From positions 68,572,001-68,636,000 of the forward strand of contig OX597824.1 in NCBI GenBank assembly GCA_951406725.2: a stretch of 64,000 bases of DNA, written 5' to 3'. A program made the translations under genes and the position numbers. The notes beneath the pieces were generated by a model. It ran no database searches. It had not been told where the DNA came from and saw nothing but the letters and a program-made list of their open reading frames with translations. This stretch comes from Octopus vulgaris. Taxonomy: Eukaryota. Of the stretch, positions 1 through 64,000 are shown piece by piece. Every line of letters begins with the position of its first letter. Position 1 is the first letter of the stretch.

Positions 1-449
1 GATAATGATGATGATGATAATGATGTTGACAATGATGATGGTGATGGTGATGATGATGATGATGATGATGATGAGGAGGAGGAGGAGGAGGTAGGTGGTG
101 GTGGTAGTTATTAATGGTGATGATGATGATGATGGTCATACTGATGGCAGAGGTGACGGTGTTGATGTTAGCCACAGAGGGTGTGATGGTGGGTGACGTC
201 GGTGGGGACGGGTACACGTGTAGTGGCATGGTGGACGTGGTAGTGCCGTATGCATGCATATATGCGTGTATGTATGTATGTATGTATGTATGTATGTATG
301 TATGTATGTATTTATGTATGTATGTATGTATGTGTGTGTGTTTGTATGTATGTATGTATGTATGTATGTATGAATGCGTGTGTTTGTATGTATGTATGTA
401 TGTATGTATGTATGAATGCGTGTGTGGGGTGATGACGGTAACAGAGTTT

Positions 450-480
<31 letters not shown>

Positions 481-845
481 GTAGTAGTGGTGGTGGTGGT
501 GGTGGTAGTGGTGGCTTGAGGACGTGGCGATCATGTAAACAAGAATGGTAGCAGTAACAGCACTGGTTGCAGTAATGGTGGTCAGTTGTCATAGTAACCG
601 ATTTGTTCTTTATGGTGGTGATGGTGGTGGTGGTGGTGTTGGTAGTTGTGGTTGTAAATGCAATGGTGGTAGTGGCGGTGATGATCGTGGCGATGGTGAT
701 GGTGATGGTGAGTGTGGTTGTGAGTGAGGTGGTGAGTGTGGTAGTGAATGGTGAAGATGGTGGTGGTGGTGCTTGTAGCGTTGGTGATGGTTGTGGCAGT
801 GATGATGGGTATATGGTAGTGGTAGTGGTGGTGGTTGTCATAGTT
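1..845. repeat. Low-complexity (GAT)n/(GGT)n/(GTA)n/(TATG)n microsatellite mosaic
   Basis: Directly visible tri- and tetranucleotide repeats; the ORFs here are repeat translations. Confidence 0.95.
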
Positions 846-1024
846 ACTCGGATGTCACAACTTTATTATTATGGATGGTGGAAAAATCACTTGGTCTTGA
901 TAAAGGTGACAATACACCACACCACACCACACAGAATTTGTTTAAGTTGTAAATCTGCTAATTAGCTTTAAATGATTGCGCGCGCGGATGACTGTGTGTA
1001 CGCATATATATATATGTATGTGTA

Positions 1025-1167
<143 letters not shown>

Positions 1168-1168
1168 A

Positions 1169-1255
<87 letters not shown>

Positions 1256-1303
1256 ATATATATATATATTTACTGGAAGGCAATACTTTGTATTGCATTA
1301 CTG

Positions 1304-1367
<64 letters not shown>

Positions 1368-1610
1368 TAGATAAACAGAATCCAAGGAGATTGCTGGTGG
1401 TGTATATTGGCAAGATGTATATTATTTAGAAAAATCTTGCTCAAGAACACAGCACGCAGCCTAGTCTGGGAATCGAACTCACTACTGCATGATTGTGAGT
1501 CCAACGCTCTAACCACTGAGCCATGTGATTTATAATACATATATATTCCCAGAAACTCATGTTGGAACTCTCAACCGCATAACATTACGTAACACACAAA
1601 ATATCGCACT

Positions 1611-1757
1611 ACTAGCGTAGCTGGCGGCGGGCGGCACTTTTAAAGGGGGACAACCATTTTTGGATCTGCTGTAGGCAATATGTTTTTTTTTTTTATGGGG
1701 TCCGGGATAGCAAACGGAAGGGCTGTCCCGGACGGCACACACTGCAGCTACGCTAGT
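1611..1757. mobile_element. Small MITE-like element with 13-bp terminal inverted repeats
   Basis: actagcgtagctg (1611-1623) and cagctacgctagt (1745-1757) are exact reverse complements; no clear TSD. Confidence 0.5.
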
Positions 1758-1881
1758 GTATCACACGATTTGTAAAATACGCGTTATAGGCTTAAAGTTT
1801 CATAAATTAATAAACGTTCAAAATCTGTGGGAATCTTGCAATTGACAAGATACACATGAGCATACGAAAGTACAGGCGTGT

Positions 1882-2265
1882 GCCGGCGGCGCAATGGCCC
1901 AGTGGTTAGGGCGGTTTCATAGGATCGCGGTTTCGATTCCCAGACCGGGCGTTGTGAGTGTTTATTGAGCGAAAACACCTAAAGCTCCACGAGGCTCCGG
2001 CAGGGGATGGTGGTGATCCCTGCTGTACTCTTTCACCACAACTTTCTCTTACTCTTACTTCCTGTTTCTGTTGTACCTGTATTTCAAAGGGCCGGCCTTG
2101 TCACTCTCTGTGTCACGCTGAATATCCCCGAGAACTACGTTAAGGGTGCACGTGTCTGTGGAGTGCTCAGCCACTTACACATTAATTTCACGAGCAGGCT
2201 GTTCCGTTGATTCGGATCAACCGGAACCCTCGTCGTCGTAACCGACGGAGTGCTTCCATCCATCC
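1882..2265 (+). mobile_element. tRNA-derived SINE (family A), full length
   Basis: A-box-like tggcccagtgg, B-box-like gtttcgattcc, (ccat)n tail, and 10-bp TSD acaggcgtgt at 1872-1881 and 2266-2275. Related partial copies at ~6177-6400 and ~8290-8500 (minus). Confidence 0.85.
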
Positions 2266-2821
2266 ACAGGCGTGTTCCACATGTTGTATAGATACACACA
2301 CACACACATTTATATACTGATACGCTTGAATGTTTCTGCAGAATGCCATGTGTTTATGCTGGACGCAAATACTTGAACCAAGGCCAATGCAAGCAATAAC
2401 AATTAAAGCCCCCTGAATGAGTTATCCCCCTTATAAGTCCATCTATTAAAAAAAAGAAAGTGTTTTCCAAGTCCCGAGTAAACTCGTGTTATCTTACGTA
2501 ACCTCATCCAACATGGAGGTCGATTACCAATATTCTTAAACGGAAAAACTGCGAACTTCCACATGAAATTATTAGTAGCACTGTAAATCTACAAATAAAG
2601 GATTGGATCTTTACCTTTTGATCGACAGATTTAAAAATTAATTTTTTGTAACTAAACACTTTCAAACTTCGTATACTGGTAGAATGAGTCACATAAAATA
2701 TCTTTTACTCTTGGCGTTGTTCAGAAAATTTTGTATTTTAGAAGTTATTTCTTGTTAAAGTTGTCGTATTTCGGTAATTTCAACCAATCAATGACTTGTA
2801 TTCAGCTGAATAAAATTACTG

Positions 2822-4850
<2,029 letters not shown>

Positions 4851-5252
4851 TTTATCTATCTTTATATATATACGCCAGCTTAATTCAATTCGTCTTTAGT
4901 CGAAAGACACCTGTTGTTAATGCCTTGTTATTTACATTTGTATTTGTGTACCATTTCTCCGGTTTTCTTTCCGTCCTTGTTTTCGTATACATTCGCTGCT
5001 TTCTTCTAAGGAATCTAGTGCTCTCAGCTTAGTTTTTTTCTTGGGGCTGGCCAGATTGGAGCAATCTCGAGTATAACCAGCCGAAATTGCAAAGATAATC
5101 TGGGACTGGACTGAGGGAAGAAAACTCCGAATGAGCCGTCCTTGTTTTTTCTTATCTCTTTTTTGTATCATCTCTCTTGCTGTTTTGTTGTTTCTTTTTC
5201 GTATCAGCTAACTGTCTGGATGTTTTGCGTTCTTGTCCCATTTTTTGTATTC

Positions 5253-5323
<71 letters not shown>

Positions 5324-5417
5324 TAATCCAAACAGGAAAACACAGAAAAAAAACAGCAACGCGAGGACGTGGAACAATTAAAGTATTATTTGACGCTCAG
5401 GAAAGAAGGGAAGGAGG

Positions 5418-5452
5418 GTTTAACGTTTCGAGCGGAGCTCTTCGTCGGAAAC
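5418..5452 (-). ncRNA. Minimal type-I hammerhead ribozyme motif (degenerate core) in a PLE-type terminal repeat
   Basis: Minus strand: gttt-CCGACGA-agagc tcc gctc-GAAA-cgt-TA-aac; stem III region aacgtt is palindromic. Confidence 0.55.
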
Positions 5453-6007
5453 AAAGGAGAAGGAAAGATCCAGAGAAGGGAAGACAAAGGAAAAAATATT
5501 TTTGCTGGTGGTGCTCAGGAGATCACATATATATATACGTGCACGCGCACACACTTATATATATACGATTCTTTATGCTACTCTAGATCTAAATTGTGGC
5601 TTACACTTTTCTTACCATAAATTAAATGAAGATTTACATTGCCTATGCAAACACTCAAATCATCCTACGTTTTGTTAGAGACAATCACATTAGAAATATT
5701 TCACTTATAATATTTAAATTATCAACAAATGAACGAATATTCAATGATCACGCATAATATTAAAAGGCACTGAAAATAGAAAGTAGATCGAATAAAGAAA
5801 ATGACAATATTCCATTCCTTCCGGTGAACAAGGAAACCGTAAGGGGAAGATAGGCGCTACCCTAAAACTGAAGAAGGGTGCAAAGAAATTCTACTTTTAC
5901 TTAATTGCACAAAGTGTCGCCAGGAGGACTGAACCTGAAACCATGCGGTTGCAAGGCGACAAAGCGAACTTCTTAACTGAACAATACACAACCACGCCTG
6001 CGCTTCT

Positions 6008-6042
<35 letters not shown>

Positions 6043-6088
6043 TCCCTCTTCCCCCCGCTCTCTCTCTTACACACACACTATATGTGTA

Positions 6089-6177
<89 letters not shown>

Positions 6178-6512
6178 ATGCACATGGCCTAGTGGTTAGA
6201 GCAGCGGACTCGCGGTCGAGGGATCGCAGGTTCGAATCTCAAACTGGGCGATGTGTGTGTTTATGAGCGAAACACCTAAGCTCCACGTCGGCTCCGGCAG
6301 AAGGTAACGGCGAACTTCTGCTGACTCTTTCGCCACAACTTTCTCTCACTCTTTCTTCCTGCGTCTTGCAGCTCTCCTGCAACGGATGGGCGTCTCGTCC
6401 AGGTGGGCGGGCGATGCATTGTTTTCTTGAGCAAAACACTTCATTTCACGTTGCTCCAGTCCACTCAGAGCTGGCAAAAATGAGTAACCCTTGACGGACC
6501 GTTGTCCCGTCC

Positions 6513-7060
6513 GCAAAAATTCTCTTTCTCACAAGAGTTCCGGACCCCAGTAATAAACTCATTTGCATACAGCCAATCAGCGCTCTCCTTGGCCTTGCCG
6601 TCAAGTTAACAAACACACTCAATCAAGTAAGCTCAAAACGGGGAGCAGTGTTGTAAGTCGACCGATCGCCAAGTTATGCCTTATTTTAGAAGAGGACAAA
6701 TAATTAGATAGATTTGTATCTATACTTATTTTCGGATTTTGTTAGGGTCCCATATGGTAAAGTTGTGGATGGGGAAAATGTGGGTAGAGGATGATGTGCT
6801 AGCAACCTTCATCCCTTACTGTTTTACAAAGTACACAACATAAAGAACTACGCAGAGGCAACCATGTTTGAAACAAGAAGAACAACAAGCATTATTAAAA
6901 CAGAAAAGAAGCATGGTCATTCTTTACCCAAGTGACCTTATCTTATCGCCCATCACATGTTATGCGCCCATAAATTAGTTTGATAGTTGATCTCTGATTG
7001 GCTGTATGCAAATGACTTCATAACTGGGGTCCGAGACTCTCGTAAGAAAGAAAATATCGC
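6513..7060. mobile_element. Non-autonomous DNA transposon (Mutator-like MITE) nested in a SINE
   Basis: Imperfect TIRs of ~65 bp (6513-6582 and 6992-7060); 9-bp TSD gtcccgtcc at 6504-6512 and 7061-7069. Confidence 0.75.
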
Positions 7061-7530
7061 GTCCCGTCCTGGTGGTAAATAATATACGCCATCGAAACCG
7101 GGAAAACAGCCATCATGAGCCTGGCATGGCTCGGGAAGGAAACATTTATGTTATATATATATATATATATAATACAAAATGGGACAAGAACGTAAAAGAT
7201 ACGGACAACTAGGAGATACAAAAAGGGACAACAAAGCATCCAGAGACGATACTAAAAAACAAGGACGAGTCATTCAAAGCTTTCATCCTCAGTTAAGAAC
7301 CTCAGTAGCTTTTTCCTTGGAGCTGGCCAGATTGGAGCAATCTCAAGATTAATCAGCCGAAATTGCGAGGATGATCTGGTTCTTGACTGAGGATAGAAAG
7401 CTTCGAATGACCTGTCCTTTTTTTGTATCGTCTATCCGGATGTTTTGCGTTCTTGTCCAATTTTGTATTTTATATATATATATATATATAGCGGCGTACG
7501 TACACTTTGTTCTCATATATATATATATGA

Positions 7531-7689
7531 AGGCACAGGCATGGCTACGTGGTAAGAAGCTTGCTCCCAACCACATGGTTCCGGGTTCACACCCACTACG
7601 TGGCACCTTGATCAAATGTCTTCTACTATAACCTCGGGCGGACCAAAGTTTTGTAAGTGGATTTGTTAGACGAAACTGAAAGAAGCCTG

Positions 7690-7765
<76 letters not shown>

Positions 7766-8010
7766 ATGTGAGTGTGTGTATGTATGTGTATATTTATGTG
7801 TTTCTCTGTGCCTGTGTTTGCACCCCTCTCACCATCGCTTGACAGCCGATGTTGGTGTGTTTACGCCCCCGCAACTTAGCGGTTCGGCAAAAGAGCCGAT
7901 AGAATAAGTATGTGGCTTACAAACAATAAGTCCTGAGATTGATTTCTTCGACTAAAACCCTTTAAAACAGTACTCTAGCATTATCGCAGTCATATGACTG
8001 AAACATGTAA
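7531..8010 (+). mobile_element. tRNA-derived SINE (family B) with internal TA/TG microsatellite
   Basis: Head tggctacgtggtaag...ggttca; conserved body ggatttgttagacgaaactgaaagaagcc and 3' gcggttcggcaaaagag...atgactgaaac shared by more than 10 copies in the window. Confidence 0.85.
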
Positions 8011-8011
8011 A

Positions 8012-8083
<72 letters not shown>

Positions 8084-8519
8084 ATGTATGTATGTATGTA
8101 TGTATGTATGTATATGGTTGTATATAAATAAATAAAAATGTGTCTCGAAATGAGGAGTAGATAGACAGCCGACAACTGATGAAGGGTCCTTTCTCTGTGT
8201 TTACTTGTCCTGCTTTTACGTATTTCATGTTGTTTGCAGTTGGTGACGTCCTGTACCCATATATGCATATATATATATATATATATATATGTTGTCGTTT
8301 TTTTCCTTCTCGGGCCACGCCTAACTCATAAGGCTGGTTTCCCGGTTTCTTTTGCGTATAGGTTCCCCACCTGGACGGGACGCCAGGTGAGCTGCAAGAT
8401 GCAGGAGGAAAGAGTAAGAGAAAGTTGTGGCGAAAGAGACAGCAGAAGTTCGCCATTACCTTCTGCCGGAGCCGTGTGGAGCCTAGGTGTTTCGCTCATA
8501 AATACACGCACACACGCAC

Positions 8520-8601
<82 letters not shown>

Positions 8602-8943
8602 TATTTTTTATCTAATATATAAATCCCGTTCTGTCTGTCTGTTTTTTGTGCGCTTATAACTCGCGTATTTTTCTTCCGATCGAGCTGAAATTTTAAACAT
8701 GAATACATGACAGCGCGGGGTGTTCCGTAATTTAAAAACATTTTCTAAATTGTCAGTTTCAAAGTGAGCATCACTATTTTTGTAATCCTTAAGGCCTGTC
8801 CATTGGACGATTAAAACTTCCATTTCTATTTTTATTCGAATTTACTTTTACGCATTCCGTTGTTCTTACCACTACGCCAGTGAAAATCGAAATGAAATAC
8901 TCAAAGCAACAGTCGTCAAATGCAAAAGACAAAGAACTGTTAA

Positions 8944-9154
8944 TACTCTTTTACTCTTTTACTTGTTTCAGTCATTTGACTGCGGCCATGCTGGAGCACC
9001 GCCTTTAGTCGAGCAAATCGACCCCGGGACTTATTCTTTGTAAGCCCAGTACTTATTCTATCGGTCTCTTTTACCGAACCGCTAAGTGACGGGGACGTAA
9101 ACACTCTAGCATCAGTTTTCAAGCAATGCTAGGGGGACAAACACAGACACACAA

Positions 9155-9192
<38 letters not shown>

Positions 9193-9363
9193 ATATATAC
9201 GACAGGCTTCTTTCAGTTTCCGTCTACCAAATCCACTCATAAGGCATTGGTCGGCCCGGGGCTATAGCAGAAGACACTTGCCCAAGATGCCACACAGTGG
9301 GACTGAACCCGGAACCATGTGGTTGGTTAGCAAGCTACTTACCTCACAGCCACTCCTGCGCCT
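8944..9363 (-). mobile_element. SINE family B, full length
   Basis: Reverse complement matches the family B head-to-tail sequence. Confidence 0.9.
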
Positions 9364-9977
9364 ATAGTTTACATATATATCACTTGCAATATTCACTTTG
9401 GAGATAAAACAGCATTCAGTCTGACGTGTAGGTGTTAACATGAGGTATGCACTATGGAAGAGTGCATTGTGTCTACCCTAATTCACATCAATTTAACACG
9501 TAGGTTCATATATATTGCGTTTCTGCCAACCGAACTGTTTACATTACATTTTGTCCTGTTTCTTCCGCCATCTTGTTCATTAACCGACGTTCTAAACGAT
9601 TCATTTCTACGTTTTCACATTTAAATGACAGATATAAGTAAATAAGGCTTGCTATTTGTAAATACGGCCTCGTTTTGATTTAAATATTGGACCACGAACA
9701 ACTGTATTTATTTCTGCGTTTTCACATGTTTGTAAGCGGCTAAAAAAAATCGATATCACTCTAACTTTAATTAACTGTAATCAACCATGTGCATTCGCGG
9801 TCAAATGTGTTCTTACTGCTGTTTTTCGTGCAATAAGCCAGCTGACATGAAAAACTTCTAGGAAAAAGGCAGTCGCGTTAAATGAGCAAAAAAGTGAAAA
9901 TAAAGCAAATAAATAACTGGTTATTACTCAATTTTTTGAAGATATTTTCAACAAATTCAATTGAAAGTAGAAAAGAC

Positions 9978-10410
9978 GGATCTTTTCGGTTTGAACGGCA
10001 GTTTTTAACATAATTTCTGGGTAACTAAAAAATTTTAAACTTCGTATACTGGTAGAATGTGTTTATAAAACATCTTTTTCTCTTGGCTTTATTGAGAAAA
10101 TTCTATAGTTTCTAAGATATTTGTTGTTTTTTTTTCTTCAATTTCTGCAATTTCAACCAATCAGTGACGTCTATTGAGTTAAAAAGCATTCTGTGCCGTA
10201 TGAATATGTCCCTCGTTTAAGAAACAGATTGGGTTTATTTACATTTGTGAAGAAAAAAAGATACCCTTCCCCTACCCCTAACCCTAATCCTAACTAATCC
10301 TAATCCTAAAAGAGATTGAAATGCAATAGATCGATTCTAGGGTCATAATTATGGGTGACAATTTCATATGACACCGCTAGAAAAAACTGCCGTTCAAACC
10401 GAAAAGATCC
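9978..10410. mobile_element. MITE, Merlin-like (GG...CC ends, 8-bp TSD)
   Basis: Perfect 29-bp TIR ggatcttttcggtttgaacggcagttttt; TSD gaaaagac at 9970-9977 and 10411-10418. Confidence 0.85.
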
Positions 10411-10950
10411 GAAAAGACTAATTGCGTATAAAACGTGAAAAAATTGGGGGGGGGGGGTTACATCTAAAACCTTGCCTAACGTTTCTCATCCAACTTAAAA
10501 CAATAAGCGGTATTGTTCATTTTTGAGATAAAATTGATTTGCAAGGGACAAGCCTTATGTTATTTTGTTGCACCCTGTTTTATTTCACCCCCGAGTTTCA
10601 ACACTTTTTGTGTCAGTTTCTGAGAGAAGAGAGACTTCCCTAAGCATTTTTGCGCCTTTATTGAGTAGCAGTTTCTGTTTGCCTGTCCGCCGGGTGATTA
10701 AAACTTCCATTGATATTTTTATTCGAAACTAATGTTACTTATCCCGTAGTTCTTACCACTACGCCAGTGAAAATCGAAATAAAATACGTAAAGCAACAGT
10801 CGTCAAATGCAAATGCCAAAGAACTGTTTATTGCTTAAATATCACTTGCAATATTCACTTTGAAGATAAAACAGCGTTCAGTCTGACGTATAGGTGTCAA
10901 CATGAGGTATGCACTATGGATGAGTACATTGTGTCTATCCTAATGTGAAT

Positions 10951-10993
<43 letters not shown>

Positions 10994-11163
10994 TATATAT
11001 ATATATATATATATATAATATAAATGATATATATATAGGTATATATATATATATATGTGTGTGTGTGTATATATATATGACATATATATATAGGTATATA
11101 TATATATATATAGGCGCATATATGTGTATATATATGGTTCTGTATATATATACATATCTGTCG

Positions 11164-11198
<35 letters not shown>

Positions 11199-12243
11199 TT
11201 GTGTGTCTGTGTTTGTTCCCCTAGCATTGCTTGACAACCGATGCTAGTGTGTTTACGTCCCCGTCACTTAGCGGTTCGAAAAAAAGAGACCGATAGAATA
11301 AGTACTGGGCTTACAAAAAGAATAAGTGCCGGGGTCGACTTGCTCGACTAAAGGCGGTTGTCCAGCATGGCCGTAGTCAAATGACTGAAACAAGTAAAAG
11401 AGAAAAGAGAAAGAGAAATATATATATATATATATTACAAATAAGAAAATGGAAATACCAGCAGTATATTAGATAAGTATTATCCCTTAGTGGTTTGGAT
11501 TCACACCTCCTAACTTATTTGGTGGTATATATATATGTAAGCATTTATGGGTACAGGACGTCACCAACTGTGTAAACAACATGAAGTACGAAAACAAACG
11601 AGTTGATACACAAACAACGAGAGAAAAAAATGGAAAACAGGACAAGTAAACATAGAGAACGACCCTTCATCAGTTGTCGGCAGTCTATCTACTTCTCATT
11701 TCGAGCATTCAACGACAATATGAGTCTTAAAAGCCAGTTGTTCCCCAAAATTCCAAAATAAAATTTTGGATTTATTGAGGGTCAAAGTGGGAACAAAAAC
11801 AGGTCAGTGTAGACAAACAAGGAAACTGAACGAAAACAAACATGGATGGTCGTTAGACCAGAATGAGATGGAAGTAGTGAACGATGGGAGAGATATTTTC
11901 TTTGAAAACAGAAAAGATAGAAGAGAGAGAAAGAAAACGCCCAGTCCTTAGAACATCGAGCAGGAAAAGAAAGATGGGCGATGGTCATGTATGAGCAACG
12001 AGAAAGAGAGAGAGAGAGAGAGAGATAAAGAAAAAGTGAAAGAAGGGGAGAGGGAGAAAGACAGAGATAGAAAACAGTGATGGGGAGAAAAAAGAAATTA
12101 GAGAAGGATGGGGGACGAAAACAGTATAGAATAGAGTCGTATCAAAAAGGTTAAGATAAACTTACTTGGAAATGGATGCATGGTGTTCAATAAATAATAA
12201 TATAAATAATATATGTATATGCTTATATATATATATATGTATA

Positions 12244-12302
<59 letters not shown>

Positions 12303-13080
12303 GCATTTTTGGTTAAAGGACGCCACCAATTGTGTAAACAACATGAAATACAAAAACAAACGAGTGATGCAAACAACGAGAGAAAAAATATATGCGGATA
12401 TTATTGTTTATAATATCAGTGACTTACCATGCGTATAAAAATCATAACGGTAAAAAATCACGGTGATATGGCCATGTCTGGCTTTTTCAGTTTTCGAGTA
12501 TTTTCGTCATTAGTATGGGGTTTTAAAATTTTTAATTCATTTGCCCAATTTCACCTTTGTATATATATACGGAAGATGGAAGATACGAGAATTTTTATTA
12601 ATCACCACAGTTGTTTTGACCCATCTAGCATCGATCCCTCACGGGTGGGATACTTAACAACTGGTTCAAGAGCATGCGACGGTGTAGATGTGTCTTTTCA
12701 GGTGATAAATAGATACAACTCGTTAAAATAATAATTCCGCAAGGTATCTTCTCAGTTTGTGTAAAGAAAAGCAGCAACTTAAAGGATATAGCTTCATTTA
12801 TATAGAAGATCAATAATAAAAATATGGATGTATAAACGCCTTCGCGTAGTTTATATGGCGCATGTACACTCGCTCATACAAACATCTACGAAAATGTAAG
12901 CATACGCACAGGTGTGGTTTAGCACACATACGTTCACATAGCGAATTAAATAGCTACTTGGTATTTATAAGAATGAGGAGGTTAGAGCTAAATTTTATCC
13001 TTAAGGTGAATTATGATTATTAATGATTACTCAAATTAATTCCCACTGTATTGTATGTATGTATGTATGTATGTATGTAT

Positions 13081-13456
13081 CTTTTATCTTTTACTTGTTT
13101 CAGTCAGTGGACTGCTGTCATGCTGGGGCACTGCCATGAAGAATTTATAGTCGAATGAACTGATCCCCAATACATTTTTTAAAACCTCCTACTTTTTCCA
13201 TCGACCTCTATTGCCGAACCGCCAAGTTACAGGGACGTAAACACACCAAAACATGTAAAACGGCGGTGGGACACACACACACACACACACACACACAGCG
13301 GGGTCTTTCAGTTTCCGACTACCAAATCCACCTACGAGTGTTTGGTCGGCCCGAGGCTATAGTAGAAGACATTTGCCAAAAAGTGCCACACAATGGGACT
13401 GAACCCGGGACCATGTGACTGTGAAGCAAGCTTCATATCTCACAGCCACGCCTGCG
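13081..13456 (-). mobile_element. SINE family B (diverged)
   Basis: Matches the family B consensus on the minus strand. Confidence 0.8.
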
Positions 13457-15291
13457 ATGTTTGCATGTGTGTGTCACAGAGATGAAGACAGATAGAGAGG
13501 GATGTGGGAGAAAATCAAACGAGAAAAACTTGTTGACCAGGCAAGAAATAGGGATACCATCGGCTTGTCTATTTCCCTATATGGTGCTAGTTACAAATAT
13601 CATACTTCGGCATCCAGAATGTTGAAGATATCTTGCTGCTGTGAGTAAAGTTTGAGTAACAAAGATAAACTTCAGCAGACTTTGGAAGTTAATGAAATCA
13701 GATTGCTGTCTGTATTTAATAAAACTATATCCCTCAACGCTTTTGCAGTATCAGTGTAAGGAGAAACGTTCGGAAAATTAGACTTGACATTTGAAATCAG
13801 CAACTTGGACATCAGGCCTAAGAAGATACTAATAATAACTTGTAGTATCCAATCACCAGTGGAAGTTACCGTATCTATGACACTGACAGGACCTATATTT
13901 TTTTTTATTTCTTTATTGCCCACAAAGGGCTAAACATAGAGGGGGACAAACAAGGACGAACAAAGGGATTACGTCGATTACCCAATAAGTGTGTCAATTT
14001 TAGAGGGGAGTATGTCGCGAAAGGCCAAATCTTAGCCCAAACATCCGAGTTCTTTTACAGGGCTTAGAAAAAATGAAGGATCGCGTTAATAAGTGTGAAT
14101 CTGAGCGGGGAATATAAATGCCGGGAACTTTTCAGCACCCCCTCGTAATGATGCCTTTAGACCACTACGCTGTGACAGAATGTGTCAATTGTGCAATGTC
14201 AATGAGATATAACATTCCTATGAGATATGACATTATCACTAAAACAGTCAACAATGCTATACACAAGAAGGATTGTTCTGGTGGGCATATCAAATGCGTA
14301 GCAGGATGAGAAAGTACTAACTCTTTTAAAAGCTTAGAAACGTTTGGGCTCTCACAAAAAGTAAGAGAGTTGATTGACTCGTATTATCTTGATACGATCG
14401 TTTAAATACAAGGAAAATTTGTCAGACATTTCAGAGATTCTACATTTGATGTTTCTGGGTAAACTTACATACACAATCACTTACGAGGTCTGATCAAAGA
14501 AAACTATAAAAAAATATCAAAAGAAAATTACATCATAACAATTCGGCATTTAATCTCCTTCGAAGGAATTTCTCTTTGAAGCCATCCGCTTTACCCAGCG
14601 TCGTTTCCATTGATAGAAACATTCCTGGAACTTTTTTTTTTTGTGTGGTGATGATAGCCAACAGCTGCCTCGTCGCATTCACTTAAGATTTCCTTGGAAT
14701 TATGTTCCTTTCAAGTGAGATTTGATTTTTGGAAAGATTCTTGGTCGTAATGAACTTCAAGTCGTGTCACTTTCCACGAACGACCTCACACACACTCACA
14801 CACAAACACACACACATACACACACACACAAACACACACACACACACACACACACATTTACTCTGCCATGGTCACTGAAGGGACTTCTGTTGTAGGGTGA
14901 AACGACCACACTCTACACACTTTATTTCTGAACGGAGCTATACTCAACGGACACTAAGTTATAACTTAGTGTGCAAGCGCGATAGATTTCAAGTTAATCT
15001 GTGCCAAACGGCTTCAATCTTTCCCCTTGCCATAGCAACAGTCCCGATACTTTTTTTTTTATCAGATCTCGTATGCAATTAGAATACAACGGCACGTGCA
15101 CGCACATGCATTAACAATAATAAAGTACACACACACACACACATACACACAAAAACACACACACACACACACACACACAAAGCGTACCAAAGTGGTATAT
15201 CCACTACACGAGCATAAATTTATCCACACGGATATATATATATATATATATTATTCTTTTACTTGCTTCAGTCATTTTGACTGCGGCCATG

Positions 15292-15373
<82 letters not shown>

Positions 15374-15648
15374 CACACAAACTCACACGTATATACATAT
15401 ACATATATATGAGTATATATTTATATATATATATATATATATATACTACCCACAAGGGCTAAACACAGAGAGGACAAACAAGGACAGACAAACGGTTTTC
15501 AAGTCGATTACGTCGACCCCAGTGCGTAACTGGTACTTATTTATCGACCCCGAAAGGATGAAAGGCAAAGTCGACCTCGGCGGAATTTGAACTCGGAACG
15601 TAACGACAGACGAAATACGGCTACACACAAACGCACACATATACATAT

Positions 15649-15728
<80 letters not shown>

Positions 15729-16316
15729 TACATATACATATATATAAGTATATATATATATATATATATATAACGCCACCAGATTCAGGCAAAGCTATCT
15801 TGGCTTCAACAAAAGAGCCTTGCAACATTGTTAATGACTCGTTTGATTTCGCCAAGACAAAAAAAAAAGCACTCGGATATATCCCTCCATCCAGCCATTC
15901 CTTCGCCCACACATCCATCCATCCGTCCATCAATCCTTCCATAAATCCATGCGTGCGCACGTACATACATACATACATACATACATACATACAAAAGTAC
16001 ATACATATATACATACTTACGTACGTACATACGTTCGTACATATATAAATACATATAATCCACGCATGCACACATGCATGCATGCATGCATGGATGCATC
16101 CATCTATACATACAAATATGCATACATACATACATGCATGCATACATACATACATACATAAATACATGCATACATACATACATAGTACGTACATACATAT
16201 AGATACATACGTTCATATATGCATATATACATACAAAGACACATACATACATTCATACATACACACATACATACACACATACATACATCCATCCAAACAT
16301 ACATACATACATAGTA

Positions 16317-16583
16317 CGTACATACATACATATATACATCTACACATAGATACATTACATTCATTCATACATGCATACATACGTACATACAAATACATAC
16401 ACACAAAGGCACATAGATGTATGCATACATACATAGTACGTACATACATACATACATACATATATATATATATACATCTACACACGGATACATTACATTC
16501 ATTCATACATGCATACATACGTACATACATACAAATACATATACACAAAGGCACATAGATGTATGCATACATACATACATACA

Positions 16584-16617
<34 letters not shown>

Positions 16618-16740
16618 CATCTACACATAGATACATTACATTCATTCATACATGCATACATACGTACATACATACATATACATACATACAAAGGCACATA
16701 GATGTATGCATACATACATACATACATACATACATACATA
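16317..16740. repeat. Compound minisatellite, three ~140-160-bp units built from (ATAC)n
   Basis: catctacacatagatacattacattcattcatacatgc...aaaggcacatagatgtatgc recurs at ~16337, ~16475 and ~16618. Confidence 0.8.
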
Positions 16741-16897
16741 CATACATACATACATACATACATACATACATACATTCCTCTATGCATACACACGTACATG
16801 ACTACCCAACTGATGTTCAATAACGTTTCAATGAAAGAGCCAAGATTCTGGGTTAGTAACAACCTCTCTACATTGTTGAGAAACACAAAATGCACAA

Positions 16898-16940
<43 letters not shown>

Positions 16941-16976
16941 CACACACACACTAACACGCTCTCTCTCTCTCTCTCC

Positions 16977-17073
<97 letters not shown>

Positions 17074-17140
17074 CCTCTCCACCTCTCTCCACCTCTCTCT
17101 CTCCACCTCTCTCTCCACCTCTCTCTCCACCTCTCTCTCC

Positions 17141-17216
<76 letters not shown>

Positions 17217-17572
17217 CACACACATAGACAGATACACACACATACAAACGGTTATTTGCTAGGATTTTGTGATTACAAAGATTCGTTATTAATATAACCA
17301 ATAACTTCTTTACTGGCAATTCAAAGAATTCTACTAGCAAAATCTATAATGCTTATATATACTTACATACAAGCGCGCGCGCACACACACACATACTGAA
17401 ACACATATATAATGTGGATGTGTGTGTGTTTACATATATGTAATATAGATTTTGCCCTTAGAATTCATTGGATAGCTAACAAAGCATTTATTGGTTATGT
17501 TAATAACCGGTCCTTGTACTCAAAAATTCCAAACATCTTACCACGCGCGCGCGCGTTTGTAAATATATATAT

Positions 17573-17622
<50 letters not shown>

Positions 17623-17669
17623 AGAGAGAGGGAGAGAGGAGAGAGAAAGACAGACAGACAGATACATAG

Positions 17670-17731
<62 letters not shown>

Positions 17732-17792
17732 TATGTGTTTGTGTATATCTATATCTATATCTATCTATCTATCTATCTATCTATATATATAG

Positions 17793-17824
<32 letters not shown>

Positions 17825-17967
17825 GTAGGTATATGAATACATATATATATGTATATATATACGTATATATATGTATGTATACGCATATATATATGTGTGT
17901 GTGTGTATATACATATATGTATATATATATAGGTGTATGTGTGTGTGTGTGTATATATATATGTATG

Positions 17968-18004
<37 letters not shown>

Positions 18005-18607
18005 GTATCTATTTATGCAAGTATTTATGTATCTGTGTGTTTGTATGTATGTATGTATGTATACATGTAGGTATGTATATGTGAATGTATGTATGTGCGT
18101 GTGTGTGTTTGTGTGTGTGTGTATGTGTTTGTGTGTGTGTGTAATGAGAAAGAGCGGGCGAGATAGAAGAAAAAGAAAAGATGAAAAGGAAATGAAGAGG
18201 ATGGAGAGAGACAGTAAATAAGAGACTTGTTAAGATGGCTGTTTTCTCATTCTCTTTCCCGCTCTCTCTCTTTCCCCTTCTCTCTCTCTCTCTCTCATTG
18301 TTCCTATCTTTCTCTCTCCTTACCTCCCTCTATTCCCCGCCATTCTCTCTGTGTATCAGAAACCAAAGATATTTTGTCTTGTTTGTTTACAATTTCTCTG
18401 TCTCTTCGATAAATATGATTTGTATACGATATTATTTGTATACAACATGGAAATGTGATACACAGATTGGATACCACTGTTTCTAAGCGTTGTAGACAAC
18501 TCTCGGAGAATTCTTTGCATTGCCAACAATGAAATTATTGGTTGCATTGGCATTCTTTGTTATCACAATAAGCCTAGCATATAACTGTTTCTGTGTGTGA
18601 GTATGTG

Positions 18608-18695
<88 letters not shown>

Positions 18696-18948
18696 TCACT
18701 AACTGAGTATCCCGTCGTTGCCAAACAACGTTCACAATAGAATACCTTTATTTCAATTTTTGTTTTGTTCTATGCCAGACCATGTCTTCTCCAATGGTTA
18801 GGCCTCTTGATCACGACAGATCTCTGCATTATTAGGGGGCAATTTATTATTTATCGATAAAGTAAGTATTTTTTTTTTTCCATTTGGTGCACAAATGTAA
18901 AGATTTTTCTTAGCTCACTGCTGATGCTTCGTGAGCCTTTCGATATTG

Positions 18949-18999
<51 letters not shown>

Positions 19000-19164
19000 G
19001 GGAGAGAGAGAGAGAGAGAGAGAGAGATCTTTTCTATTGGTATCATAAATTTTGAAATTTTATAATAAAGTGAAAATTTTCAAATTTGATATATTGATGT
19101 ACATTTTTACGTTGAATCTGATTTTGTGATTCACTTATTCCAGAAAAAGTTTTTAGAAATTGTT

Positions 19165-19555
19165 AGGCGTGTGAGTGGCTGTGTGGTAAGTAGCTTGCTT
19201 ACGAACCAGATGATTCCGGGTTCATTGCCACTGCGTGGCACCTTGGGCAAATGTCTACTCGGGCCGACCAAAGCTTTGTGAGTGAATTTGGTAGACGGAG
19301 ACTGAAAGAAGCCCGTCTTATATATGTATGTGTATATGTTTGTGTGTCTGTGTTTGCCCCCCCCCCCTCCAACATCGCTTGACAACCGATGCTGGGTGTG
19401 TTTACGTCCCTGTACCTTAGCGGTTCGACGAAAGAGAAGTCCGATAGAATAAGTCCTAGGCTTACAAAGAATAAGTCCTGGGATAGATTTGCTCGACTAA
19501 AGGCGGTGCTTCAGCATAGCCGCAGTCAAATGACTGAAACTAGTAAAAGAGTAAA
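19165..19555 (+). mobile_element. SINE family B
   Basis: Head gagtggctgtgtggtaagtagcttgct through tail gactgaaactagtaaaagag. Confidence 0.85.
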
Positions 19556-19718
19556 CAAATAAATAAAAAAGAGATATTAAGTTTGATAGTTATTTCCCAA
19601 TCAAAAAACAAGATTTTTGAAGCTCGCATTTTCTGCGTGATAGCTGTCTATCATAAAATGAAGCTAAACATTACAATTACGAAATTCTAAACAAAATGAA
19701 AGTAATTACATGTCATAT

Positions 19719-19782
<64 letters not shown>

Positions 19783-19999
19783 GGAGAGAGGGAGAGAGGG
19801 AGAGATAGGTTTAGCAGGTGCGAGAGCGTGATAAACGGTGTAGTAAATATATATATAAAGTGAAGAGAGAAAGACTGATACAGACATGACAAGTAAATAG
19901 TCACCCTTATAATCGTTAAAATTCATTTAAACCTGAAATTATACATACAAATTATTTATTAATTATTTATTAATTATCATAATGTGAATACCTAATATT

Positions 20000-20690
20000 T
20001 TGTAGACATGCCCATTGCATTTTTTAATGCGAGTACCCTATTAGGCATGCTTTTGATCAGATGACGAATATTCTATTGCGGAATTTCTTGTCAAGTTTCA
20101 TGCAGTAATCTCAGAAGATTTGGCTTTGAGGATGCTTTCTAGTTCTATTTGCGAGATGTCCTGTCCATTATGCCCCAGATATGTTCAATAGGGTTCATAT
20201 CTGGTGACTGGCTTGGTCAGGAGAGCTTTTTAGTGTCATTCTCTTCCAACCAATCTTGGGTCTTTTTAGCCGTGTCACGAGGAGTGTCATCTTCCATAAA
20301 TAGCTTTCTTTAATCATTTCACCACCGAGAAGATTGGAAGGAGCCTTTCCTGCAATATGGACACATATTTACCTGAGTTTGTGTTTCCCTCACAGTCCAC
20401 CAGTTCTGATCGACCGTTGCTCCAAATTGTTTCCAGACCATCACAGAATAGCCGCCGTGTTTCTTTGTTGGCTGTAAACTTTTCCCGTCAAATTCTTTAT
20501 CACAGTCTCCCGATCCACAATCAACAATTGTCAGAAAATACAGCAAATCTGAGCTCTTCAGAGAATATAGCAGTGCCCGAAAATGTTAGTCGCCTCTCGC
20601 CCATCTCAGTGGCCCAGCCTTTTCTCCGCTTGACATTGGCTGGTCGAAAAAGTAGCCTCCTTCTTGCTGCTCTGCCATAGTAATCCTTGT
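20000..20690 (-). pseudogene. Tc1-family DDE transposase remnant (frameshifted)
   Basis: Minus-strand fragments GRAARRRLL..NVKRRKGWA, IFSEE.RF, LQPTKKHGGYSVMVW, FMEDDTPRDTAK and PSQSPDMNPIEHIW are Tc1 transposase motifs. Confidence 0.85.
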
Positions 20691-21005
20691 ATTGGACTTT
20701 GAAGGGTGAAGGAGTTCGCTTCGTAATCACGATGTCCCGGGTTCGATCCCAGAGTGTGTGGTATCTCGAGCAATTGCCTTTTACCATTGCTTCGGGTCGA
20801 TCTGTACTTCGTAAGAAAATTAGAGGAGATGAAAGCTGTAAGCGAAACCTTCGAACGGTTTCTACCAGTGTTTTGTGTTTCTATGTTTTCACATTATGTC
20901 ACGCCGATTCTACCCGAGGGCTACACTAATATTAGTCTCAATTTTAGGTACAAGTCTAGCAAGTCCAGAACGGAGGATTAAGTCGATTACACCGACTCCA
21001 ATGGT

Positions 21006-21244
21006 GGATCTTTTCACTTTGATCGGCAGATTTGAAAAATAATTTCTTTGTAAGTCAACACGTTTAAACTTCGTATACTGATAGAATGTGTCACATAAAA
21101 CAACTTTTTCTCTTGGCGTTCTTGAGAAAATTCTGTAGTTTGTAAGCTATTTATTGTTAAGTTTCTTGTATTTTGGCAATTTCAACCATTCAATGATGTC
21201 TATTGAGGTGAATACAATTGCTGCCGGTCAAAGTGAAAAGATCC
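21006..21244. mobile_element. MITE related to 9978-10410, inserted in a family C SINE
   Basis: TIRs ggatcttttcactttgatcggcag and ctgccggtcaaagtgaaaagatcc; ccaatggt duplicated on both flanks. A truncated relative lies at ~2606-2824. Confidence 0.8.
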
Positions 21245-22050
21245 ACCAATGGTTAACTGGTACTTATTTTATCGACTCCGAAAGAATAAAATGCAAAGTC
21301 GACCTCGGCGGAATTTGAACTCAGACCGTAAAGACAGACTAAATGCCCCTAAGCGTTTTACACAACGTGCTGACGATTCTGCCAGTTTGACACATATGAA
21401 CTACACCAACATTAAGCATATCCGTGGAACGCTTGATCACTTACGCGTTAGTTCAAATGAGCGTTTAATACAGTTGATGTAACAAGTGAATCGAATGTCC
21501 ATCGTCAAATTCGACGGAAACCCATTTAGATAAATATCTTCCATATGAGAAATAGTTTTCTTACATTTGTCCTTAGATCTCAGAATATTTCCTTCCTGTT
21601 GGTGCAAATGTGCATTGTTTAGCAACAACGACATCTCATAGAGGAAGTTCGGACCTTAATTACATTTTGAAGAAGCTACTGATCACGTGTTAACATTTAC
21701 ATGACACGTGACATAATCGACATATTCATTCGCAATTGTAACGCGTTTCATGGACACTTTTTGTTCAACAGATATTTAATAGCTGAGAACAAGGATGATA
21801 AAACTAGCGATGAATTAGATTACAAAGGCATAACCTTTAGAATAAAGTGTTGTAAAGGTCAGAAGTCCAAGAAAGGTTACCCTTTGAGTGTGAAACCGTT
21901 AATAAAAACGAAAGGAGATCGTGGAGCTTTTTAAGATATAACGTCAGTTTATTTTATATTTAGGGTTAAGATAAACCTTTTGCATGCGTTGGAGAAATTT
22001 TCTGTTATACCATGAAGGTCTTCGTGCGTGTGGCTCAAAAGAGCTACAGC

Positions 22051-22081
<31 letters not shown>

Positions 22082-22347
22082 CATAATCAAAATAAGCAAC
22101 AAGGGATATCCAGAATTAATGCAGTAGGATCGTTTTATGTAACTCCATTTAATTGAACAATGCAATCATTACATCAATATAAAATGTAGAGCAATCTTCA
22201 GCTGCACAAAGACATAGAATTCAATTAAATTAGAACAGATAGACACATTAGTATAATTATTTTGATTTTAATCACCTCATTTTGAAATTGTATGGATAAT
22301 ACCGTACTAAATTCTGGTGCCACAACTTAAGCATCGTATTCATCTGA

Positions 22348-22447
<100 letters not shown>

Positions 22448-22462
22448 CTCACCGTCTCTCTC

Positions 22463-22493
<31 letters not shown>

Positions 22494-22626
22494 CTATATA
22501 TATATATATAAAAACTTGGAGAAGAGAAATAACGCGTGCGTACGGTCATATAGTAATATAATAAATAAATAAAATATATGCATACATACATATATGTACA
22601 TACTTACATCTACATGTATATATACA

Positions 22627-22692
<66 letters not shown>

Positions 22693-23056
22693 TACAGGAA
22701 ACCACAAATAAACGTACAACACAACGAGAAACGAGAACATAAGATCAAACAAGGAAACGGACTTTTTTTTAAACAACGAAAAAACAGAGTATAGGACAAA
22801 CAATACAAGGAAAATTCCCCTTCATCAGCTGTCCCTGGTTCGACTCAAAGTGTGTTTCGAAGGTAAGGACAGAACACAGTCGAATCAGTCCTTCCTGCAA
22901 AAGGAATTAAATAAAATTATTTTGCGGAGGGGTAAAACAAGTGACAAAAACAGGACGTAAAAGCAATACAAATGAAGAAAAAACAATACAAATGAAGAAA
23001 AAACAGTACAAATAAAGAAACAGGACAGGGAACAGACAATAATATATATATATATG

Positions 23057-23105
23057 GAAGCTCCTTAAGAAGGACGTAATTTAGTCTTGGAACATGTAGA
23101 GCTTT
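23057..23105 (+). ncRNA. Degenerate minimal hammerhead ribozyme motif
   Basis: agctc-CTTAAGA-aggac gtaattta gtctt-GGAA-catg-TA-gagct: stems intact, two core substitutions. Confidence 0.45.
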
Positions 23106-23224
23106 CACCGTAGACACATAGTGGTTAATTGTATATGGTGTGATATTTACAATGTAAAATTCTGGACATTGCCTAGTCTATCGCTGCATGTCTTTAGATC
23201 TTTTTTTAGTGGCTGGTGTGTGAA

Positions 23225-23553
23225 GGCGCATGACTTAGTAGTTAGAGCGTCGGGCTCACAATCATGAGATAGTGAGTTCGATTCCTGGACTTGGTTGTGT
23301 ATTGTGTTCTTGAGCGAGACACTTCATTTCACGTTGCTCCAGTTCACTCAGCTGTAGAAATGAGTTGCGACGTCACTGGTGCCAAGCTATATCGGTCTTT
23401 GTCGTTTCCTTGGATAATATTAGCGGCATAGAAAGGGGAGGATGGTATGCATGGATGACTGCTGGTCTTCCATAAACAACTTTTCCCGGACTTGTACCAC
23501 GAAGGGGAACTTTCTAGGTGTAATCCCATGGTCATTCATAAACGAAGGGGGTC
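23225..23553 (+). mobile_element. tRNA-derived SINE (family D)
   Basis: A/B-box-like head (tgacttagtag, gagttcgattcc) followed by gtgttcttgagcgagacact core; related fragments at ~1430-1525 (minus) and ~6420-6510. Confidence 0.75.
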
Positions 23554-23854
23554 ATTTGTGTCCGCTGTGGAGGTTAAACACTCAATAAGCTACTGCCCTT
23601 TGAACTTAATAGTAATGGTACATATAAATCATAGCGTAGGTGCAGTATGGCCGAATGCTTAAGATGTTTACTTCGCGACCACGAGGTTGTGGGATCGGAC
23701 CCAAAGCATGACATCTTAGGCAAATATCATTTTCTGTAGAATCGGGTCGACCCATACCTTGCACATGAAATTAAGGTTAGAGAAAGGAACTGTACATGAA
23801 TATCCATCCATCCATCCGTCCGTCCGTCGGTCCGTCTGTCTATCTATCTATCTG

Positions 23855-23913
<59 letters not shown>

Positions 23914-24173
23914 CTCTCTCTCTCTCTATATATATAGGGGTTTGTATGATTGTGTATAGAGAGATATATATTATTCAAAGAAATTCCAACTCTGTTTTTA
24001 TGTTTTATTTATATTCTTTATAATATAAATGTAGAATATAGAATATATAATATAACTAATATAGATATAGTAAAATGAAATGAAGTATTGTATATATATT
24101 ATTTATACTATATATATTCTATATTCTACATTAATATAAATAAAACATAAAAAACAGAGTTGGAATTTCTCTG

Positions 24174-24227
<54 letters not shown>

Positions 24228-24288
24228 GTCAAGGATCGAACAAAGAATACAAGGAGAAATAGATACATACATACACACACACATACAT

Positions 24289-24321
<33 letters not shown>

Positions 24322-24795
24322 TACATACATACATACATACATACATACATACATACATACATACATACATACATACATACGTACATACATACATACATAC
24401 ATACGTACATGCATACACGCACACACACGCACATGCACACACTATATGCATAATCCAAATAAGAAGACAAAGAAAGACTTTAAGGATCAATTGTAATTAC
24501 TATCTGCATCAAACGTTCCACGTGAAAACTTACGTAATATTTGCGGTTTTAAACTTTAGAGTGGCACCTCTTCAGACCTGCATCAAAGGCGCGTTCCTGC
24601 ATTATCAATGTAAGAGCGCATTTACCTGCCTGCCGGCCTGTCGGTTTGTCTACTTAGCTGGTTGGCTGTTTGTCTGTTTATCTGCCTGTTTGCTTGTTTT
24701 GCTGTCAATACGTTTATGTCTGTCTGTTTTCTCTCTGTATGTATGTATATCATTGTTCAGTTTTGTTTCAAGATTTCTTGCCAATAGAGAAAGAT

Positions 24796-25023
24796 ATTTC
24801 TTTATTGCCCACAATGGGGCTAAACATAGAGGGGACAAACAAGGACAGACAAAGGGATAAAGTCGATTACATCTACCCAAGTGAGTAACTGGTACTTAAT
24901 TTATCGACCCCGAAAGGATGAAAGGCAAAGTCGACCTCGGCAGAATTTGAACTCACAACGTAGCGGCAGACGAAATACGGCTACGCATTTCGCCCGGCGT
25001 GCTAAAGCTTCTGCCAGCTCGCC
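24796..25023 (-). mobile_element. SINE family C
   Basis: Head ggcggcgagctggcag...gagttcaaattc; 16-bp TSD gccaatagagaaagat at 24780-24795 and 25024-25039. Confidence 0.9.
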
Positions 25024-26294
25024 GCCAATAGAGAAAGATCCGGTTTCTAACCTAGATCTAAGGCTACTTCGTCGGAATTTCAACATCAACAACGGTATTT
25101 TTGTGTGTATGTATGTATGTGTGTATGTATGTATGTATGTATGTATGTATGTATGTATGTATGCATGCATGCATGCATGCACGCATGCAGGTATGTATGT
25201 ATGGATGGATGAATGGATAGATGGATGTGTGCAGATGTTTTGCTTTATGCATGTATTCTCATGCATATAGTTGCATATCTAGACATGCTCATAAATATTT
25301 GAATAAGTATGTATGTATGCATGTATGTATGTATGCATGTATGTATGTATGCATGTATGTATGTATGCATGTATGTATGTATGTATGTATGTATGTATGT
25401 ATGTATGTATGTGTACAGATTTGTATGTTTTGCTTTATGTATGTACTCTCATGTATATATATGCTTATCTAGACTTGCACGTATATATTTAAATGATAAA
25501 CTTCTGGAAAGTTTTACAGGTTTTTTACAGTTCCAGTGAGGGTGGGTCTGTAGTCTTCGAATTAGCTTTCTCCTTTCTGGTTTTGTATGTATGCATGTAT
25601 GTATGTATGTATGTATGTATGTATGTATGTATGTATGTATGTATGTATGTATGTATGTATGTATGTATGTATATCTGTGTGCCTGCTTGCTACATGCCTG
25701 TACTTACCTATCTTTGATCTGTTTGTATGTCTGTCAGCTGCCTGTATGCCTGCCTACCTGCCCTCCTGAGTTTCTGCGTGCCTTTCTGTCTGGCCGCTTG
25801 ACTGCCGCCTGTCTGCCCGTCTGTCTATCAGTCTGTATGTTCTCTCTTCTCTCTCTCTCTCTCTCTCTCACACTCCATCTCTCTCTTTCTCTCTCGTTGA
25901 TCTCCAATATTCTGTGTTTTACAACAGCTTAGAAAATGTGGAAAAACAGTGAGGGAATGAGACTAACAGAGTGAAGGAGGAAGGGAAACACTGAAGAGAA
26001 GGAAGGAGAATATCAGAGAAATCACCAATTAGATGGAAAGTAAAGAGGGGAAGACTGAAAGTGGGAGGGGGAGGAATGAAGTGAAAGTGAAAGTAGAGAA
26101 GAAACAGAGTGGTAAACAGGAATAGAGAGTGAAATAAATTAACGAGAGAGTAAGGAGTGAGAGGGAGGAAGGTGAATATAACAAGCAGAAGAGAAACACT
26201 GAAGAAGTAAAACGTAAACCAAAACGTATTTATTGGTTCATATATTTATGTAATAAACACACACATACACACACACACATACATACATACATAC

Positions 26295-27238
26295 TGTTAT
26301 GAGTAGGTCAATTCAGGGACAGTGCTTGCGACCGACTTTTGTGAGTAAATCCTTTGTCCTGTCAGATTCAGGTGGATTGATGAGTTCTGGGGAGACCTTC
26401 GACCCTTTTCAGGTGAAAGAAAGTTCGAGGAAACACCCCTTTAAAAAGCAGAAGATGTGAGCTTGTTAAAACAGTCGGCCGGCAGCTCTAGCAGAGACGG
26501 GACTGATACGAGGGCGGTCGGTAGAGGAGGACGGACAGGGAATCTGAGGAGCTGACGAGCGAGAGAATGGCAGCGTAGAGGAAGACAGACAGATAGTATT
26601 ACGGAGCTAAGAGAGAGGGACTACGGTGTGAGGGCACTGGCTGTTGTAACGGTATGTGTTTATTTATGTTCAGATATGTGGAAAAAAAGAAAGAAAAAGG
26701 AAAAAGAAATGTAAAAGAATTGATGTGTTGAAAAAAGAGAAAGAAGGAAAAAAGGGAAAAGAAAGAACAGTGCTAAAGAGATTATAAACAACATTGTAAA
26801 TTGTGTTACAGAGTTGTTGAAAAAGAAGGAGAAAGACTCTAATGTAGAACTGATTTGTCTCTGAACTATAATGTGAACGTTAAAGTGATTTGAACTGTTG
26901 TCTCTGAACTGTATATTGTATCTGCATGTTTTAACTTGATTTGTTGTTTTCTTGCATGTATTTTATTTATGTTGTAATAATTGTATAAACTGTTGTTAAA
27001 TGTAGCCAATTGCCTTCCGCCGTCTCTCTTTGTCTCTCTTCCTGTTGTTGTTGTTGTTGTTGTTATCTCCGGTCGCCGGTTGCCGGGTTCGCTGCCGCCT
27101 TCCCCCGCCGAATTCTCTCTCTCTCTGAGTTCGTGGCGAATTCACCGATCGATCGGGCCGGTAAATCGTCGTCGCTCGACTTGGTAGGGTCCCGGGTTTT
27201 CCGAAGAGTTTGAGCGACGGCAGGTGGATTTCGTAACA
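26295..27238. mobile_element. Solo LTR (Gypsy-like), 944 bp
   Basis: TGttatga...tcgtaaCA termini with short inverted repeat; 4-bp TSD atac within an (ATAC)n tract; no coding sequence. Confidence 0.75.
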
Positions 27239-27821
27239 ATACATACATACATTCATTCATACATACATACATACATACATACATACATACATACATACAT
27301 ACATACATACATACATGCGTAGCACCTTGGGCAAGTGTTTTCTACTATAGCCTTTTGTGAGTGGATTTGGTAGGCGGAAACTGAAAGAAGCCTATCGTGT
27401 ACATATGTGTGTGTGTGTTTGTGTGTGTGTGTGTATGTGTGTGTGTGTGTATATATGTGTATATGTGTGTGTGCCTTTGTATCTGTGTTTGTGCCCCCCC
27501 TCCCATCACATCACCGATTGACCACTGGTGTTGCTGTGTTTACTTGCCCGTAACCTAGCGGTTCGGCAAAACACACCGATAGGATAAGTACCAGGCTTAA
27601 GAAACAAGCCCTGGGGTCGATTTGTTTGACTAAAACCCTTCAAAGCGGTGATCCAGCATGGCCGCAGTCACAGAGAGAGAGGAAGGGAAACACGGAAGGG
27701 AAGGAAGATGAATATCAAAGAATGACAGAAACAAGTAAAAAAAATAATATATACATACAAACATATATATATATATATATATGTGAATATATATACATAC
27801 ATACATACATACATACATACA

Positions 27822-27895
<74 letters not shown>

Positions 27896-28017
27896 AATAT
27901 GCTGAGAATAGACTTTAAATCGCCAATCACCATATTACAATATACATTCACCATGAATACACGTCGTGCTGAAATCGAGGAAGGCAAGCTAACAGAATTT
28001 TTTTTAAAGTCTGTTAT

Positions 28018-28061
28018 CTCTATATTGAATCAATTTCGGGATTTTCCCCTCCTTAGTAGAG
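28018..28061 (-). ncRNA. Type-I hammerhead motif (core G5 to A)
   Basis: Minus strand: ctcta-CTAAGGA-gggg aaaa tccc-GAAA-ttgattcaa-TA-tagag. Confidence 0.55.
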
Positions 28062-28546
28062 AATACGATAAGAAATAAATGAAAAACTTACAACCACCCA
28101 TGGAAAAAAGCAGAATCAAGAGTCATAAGTACACATAAGTACCTCAGTTATATCTAAATGTAAAATCCTTTAGCAAGCCTCAGCACACATGTGACTGGTC
28201 ACGAACCACAACTTTTTGTGGTTACCAGTACCGAAGTGAATGGTAATAAATTTACTTCTAATATAGGATAAAAAATTTTCCAAAAAAAATTCATCAAAGT
28301 GGTAGCATATTAAGATACTTTTAAAAGTGAAAATTATGAACAATTATAAACAAGGGCAAAAGAAAATATATTTCTATGCCGATATGCTGAGGCTTGTTAA
28401 AAATTTCTATGAGGCTTGCTAAAAATTTCTAGGCCAGTGTGCTGAGGCTTGCTAAAAGATTTTGCATTTAGATATAACTGGGGTACTTATGTGTACACAT
28501 GACTCTTGCTTCTGCTTTTTTCCATTTCATTTATCTCTTATCGTAT

Positions 28547-28605
28547 TCTCTACTGAAGAGGGAAAAATCCGTAGAATTAATCCCGAAATTTATTCAATAT
28601 AGAGA
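28547..28605 (+). ncRNA. Type-I hammerhead ribozyme with canonical core
   Basis: tctcta-CTGAAGA-ggga...tccc-GAAA-tttattcaa-TA-tagaga: 6-bp stem I, 4-bp stem II, AUA cleavage triplet. Confidence 0.75.
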
Positions 28606-28851
28606 TAAGGAATTAAAAAAAAATTCTGTTAGCTTGCCCTTCTCGATTTCTGCACAACGTGTATTTTTAGTGAATGTATATTGCAATGTGGTGATTGACG
28701 ATTTAAAGTCTGTTCTCAGCGTATTGGCATGGGAATTATTTTCTTTTACCCTTGTTTCTAATTGTTTATAATTTTCACCTTTAAAGGTACTTTAATATGC
28801 TGCCACTTCAATGAAATTTCTTTTGGAAAAAAATGTTATCCTATATTAGAA

Positions 28852-28897
<46 letters not shown>

Positions 28898-29271
28898 ACG
28901 CACACACACACACACAATATGGGGCTCTAGTTCACAGGTGATCCAAACGATTAAGTATGCTAGGTAGATGCTGTAACGGACTACTAGGGCTCCAAGGTTA
29001 TAACCGACACAGTAGTTATGGCGCCATTCCAGATTTCCGATATAGCAGATATATAATTATTAAAGAGAACAAAAAAGTTAAGGCAAGGCAATTATCTCAA
29101 GTCATATACATTATTATTATTATTGGAAAAAAGAAAATTCAAAGTCTTACAGCTGTTTCTAGGATATCCCTGAATTTTGCCTTGCCTTGACGCTTATATA
29201 TAATTTCTTTTCCGTAATGAGATAAAAAAAAACACAAGGCCATGTAGATTTTAGAACATTTATAAATAGAA

Positions 29272-29320
29272 GGTTTTACAGCTGTTTCTGGGATATTTAT
29301 TATATCCCTTCACCAGAAAC
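29272..29320 (-). ncRNA. Minimal PLE hammerhead motif
   Basis: Minus strand: gttt-CTGGTGA-agggatat aataa atatccca-GAAA-cagctg-TA-aaac; palindromic stem III cagctg. Confidence 0.65.
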
Positions 29321-29545
29321 GGTGTGAGAAGATGGTTAAGCAATAGTTAATTTAGATAAGATACGAAGTAGAGAGTGAGGTGGAGGAATGAAAATAGATG
29401 TGAGATATGCAGGGATATTGTATTTGTAGATCCATTATTTAGGCAGAATGGTATACATATAAGATTCCAATACCTTATGAGTAAAATCCAATAGTATTTA
29501 AAATTGGTCCTTCCAAGTATAGAGTTTATACACAGTGTTATTGAA

Positions 29546-30021
29546 TTTCGTCCTATATTTATGGACTGCCATATTAGCTTGGAGATAACTGTTAATATCC
29601 AGTACCGCTGCCGTAGTCTCCTTTAGAGAGACTTCGAAATGATAATACTTCTATTTTTGAAAACCAGTGAATGTATTCCACTGAAATTAGGTAAATAATC
29701 CTTCGAACAGACGGTCAGTAGCGACGCCTGTGGGTTGGGCTACTATGCATTGATAAAGGGCAAATACCCTGAAACATGTCTGCAGATGCCTGACTAGCAA
29801 GGGGAAGCGGCTGACCTTCCCTGTTCGAAGGTTATAATAGACACAGGTTCGTGTGTCATATAGCTAGCTAGAGGCGACGGCCTCCTGGAGCTAATCAACA
29901 GCAGCTTTCGTCCTATATTTATGGACTGCCATATTAGCTTGGCGATAACTGTTAATATCCAGTGCCTCGGTCATAGTCTCATTTAGAGAGACTTAGAAAT
30001 AATAATACTTCTATTATTGAA
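29546..30021 (+). mobile_element. Non-LTR retrozyme-like insertion: 360-nt monomer plus 116-nt terminal redundancy
   Basis: Direct repeats at 29546-29661 and 29906-30021 (offset exactly 360, ~10 mismatches); flanking ttattgaat duplicated; absent from the sister pLTR at ~30495; contains a hammerhead. Confidence 0.75.
29733..29795 (+). ncRNA. Type-I hammerhead ribozyme, U3-A8 core variant
   Basis: tgca-TTGATAA-aggg caaata ccct-GAAA-catg-TC-tgca; stem I extends past an internal loop (ggttgggc/gcctgact); GUC cleavage triplet ends at 29780. Confidence 0.7.
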
Positions 30022-30720
30022 TCAAGGGTTTTATTTAAAGTGACCTAAAAGTAGGAAATGTATTAGTAAGGTCAAATCGAAAACAGGAAGAGAGGAAAAA
30101 AGAAAGAGAAAAAAGAGAAAAAAGAAAAAAGAAAAAAGAGAAGAAAATAAGAAAATAATAGAATAATAAAAAATATATAAATAAAGAAGAAAGAACAAGA
30201 AGAGAAGAATGAAGTAAAGGAATCAGTTAGTGGTCAGTCGAGATAATTTGAAAGTTGGAATGGTGAGATAAGAGTGATAGATAAGAGTGAAAGGTATTAT
30301 CACCCTTATCTCCCCATATCTCAACTGACCACTAACTGGTTCCCTTACTTCATTCCTCTCTTCCTGTACTTCTTTTTTTCTTATTTATTTTTAATTTTAT
30401 TATTTTTTCTCTTTCTTTATTCTTCGCTTCCTGTTTTCGATTTGACCTTACTAATATATTCCCTACTTTTAGGTCACTTTAAATAAAACCCTTGATTCAA
30501 TAACACTGTGTATAAATTCTATACTTGGAATGACCAATTTTAAATACTATTGGATTTTACTCATAAGGTATCGGAATCTTATATGTACACCATTCTGCCT
30601 AAATAATGGATCTACAAATGCAATATCCCTACATATCTCACATCTATTTTCTTTTATTTCCTCACCTCACTCTCTATTTTATATCTTATTTAAACGATTT
30701 CTTAACCATCTTCTATCACC

Positions 30721-30768
30721 GTCTCCGATGAAGGGATATAATAAATATCCTGGAAACAGCTGAAAGAC
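30721..30768 (+). ncRNA. Minimal PLE hammerhead motif (inverted pLTR copy, degenerate)
   Basis: gtct-CCGATGA-agggatat aataa atatcctg-GAAA-cagctg-AA-agac. Confidence 0.6.
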
Positions 30769-31203
30769 CTATCTATAAATGAAGAAAGAGAAAAAGAAGA
30801 GAAAAACGATAAAAAGAAAGACTAAGGAGAAGAAAGTAATAAGAAAAATAATAATATAATAAAATGATATAATTAAAAAAATTTTAAAAACAGGAAGAGA
30901 GGAATAAAGGAAAGAAAGAGAGAAAAAATAAAAACAAAGATATAGATAAGGGAAAATGTACCAGTTAATGGTCAGTGGAGATAATTTGAAAGTAGGAGTG
31001 GGGAGATAAAGGGTGATAGAGAGAGAAAGATATTAGAGTGTAAGAAGATAGAAGGAATGGGAGGAGGGTAATAAAAGGTAAAGGAGTGACAAATGTGTAG
31101 TGATGGAGTCTAAGTGATGGGGCAGAGAGGAGGTTAGTAGTAAAGAATGAAAAATGAAGAATTTAAGAATTTAGAAGTTTGGCAGGTCAGTGCTTAGTCA
31201 GTG

Positions 31204-31591
31204 CTAGCAGTATCGCCCGGCGTTGCTCGGGTTTGTTTCCGCCCTTTAGAATTGGAATTTTTGAAAAATAAAAATTTAGCATTATGTAACTTCTTATTCT
31301 TTTTAAGTGAACATTTTTCTGGTTTAAATACACCGAAAAATGGCGACACAGCAGTCAAAAAATCGTAAAAAATAGGGATTTTCATAGAAAAAAAGCATCT
31401 TTTTGATGTAAATAATTTTTGGTGTTAACATGGTCCGATTTGAAATTTTTCTTCTACGGAAGGAGGAGCAAGCCTTCTTCTATCATACTCTCAGTTTTGG
31501 TCAACTTGCACTGCAGGGTCTCGGAGGAGATAGTGTTAGTTAAAGGCTACCAAACCTGCCATACACAGACAACTTCAGCATTATATAGAGA
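31204..31591 (-). mobile_element. Non-autonomous Helitron nested in the PLE
   Basis: Minus strand begins TC(tctatataatgctgaag) and ends with hairpin cccgagcaacgccggg followed by CTAG. Confidence 0.75.
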
Positions 31592-31967
31592 TATATATGT
31601 AAAGATGTATACATATGTATATATTAGACATGTATATATATATATATTTATACGGATGTTTATACATATCATTATCCATGCACACAACTCTTACTCGTAT
31701 GTATATGCACACATGTGCACCCACATATACGTGCATCTGCATATATTATCGCCCCTCTATACGTAGGTATATATTCCTTGCATACATACATAATTCACAC
31801 ATACACACATACATATACGCATACACACATTCATACATATACACGCACTTATGGATGGATGCACATACACACGAATATAATTAGATGGTTGTGATATTCG
31901 AGTATGAGTGAGGAATTAGATAGGGATTAGGAGTTAGAATGTAGATTTGTAAGGTTATTGGGACTAC

Positions 31968-32453
31968 CTAAGGAGTATTGTGGAAATGTACTGTATGGTC
32001 GTTTAGGCATTTGGATTTGTGGTAGAATTTGAATATGTGAAAAAAGCGGTGGTTGCATGCGCTTAGTGCCTCATTATGTTTATTTAGCAGTACTGGAGAG
32101 TTGTGCTTTAATATGTGAAGTGCCTCCTTCAGGCAAAATTTACAGTTTGAGCGTTGACCTCGGTAGGGAAGTCCTGAGTCCAGTATGGACCATGATAGAG
32201 TATAGGGTATATTTGTATTTTTGAGATGGTGTATGTGGTTGGCGAGTGTTGTAGATTTACCACGTTTATCGTATCTAAAAGAATGGAGATTAGTGGCATA
32301 TCGTTGCTTAAATTTTTTTGTTGATTCTATGTATTTGGCTGTAGAGTCGTGTAATAGGTTAAGGTCCGTGTATTTGTAAATTACATTATATCTTCTGCAA
32401 TGAGTTTGTAACAGGCAGATGGCTCCAGGACGGCAATTACAATTAGGTGAATT
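31968..32453 (-). pseudogene. Penelope-like GIY-YIG endonuclease domain (open frame without Met, missed by the ORF track)
   Basis: Translates CNCRPGAICLLQTHCRRYNVIYKY...KYIESTKKFKQRY...HSFRY...STTLANHIHHLK...WSIL...CKFCLKEALHI...LLNKHNEALSACNH. Confidence 0.85.
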
Positions 32454-32526
32454 TTGGTGACTGTGTTCATTAATATAGGAGGTAGTATCGTCAGAGTAGA
32501 GGTTATAGGAGGAGTGGATAATTCTA

Positions 32527-32572
<46 letters not shown>

Positions 32573-32839
32573 GTTATCATATCTCAAATCCCATCTCAAA
32601 CACGCAACAACCATCACAATCGCAACCAACAACACACATTCGTCGATTGAACCCTGGAAGGTCTTGCACCTAGGCAATCTAGACCACATATACAACATTC
32701 GTTTTACACTAGGTCAAAAACAAAAATAACTAAAACAGCTAACAATAACGGGCCTCGCCTCCCACATACCTTCTCCAAAAATATAGATAGCACTCCTCTA
32801 TCTAATTACTTAGATAGCTCTACTCCCAGACCCCCTAAA

Positions 32840-33120
32840 AAAAGTGGCGGACGCTCTATTCTGTGTTACACACCACCATTCTCACTTAACGTTAAGAACT
32901 TAGCTAAATCCTTCTTTAGAATACTAGACTCTAACTTCCTTCGACAACACAAATATCATTCTATCTTTAATCGAACCACCCTGAAACTATCTTATTCTAC
33001 CTCACCCAACTTTGAATTTATTGTAGCAGCCTCTAATAAGCAAAAGCTCTCTCTTTACTATCAAAACTCACATAACTACAACTCTAGTAATACGAACACT
33101 CGACACACACACGGCTATAG
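32840..33120 (+). pseudogene. Penelope-like RT-thumb/linker fragment, inverted relative to the GIY-YIG
   Basis: RSILCYTPPFSLNVKNLAKSFFRILDSNF..HKYHSIFNRTTLKLSYSTSPNF parallels RNIIWFDPHFSFNV of the element at 46150. Confidence 0.8.
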
Positions 33121-34230
33121 TACAGATACCCCTACATTAGACCACAACCACAACCCAACCCATCCTACTGACACTGCCTGGAACACCACCGCAACCTCTA
33201 CCGCCTTTACAAATAGTACAATTAGTAACAACAATAGTAGTAATAGCAATGATAGTAATGATAACGCGTACGTGTATGTATATGTGCATGTGTGTTTGAA
33301 TATATGTATGTGTATGTATGTATGCATGCATGTATGTAAGTATGTATGTATGTAAGTATGTATGTATGTATGTATGTATGTATGTATGTATGTATGTATG
33401 TATGTATGTATGTATGTATATGTATATGTATGTAGGTAGGTATGTCTAAATGTATGCTTTTCTTGCTTTAGACAAACTCTGTTCAAATTCACAGACGTTC
33501 CAGCTGTGACAATCCCATCCTGGCAGAGGTAAAGAATACGTACATCACCCGTTTTCGCCGTAAAAAACCCCTAAACATAACCTTAAATCCTAAACCTTAA
33601 CCCTAACCCTAAACCCCGGGTGTAGGTATCCTTTACTTTCGCACCATTTTTATCCCGCATATAACGTAGATTCTATCATATCGTTTCTTTTGTGTCTAAT
33701 AGATAGTAAGCTATGATTTGAGGTACATTTTATTGCTATTTCTAGCACGTCATGCGACCACTTAGAGGCACACGCGTTAGAGAAATGTTTATATTTTAAC
33801 TGAAGCGTGACTTAGCGTCTTATACGTTCATTCGCACGTTATCGCCTTTTTTATGTTTCCATGGAAACAACGAGTCATATGTACTGCAGCAAAGTCGCGT
33901 CGTTGTTTTTGTTGTTATTTTCTTAGTTACGTTATTAGTTAATGATGTTCATTTGTTTTGTGGTGTTGGATGTAGCAAGCATTGTGTATGTTAAAAGGTC
34001 ACTGCTGCTTTTGGCAATGTGTGCGTGTGCGTGTGTGCACATGTTGCGTGTCACTCCTCATCTTATTTCTCCAGTGTGTGTGTGTGTGTGTGTGTGTATA
34101 ATGCATATGTATATATGTATGTACATATATATATGTATAAGTATATATATATTCATAAATGAAGGTGAAAAATTAGATATTAATTTAATAATACCATCAG
34201 TTTAACACCAAGTGGCTTAGCACATAAATT

Positions 34231-34281
<51 letters not shown>

Positions 34282-34295
34282 ACTGTATATATATG

Positions 34296-34340
<45 letters not shown>

Positions 34341-35217
34341 ATGTATATATGTATGTATATATGTATGTATATATGTATATGTATGTATGTATGTATGTAT
34401 GTATATGTATGCATGTATGTATGTGTGGAGGACCATGGTGTAATGGTTAGAGATGTTGGACTCGTGATCGTAAGGTTGTGGGTTCGTTTCCTGGTCTAGG
34501 CAACGCGTTGTCTAACGTCAATTTGATGGATAGAGTGAGCTAATGTGTGACACGAACATTTGATCGCTATAAACAAATCATTTGTGCAGGTCGTATGTAT
34601 GTATGTATGTATGTATGTATGTATGTATGTATGTATGTATGTATGTATGTATGTATGTATGTATGTATGTATGTATGTATGTATGTATGTATGTATGTAT
34701 GTATGCATGCTATAGAGCCCGTATATGTATCATACTCAGTGTAAATACATCATTGAAAGGCGACTTATGGCGGTATTTCTTAGGGACGTGCTGTGTGTAA
34801 AAACACATATCAGAGGAAGACGAAAGTTGTTCCAGTTGGGAGTAGCGAGAATGCGTAATACATTTCAGCTTAATGAAGCCTTATCAGAGCCAGACAAAAG
34901 CCTAGACGAGAATTGTCGCTTCCAATTAATAGGAAGCTGTGAAATAAATTACTCACTGCTACTGTGAATCATTTTTCTTTTTCCGTCTAAGTCTTTCTCT
35001 TTCTTTAATACGTATCAACAACTCTGTAACACAATTCACAATGTTCTTTATAATCTCATTTCTTTTTCTCTTTAGCACTGTTCCTTCTTTTTTCCTCTTT
35101 CCTTCTTTCTCTTTTTTTTTAACACATCAAAATACAACAACCAAAAGACACAAACCAAACTTTACCGAACGTTCTTTCCCGTCTGCAACAATTTCAGAAA
35201 CTACTACCGTAATCGCC

Positions 35218-35310
35218 ATGCCCTCTCGCCGCAATCTCTCTCAGTTCCTTCTCAGCTCCTTAATCTTCTACACGATATTATCTATAGCTTCATCTACTTC
35301 GAGTTCCACA
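35218..35310 (+). CDS. Candidate first coding exon encoding a signal-peptide-like N-terminus (unknown gene)
   Basis: gccATG context; MPSRRNLSQFLLSSLIFYTILSIASSTSSST followed by a GTAAAT donor-like site; non-repetitive region. Downstream exons not established. Confidence 0.3.
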
Positions 35311-36169
35311 GTAAATTTTTTTAAAAATTACTTCACAACTCGCTATGTTTCTAATTTCTTATAATGTAAACACGTCTACAATTCTTGCTGATAAAATCAA
35401 AACTTCTAAACTAAATAAAGAAAAGTCTAAGGGTTGCTTTATTTTAGTATAACGGTAGAATGTCTGTCATGTCTGCAGAAAATGTGATTCCGAAGGCGGC
35501 GAGCTGGCAGATACGTTAGCACGCCGGGCGAAATGCTTATCAGTATTTCGCCTGTCTTAACGTTCTGAGTTCATATTCCACCGATGTCGACTTTGCCTTT
35601 CATCCTTTCAGTCTCGATAAATTAAGTACCAGTTGCGTGCTGGGGTCGATTTAATCGACTGGTCCCCTTCCTAAAAATTTCGGGCCTTGTGCCTAGAGTA
35701 GAAAAGAAAATGTGCATTTGAGTTCCACGAGCTGCCTCCGATTTTTTTCCATCCAAGGGATTTTTTTAAACCCAATATTCTATACACTATACTTTGTAGC
35801 CCTTTCTACTTAAAAATTACTCCATCATATCTCTCGAAGCTTCTAATGTAAACATTTTACAATTCTCGTTGGTAAGAATAATGCTTCAAAAATAGACGGA
35901 ATATATTTGAACAGTTGCTTTGATATAATGTTTTAATTTTTCTCTTGCTGGCATTCCGTCGTTATGACGATACATGATCCAGTTGATCCGATCAGCGGAG
36001 CAACCTGCTCGTAAAATTAACGTGCAAAGTAGCTGAGTACTCCGGGTTTAGTCTGCAGTGCGTGGCATCGTAGGCAATAGTCTTCTACTCTAGCCTCAGG
36101 CCGACCAATGCCTTGTGAGTGGATTTGGAACAGAAACTGAAAGAAGACCGTCGTAAATATATATCAATA

Positions 36170-37170
36170 TCTATAAAGCTGAAATACGAAAAAGTTGTTT
36201 GTCTCATTTTGGGATGGGATCGGTTTAAGGGGCGGTAGATGGGGTCGGATTGGCGCCAAAATTTACAGGGACATATAAAAAGAGGCGAGGAAGCGACTGG
36301 ACTAGGTTAGAAACCCATATCTCAAAAGCTGTGGTTACTAGGGTAACAAAACCCAGACTTTGACAAGTGTTGGTCGTTTCCCTGTCTTCCTCGATCTCTT
36401 TCTTGCCTTCCTTCCCTCCATCATCAATATCTATAAAGCTGAAATGCGAAAAAGTTGCTTGATTTCTTGGTTGTTTGTCTCATTTTGGGGTGGGAACGGT
36501 TTAAGGGGCGGTAGATGGAGTCGGATTGGCGCCAAAATTTACACTGGGAGTAAAATGGGGGGTGGACAATGGTGTGAGAAGGGCTGCAAGTCACTCGGGG
36601 CTACCGTTTGGTTGCCATGGTGAGGAATATGGGAAAAATTGAGTTTTATGGGATAGACAGGTTGTGCTGTTTGAATAATGGTGGTTTTTCGTGTTGCTGC
36701 AGGGGCTAGAGGCGGTTATCTTTGATTGTGGGAGTAAAAATTTGGGGGATTTTAGAAAGGGGGGCGGGTTAAATTTTTCAACTTTTAAAATGAGTACATT
36801 TTTGCCCTATTTTTAGATTTAATTTTTTTCTGTTTGTATTATTTGGTTGACATGGGTAAAAATGGCATTGTGTTAAAGGCCAAAATCTTTTAGCTTTCAT
36901 TTGCATCATGAACCGTCAAAATATGCCCCACCAAAATATCAAATTTCACAAAATTTTAAGTAAGTTTGAATTATTTTTGTGATTTTACGTGCAGGCGTAA
37001 GAGAAAGCGAGGGAGAGTCCGAGATAAAGGAAGAGTAAGAGAGTAGGAAAGTGAGAGAGAAAGGAGAGAGAAACAAAGAGGGAGAATGTGGCGATAAGAA
37101 ACAGAAAGGAAGCAATAGAAAGTAACAACCACACCCTCACCCGATCGTAGAGCGGGTCACCTTAAGCTAG
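36170..37170 (+). mobile_element. Non-autonomous Helitron with duplicated 5' end
   Basis: tctataaagctgaaat at ~36170 and ~36429; 3' hairpin cccgatcgtagagcggg followed by CTAG|T at 37167-37171. Confidence 0.7.
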
Positions 37171-37201
37171 TCTATATATATAAAGATGAGAATGTGTGTT
37201 T

Positions 37202-37246
<45 letters not shown>

Positions 37247-37381
37247 TGTGTGTGTGTGAGTGTGTGTGTGTGTGAATCCCTAAAACTCGATAACTACCCA
37301 ACCGATTTCATTCAAATTTTACACATGTTTTACTTACGGTCCGCGCAAAGTCATGGGCTCAAAAAATTTTCTACTTCTTGC

Positions 37382-37428
<47 letters not shown>

Positions 37429-37711
37429 TCACACACACCTATGTGTGTGTCTTTGTTCCCCCATCCCACTACTAGAAACTGATGTTGGTGTGTTTACGTC
37501 CCCGTAACTTGGCGGTTCGGCAAAAGAGACCGATAGAATAAGTACGAGGCTTAAAAAGAAAATAAGTACTGTGGTCGATTCATTCCATTAAAAATTCTTC
37601 AAGATTGTGCCCCAGCATGGCCGCAGTCTAATGACCGAAACAAATAGAATACAAAAGATTAAAGCAGGATTTTATCAATTAACCTGTTCTGTAAAGTATT
37701 CTAACTTAGTA

Positions 37712-37800
37712 AAGAAGAAGAAGAAGAAGAAGAAGAAGAAGAAGAAGAAGAAGAAGAAGAAGAAGAAGAAGAAGAAGAAGAAGAAGAAGAAGAAGAAGAG
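37712..37800. repeat. (AAG)n microsatellite
   Basis: About 29 perfect AAG units. Confidence 0.95.
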
Positions 37801-39396
37801 AACCGGTAAGACTGTCAAGATTCCTATCCCGGTATAAATCCATAAATACAACAAGGTGTCCCCTGATTGCTGGCTACCTTGGGTGGATCCATATGATTAA
37901 GGGCTCAAATCATAATGCTGACAAAGCTTCATCTGGTAAATATATATCGTTGTATTTGATATACACAAAGCACTAATTGATTTTTGTGTTCCAGAATAAT
38001 CGAAATGAATTTACAGTGCAATATCTGGAGTCGGTATATCGTGCCTTGTGCCTAGAGTCGGTAGTTATGCGGTTATACCTATTTCTTTACTACCCACAAG
38101 GGGCTAAACACAGAGAGGACAATCAAGGACAGACAAACGGATTAAGTCGATTAGATCAACCCCAGTGCGTAACTGGTACTTAATTTATCGACCCCGAAAG
38201 GATGAAAGGCAAAGTCGACCTCGGCGTAATTTGAACTCAGAACGTAACGGCAAACGAAATACCGCTAAGCATTTCGCCCGGTGCGGTAACGTTTCTGCCA
38301 GCTCCAAAAAGTTCACGACTAACTGGCAGGTACTAGAGTTTGGCATTATGATGGCTCTACAATTTCACCACTCATTTTTGTGATGGTTATAGAGAGTTGG
38401 TACTGAATGATGGACGAATACACTCGGAAAGAATGAAGACCGGAGGATAAATCATATTGTCATCTCTGCAATCTTTTTTGTAGATGGTGTCAGCCGTCAA
38501 ACAGAAACAAGAGCAGAAGCCATAATTTACTCAGCCTTTCTGAATAAGCTATTCAAGTAATGTTAGCTTTAGTCAAAGCCCCTAAAGTCAGTCTGTTTCG
38601 ATATAAAGGGGCAAAGGTAAATGATTTCCCTTCGAAATTAAAGGAGAGTAGATTTCGCCTTTCAGATACGAGTCTATTAACAATGTTGGTAATATTCACA
38701 TAGTACCTCTAAATGATGCTGCTTGGCATGTTGAGATGGAAGTCAAGTTGAGACATGAATTAATGCTGTGGGTCTCAAACTGACAACATGACCAGAGACC
38801 CGCTCATCAGAAAATTTATAATATTTTTGGACCCTACATCTTTATTAATGAGAAAACAAAGTAGAGTTTGGAAATATTAAATTTCTAAATCTCTCATAGA
38901 GATATGTACGGTGGTGGGGCGATAGAATGGTTGTATACTGTCACGTTCACGTTAGATTGACAGTATACAAAGTAGAGTTTACATCCACGAAATTTTTCTG
39001 CTTTAGTTCTCCATGGTGTCGGACAAGTTTAAAATGTCGAAAATTATTTTAATTTGATCAAAACATGATACTTTATCTGGTCCCTTTCTTTCAGTTCTTA
39101 CAGCTCTCTGGCCTCTTTCCGGTGTGAGAAGAGGCTGGCCTCGCTATGAGAAACCCTGGACTAACCGATATCGGCAGCTGCAATTTAGCAGGACGTTATC
39201 AGTATGGCATTATTCGGAAAGTTTTAAGGACAGTCCTAGTACAATATGGAAAGAAGAGAAACTCATGTTAAAAATCTGTAATAAAACGGATAAAACTGAA
39301 ATATAGTCGCATCCTTTGTGAAGAATGTATGAAAGAAAAGCTGTTCCCCCATTTGCGTGTGTGTGTGTGTTTATGTGCGCGCGTGCGTGTGTATAT

Positions 39397-40178
39397 ATCT
39401 CTATATTATAATTCTGAAATGCGAAAAGTTTGTTTGTCTGGTTTTGGCATTGAGAACGGGTTAAAGGCCACTAGATCCCGTCGGATTGACTCCAAAATTT
39501 ACAGGGACATGTAAAATGAGATGACGATGCGAGTGGGCTAGATTAGAAATCCCTGTCGTTGCTAGGGCCAAAAACGTACTTTGCCAAGTCTACTCTCATT
39601 ATTTTATGTATCTGTCTTCCTCCATCACTCACTCTCTTTCCTCCCTTCCCATCACTTTCTATCTATAACGTCGTTTCACAGCGTCTACTTCCTCTTCACT
39701 TTCTCTTTATAACGTCGTTTCACAGCGTTCTATATCTTCCCCTCCTCGCCTTCGACAGCGCTTTCACACACACACTCTCTCTCTACGTCTGTCTGCATTC
39801 ATAGAGAGAATTATCATCGCCACAACAACCACACAATCATGAGAAAAAATATTATGAATCTGATATTTATTGGGTTAATTTATATGTGTGTGTGTGTGTG
39901 TGTGTGTTCTAGATATAAATATGTATATATACTGTATATATACAAAGTGTATATATCTGTATTTATGTATATTAAACTTTTTAATACTTTTTGATAGTTA
40001 TATATATTTTTTTAAAAATCATAAATATAAATTAATAATTTTAATTTTAAATTTAAATAATTTAAATTTTTAAATTTTATATTTTATATATTTTGTATAT
40101 TATATTTTTATTTTTATGTTTTGGTTTATGTTTTTCACTGTTTGATTTGCCTATTAGTGATTTTATCTCTAATTTAAG

Positions 40179-40247
<69 letters not shown>

Positions 40248-40277
40248 ATTTGTATACATTTGTATATATAATGCGTG

Positions 40278-40317
<40 letters not shown>

Positions 40318-41502
40318 AAATGTGTGCATTATGTGGTCAGTTGAGCTGAAAATATGCACACCTATGTTAAAAGTACTGGCGAGTTTGCATGACAACTATT
40401 TTTTTCCTCAAATGAAAGGCGTGACCTCTAGGACAAAATTCAATTCCTCATCTTATAAAATGTGGCCCCAGTAGACCCGAATGAAATCGGGTTATATTAA
40501 CCAAAATGTTAAAAGGGGTCTAAATGGGGCTGGAAGGGGATTAAAATTTACAGGAGCGGGTGTTTAGGAATTCTCTCTTACATCAAGCTAAAAAATTTGC
40601 GCCAGCCTTTTAATCAACAACGTGTTGCCGTCCACGATGAAGAAGTTTTGAAATGCTTGCCATGGTGAGTCTACTGTCGTGAGAAGGAATCACTTCAAAA
40701 CTTGGTGTTTAGGAATTTTCCTTTACATCAAGTTCAAAATTTTACGCCAGCCGTTAAACTGTCAATACGTTGCTGTCCGTCGTTAAGAAATGCCAGCCAT
40801 GGTGACTCAACTATCCTCAGATTCTATCCCTTCAAACTTTGGTTTACAATATTTTATTATTTTTATTCAGCTCGCAAGTTCGTCTGTCCCTTTTAAATGT
40901 TAGTGTTTTGCTGTCTGCCTTGAAGCAGACCTTTCCGTTGTCACTGCCTGATATTTATGATTGATCTTTCAAAATATTTTATTTCTCAACTTACTCAAGA
41001 TCTTTTGTTGTTTATAAATGGGAGAGAGATAGATAAAGATGGAGAGTAAGAGAAAGCGAGGGAGAGTGGGAAAGTGAGAGAGAAAGGAGAGAGAAACAAA
41101 GAGGGAGAATTATCATCATCATCATCATCATCGTTTAACGTCCGTTTTCCGTGCTAGCATGGGTTGGACAGTTTGACCGGGGTCTGTGAAGCCAGGAGGC
41201 TGCACCAGGCTCCAGTCTGATCTGACAGTGTTTCAACAGCTGTATGCCCTTCCTAACGCCAACCACTCTGTGAGTGTAGTGGTTGCATTTTTCGTGCCGC
41301 CAGCACAGGTGCCGGGGGGGGGGGGGGGGCTGGCAGCGGCCACGATCGGTTGGTGCTTTTTACGTGCCACCGGCACAGAAGCCAGTCAAAGCGGCGCCGC
41401 CATCGGCCACGTTCGGACGGTGCTTTTTACGTGCTGAAAGGAAGCAACAGAAAGTAACAACCACATTCTTACCTGAGCGCAGAGCGGGTTACCTTAAGCT
41501 AG
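39397..41502 (+). mobile_element. Non-autonomous Helitron (same family as 36170) with nested insertions
   Basis: Similar 5' TC start (tctctatattataattctgaaatgcgaaaag) and same 3' end gagcgggttaccttaagCTAG|T; a minus-strand retroposon fragment with (ATG)n tail lies at ~41110-41432. Confidence 0.6.
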
Positions 41503-41565
41503 TATATATATATATATATATAGCAATAATAATTCTCTAAACGAGATATAGACAGTAACTGCTCC

Positions 41566-41808
41566 ATAACATAAGGGACGTTAGCCATCTGAATGTGGCT
41601 AGGGACAGGGCAGGGCGGTGGGGTGTTACTGATGCATTTAGCCCCAGGCGATCATCAACGTCACCAGGAGGGCTGACGCCATCACGACGCCGTGATGGCG
41701 TCAGCCCTCCTGATGACGTTGATGATCGCCTGGGGCTAAATGCATCAGTAACACCCCCACCGCCCTGCCCTGTCCCTAGCCACATTCAGATGGCTAACGT
41801 CCCTTATG

Positions 41809-41812
<4 letters not shown>
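41566..41812. repeat. Near-perfect 247-bp palindrome (foldback)
   Basis: Arms 41566-41686 and 41691-41812 around a 4-nt loop acgc; one mismatch and one 1-nt indel. Confidence 0.95.
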
Positions 41813-41858
<46 letters not shown>

Positions 41859-41979
41859 AGACATAACAGAAGTAAATAGACACCCCATAAAACATAGTTT
41901 TATGTTTATTTTAACTTGCAAAAGTTTATATTTTTTATTAATTGACATTTTTATGTTTCAGATTCTATATGTGACTGTT

Positions 41980-42478
41980 TAATCTTACCATGTACAAAAG
42001 AAGCCTTGGAACTGTCTGAATTTGAAAGGAGCCGCTTTGTGTGTCATTCTGAAGGTGGACATAACGTAAAATCGCAGTAAACCTTGGGATCCCGCTTTCT
42101 ACAGTTAATAGAGTGATTGTGCAATTCACCAGAAAGGGAAAGAGTCCACATCACTTCATCCAGGTCAACCAGGGCCCTCTGACAGGGCCCTTCTCTTTCT
42201 TAAGAGAAGTGCGGAGGATAATCCTCGTTGCAAAGCTTCTAACATAGCAGAACAAGTTGATGTCAGTCCCTGAACAGTTGTCAGGTATCTTCACAAATCG
42301 TGAAATGCCTGATTAGAGGCCCAACTTTCTGAGTTCTTTTACAGGGCTTAGAAAAACTGCTGCACCGTTGCAATAAGAGGGTGAATTTGAGAGGGGAATA
42401 TGTTGAATAAAATCATAATTAACTGATCCTCTTGTATTTTCTTTTACCCAAAGTCAGAGAGTTTTAACACACCCTCGT
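41980..42478 (+). mobile_element. Tc1/mariner remnants (N-terminal HTH fragment and mariner-type 3' end)
   Basis: ELSEFERSRFV-like start; VNLRGEYVE-stop followed by TIR-like ttttaacacaccctcgt; similar 3' end at ~13985-14147. Confidence 0.55.
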
Positions 42479-42485
42479 GTGTGTG

Positions 42486-42529
<44 letters not shown>

Positions 42530-42552
42530 CATACATACATATATATATACAT

Positions 42553-42948
42553 AGGCGTAGGAGTGGCTGCGTGGTAAGTAGCTTGCTTACCATCCACATG
42601 GTTACGGGTTCAGTGCCACTGCGTGGCACCTTCGGCAAGTGTTTTCTACTATGGCCTCGGGCCGACCAAAGTGGATTTGGTAGACGGAAACTGAAAGAAG
42701 CCCATCGTATATATGTAGATATATGTATGTGCGCGTGTATATGTTTGTGTGTCTGTATTTGTCCCCCCCCCCCACATCGCTTGACAACTGATGCTGGCGT
42801 GTTTACGTCCTCGTAACTTAGCGGTTCGGCAAAAGAGACCGATGGAATAAGTATTAGGCTTACAAAGAATAAGTCTTGGGGTCGATTTGCTCGACTAAAG
42901 GCGGTGCTCCAGCACAGTCAAATGACTAAAACAAGTGAAAGAGTAAAA
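42553..42948 (+). mobile_element. SINE family B
   Basis: Head-to-tail match to family B. Confidence 0.9.
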
Positions 42949-43062
42949 TAGTATATACATATAAAATAGTATATACATATATATATATATATATGATGGA
43001 TCGGTAGCCACTACGCACATTTTTCTCTCCTTGTTTCTCCCCTTATTTTTTTTCTGTGTCCC

Positions 43063-43096
43063 TTTCTGTAGAAGAGCGTAGGCTCGAAACGTAAAA
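43063..43096 (+). ncRNA. Minimal hammerhead motif in a PLE-type terminal repeat
   Basis: ttt-CTGTAGA-agagc gtag gctc-GAAA-cg-TA-aaa; core A6 substituted. Confidence 0.5.
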
Positions 43097-43748
43097 TACT
43101 TTTTCAATTCCTGAACGTTATACTAATACATCTGTTTGTTTTGTACACCACCTGTCTTCGTCTTTTGTTTTTTTTTTTCGTGAACCCCCCCCCTATATAT
43201 ATATATATATACATACACACACGCAAACACACACATGCACACACACACACACACACACACACATGTATGTATGCACGAATATACAATCAGCAAATGGTTG
43301 GTGTTCGTGTCGAGACAATTACTATTTGTCTGGCTTGGTAACTGCATATATAAGAAGAGTAATAAAGCGTAGTACGATGTACAGCAAAGAATCTACACAT
43401 TTTCTTCTGGTACGAATATTGCTCAGTTGCAGTAGAAGGTGCAATAACATCGAAATCGTTGACATCTTCAGTCGACAAGATTATTAAATTAATGTCTCGG
43501 AATGTCTGCTGTATGTAGAATATTAATCACATGAAATTAGTTATTACATCATTAAGAAGGAAAAAAAGGTCGCTTCTGTGCTTGTGATCTGTGTATCTGT
43601 CTGTCTGTCTGACTGTCTGTTTGCTTGAATGTCTGCTTGTCTCTCTCTCCCTGCCTCTGTGTATGTATGTATGTATGTATGTATGTATGTATGTATGTAT
43701 GTATGTATGTATGTATGTATGTATGTATGTATGTGTCTGCCTGCCTGC

Positions 43749-43833
<85 letters not shown>

Positions 43834-43901
43834 AGTATGTCTGTCTGTCTGCCTACCTACATGTCTGTCTGTCAGTTTGTCTGCCTGTCTGCCTGCCTGC
43901 C

Positions 43902-43958
<57 letters not shown>

Positions 43959-43994
43959 CCTTGCCTGTCTTTCCTTCTTTCTGTCTGTCTCTGC

Positions 43995-44052
<58 letters not shown>

Positions 44053-44057
44053 GTATA

Positions 44058-44150
<93 letters not shown>

Positions 44151-44151
44151 G

Positions 44152-44194
<43 letters not shown>

Positions 44195-44727
44195 TTTTCT
44201 ATCAAGTTCATAAACATAAATCCGAAAAAAGAGGCTTCTCTAAGTTATAGAGCAGTATAATTAAAGTTAGATAAGGCCGGTTTATGGGATTACCTTAGGT
44301 TTAACGTCTATAGAGGGCCTGGCTTTATGGCGTATCATCAGATCGCAGAAACCTGTTGGCTAAAGGCCTCTCTAGTAAGTGACCTCTCTAGGATATGGAG
44401 GAGGAAATGAGCTCGTTACTCAATGTCAACAAAGGAGATTGTCTCTCCTTGACTATCGATTGCCGATGTCAACAAAGTAGGGTGTGTCTCTTTGGCTATC
44501 GATTGCCGATGGCCATGCTACCTCGTGGGATCCAATAGGCTAGAAGGAATTTCTTGAGATGCAAGCACGGTCCAAAGACTTTCGTTCTTGAGTTCAGGAT
44601 GTTCCCTTGCTGGAGGGGTCCTTTATGATCCTCGCCCGTTCCTGTGTGCATAATTTACAGCGGTCGGTCCCGTTAATGTATGGGTTTGGATTCTCTAGGA
44701 TTCTCCCTGATACTGTGAATGGAATAC

Positions 44728-44960
44728 TTATTTCTTTACTGCCCACAAGGGGCTAAACACAGAGGGAACAAACAAGGACAGATAAACGGATTATGTCGAT
44801 TATATCGACCCCAGTGCGTAACTGGTACTTATTTAATCGACCCCGAAAGGATGAAAGGAAAAGTCGACCTCGGCGGAATTTGAACTCAGAACGTAACGGC
44901 AGATAAAATACGGCTACGCATATCGCCCGGCGTGCTAACGTTTCTGCCAACTCGCCGCCT
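44728..44960 (-). mobile_element. SINE family C inserted into the PLE endonuclease
   Basis: 8-bp TSD tggaatac at 44720-44727 and 44961-44968; removing it restores the reading DGIPFTVSGRILENPNPY. Confidence 0.9.
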
Positions 44961-47053
44961 TGGAATACCGTCGTCTGTTAGCTGCCATACGTGGCTGGCT
45001 AATGACGTAATGAATCTCCTTTCCGGTATCCTTAAGGAGAATCTGTGGTTGTAGAGGCGTTGTTCGAACGAATTCCCGGAACAGCTGATGTGTCTCCTTG
45101 GTCGGGTGTGGGCGGTGGTGTATCTGTTGGCATCGGTGCCGTCGTTGTTGCCGGGACTGGCGCTGTTAGTGCTGGCGTTGCTGGTGTTGGTGGCGTTGGT
45201 GCTGGCGCTGTTGGTGTTAGTGTTATTGGAGGTGGAGATGGTGTTGGTACCGCCAATGCCGATGTTGGTAAAGTGCCGTTGGTAAAGTGCCGCCAATGCC
45301 GATGTTGGTAAAGTGCCGTTATGGCTATCGCTATTGATGGAGGCAGTGTCATTGCTGTTGTGGATGTCATTGGTGATGTCTCTACTGCTATTTCCGTTAG
45401 GGTTGCTGTCGTCGCTGTTACTGATGTTATCGCTGGCGATGGCACTGCCGTTGCTGCTATTGGGACTGTCGGGCCCTCTGCTGAAGACGTAGCCGTTAGG
45501 TAAGCTGCTGCTGATGCCGCTGTTGTCATTAGGGGTACTACAATTGCTGTCGTTGATGTTGTCGCTGGCGATGGTGCTGTTGGTTCTGTTCGCGTTTCTG
45601 CTGCTGCTACTATTGGTATTGACGTCCCTGCTTCTGTGGTCACCGTTAGGGGAGCTGCTGATGTTGCTGTTGTTGTTGTTGTTAAGCAACAAGACGGTTA
45701 AGGGTGATTAGGTGATGGTCTAGGGCTTAGGGGCGGGAGACCCCAGACCTTGAAAAAAAAAAAGAAAAACTTTGGTCGTCTTGTTGTAGTCGAGGGCTCT
45801 TCGTTGACACCCAACACCACTGGGAGGTGACCCTCGAAGTCGCTGAAAATGGAGACCTCCAGGTCCAAATTCTTGGATGGCTGCTGTTGCTGCTGGGTTG
45901 GCCAGTACCTCTGCTTCGTAGACTACTACCTTGGTTTCGCGGTGGCCCCTCACTGGACAGCTATTGCGATCCCTGCACGAACATCCTTCCTCCGCTCGTG
46001 GTCTAGAGGTGCTAAGTAGAATGCTCTTAATATTATGGGCACGGCTAAGAGAGACCCTAAGGTTGTGCCTGTTGAAAATGCGTCCGTATCTATCTGAATT
46101 AGTGAAATGTTTATCTTATTAACTTAAGGAATATCCTACCTGCAGGCGTTTATACGTTAAAAGAGAAGTGGGGGTCAAACCAAATGATATTTCTATGGTA
46201 CTTCCTTCTGCGGATGTTGGGGCCCGGCATGTAGGAGATGCGGTTCTTTAATCCGCTAGCAGCTGGGGCCTCGTTATAGTAGGAGGCTGCTGCATCAAAA
46301 ATCTCTTGGCTGGAGGAAAGGTTCGTGATCCTCTTACTAACACCCTTCACCAAGTTTTTGAATACGATGGGTGGGTGACAGGATGCTGTATTGATAGACT
46401 TTAGCCTCTCATTTGGCTTGCGGTAGGGCCTGTATGTACCGGAGCCCAAGTCGAGCGTGATGTCTAAGAAGTCCGCGGTGGTGAGGTTTGTCTCGATGGT
46501 GAGTTTCAGTCCCATGGAGGCAAGTGTACTAATTACATCTTTCCTAAGTGTGTGGCCGATAGCTCCCCTTGAGATGACCAGGGCGTCATCTCTGTTGAGA
46601 CCGAAGAGGACGGAGGGGAACATTTTCTTAAGTGTATTAAGGGTATACAACCCGATAAGGTCTCATACATCAGCGCTGACGTAGGCCCCCATCGCTACAT
46701 CAAAGGAGCCTACGGGGTCGAACTGCTTGACCCAGGTCGAAACTTTATTGGATAGCACTGTTTTCTTGCCGTGCAAAATGACGTCTATATTCCTGTCGCT
46801 AATACCAGTGGATCTCCAAGCGAAGTAAAGTGTCATGCCCAGTAACCCTTTTGAAACAGACAGGTAAAAATCAGCTATGTCAAACTGAGTGAACCTTGCT
46901 ATGCCTCTCCCCCTGTTGGTGTTAATGTTGACATCGGCGATCGATAGCCAAGGGGAGACAATCCCCTTTGTTGACATTGAGTAACGAGGTCATTTCTTCC
47001 TCTATATTCTAGAGAGGTCACTCACTAGAGATTCCTATAGCCGATAGATTTTG

Positions 47054-47112
47054 AGACCTGAAGATACGCCATAAAGCCAGACCCTTTATAGATGTGAAAC
47101 CTAAGGTAATCC
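47054..47112 (+). ncRNA. Hammerhead motif in PLE pseudo-LTR (mirror copy at 44287-44345, minus)
   Basis: CTGAAGA-tacgccataaag...ctttatagatgt-GAAA-cctaagg-TA-atc; the mirror copy has CTGATGA but TAAA. Confidence 0.6.
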
Positions 47113-47461
47113 CCAAAACCAGCCTTATCTAACTCTAATATATATATATATAAATATAGGCTAATATTGGTAAAATGAGACATACATATCTACATGGCCG
47201 AAACAGCTGTAAGATGTAATCTATACTTATATTTATATTTACTTATATTTATATTCTCTCTTTTATATATTTTCTACTTATTATACAACATTGCTCTTTT
47301 ATGTACACTTTTTTATGTACATTCCTTTGTGAACACTGATTTGTTCTGCTTTTTTATGTTTAACCCGACAGTCTCTTATGTGGTGGTTTAATAAAGTATG
47401 TGATTGAGTATTATCTGATAATTGATATTTGATTTAGATGTATTTCTCCATTTTCTTATCT

Positions 47462-47508
<47 letters not shown>

Positions 47509-47655
47509 TATACTATACTATACTATACTATACTTGTACCCTTGTTTCTCTCGTTGTTCGCATACCAAAGTTTGTCTTCGTATATCATGTTATTTTCATA
47601 TTTCGTATTTCATGTTGTATTCGTGTTTCATATTTCATGTTGTTTACGTATACGC

Positions 47656-47686
<31 letters not shown>

Positions 47687-47731
47687 TGTATGTATGTATG
47701 TATGTATGTATGTACGTATGTATGTGTGTGA

Positions 47732-47771
<40 letters not shown>

Positions 47772-47869
47772 GTATATACATATATGTATGCATATATGCT
47801 TATATATATATATATTTTTTTTTATTTATATTATTATATGATTGAACGCAACGCATCCATTTCCAAGTA

Positions 47870-47917
<48 letters not shown>

Positions 47918-48625
47918 TAGATAGATAGATAGATAAAGCTATAAATAGTTTGTAAATATTTGGATGACAAACCTATTTGTACAGAAGTCGAAGGTTTTTA
48001 TAGCTTTATCTGATGTGCCTCGAGAATTAACGTTCCAAAAAAAGAATTCTCTATATGTATGAATGTATATATGTATGTACGGATGGACTTATGTATATGT
48101 ATGTGTGGGTGTGTGTGTGCACATGCGTGGATGTGTGGGCGTACGTAGGCTTGTGTATGCGTGCACATGTGAATTTGTCTTTTTGTCTCTCTCTCTCTCC
48201 AAACACCGTTTGTCTAGCAATGTTGGTTTTGGTTTGCAAAGGAGAACAATATAAAAGATGGAAGACTCCAGTAAGCCCTGCCAGAATCGATTTGTTTAGC
48301 TGAAGCCATTTAGTGCTCCAGCGTGGTCGCAGTCCAGTGACTAAAAGAAGTAAGTGACTTAAAGTATCGAAACGACAGCAAATTTGAGGTGAAGGGAAGA
48401 TCGATACGATCCACTCCGGTACATGACTGGTGCAATATTTTACTGGACATCGGAAAGAAGATGGACAAAGAAGATCTCGGTGTTATTTAACATATATTGC
48501 AGGGAATTTTTCTGACTTTCTCGTGATTCTGAGCTGTGCGATACAAATTTATAATGGGAGAAAAGTATTCAAGCTGAGAGTCAATCTCTGGATACACCAT
48601 TAGGCCTTTAATATTCTATACGAAA

Positions 48626-49018
48626 GGTAAGGCGGCGAGCTGGCAGAAACGTTAGCACGCCGGGCGAAATGCGTAGCCGTATTTCGTCTGCCGTTACGTT
48701 CTGAGTTCAAATTCCGCCGAGGTCGACTTTGCCTTTCATCCTTTCGGGGTCGATTAAATAAGCAGCAGTTACGCACTGGGGGCGATATAATCGACTTAAT
48801 CCGTTTGTCTGTCCTTGTTTGTCCTCTCTGCGTTTAGCCGCTTGTGGGTAGGAAATAAATAAATATTTCGTCTGTTTTTAAGTTCAAATTCCTCCGAGGT
48901 CGACTGTGCATTTCATCCTTTCGTGATCGATAAATTAAGTACCAGTTGCGTACTGAGGTCGATCTAATCGACTGACCCCTGCCCTAAAATTTTGGGTCTT
49001 GTGCCTAGCGTAGAAAAG
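48626..49018 (+). mobile_element. Composite (dimeric) SINE family C
   Basis: 16-bp TSD aatattctatacgaaa at 48610-48625 and 49019-49034; body repeated twice. Confidence 0.9.
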
Positions 49019-49204
49019 AATATTCTATACGAAATATAGAGATGGTAATGTTAATGTAAATACTATCAATTATAAAGAAATCTGTGCGGAAGATTCGGAG
49101 TTTTTCAGAAGTTATCTCCCCTGCAAAATGGGTGTTTGTGGGAACTGTAAAGTTATGTCCCTTCATTTGGATGCCGTTTAGTCGTTTGTCGAAATATTTT
49201 CTTT

Positions 49205-49592
49205 TCTGTTCTAGGCACAAGGTCCGAAATCTTTTGGGGTAAGGAGCCAGTTGATTATATCGACTCCAGTACGCAACTGGTACTTAATTTATCGACCCTA
49301 AAAGGATGAAAGGTAAAGTCGATCTCGGTGGAATTTGAACTCAGAACATAAAAACAGACGAAATACCTATTTCTTTACTACCCACAAGGGGCTAAACACA
49401 GAGGGCCAAACAAGGACAGACAACCAGATTAAGTCGATTACATCGATCCCAGTGCGTAACTGGTACTTATTTAATCGACCCCGAAAGGATGAAAGGCAAA
49501 GTCTACTTCGGCAGAATTTGAACTCAGAACGTAGCGACAGACGAAATACCTCTAAGCATTTCGCCCGGCGTGCTAACGTTTCTGCCAGCTCA
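49205..49592 (-). mobile_element. Composite (dimeric) SINE family C
   Basis: Same dimer architecture on the minus strand. Confidence 0.85.
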
Positions 49593-49610
49593 CACTAGTC
49601 CTCCTAAATT

Positions 49611-49886
49611 CAGAGAGAATTGATCCTCTTTCCTCCTCCTCCCCCTCCCTCACTTTATATAAATAAGAGTTAAACTGGATTAATAAATCCAGGCAGATAT
49701 CTAGAAAGCACTCAGTGTTAAGCGAACATGGTTAGCTATATCAAACAATCAGTTACCAATACATTTAAAACGAGTTAATGTCCAAGATAATTTCTCATGT
49801 ATGCCTATTAGATCCAAATATCCCCTAGAAAATTTTAAAGAAATGTGGAGTAACTGACAGCATGAACATGAATGGAGAAAATCACA
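49611..49886 (+). repeat. Dispersed ~276-bp repeat, second copy at 57778-58054
   Basis: Near-identical cagagagaattg...atggagaaaatcaca at both sites. Confidence 0.9.
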
Positions 49887-49938
49887 CTTGTCCTCCTAAA
49901 TGGTCCCTAACTTACTCTTTCACGCGCACGCACGCACA

Positions 49939-50129
<191 letters not shown>

Positions 50130-50268
50130 GCATAGTTTAATTTAAGTTCTTCTCGGGAGAGTTCAAGTCGGTCACTAACAAACCAACAAGAGTTACTGAG
50201 TTAAGAAAGTTCCCGGTGCTTGTAAACATGTGGTTGAGTTGCATGCACCCATGTGTGTGCATCTATTC

Positions 50269-50299
<31 letters not shown>

Positions 50300-50932
50300 T
50301 GTATGTATGTATGTATGTATGTATGTATGTATGCATGCATGCATGTATGTATGTATGTATGTATGTATGTATGTATGTATGTATGCGTGTGTATGTGCTA
50401 ATGTTCGACTGACGTGCACGCCTGCGCGCAGGTATTCGGAGAAAGTGAGGAAAGGATAAATTTGACGGTAATCATTGAGTTACATCAATATATTAAGTCT
50501 CCTGTTTATTTGTACTGCTATCATAGAACAAACAGAAGATGACTTGTAAATGTTACTAGTGATCTACACTGTTGTATCCAACGAAAATTAGCTTCGATTC
50601 TCGTGGTATACGCATAAATCAGAACTGAAAGTATGTTTATTCCCGTTAAAATTCTTAAATTCTCTACTATATAATCTTAATTACCTCCCTTACATTCACA
50701 ACAACAGCCAGGACAAAAGTTCTCTCCCTTACTTATACCGCCTATTCTTTATTGCAACTCCGTTGCTTACAAAGCAATCTGAGTGACAAGAGAGCGTCCG
50801 TGGAGGCTTGTTGGGTTGAATTCTACAAAAAATTATTTTTCGAAAGCACTACTTTGTCTGATATGTACCTGCCAGTCAAGTGGTTTGATCTGAGTCTGTG
50901 TTTAAACTAAAACCATTTCTGCATGAAAGACA

Positions 50933-51176
50933 CATGTTAGCTATTCAAAAATGCAGAACGTAGCTTCACTTACACATTTATTCTTTGTTATATGGTGTCG
51001 CCATTTTTTTTTTGTGTCGTGAACTGCGACTTGGTCACTGACAAGATTATATGTCATGTAATGTTATCAGTGGCCAAGTCGCAGTTCATGTGATGAAAAA
51101 TGTTGACACCTCATAACAAATAATAAATGTTTCAGTGAAATTAACAATCTTTCTATGATTTTGAATGGTTAGCATG
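50933..51176. mobile_element. Imperfect foldback/MITE-like palindrome
   Basis: Inner tgaactgcgacttggtcactga pairs with tcagtggccaagtcgcagttca; outer catgttagctattcaaaa pairs with ttttgaatggttagcatg. Confidence 0.7.
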
Positions 51177-51800
51177 ACGCATCAAATCTTAGTCGTATTA
51201 GTTTATCATTTTTCTTGTAGATATTAATTGTTCTTGGTGATAGAAGTTATACAGCTCAAAGGAGGATGAGTCATTTGTGTTGCGAAAAAAGATATCAAAT
51301 TACTTTAGTTGTGATGTGTAATTTGTCTCTCAATAAACTGAATATCTGTACTTAAATTTTGTTTTTCTTAGTTCCTTTCTTCGTGTGAGGGAAATCAGTC
51401 CACTAGTTGTCTTTATTTGGTCCAATTCCTTGCTCCAGTCCACTCAGCAGTGAATAGGTAACCTTGTGACGGACTAGCCTTCCGATCAGAAGGAATGTTG
51501 ACCTGTTCACCTAGGCAGAGTGTTGACATCATCTGAAAGCTAAAACGATGCAAAGTGCATTGTAATCAGCGATGTAGAAGAATATCCGATAGTGTTGTCG
51601 ATCACGTGACCACATGATTTAAAAAAGATAGTAAGTATTAAATGTAACCGCTTCACAAACATGGTTATGCTAAATAATTTTGAAGTGAACCAGAGAGAGT
51701 AGATAATTAGTAAATATCTAATTTTATGTGGGGTGGTGCAGGGCTAAAGATATTTTAAGCTCCGAAACTGTGGTAAAAAGACCTATGTAATAATTAGATC

Positions 51801-51835
<35 letters not shown>

Positions 51836-52865
51836 CACACATACATACATACATACATACATACATACATACATACATACATACATACATACATACATGA
51901 GACTATAAAAACTTGCAAGATCTTGAGATTTCTTCGCGGCCTTGCTATCATGTAGGTGGCCAGTCAAGATTAATTCCAAACTAAAATGAGAAAGCGAACC
52001 CCTCTACACACACACACACACGCACGGATATATGCGCGCGTGTGCATATGTATATAGAAACAATAATGCACATTTACAACAATAAAAGCAAATAAGTGTA
52101 TATTTAATTTATGGTATTTGATATTCACCAATGGGAAAACGGTGAGCTGACAGCATCGTTAGCACACCGGGCAAAATGTCTAACCGCATTTCGACCCTCT
52201 TTACATTCTGAGTTTAAAATTCGCTCAGGTTGACTTTGTATTTCGTGGTCGAAAGAATGAGTACCTGTTGAGCAATGGATTCGATGTAATCGTTAATCTT
52301 CTTACCACGAATTTGCTGGCCTTGTGCCCAAATTTGAAGCCACTATCCATTTATCCGCCTTCACGGTTCAAATAAATGCCTTTGACCATTTTGTGATAAT
52401 TATTTCACTTAGCTCAATTTATTTGGATTTATCCAGATTATCTCGGCTATAAGAATGTTCTACTTTAAATTAAATAAAGTAGTACAAAGCAGCCTTAAAT
52501 AAAATCTATTTTCGTTAAACGTTATATTGTATGCGTTCAAGTGCATTCGGACATGAGAAGACCTTCCGCTGCACAAATATTCCTCTTATACTTCAAGTAT
52601 ATTGGGCTGTAAATGTAGCCATGAATCAGACGGCGCATTTGTTTCTGCGTTCTTTCTCTTCATCAACTACGAATACCAAATTTTGTCATTCACGGCTCGC
52701 AGTAGATGGTCTTCTTACGTTTTAATACTCTCGAATGTGTAAATGTGATGTTACACGAATAAGTTCTACTTTATATATTTTAAAATGTATCATTCAGTAT
52801 GAATCAAAGAAGAGTGACACCCTTCAAACCAGGAACTTTTCAGCACCCCTTGTGTGTGTGTGTGT

Positions 52866-52905
<40 letters not shown>

Positions 52906-53282
52906 CGTGTGTCCCTCCAACGTCGCTTGACAACCGATGCTGGTGTCTTTACGTTCCCGTCACTTAGCGGTTCGGCAAGGGAACCCGATAGAATAAGTAC
53001 TAGGCTAACAATGAGTAAGTGCTGGAGTCGATTTGCTCGACTAAAGGTGGTGCTCCTGCATGGACGCAGTCAAATGACTGAAACAAGAGTAAAAAGAATA
53101 TAATTGATATAGTCTGTCTGTTCAGTTTATCTAAACAATCTACTTTTGTGTAGTTACAAATATTTGCACTGTAAAATCTTTCAAGGGAGTTAAATCTTTC
53201 AAAAAGTGAAAGAGTTATCGAACATAATAACCTGAAGTTGTGCTGTTTGCGACAGAAAGACTTCAGTATTTTACGTGGCCAA

Positions 53283-53985
53283 GGTGGCGAGCTGGCAGAA
53301 ACGTTAGCACGCCAGGCGAAATGCTTAGCGGCATTTCGTCTGTCGCTACGTTCTGAGTTCAAATTCCGCCGAGGTCGACTTTGCCTTTCATCCTTTCGGG
53401 GTCGATTAAATAAGTACCAGTTACGCACTGGAGTCGATATAATCGACTTAATCCGTTTGTCTGTCCTTGTTTGTCGTCTCTGTGTTTAGCCCCTTGTGGG
53501 TAATAAAGAAATAGGTATTTCATCTGCCGCTACGTTCTGAGCTCAAATTCCGCCGAGGTCGACTTTGACTTTCATCCTTTCGGGGTCGATTAAATAAGTA
53601 CCAGTTACGCACTGGGGTCGATATAATCGACTTAATCCGTTTGACTGTCCTTGTTTGTCGTCTTTGTGTTTAGCCCCTTTGCCTTTCATCCTTTTGGGGT
53701 CGATAAATTAAGTACCAGCTACGCACTGGGGTCGATGTAATCGACTTAATCCGTTTGTCTGTCCTTGTTTGTCCCCTCTGTGTTTAGCCCCTTGTGGGTA
53801 GTAAAGAAATAGTTATTACTTCTGTCCTTACTTTCTGAGTTCAAATTCCGTCGAGGTCAACTTTGCCTTTCATCCTTTCGGGGTCAATAAATTAAGTACC
53901 AGTTGCGTACTGGAGTCGATCGAATCGACTATCCATCTCCCTCCAAATTTCTGGCATTATGGCATTATGCCTAGAGTAGAAAAGA
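53283..53985 (+). mobile_element. Multimeric SINE family C (about 4 bodies)
   Basis: One head followed by repeated tttgcctttcatcctttcggggtcga modules. Confidence 0.85.
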
Positions 53986-54431
53986 ATACTAGGATTTGGT
54001 GAGGAAGCGAGCTGGTAGAATGTTTAGCAGGCAGGTCAAAATGCTTAGCAGCATTTTGGCCGTACATACATACATACATACATACATACATACATACATA
54101 CATACATACATACATACGTACGTACATAAATACATACATACATACATACATACATACATACATACATACGTATATCGTATTGTAAGAGTTGCGATGGTGG
54201 GAGACAAACACAGCCACACAAACACACACACAGACACGCATACATACATACGAGGGACTCCTTTCAGTGTATGTCTACCAAATCCACTCACAAAGGTTTG
54301 GTTGGCCCGAGGCTACAGCAGAAGACACTTGCCCAAGGTGCCACGCAGTGAGACTGAACCCGGAACCATGTGGTTGATAAGCAAGCTACTTACCACACAG
54401 CCACTCCTATATATATATATATATATATATA

Positions 54432-55722
54432 CTAGCAGAATTGCCCGGCGATGCTCGGGGCTGAATTGCTTGTAAGTACTGTTAATGATCGCACTGAATT
54501 ATGATGATTATTCAGGCAAATATTGATATAAGTTTACGGTGGGAGATAAGGACTTAACGATCAAACGTGTGCCATTGCATTGTTTTGGGTGAACCAAATT
54601 TCTAATGAGCATTATAGGGGCACCAATTTTAAGTTTGAGAAAGTGTGGTGGTAGTCCGGGGTGCCCAAAGGAATTGAGTACCTCTATTGGATAGTTGATG
54701 ACGTCCTCTGGGTCAGGAGTTGTATCGACAGACTTATATACATAGACTTCCCCAGGAATGAGTTTTAGCATTTCATCATTAATATGGTGAACAGTTTTAT
54801 TCCTCGGGGCCAGAATAGCCCTTTGGCCAATCCAATCCATATTCTGATAATTAGCTTGTAGATCTGGGAACACTGCATCTCTGAGATCAGAAGGCGTTTT
54901 AACAATGGTACAAATGGAATCGATGGCAATATTACCATTTTCATCCCCTGGTATTTTGCCTTCGCCAAGTGCAAGGAGGGTGTGAGAAAATGCTGCTAAT
55001 GTGATATTACGTCGCATATGTGCACGCATATTGGTGTGAAGTTTGAGAGTCTTCACCAGTGGCCACAATGTGGATGACTTAAGACACGTACTTACTGCAT
55101 CAGCTCTAGTCCCTTTGGGAATAACGGGAAGTGTTTGTCGGAAGTCCCCTGAAAGAAGAAATGTTATGCCTCCCATGGGAGCTGAAGAGTGTTTGATGTC
55201 TCTGAGATATCTATCTAGTGCCTCAAGAGCACGTCTGTGGGCCATCCCAAACGATAAGCTTGCATCGTCTGAAGACTTCTGCCTGATCGGAGCTGTTAAT
55301 GATGTTGCAAGTTGGTGTCTCAGTCTTCGCTAAGTCAAGCGGAAGCTTGAAAGTGGAGTGAGCTGTCATGCCGCCTGGCAACAAATTCCAGATGATGCCA
55401 CAATTCCAGATGATGCCACAGCTAGGGCAATGCCTTGTGTTCGCCTAATCTCAGCCAATATTAATTTGTTGACAAAAGTTTTCCCAGTGCCCCCAGGAGC
55501 GTCCAGGAAAAAAATCCTCCCAGTTTTGGCCCGGACTGAATTAACAACGGAGTTGTAAGCAAACTTGTGTTCTGGAAGGAGCTTTGGCTCATTGTCGGCT
55601 ATGTACTCGGCAAGCTCATCAACATTAAAACATGTCTCACGCAGGAAATGTGAAGACAGAGTGTTTGTGCCTTCCCGGTTTGTTGAAGCTAGGCCATAGA
55701 CCGGCAAGGCACTACCGCCCAT
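54432..55722 (-). mobile_element. Helitron 3' fragment with a PIF1-like helicase pseudogene
   Basis: Walker A FFLDAPGGTGKT, AVASSGI, LSGDFRQTLPVI, NMR, RAILAPRN, GLPPHFLKLKIGAPIMLIRNL, CNGTRL; 3' hairpin cccgagcatcgccggg followed by CTAG|T at 54432; internal deletions. Confidence 0.92.
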
Positions 55723-56516
55723 ATCAAGTACAGTATCTTCGAACGTAGTTTGTTACCACACAGCCACACCTGCCCCTATGTATGTGTGTGTGTGTACGTG
55801 TGTGTGTATGGGTAGATATATTATGCATGTATATATGTGTATATATATGTGTGTACATATTACATGTACATCTATATATATATACATCTACACATAAAAT
55901 ACAAAATACAAAGTTATATCTTGATATCGCTAGTGATAACAATACTCAAAATATATAACAGACTGGAATTGTAGGCCCGTCTCTTGCAATTTCGATCAAT
56001 TGGATCTTGTCCTCCCTCTTGTATAGAAGTGTATGGCTGCAGCGAAATTCATTTTTGGACTTTCTTCTATCGAAGGCATTTTAACAAAAATGCTTCCGTA
56101 AAGACGGTGAAAATATTGTCAATTTCCCCAAACAGGGACACAATTCAATTTTGAAACAATAACCAAAGCCCCCTCTCCGAAAGGGGGAGGGTTACGGTTT
56201 ACAAATGCAATTTAACAAATGCAACACAACAACGTTTCCCTGGCGAGGAACCAACAAACGTGATTACAATAGTCAAACTGTAATAATAATTACAACAAAC
56301 CTTTTTAATTTATCCCCATTTATGTGAAACCACTTATTCAAGTTCAAGTCATTGATGCAATTTTATACGAATTGCTAATACACACACACATAATAAGGGT
56401 GAAAAATTGAATATTAATTTGATTAATATGAATTGAAAACCAGTGGTGTAGCATATATGACCATAGCGGATCTTCCTCTAGCAAAAAGGATGACCTCTAT
56501 TAATGGCTCATCCCTG

Positions 56517-56553
<37 letters not shown>

Positions 56554-56572
56554 TACATACACACTCACACAC

Positions 56573-56604
<32 letters not shown>

Positions 56605-56717
56605 TTAGCTTACAATTTTCTTTCAACAATTGACACTGTCATATATGTATATGTTTGCGTGTCTATGTGTGTAAAGAGGAAGTGGGAGTAATAGGCGGAG
56701 TAAAGCCTTTGAAGTGA

Positions 56718-57130
56718 GAGAGGGAAATCTTAAAATATTGAGTTTTCTCGAATTTTTGCTTAATTGGGGGTGAAATTGAAAGAAATTTATATGCCATGAC
56801 CGAGTGGAATGTACTTGGAAAAATCCTAGGTAAACTCCAATTGAAGAAATTGTGTGAGGAGTAAATCGTTATGTATTTACTTATTTCTGTTTGCTCTGTA
56901 TTTTTTTTGAGTAGTGGTTTAAGGTACACTTGCAAAGAGAAAGTAGGAGAAATTATGGTAATAGCATGAGTGAAGCAGTTGAAATTAGAGGGGCAAATCG
57001 TAAAATATTTACTTTTCTCGAATTTTTGCTTAATTGGGGGTCAAATAGAAAAAAAACTTTATATGCCATGACCCAATCGAATCTACTTGTAAAAATCGTA
57101 GGTAAATTCCAATTGTAGAAATTCTATATT
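56718..57130 (+). repeat. Two diverged ~140-bp direct repeats, ~270-bp period
   Basis: ttttctcgaatttttgcttaattggggg...atatgccatgacc...taggtaaa.tccaattg occurs twice. Confidence 0.75.
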
Positions 57131-57187
57131 GTAGAATTGTATTAAAAAGGAACATGAGAACAGGCAGAGAAAATCTGCCTTTTATCA

Positions 57188-57244
<57 letters not shown>

Positions 57245-57247
<3 letters not shown>

Positions 57248-57491
57248 CCATGTTCGCTTAACACTGAGTGCTTTCTAGATATCTGCCTGGATTTATTAAT
57301 CAAGTTTAACTCATATATATATAAAGTGAGGGAGGGGGAGGAGGAGGAAAGAGGGGCAATTCTCTCTGGATGATTGCCTCCGTATTTGCTCAACTTGATC
57401 CCTCAATTTGATCCTTCAATTTGATCTCTCAACTTGATCCCTCTTGTAGTCATTATTTACACCATGGAAGTCTAAGTTTGAATCATGCGAG

Positions 57492-57530
<39 letters not shown>

Positions 57531-57902
57531 TATAAATACATACATACACACAAACACACGCATACACACACATGTACACACACACATACACACACACATA
57601 GAGTCAACAGACGAGATTCAGAAATTCTCCGTATAGAGGACACTTAGTAGTGCTCGCATGATTCAAACTTAGACTTCCATGGTGTAAATAATGACTACAA
57701 GAGGGATCAAGTTGAGAGATCAAATTGAAGGATCAAATTGAGGGATCAAGTTGAGCAAATACGGAGAGGCAATCATCCAGAGAGAATTGCCCCTCTTTCC
57801 TCCTCCTCCCCCCTCCCTCACTTTATATATATATGAGTTAAACTTGATTAATAAATCCAGGCAGATATCTAGAAAGCACTCAGTGTTAAGCGAACATGGT
57901 TA
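57245..57902. repeat. Long inverted repeat, ~250-bp arms with 151-bp spacer
   Basis: 57245-57496 is the reverse complement of 57648-57902 apart from small indels. Confidence 0.95.
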
Positions 57903-58652
57903 GCTATATCAAACAATCAGTTACCAATAAATTTAAAACGAGTTAATGTCCAAGATAATTTCTCATGTATGCCTATTAGATCCAAATATCCCCTAGAAAA
58001 ATTTTAAGAAATGCGGAGTAACTGACAGCATGAACATGAATGGAGAAAATCACATCTTTAATCGGTGATTATACTATATGTCAGCGAAATGCGCGCGCAC
58101 ATCAAGAGCTGTTTTAACTCCACCAATCGGCAACGCTAGAGCACTGAACATTGAATATATGCAATGCGGTTTTGCTGTTCTGCGCTCAACTTGGACAGTT
58201 CCGTTTGATGGCTCTTCAGTGCTTTTGGAGCTTATGTCAAATCGGTATTTTCCCTCCAACCACTGCCAGGCGAAGGAATTTTGGAAGTTGTCTATGATAG
58301 TCCTCGGCCCGAAAATACTCCTGAACAGACTAACTAAATCGGCTTCGTCTCCGCGCAGAATTTCTCTAAAGCGGAACTTTTAGTCACCGATAAGCGCCCA
58401 ACTATTATAGGGCTGTGAATGCCTAACGATATTCCAAATGCCATAACAGTAATAATGATGATAATAATAATAGAAATAATGCTTTCAAGCTTTGGCACCA
58501 GGCCAGCAAGTTCGGTGGAGTGGGGTAAGTTGGTTACATCGTCTCCCAGTGTTTCACTTGTACTTATTTTATCGACCCTGAAAGGATGAAAGGCGAAGTC
58601 GACCTCGACGGAATTTAAACTTAGAACGTAATGATGGGCGAAATGCTACAAA

Positions 58653-58822
<170 letters not shown>

Positions 58823-59799
58823 GGTTTCTGATTGAAGCACAATGATAACAGTTATGAGGGGAGGGATTAAGTCTATTCCATCAACCCTAGTCCTTGCAGG
58901 TACTTCATTTTAGCGATTCCGGTGGGATAAAAGGCAAATTTGGCTTCAGAGTAATTTCAACCCAGTTGGTTGGTTAAGAGCCAAAACAAACATTACAAAT
59001 GTTTCTCTCGACGCTCTAATGATTCTGTCAGTTCACTGCCTTAATCATAGCGATTTTCTTTAATAGGTCACAAAGGCCCAAGCCATTGATGAGCAAAACA
59101 CACAAAAACTGAGGTTTACAACGATCAAAAGGATATCAACAATAATAAGAATATAATAAAAGGATATTAGAAAAGATATCAGAAATAGAATTCAGAAATA
59201 TGTGCAACAAGAAAAGTTCCTCAACAGGGAAATTTCTGACGAATCCTACATACAAAATAAGGGTCGGATTACCCTCCCATCTCCAACACATCAAAAGTAC
59301 TCTCTCCCATTTTCTTCCCCCAACTTACAAAACCATATTCAAGGTAGACCTATTCAGATCCCCTAGTCTTGCTACTCACATCCTCCATTCAATAAATGCA
59401 CGAGAAGGCAGCTTCTACTTGTCTACCCTAATTTTCTTCTTGAAGTGGTGTTTGAAGAAATTTATGAGATTTCAGAAGAGGCCACTCAGACTGTCCTCGT
59501 CGATGCCCAGAGCCAATCTCAGGCCATCGTCTTTCATACCCCAACTAATTCTCTACAGAAATCTAGAGTTGTTTTCTCTGCCAAGCTGGCGCTGCAGTGA
59601 GTGTCTGGCCATTTGCATATCTGACGACTAAGCCGGGTTTGCATTTGTTATTATCAGTATCATTTGTTGTTCTTATTGTTGCTGGAAGAGGTGGTAGTGA
59701 GACTTATTTCTGAACCTTCTGAAATGGAGGAATACTTTGTTCTTGTAGGTGTCTTTGTGACAGTGGGACATTCTCAGGAAACACCTCATACATCCCAAT

Positions 59800-60160
59800 A
59801 AAAATCATCTGACATCTGTTGGGCCATAGATGGATACGAGTCAGCAGGTATGACCTTTCCTGTCGTTCACGTTCAGTATCACCAAGTTATCTTTTGGGTT
59901 CAAGAAGATGGTTCGTATTGCGAAACCCAGACATTTGCGAAACAATGCTGTAATTCCGCCACCAATTCCTGGTCGACTTGGAGGTAAGTGGATCTGAAAT
60001 CTTTAGAATCCACTGAAAAGGAGCTTAAGGGCTTATTGATTGGAAATTCTGGTATCGCTGTCAGTCACCATATTTCACCATATTCATGTCTAGTGATCCG
60101 TGCTCGTTGAGCAGGTACCCTGCTTCCAAGGCGACTTCAAACCACACATATTTACACAGT
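59800..60160 (-). pseudogene. L1/Tx1-like ORF2 APE endonuclease N-terminal remnant
   Basis: Minus strand (with frameshifts and stops): CVNMCGLKSPWKQGYLLN...GGGITALFRKCLG.AIRTIFLNPKDNLVILNV...LVSIYGP. Confidence 0.65.
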
Positions 60161-60162
60161 AA

Positions 60163-60569
60163 ATGGCGGCGAGCTGGCAGAATCGTTAGCACGCCGGGCG
60201 AAATGCTTAGCGGTATTTCGTCTACCGCTACGTTCTGAGTTCAAATTCCGCCGAGGTCGACTTTGCCTTTCATCCTTTCGGGGTCGATTAAATAAGTGCC
60301 AGTTACGCACTGGAGTCGATATAATCCGTTTGTCTGTCCTTGTTTCTCCTCTCTGTGTTTAGCCCATTGTGGGTAGTAAAGAAATAGGTATTTCGTCTGT
60401 CTTTATGTTCTGAGTTCAAATTCTGCCGATGTCGATTTTGCCTTTCATCCTTTCGGGGTTAGTAGAATAAGTACTACTTACGCACTGGGGTCGATGTAAT
60501 CGACTTAACCCCTTTGTCTGTCCTTGTTTGTCCCCTCTATGTTTAGCCCCTTGTGGGCAATAAAGAAAT
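60163..60569 (+). mobile_element. Dimeric SINE family C
   Basis: 19-bp TSD acacatattta(c/t)acagtaa at 60144-60162 and 60570-60588. Confidence 0.9.
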
Positions 60570-62290
60570 ACACATATTTATACAGTAAGGTTCGACGGAA
60601 AATAGGAAAGTATGAAATATTCACTTAGCTTAATTCCGTGGGAAGGCCAGGTGTTCCGCCCCTATGTTTAGCTGTAGGTGCTTCCACAAGTAGTTCTTTA
60701 TAAAATTTATTTTTTATTGATGTTCCAACACGGGGTCAGTAGAATAAGTACCAGTTGAGCACTGGGACCGATGAAATCAACTTACCCCTTACACCGAAAT
60801 TGCTGGTCCTGGGACAAAAAATTTGATACCAATGATGGTATTGATATTCTTTGGTGTTGATATTGGAGATGTTGCTGGAGTGTCGTTCTTGAGAATTGTT
60901 TCTTCCATCAGTTTGAACACCCCTGCATTCTCTTTTCCCTTTTTTTCCCCCTAGTTTATTACCTTTTGCCATTTGCTTACTTCGTCGTCACCTTCACCAC
61001 ACAACTAGTCTATTGGGTTCCCAAGAGAGAAGGAGCATGCTTTGAGAGTTATTGTCTTGTAATTCTATTTTTTTGTTATTTGGGGGTCCTTCAGTTGTTG
61101 CTGTTGGCTCTTGAGGTTCGGTACATTTTTATTGTTTCTATTACTGATGTTTCTATTGTCCCTGTTGATGTTGCAATTGCTGTGGTAGTTGTGTTACAGT
61201 GGTAGAGACGGCGAGCTAGCAGAAACGTTAGCACGCCGGGCGAAATGCTTAGCGGTATTTCGTCTGCCGCTACGTTCTGAGTTCAAATTCCGCCGAGGTC
61301 GACTTTGCCTTTCATCCTTTCGGGGTCGATTAAATAAGTGCCAGTTACGCACTGGAGTCGATATAATCCGTTTGTCTGTCCTTGTTTCTCCTCTCTGTGT
61401 TTAGCCCATTGTGGGTAGTAAAGAAATAGGTATTTCGTCTGTCTTTATGTTCTGAGTTCAAATTCTGCCGATGTCGATTTTGCCTTTCATCCTTTCGGGG
61501 TTAGTAGAATAAGTACTACTTACGCACTGGGGTCGATGTAATCGACTTAACCCCTTTGTCTGTCCTTGTTTGTCCCCTCTATGTTTAGCCCCTTGTGGGC
61601 AATAAAGAAATACACATATTTATACAGTAAGGTTCGACGGAAAATAGGAAAGTATGAAATATTCACTTAGCTTAATTCCGTGGGAAGGCCAGGTGTTCCG
61701 CCCCTATGTTTAGCTGTAGGTGCTTCCACAAGTAGTTCTTTATAAAATTTATTTTTTATTGATGTTCCAACACGGGGTCAGTAGAATAAGTACCAGTTGA
61801 GCACTGGGACCGATGAAATCAACTTACCCCTTACACCGAAATTGCTGGTCCTGGGACAAAAAATTTGATACCAATGATGGTATTGATATTCTTTGGTGTT
61901 GATATTGGAGATGTTGCTGGAGTGTCGTTCTTGAGAATTGTTTCTTCCATCAGTTTGAACACCCCCTGCATTCTCTTTTCCCTTTTTTTCCCCCTAGTTT
62001 ATTACCTTTTGCCATTTGCTTACTTCGTCGTCACCTTCACCACACAACTAGTCTATTGGGTTCCCAAGAGAGAAGGAGCATGCTTTGAGAGTTATTGTCT
62101 TGTAATTCTATTTTTTGTTATTTGGGGGTCCTTCAGTTGTTGCTGTTGGCTCTTGAGGTTCGGTACATTTTTATTGTTTCTATTACTGATGTTTCTATTG
62201 TCCCTGTTGATGTTGCAATTGCTGTGGTAGTTGTGTTACAGTGGTAGAGACGGCGAGCTAGCAGAAACGTTAGCACGCCGGGCGAAATGC
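60181..62290 (+). repeat. Near-identical 1042-bp tandem duplication
   Basis: Equivalent SINE positions at 60181, 61223 and 62265 (period 1042); intervening unique sequence duplicated with only few differences. Confidence 0.92.
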
Positions 62291-63647
62291 GTAGCCGTAT
62301 TTCGTCTGCCGTTACGTTCTGAGTTCAAATTCCGCCGAGGTCGACTTTGCCTTTCATCCTTTCGGGGTCGATAAATTAAGGACCAGTTATGCACTGGGGT
62401 CAATGTAACCGACTTAATCCGTTTGTCTGTCCTTGTTTGTCCCCTCTGTGTTTAGCCCCTTGTGGGTAGTAAAGAAACAGGTACTGTTGTTACAGCTATT
62501 TCGGTGGCTGGATACTTGTTTTAGCGACGCAGTTATTGTCGTTACTGTTGTTGTGGCCACACGCAGCCGTTGGCATTATAACTGCTTTTGCTGTAGGTGT
62601 AGTTGCTTCGGTGATGATAATATCAGCTGAGGTGGGGTTCTTGTTTCTCTCTTCTTTTCAAGCTGAAAACAGAAAACATTGAAATAGTCTATGTCATCAC
62701 ACAATTAACATATTGGCTTTCCGCTCTCATTTTCTTTGTAGAATCGTGACCCGTGTGGGAAGATTAATCAGATCCAGGATGGATTCCATAATTTCATGAT
62801 TTGTTTGGATCAATAGTTTATTCCTTCACCGGACTAGAACTCTTTATTCTTATTACTTTACGACCAAAAATAGATTAATATGATGACTACTGTGTTAGGT
62901 GGCGGAATCGTTAGCACACCGGGCGAAATGCTTAGCCGTATTTCGTCTGCCGTTATGTTCTGAGTTCAAATTCCGCCGAGGTCGACTTTGCCTTTCATCC
63001 TTTCGGGGTCGATTAAATAACTACCAGTTACGCAATGGGGTCGATATATATTTCTTTACTGCCCACAAGGGGCTAAACATAGAGGGGACAAACAAGGACA
63101 GACAAAGGGATTAAGTCGATTACATCGACCCCAGTGCGTAACTGGTACTTTATTTATCGAGGAGGAAAGGCAAAGTCGACCTCGGCAGAATTTGAAGCTG
63201 GGGTCGATATAAGCGACTTAATCCCTTTGTCTGTCCTTGTTTGTCCCCTCTATGTTTAGCCCCTTGTGGGCAGTAAAGAAATAAGAATCTTTAGCACGCT
63301 GGGAAAATTACTAAACCACATTTCTTCCGTCTTTAGGTTCTGTATTCAAATTCCGCAGAGGTCGACTTCAGTTTTTATCCCCTTAGGAGTCGATAAAAAA
63401 AGTACCAGTTGATCACTGGGGTCGATAAAATCAGCTTGAACCACCTCCACTACGAAATTGCTGTCCTTATGCCAAAATGTGAAACTAATATGACGTCCAG
63501 TGTTATCCAGTCTACTCCTCGGTTGCCGGGGACTGCTTCCCGGTGTCATCCTTTGTCGGAAATCTCTCTACTGTGCTATACTTTCCCCCATGGCAATGTA
63601 TGTTCTGGGACCCTATATGTATTTGAGGCCATTTCCTTACCTGCTCT

Positions 63648-64000
63648 TTTCCTCTTTTACTTGTTTCAGTCATTTGACTGCGGCCATGCTGGAGCACCGC
63701 CTTTAGTCGAGAAAATCGATCCCAGGAATTATTCTTTGCAAGCCCAGTACTTATTCTATCGGACTATTTTGCCGAACCGCTAAGTTACGGAGACGTAAGC
63801 ACACTAGCATCGGTTGTCAAGCGATGCTGCGGGGGTAGAGACGGCACGGACACAAACATATACACACATATACATATACATACATATATACATATATACG
63901 ACGGGCTTCTTTCAGTTTCCGTCTACCAAATCCACTCACAAGCCTTTTGTTGGCTCGAGGCTATAGTAGAAGACATTCGCCCAAGGTGTCACGCAGTGGG
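63648..64000 (-). mobile_element. SINE family B (5' end beyond the window)
   Basis: Matches family B on the minus strand. Confidence 0.85.

Follow-up and report, generated by a model that had tools for sequence, protein, structure and literature searches.

A stack of four apparent insertions with predicted hammerheads, two of Hydra-type PLEs and two retrozyme-like, in Octopus vulgaris DNA

The window analyzed, a stretch of 64,000 nucleotides of Octopus vulgaris DNA, contains at 27893..33270 what appear from the sequence to be four decayed insertions lying side by side (Table 1). B and D are read as 3' parts of Hydra-clade PLEs, A and C as non-coding units, and A, D, B and C adjoin one another directly. 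Most element copies in this stretch are probably dead. Both kinds of element, the Hydra PLE and the retrozyme-like unit, are known already, and the locus is a fresh example of them.

Table 1. Features of the stretch 27893..33270, in window coordinates
Feature	Position	Strand	Remarks
Family A, 5'-inverted arm	27893..28391	-	About one ~490-nt unit; ends in a (TA)n tract
Family A predicted type I hammerhead, damaged	28017..28062	-	Core CUAAGGA; stem II shortened; helix III AUUGAUUCAAU
Family A main arm, non-coding, retrozyme-like	28437..28853	+	3' end at (TA)n, usual for the family
Family A predicted type I hammerhead	28547..28605	+	Core CUGAAGA intact; single helix III change
(TA)n/(CA)n tract	28854..28915	.	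A and D both have their 3' end here, tail to tail
Family D, 5'-truncated 3' end of second Hydra-type PLE	28916..29194	-	Cut inside its own hammerhead
Family D hammerhead, 3' half only	29144..29168	-	Helix III ACAGCUGU; 5' core missing
Family B, 3' terminus of Hydra-type PLE	29195..29546	-	
Family B predicted hammerhead, damaged	29272..29320	-	Core CUGGUGA instead of the family's CCGAUGA
Family C, 1.3 units of 360-nt repeat	29547..30021	+	Non-coding, retrozyme-like, inserted into B
Family C predicted hammerhead	29746..29784	+	U3-A8 core UUGAUAA (family form); helix III ACAUGU
Family B 3' UTR, part upstream of C insertion	30022..30299	-	
Inverted duplicate of B 3' region	30300..30781	+	Belongs to the one PLE insertion
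Family B predicted hammerhead	30721..30768	+	Core CCGAUGA; U16.1 changed to A
Family B 3' UTR	30778..31198	-	
Unrelated ~385-nt repeat inside PLE B 3' UTR	31204..31590	.	
Family B 3' UTR, proximal part	31591..31967	-	
Decayed C-terminal GIY-YIG endonuclease, Hydra-clade PLE B	31968..32570	-	CxCX5C, CxxC, E, N, CxH
RT-endonuclease linker of PLE B	32578..33266	+	Inverted, 5' end of the insertion

Five hammerhead motifs (28018, 28547, 29272, 29746 and 30721) and a partial one at ~29144-29168 were found where the initial annotation had placed them. Its count of about ten motifs in the window also held (5427, 28018, 28547, a half motif at 29144, 29272, 29746, 30721, 44299, 47058 and a half motif at 47200), with the helix III sequences it had listed (cagctg, catg, aacgtt, cctaagg, ttgattcaa). 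A descriptor allowing at most one mismatch found 3 motifs in 27893-33270, far more than by chance, for 150 block-wise dinucleotide shuffles averaged 0 and never exceeded it. A strict descriptor missed B and decayed copies, and a homology-aided census was used in its place. In Rfam the hammerhead was absent from the best 150 of 201 matches, nearly all of which were microsatellite-driven miRNA matches. Read against the family alignments, the family-type core is kept in two of the five full motifs, those at 28547 (CUGAAGA) and 29746 (UUGAUAA). The motifs had been assigned to three unrelated families, but four were found, B being the 3' end of the PLE itself and the partial motif belonging to D, which shares with B the core CCGAUGA and helix III ACAGCUGU.

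The order of RT and GIY-YIG, the protein motifs and the hammerhead place B among the Hydra-clade PLEs, an assignment based on sequence features and on reference sequences compared only by eye. The ORF at 31968-32528 reads CNCRPGAIC followed by CKFC..E..LLN..CNH, which is the Hydra-clade pattern of linker and endonuclease, and in several other copies the 3' end of B runs colinearly into linker, GIY-YIG and RT. The nearest Atlas clusters for B were GIY-YIG (score 0.96). Pfam matched neither RT nor GIY-YIG on the B fragments, and a search with longer proteins likewise gave neither, which is weak evidence. No intact ORF was found among the copies examined. The hammerhead of B lies near its 3' end and its target is (TA)n, both features of the Hydra type. 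The repeat inside its 3' UTR is, judged by its ends, presumably Helitron- or Helentron-like. D carries an inverted arm of ~21 nt at 29174-29194; a sense-strand GIY-YIG lies upstream in 7 of 25 D loci, and 20 of 25 have a microsatellite at their 3' end.

In the passages of Craig et al. 2021 (PMC8557442) drawn on here, Hydra PLEs have (TA)n as their insertion target and bear hammerheads of this sort. Like B, members of the clade such as Hydra-1_Obim have a C-terminal GIY-YIG with a CxCX5C linker and with CxxC and CxH flanking E and N; like B and D, they target (TA)n, show 5' truncation as well as inverted arms, and bear their hammerhead close to the 3' end. The PLE at 44.9-47.1 kb of the window closely resembles the Hydra-1_Obim protein by eye, whereas B and D are other families, the RT of B being ~40% identical to that element. 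B and D also differ from the Hydra-clade PLEs described in those passages in their long 3' UTRs (~1.5 kb in B), and their core CCGAUGA (U4C) is absent from the Hydra table there. The U4C change is a weak natural variant among minimal PLE hammerheads, according to the relevant parts of Cervera & de la Pena 2014 (PMC4209133) and Perreault et al. 2011 (PMC3088659). The alternative label Naiad was ruled out for this PLE, which has a hammerhead and a C-terminal endonuclease, whereas Naiad, as portrayed in the same passages of PMC8557442, has an N-terminal endonuclease and no canonical hammerhead.

The nesting of one family within the PLE terminal region, noted in the initial annotation, was borne out: C sits inside the 3' region of B, flanked by the 9-nt duplication TTATTGAAT at 29538-29546 and 30014-30022. 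Its target was an AT-rich spot of the B UTR with no TA tract, and its hammerhead caps a predicted stem of considerable length. The unit of A measures ~490 nt, is non-coding and has one type I hammerhead, and the inverted and main arms of A are circular permutations of each other. Family A helix III may fold alone. Homology ended at the unit boundary in 29/29 other loci of C and likewise in 29/29 of A. Copies of C, up to 700 nt long, start anywhere on the 360-nt circle, and most of them stop at monomer positions 50-52 or 94-109; copies of A wrap round the circle in the same way; the more-than-unit copies L337 and L068 hold two hammerheads. Inverted arms at the 5' side were present at 13 of 30 C loci and 18 of 30 A loci, and microsatellite 3' ends at 17 and 25 of 30, respectively. 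The predicted circular folds of both C (z -4.6) and A (z -3.1) are more stable than shuffles, with similar scores for the antisense strands. A compensated U3-A8 core was found in 31 of 36 rows of the C alignment. A match of 22 nt shared by C and D was discarded: its orientation with respect to the hammerheads is opposite, and a rough hand estimate placed it at chance level. No RNA dataset was listed as containing a central C copy. Contigs of four runs presumed to be RNA cover C and showed 360-nt back-joints in 4/4, which need not come from circles because genomic more-than-unit copies carry such joints as well.

A and C resemble the animal non-LTR retrozymes, as these are presented in the sections used of Cervera & de la Pena 2020 (PMC7229834) and Li, Clavereau & Pollet 2026 (10.64898/2026.07.22.740005), in being non-coding units of 150-500 nt with one type I hammerhead, in their more-than-unit copies, structured RNA and larger TSDs, and in their proposed mobilization by PLEs. 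Unlike those retrozymes, they occur chiefly as dispersed 1-2-mers that have inverted arms, and their hammerheads are of the minimal PLE type rather than the canonical one. Likenesses to the minimal, dimer-cleaving PLE hammerheads, within the same parts of PMC4209133 and PMC3088659, are a palindrome in helix III, one additional base ahead of stem II, a covariant U3-A8, the presence of many families in a genome, and pairs on opposite strands 100-700 bp apart.

Hammerhead elements do cluster near element ends. Within 300 nt of element ends in 135 loci, foreign hammerheads reached 124/Mb, from 10 events over 80.9 kb, compared with 24/Mb in 120 random 10-kb stretches (p 1e-4). The underlying census, drawn from 1.2 Mb of the 2800 Mb, counts too few decayed motifs. 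Controls centred on (TA)n gave ~60/Mb, matching about half of the rate at element ends and leaving a 2-fold excess of borderline significance (p 0.05-0.24), and most of the 10 close junctions pass through short or long TA tracts. The surroundings of SINEs held 1 hammerhead in 181 kb. A crude hand calculation from the 135 loci put the number of four-element chains at ~14. Shared targeting of (TA)n likely explains most of the clustering, and the 2-fold excess over the TA controls allows for some further attraction.

With family membership and boundaries, the nesting of C in B, permuted more-than-unit copies of A and C, inverted arms, microsatellite ends, co-clustering and the helix III palindromes established, we consider it probable that A and C were copied by Penelope-type enzymes and that A, B, C and D came to be stacked through common (TA)n or AT-rich targets, which all four favour. 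A and C transcripts would self-cleave and then be ligated into circles, C probably as a double hammerhead since its helix III lacks the length to fold by itself. The RT/GIY-YIG protein of a PLE, acting in trans, would nick AT-rich DNA and copy one to two turns of the RNA after priming at an AT-rich site in it, and the TA tracts at the ends of old elements would serve as targets for later insertions. Against this proposal stands an in vitro result on Xenopus retrozymes, in which only 1 of the 9 dimers tested cleaved, as given in the part of 10.64898/2026.07.22.740005 used here. The initial annotation had proposed that this PLE is master to parasitic circular RNAs, a PLE-retrozyme model already published; the non-coding nature of A and C and their PLE insertion marks suggest as much, but nothing links them to this particular PLE. 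No master was identified for either, BLAST detected no similarity of A or C to the 3' end of B, and none of the loci examined has a PLE terminus with homology to A or C. The locus is a tidy case of known biology, Hydra PLEs and retrozymes with common targets and insertion marks, and the PLE-retrozyme model gains invertebrate support.

Re-insertion at earlier PLE sites, also proposed in the initial annotation, is borne out at element ends, and a dedicated homing in which the PLE machinery recognizes earlier PLE or retrozyme sequence itself would build such nested clusters. The position of C within B, the 5-fold excess near element ends with ~2-fold left over the TA controls, and the tendency of PLEs towards insertion in or beside earlier copies, reported in the portion consulted of a review (PMC6765202), all fit homing. 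However, about half of the rate is matched by the TA controls, most junctions run via TA tracts and the residue is borderline; moreover, Hydra ORF matches lay beside 0/29 C and 0/29 A loci compared with 9/120 random stretches (~1.5 expected, a comparison of low power). We regard homing as unlikely. A purely coincidental meeting of abundant repeats that share no targeting is less credible still: with hammerhead elements at at least 24/Mb, ~6 stretches of 5.4 kb with at least 4 events would be expected genome-wide under uniform placement, but the excess near element ends and TA tracts, with none near SINEs, and the direct abutment of A, D, B and C argue against it. Equally improbable is a spread of A and C at the DNA level, satellite-like or MITE-like, with the hammerheads as inherited relics. 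The few long tandem arrays among the loci speak for it, whereas the dispersed copies, which vary in their 5' starts, favour certain 3' ends and have inverted arms, speak against it, and the compensated changes in the core and helix III indicate selection on the RNA fold.

The helix III palindromes bear on the further claim that they restrict cleavage partners. Self-complementarity of helix III is clearly maintained. In family C it reads ACAUGU or ACUAGU in 315 of 326 motifs, a palindrome switch within one family, and another family has the forms ACUGCAGU, ACUCGAGU and ACCCGGGU. Lunse et al. in 2017 reportedly dealt with dimer cleavage and may have covered switching of this kind; the dimer-initiation palindromes of retroviruses offer an analogue of a partner code. 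The C switch, with almost no intermediates, was not met in the parts of PMC4209133 and PMC3088659 used here. We put forward, as a speculative and rather doubtful idea, that helix III palindromes are a partner-recognition code whose switches split or join lineages sharing one PLE enzyme, with element ends seeding hot spots beyond TA. If so, jumps of helix III would change which RNAs are available for pairing and cleavage, splitting or joining lineages. The two C subfamilies are ~90% identical and differ in helix III by a two-base swap; this natural matched pair is of practical value, since it makes cleavage of dimers between like partners only, and its effect on retroelement evolution, directly testable. 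Restriction of partners is plausible in silico, but strict isolation by palindrome as a general rule was ruled out, as B and D share ACAGCUGU and one C insertion, L336, carries both palindrome types (1 of 2 tandem pairs among the 100 matches listed).

The feature at 27893..33270 is real, with its anatomy corrected here, and the kinds of element in it are already known. The five motifs and one partial motif claimed by the initial annotation were all found, and about ten claimed for the whole window correspond to ten whole or half hammerheads located at 5427, 28018, 28547, 29144, 29272, 29746, 30721, 44299, 47058 and 47200. Using a relaxed descriptor, with 150 local dinucleotide shuffles as control, three motifs deviating at no more than one core position were detected in 27893-33270 versus none in the shuffles. 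Only 28547 and 29746, compared with their respective families, kept the family-type core, and no hammerhead was among the best 150 Rfam matches listed. The surrounding assembly comprises 2.8 Gb in 227 contigs; the window is rich in microsatellites.

Positions of the elements in the window and of related loci elsewhere in the genome
Feature	Coordinates	Remarks
A, non-coding retrozyme-like repeat	27893-28853	
D, PLE 3' part	28916-29194	
B element	33266 to 29195	minus strand
C, inserted in B	29547-30021	
Inverted duplicate within B	30300-30781	source of second B hammerhead
Unrelated repeat in B UTR	31204-31590	~385 nt
5' inversion of B	32578-33266	
Second decayed Hydra PLE	44260-47140	PLE part 44.9-47.1 kb
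Three-palindrome family	L015:1930-2170, L038:1300-1450, L166:6480-6860, L307:1990-2300, L334:2100-2460	

Family B is the Penelope-like element (PLE) itself. Mapping on 30 loci each of B and GIY-YIG gave the order linker, GIY-YIG, 3' UTR, hammerhead and an end at 29195. These parts were colinear in many genomic copies (e.g. L094-L097, L099 and L102), and the RT lay upstream in copies L323, L325, L331, L334 and L335. The B endonuclease carried the Hydra-clade marks CxCX5C, CxxC and CxH and matched GIY-YIG clusters in Atlas with a score of 0.96; Pfam on the B fragments and a long-protein search gave no match. Of 58 B rows, truncated copies included, 38 had the core CCGAUGA and 41 had ACAGCUGU as helix III. 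The repeat in the B UTR had fixed ends and was present in 5/120 random stretches; at locus L028 it occurs in tandem, immediately following a C copy.

Four families, not three unrelated ones as first proposed, make up the feature, D being the fourth. The D query (28916-29173) returned 2491 first-look candidates. Other D copies had a whole hammerhead with core CCGAUGA and helix ACAGCUGU, both as in B, and a fixed 3' end, located at microsatellites in 20/25 loci. In 7/25 loci a GIY-YIG in sense orientation lay upstream, its matched stretches sharing about 39-64% identity with that of B. Hence D represents a sister PLE of which the window contains the truncated end.

A and C are both non-coding repeats. 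First-look candidates numbered 2605 for A and 3252 for C, and homology between copies ended at the unit border in 29/29 other loci for each family. C, which lies inside B in agreement with the proposed insertion within the PLE terminal repeat, is bordered in the window by TTATTGAAT on each side. C copies begin at any point on a 360-nt circle and reach 700 nt, and most of them have their end at monomer position 50-52 or 94-109; A wraps round a circle of ~490 nt and ends at (TA)n. Inverted arms were present 5' in 18/30 A and 13/30 C loci. Paired arms or repeats differed at ~9-11% of aligned bases, indicating that the insertions are old. Predicted circular folds were more stable than those of shuffled sequences (C, z -4.6; A, z -3.1), with antisense strands nearly equal. 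The C core was UUGAUAA (U3-A8) in 31/36 rows, a covariant already described in PMC4209133 and PMC3088659. In a diverged A relative (L157:1400-1900, ~74% identical), stem I and helix III (AUUGGACCAAU) have both undergone compensatory changes.

The effect of the helix III palindromes on partner choice was proposed to be restrictive. Among the first 100 C motifs listed, 66 had ACAUGU and 34 ACUAGU (counted by eye); in exact context, 11 of 326 motifs had neither, one of these being another palindrome. ACUAGU copies clustered on the tree (2 changes versus a shuffled mean of 6.5), which shows amplification of a subfamily, not repeated origin. Another hammerhead family had perfect palindromes ACUGCAGU, ACUCGAGU and ACCCGGGU in five loci. 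Predicted duplex energies of C pairs were -4.6 and -4.8 kcal/mol for like and +0.9 for mixed pairs. The sequences and predicted energies support selection for a self-complementary helix III, as expected under the dimer model (PMC4209133). They do not demonstrate selection for the exclusion of other families, because any two different palindromes pair poorly, tandem transcripts can dimerise in cis, B and D have one palindrome in common, ACGU accounts for most helices in the random sample (22/35 motifs) and both C types occur together in a single insertion. This 1.5-unit insertion (L336, G000:C4:57368800-57371200) has ACUAGU in unit 1 and ACAUGU in unit 2, which suggests that the template was mixed or was switched. 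None of the titles and abstract starts retrieved in a literature search dealt with whether retrozyme families distinguish homo- from heterodimers, although Lunse et al. 2017 may cover this. The palindrome-switch pair of family C is the part worth an experiment.

Co-location was analyzed against 120 random stretches of 10 kb, at positions within the coordinate ranges seen on 28 large contigs. A homology-aided census gave 29 hammerhead insertion events (24/Mb) in this sample, and the strict descriptor found 0 motifs in 5 rounds of shuffling. The flanks of A and C contained 12 foreign events in 161.5 kb (p 0.002). In regions ≤300 nt from the ends of 135 A/B/C/D loci the density reached 124/Mb, with 10 foreign events in 80.9 kb (p 1e-4; a few D loci overlap). 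This excess at element ends favors the proposed re-insertion at earlier sites, but TA tracts match about half of the rate: (TA)n-tract controls gave 58-83/Mb, with a residual excess near ends of p 0.05-0.24, and TA tracts were found at most of the ten close junctions, as at the A-D and D-B junctions in the window. Uniform placement predicts ~6 four-event windows genome-wide. Given the end excess, TA controls, junctions and this estimate, the clustering is real and attributable mostly to TA targets, and the cluster in the window is an expected tail. The expected PLE ORFs beside the units were not found, Hydra ORF matches occurring at 0/29 C and 0/29 A loci versus 9/120 random stretches, a comparison of low power. 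Hammerhead elements appear scarcer beside SINE copies, the control around 310 copies (random loci L141-L260) giving 1 event in 181 kb versus 24/Mb overall.

Anatomy, copy structure, targets and covariation are demonstrated. Following the published model (PMC4209133 and PMC7229834), transcripts would self-cleave and be ligated into circles; GIY-YIG would nick AT-rich DNA and the PLE RT would then copy circles for one to two turns, inverted arms arising presumably during second-strand synthesis. PLEs of the Hydra type that carry hammerheads and target (TA)n, one octopus family among them, are already known (PMC8557442), as are non-LTR retrozymes with proposed PLE dependence (PMC7229834, 10.64898/2026.07.22.740005).

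The second PLE in the window is close, compared by eye, to Hydra-1_Obim (PMC8557442), a likeness that marks the window as probably octopus-like. Its head-to-head hammerheads at 44299 and 47058 have helix III ACCUAAGGU, and its endonuclease region contains a SINE; the half hammerhead at 47200 has helix ACAGCUGU. A very abundant short hammerhead element with helix III ACGU, stem II AGAGCUCCGCUC and a (TA)n end occurs at window 5330-5540 and at loci L034, L042, L270 and L277, and motifs of this ACGU type often lie where copies of B, D and A end. Fragments of a PIF1-like helicase at 54508-55752 (Pfam PF05970, PF21530) are probably a Helitron remnant.
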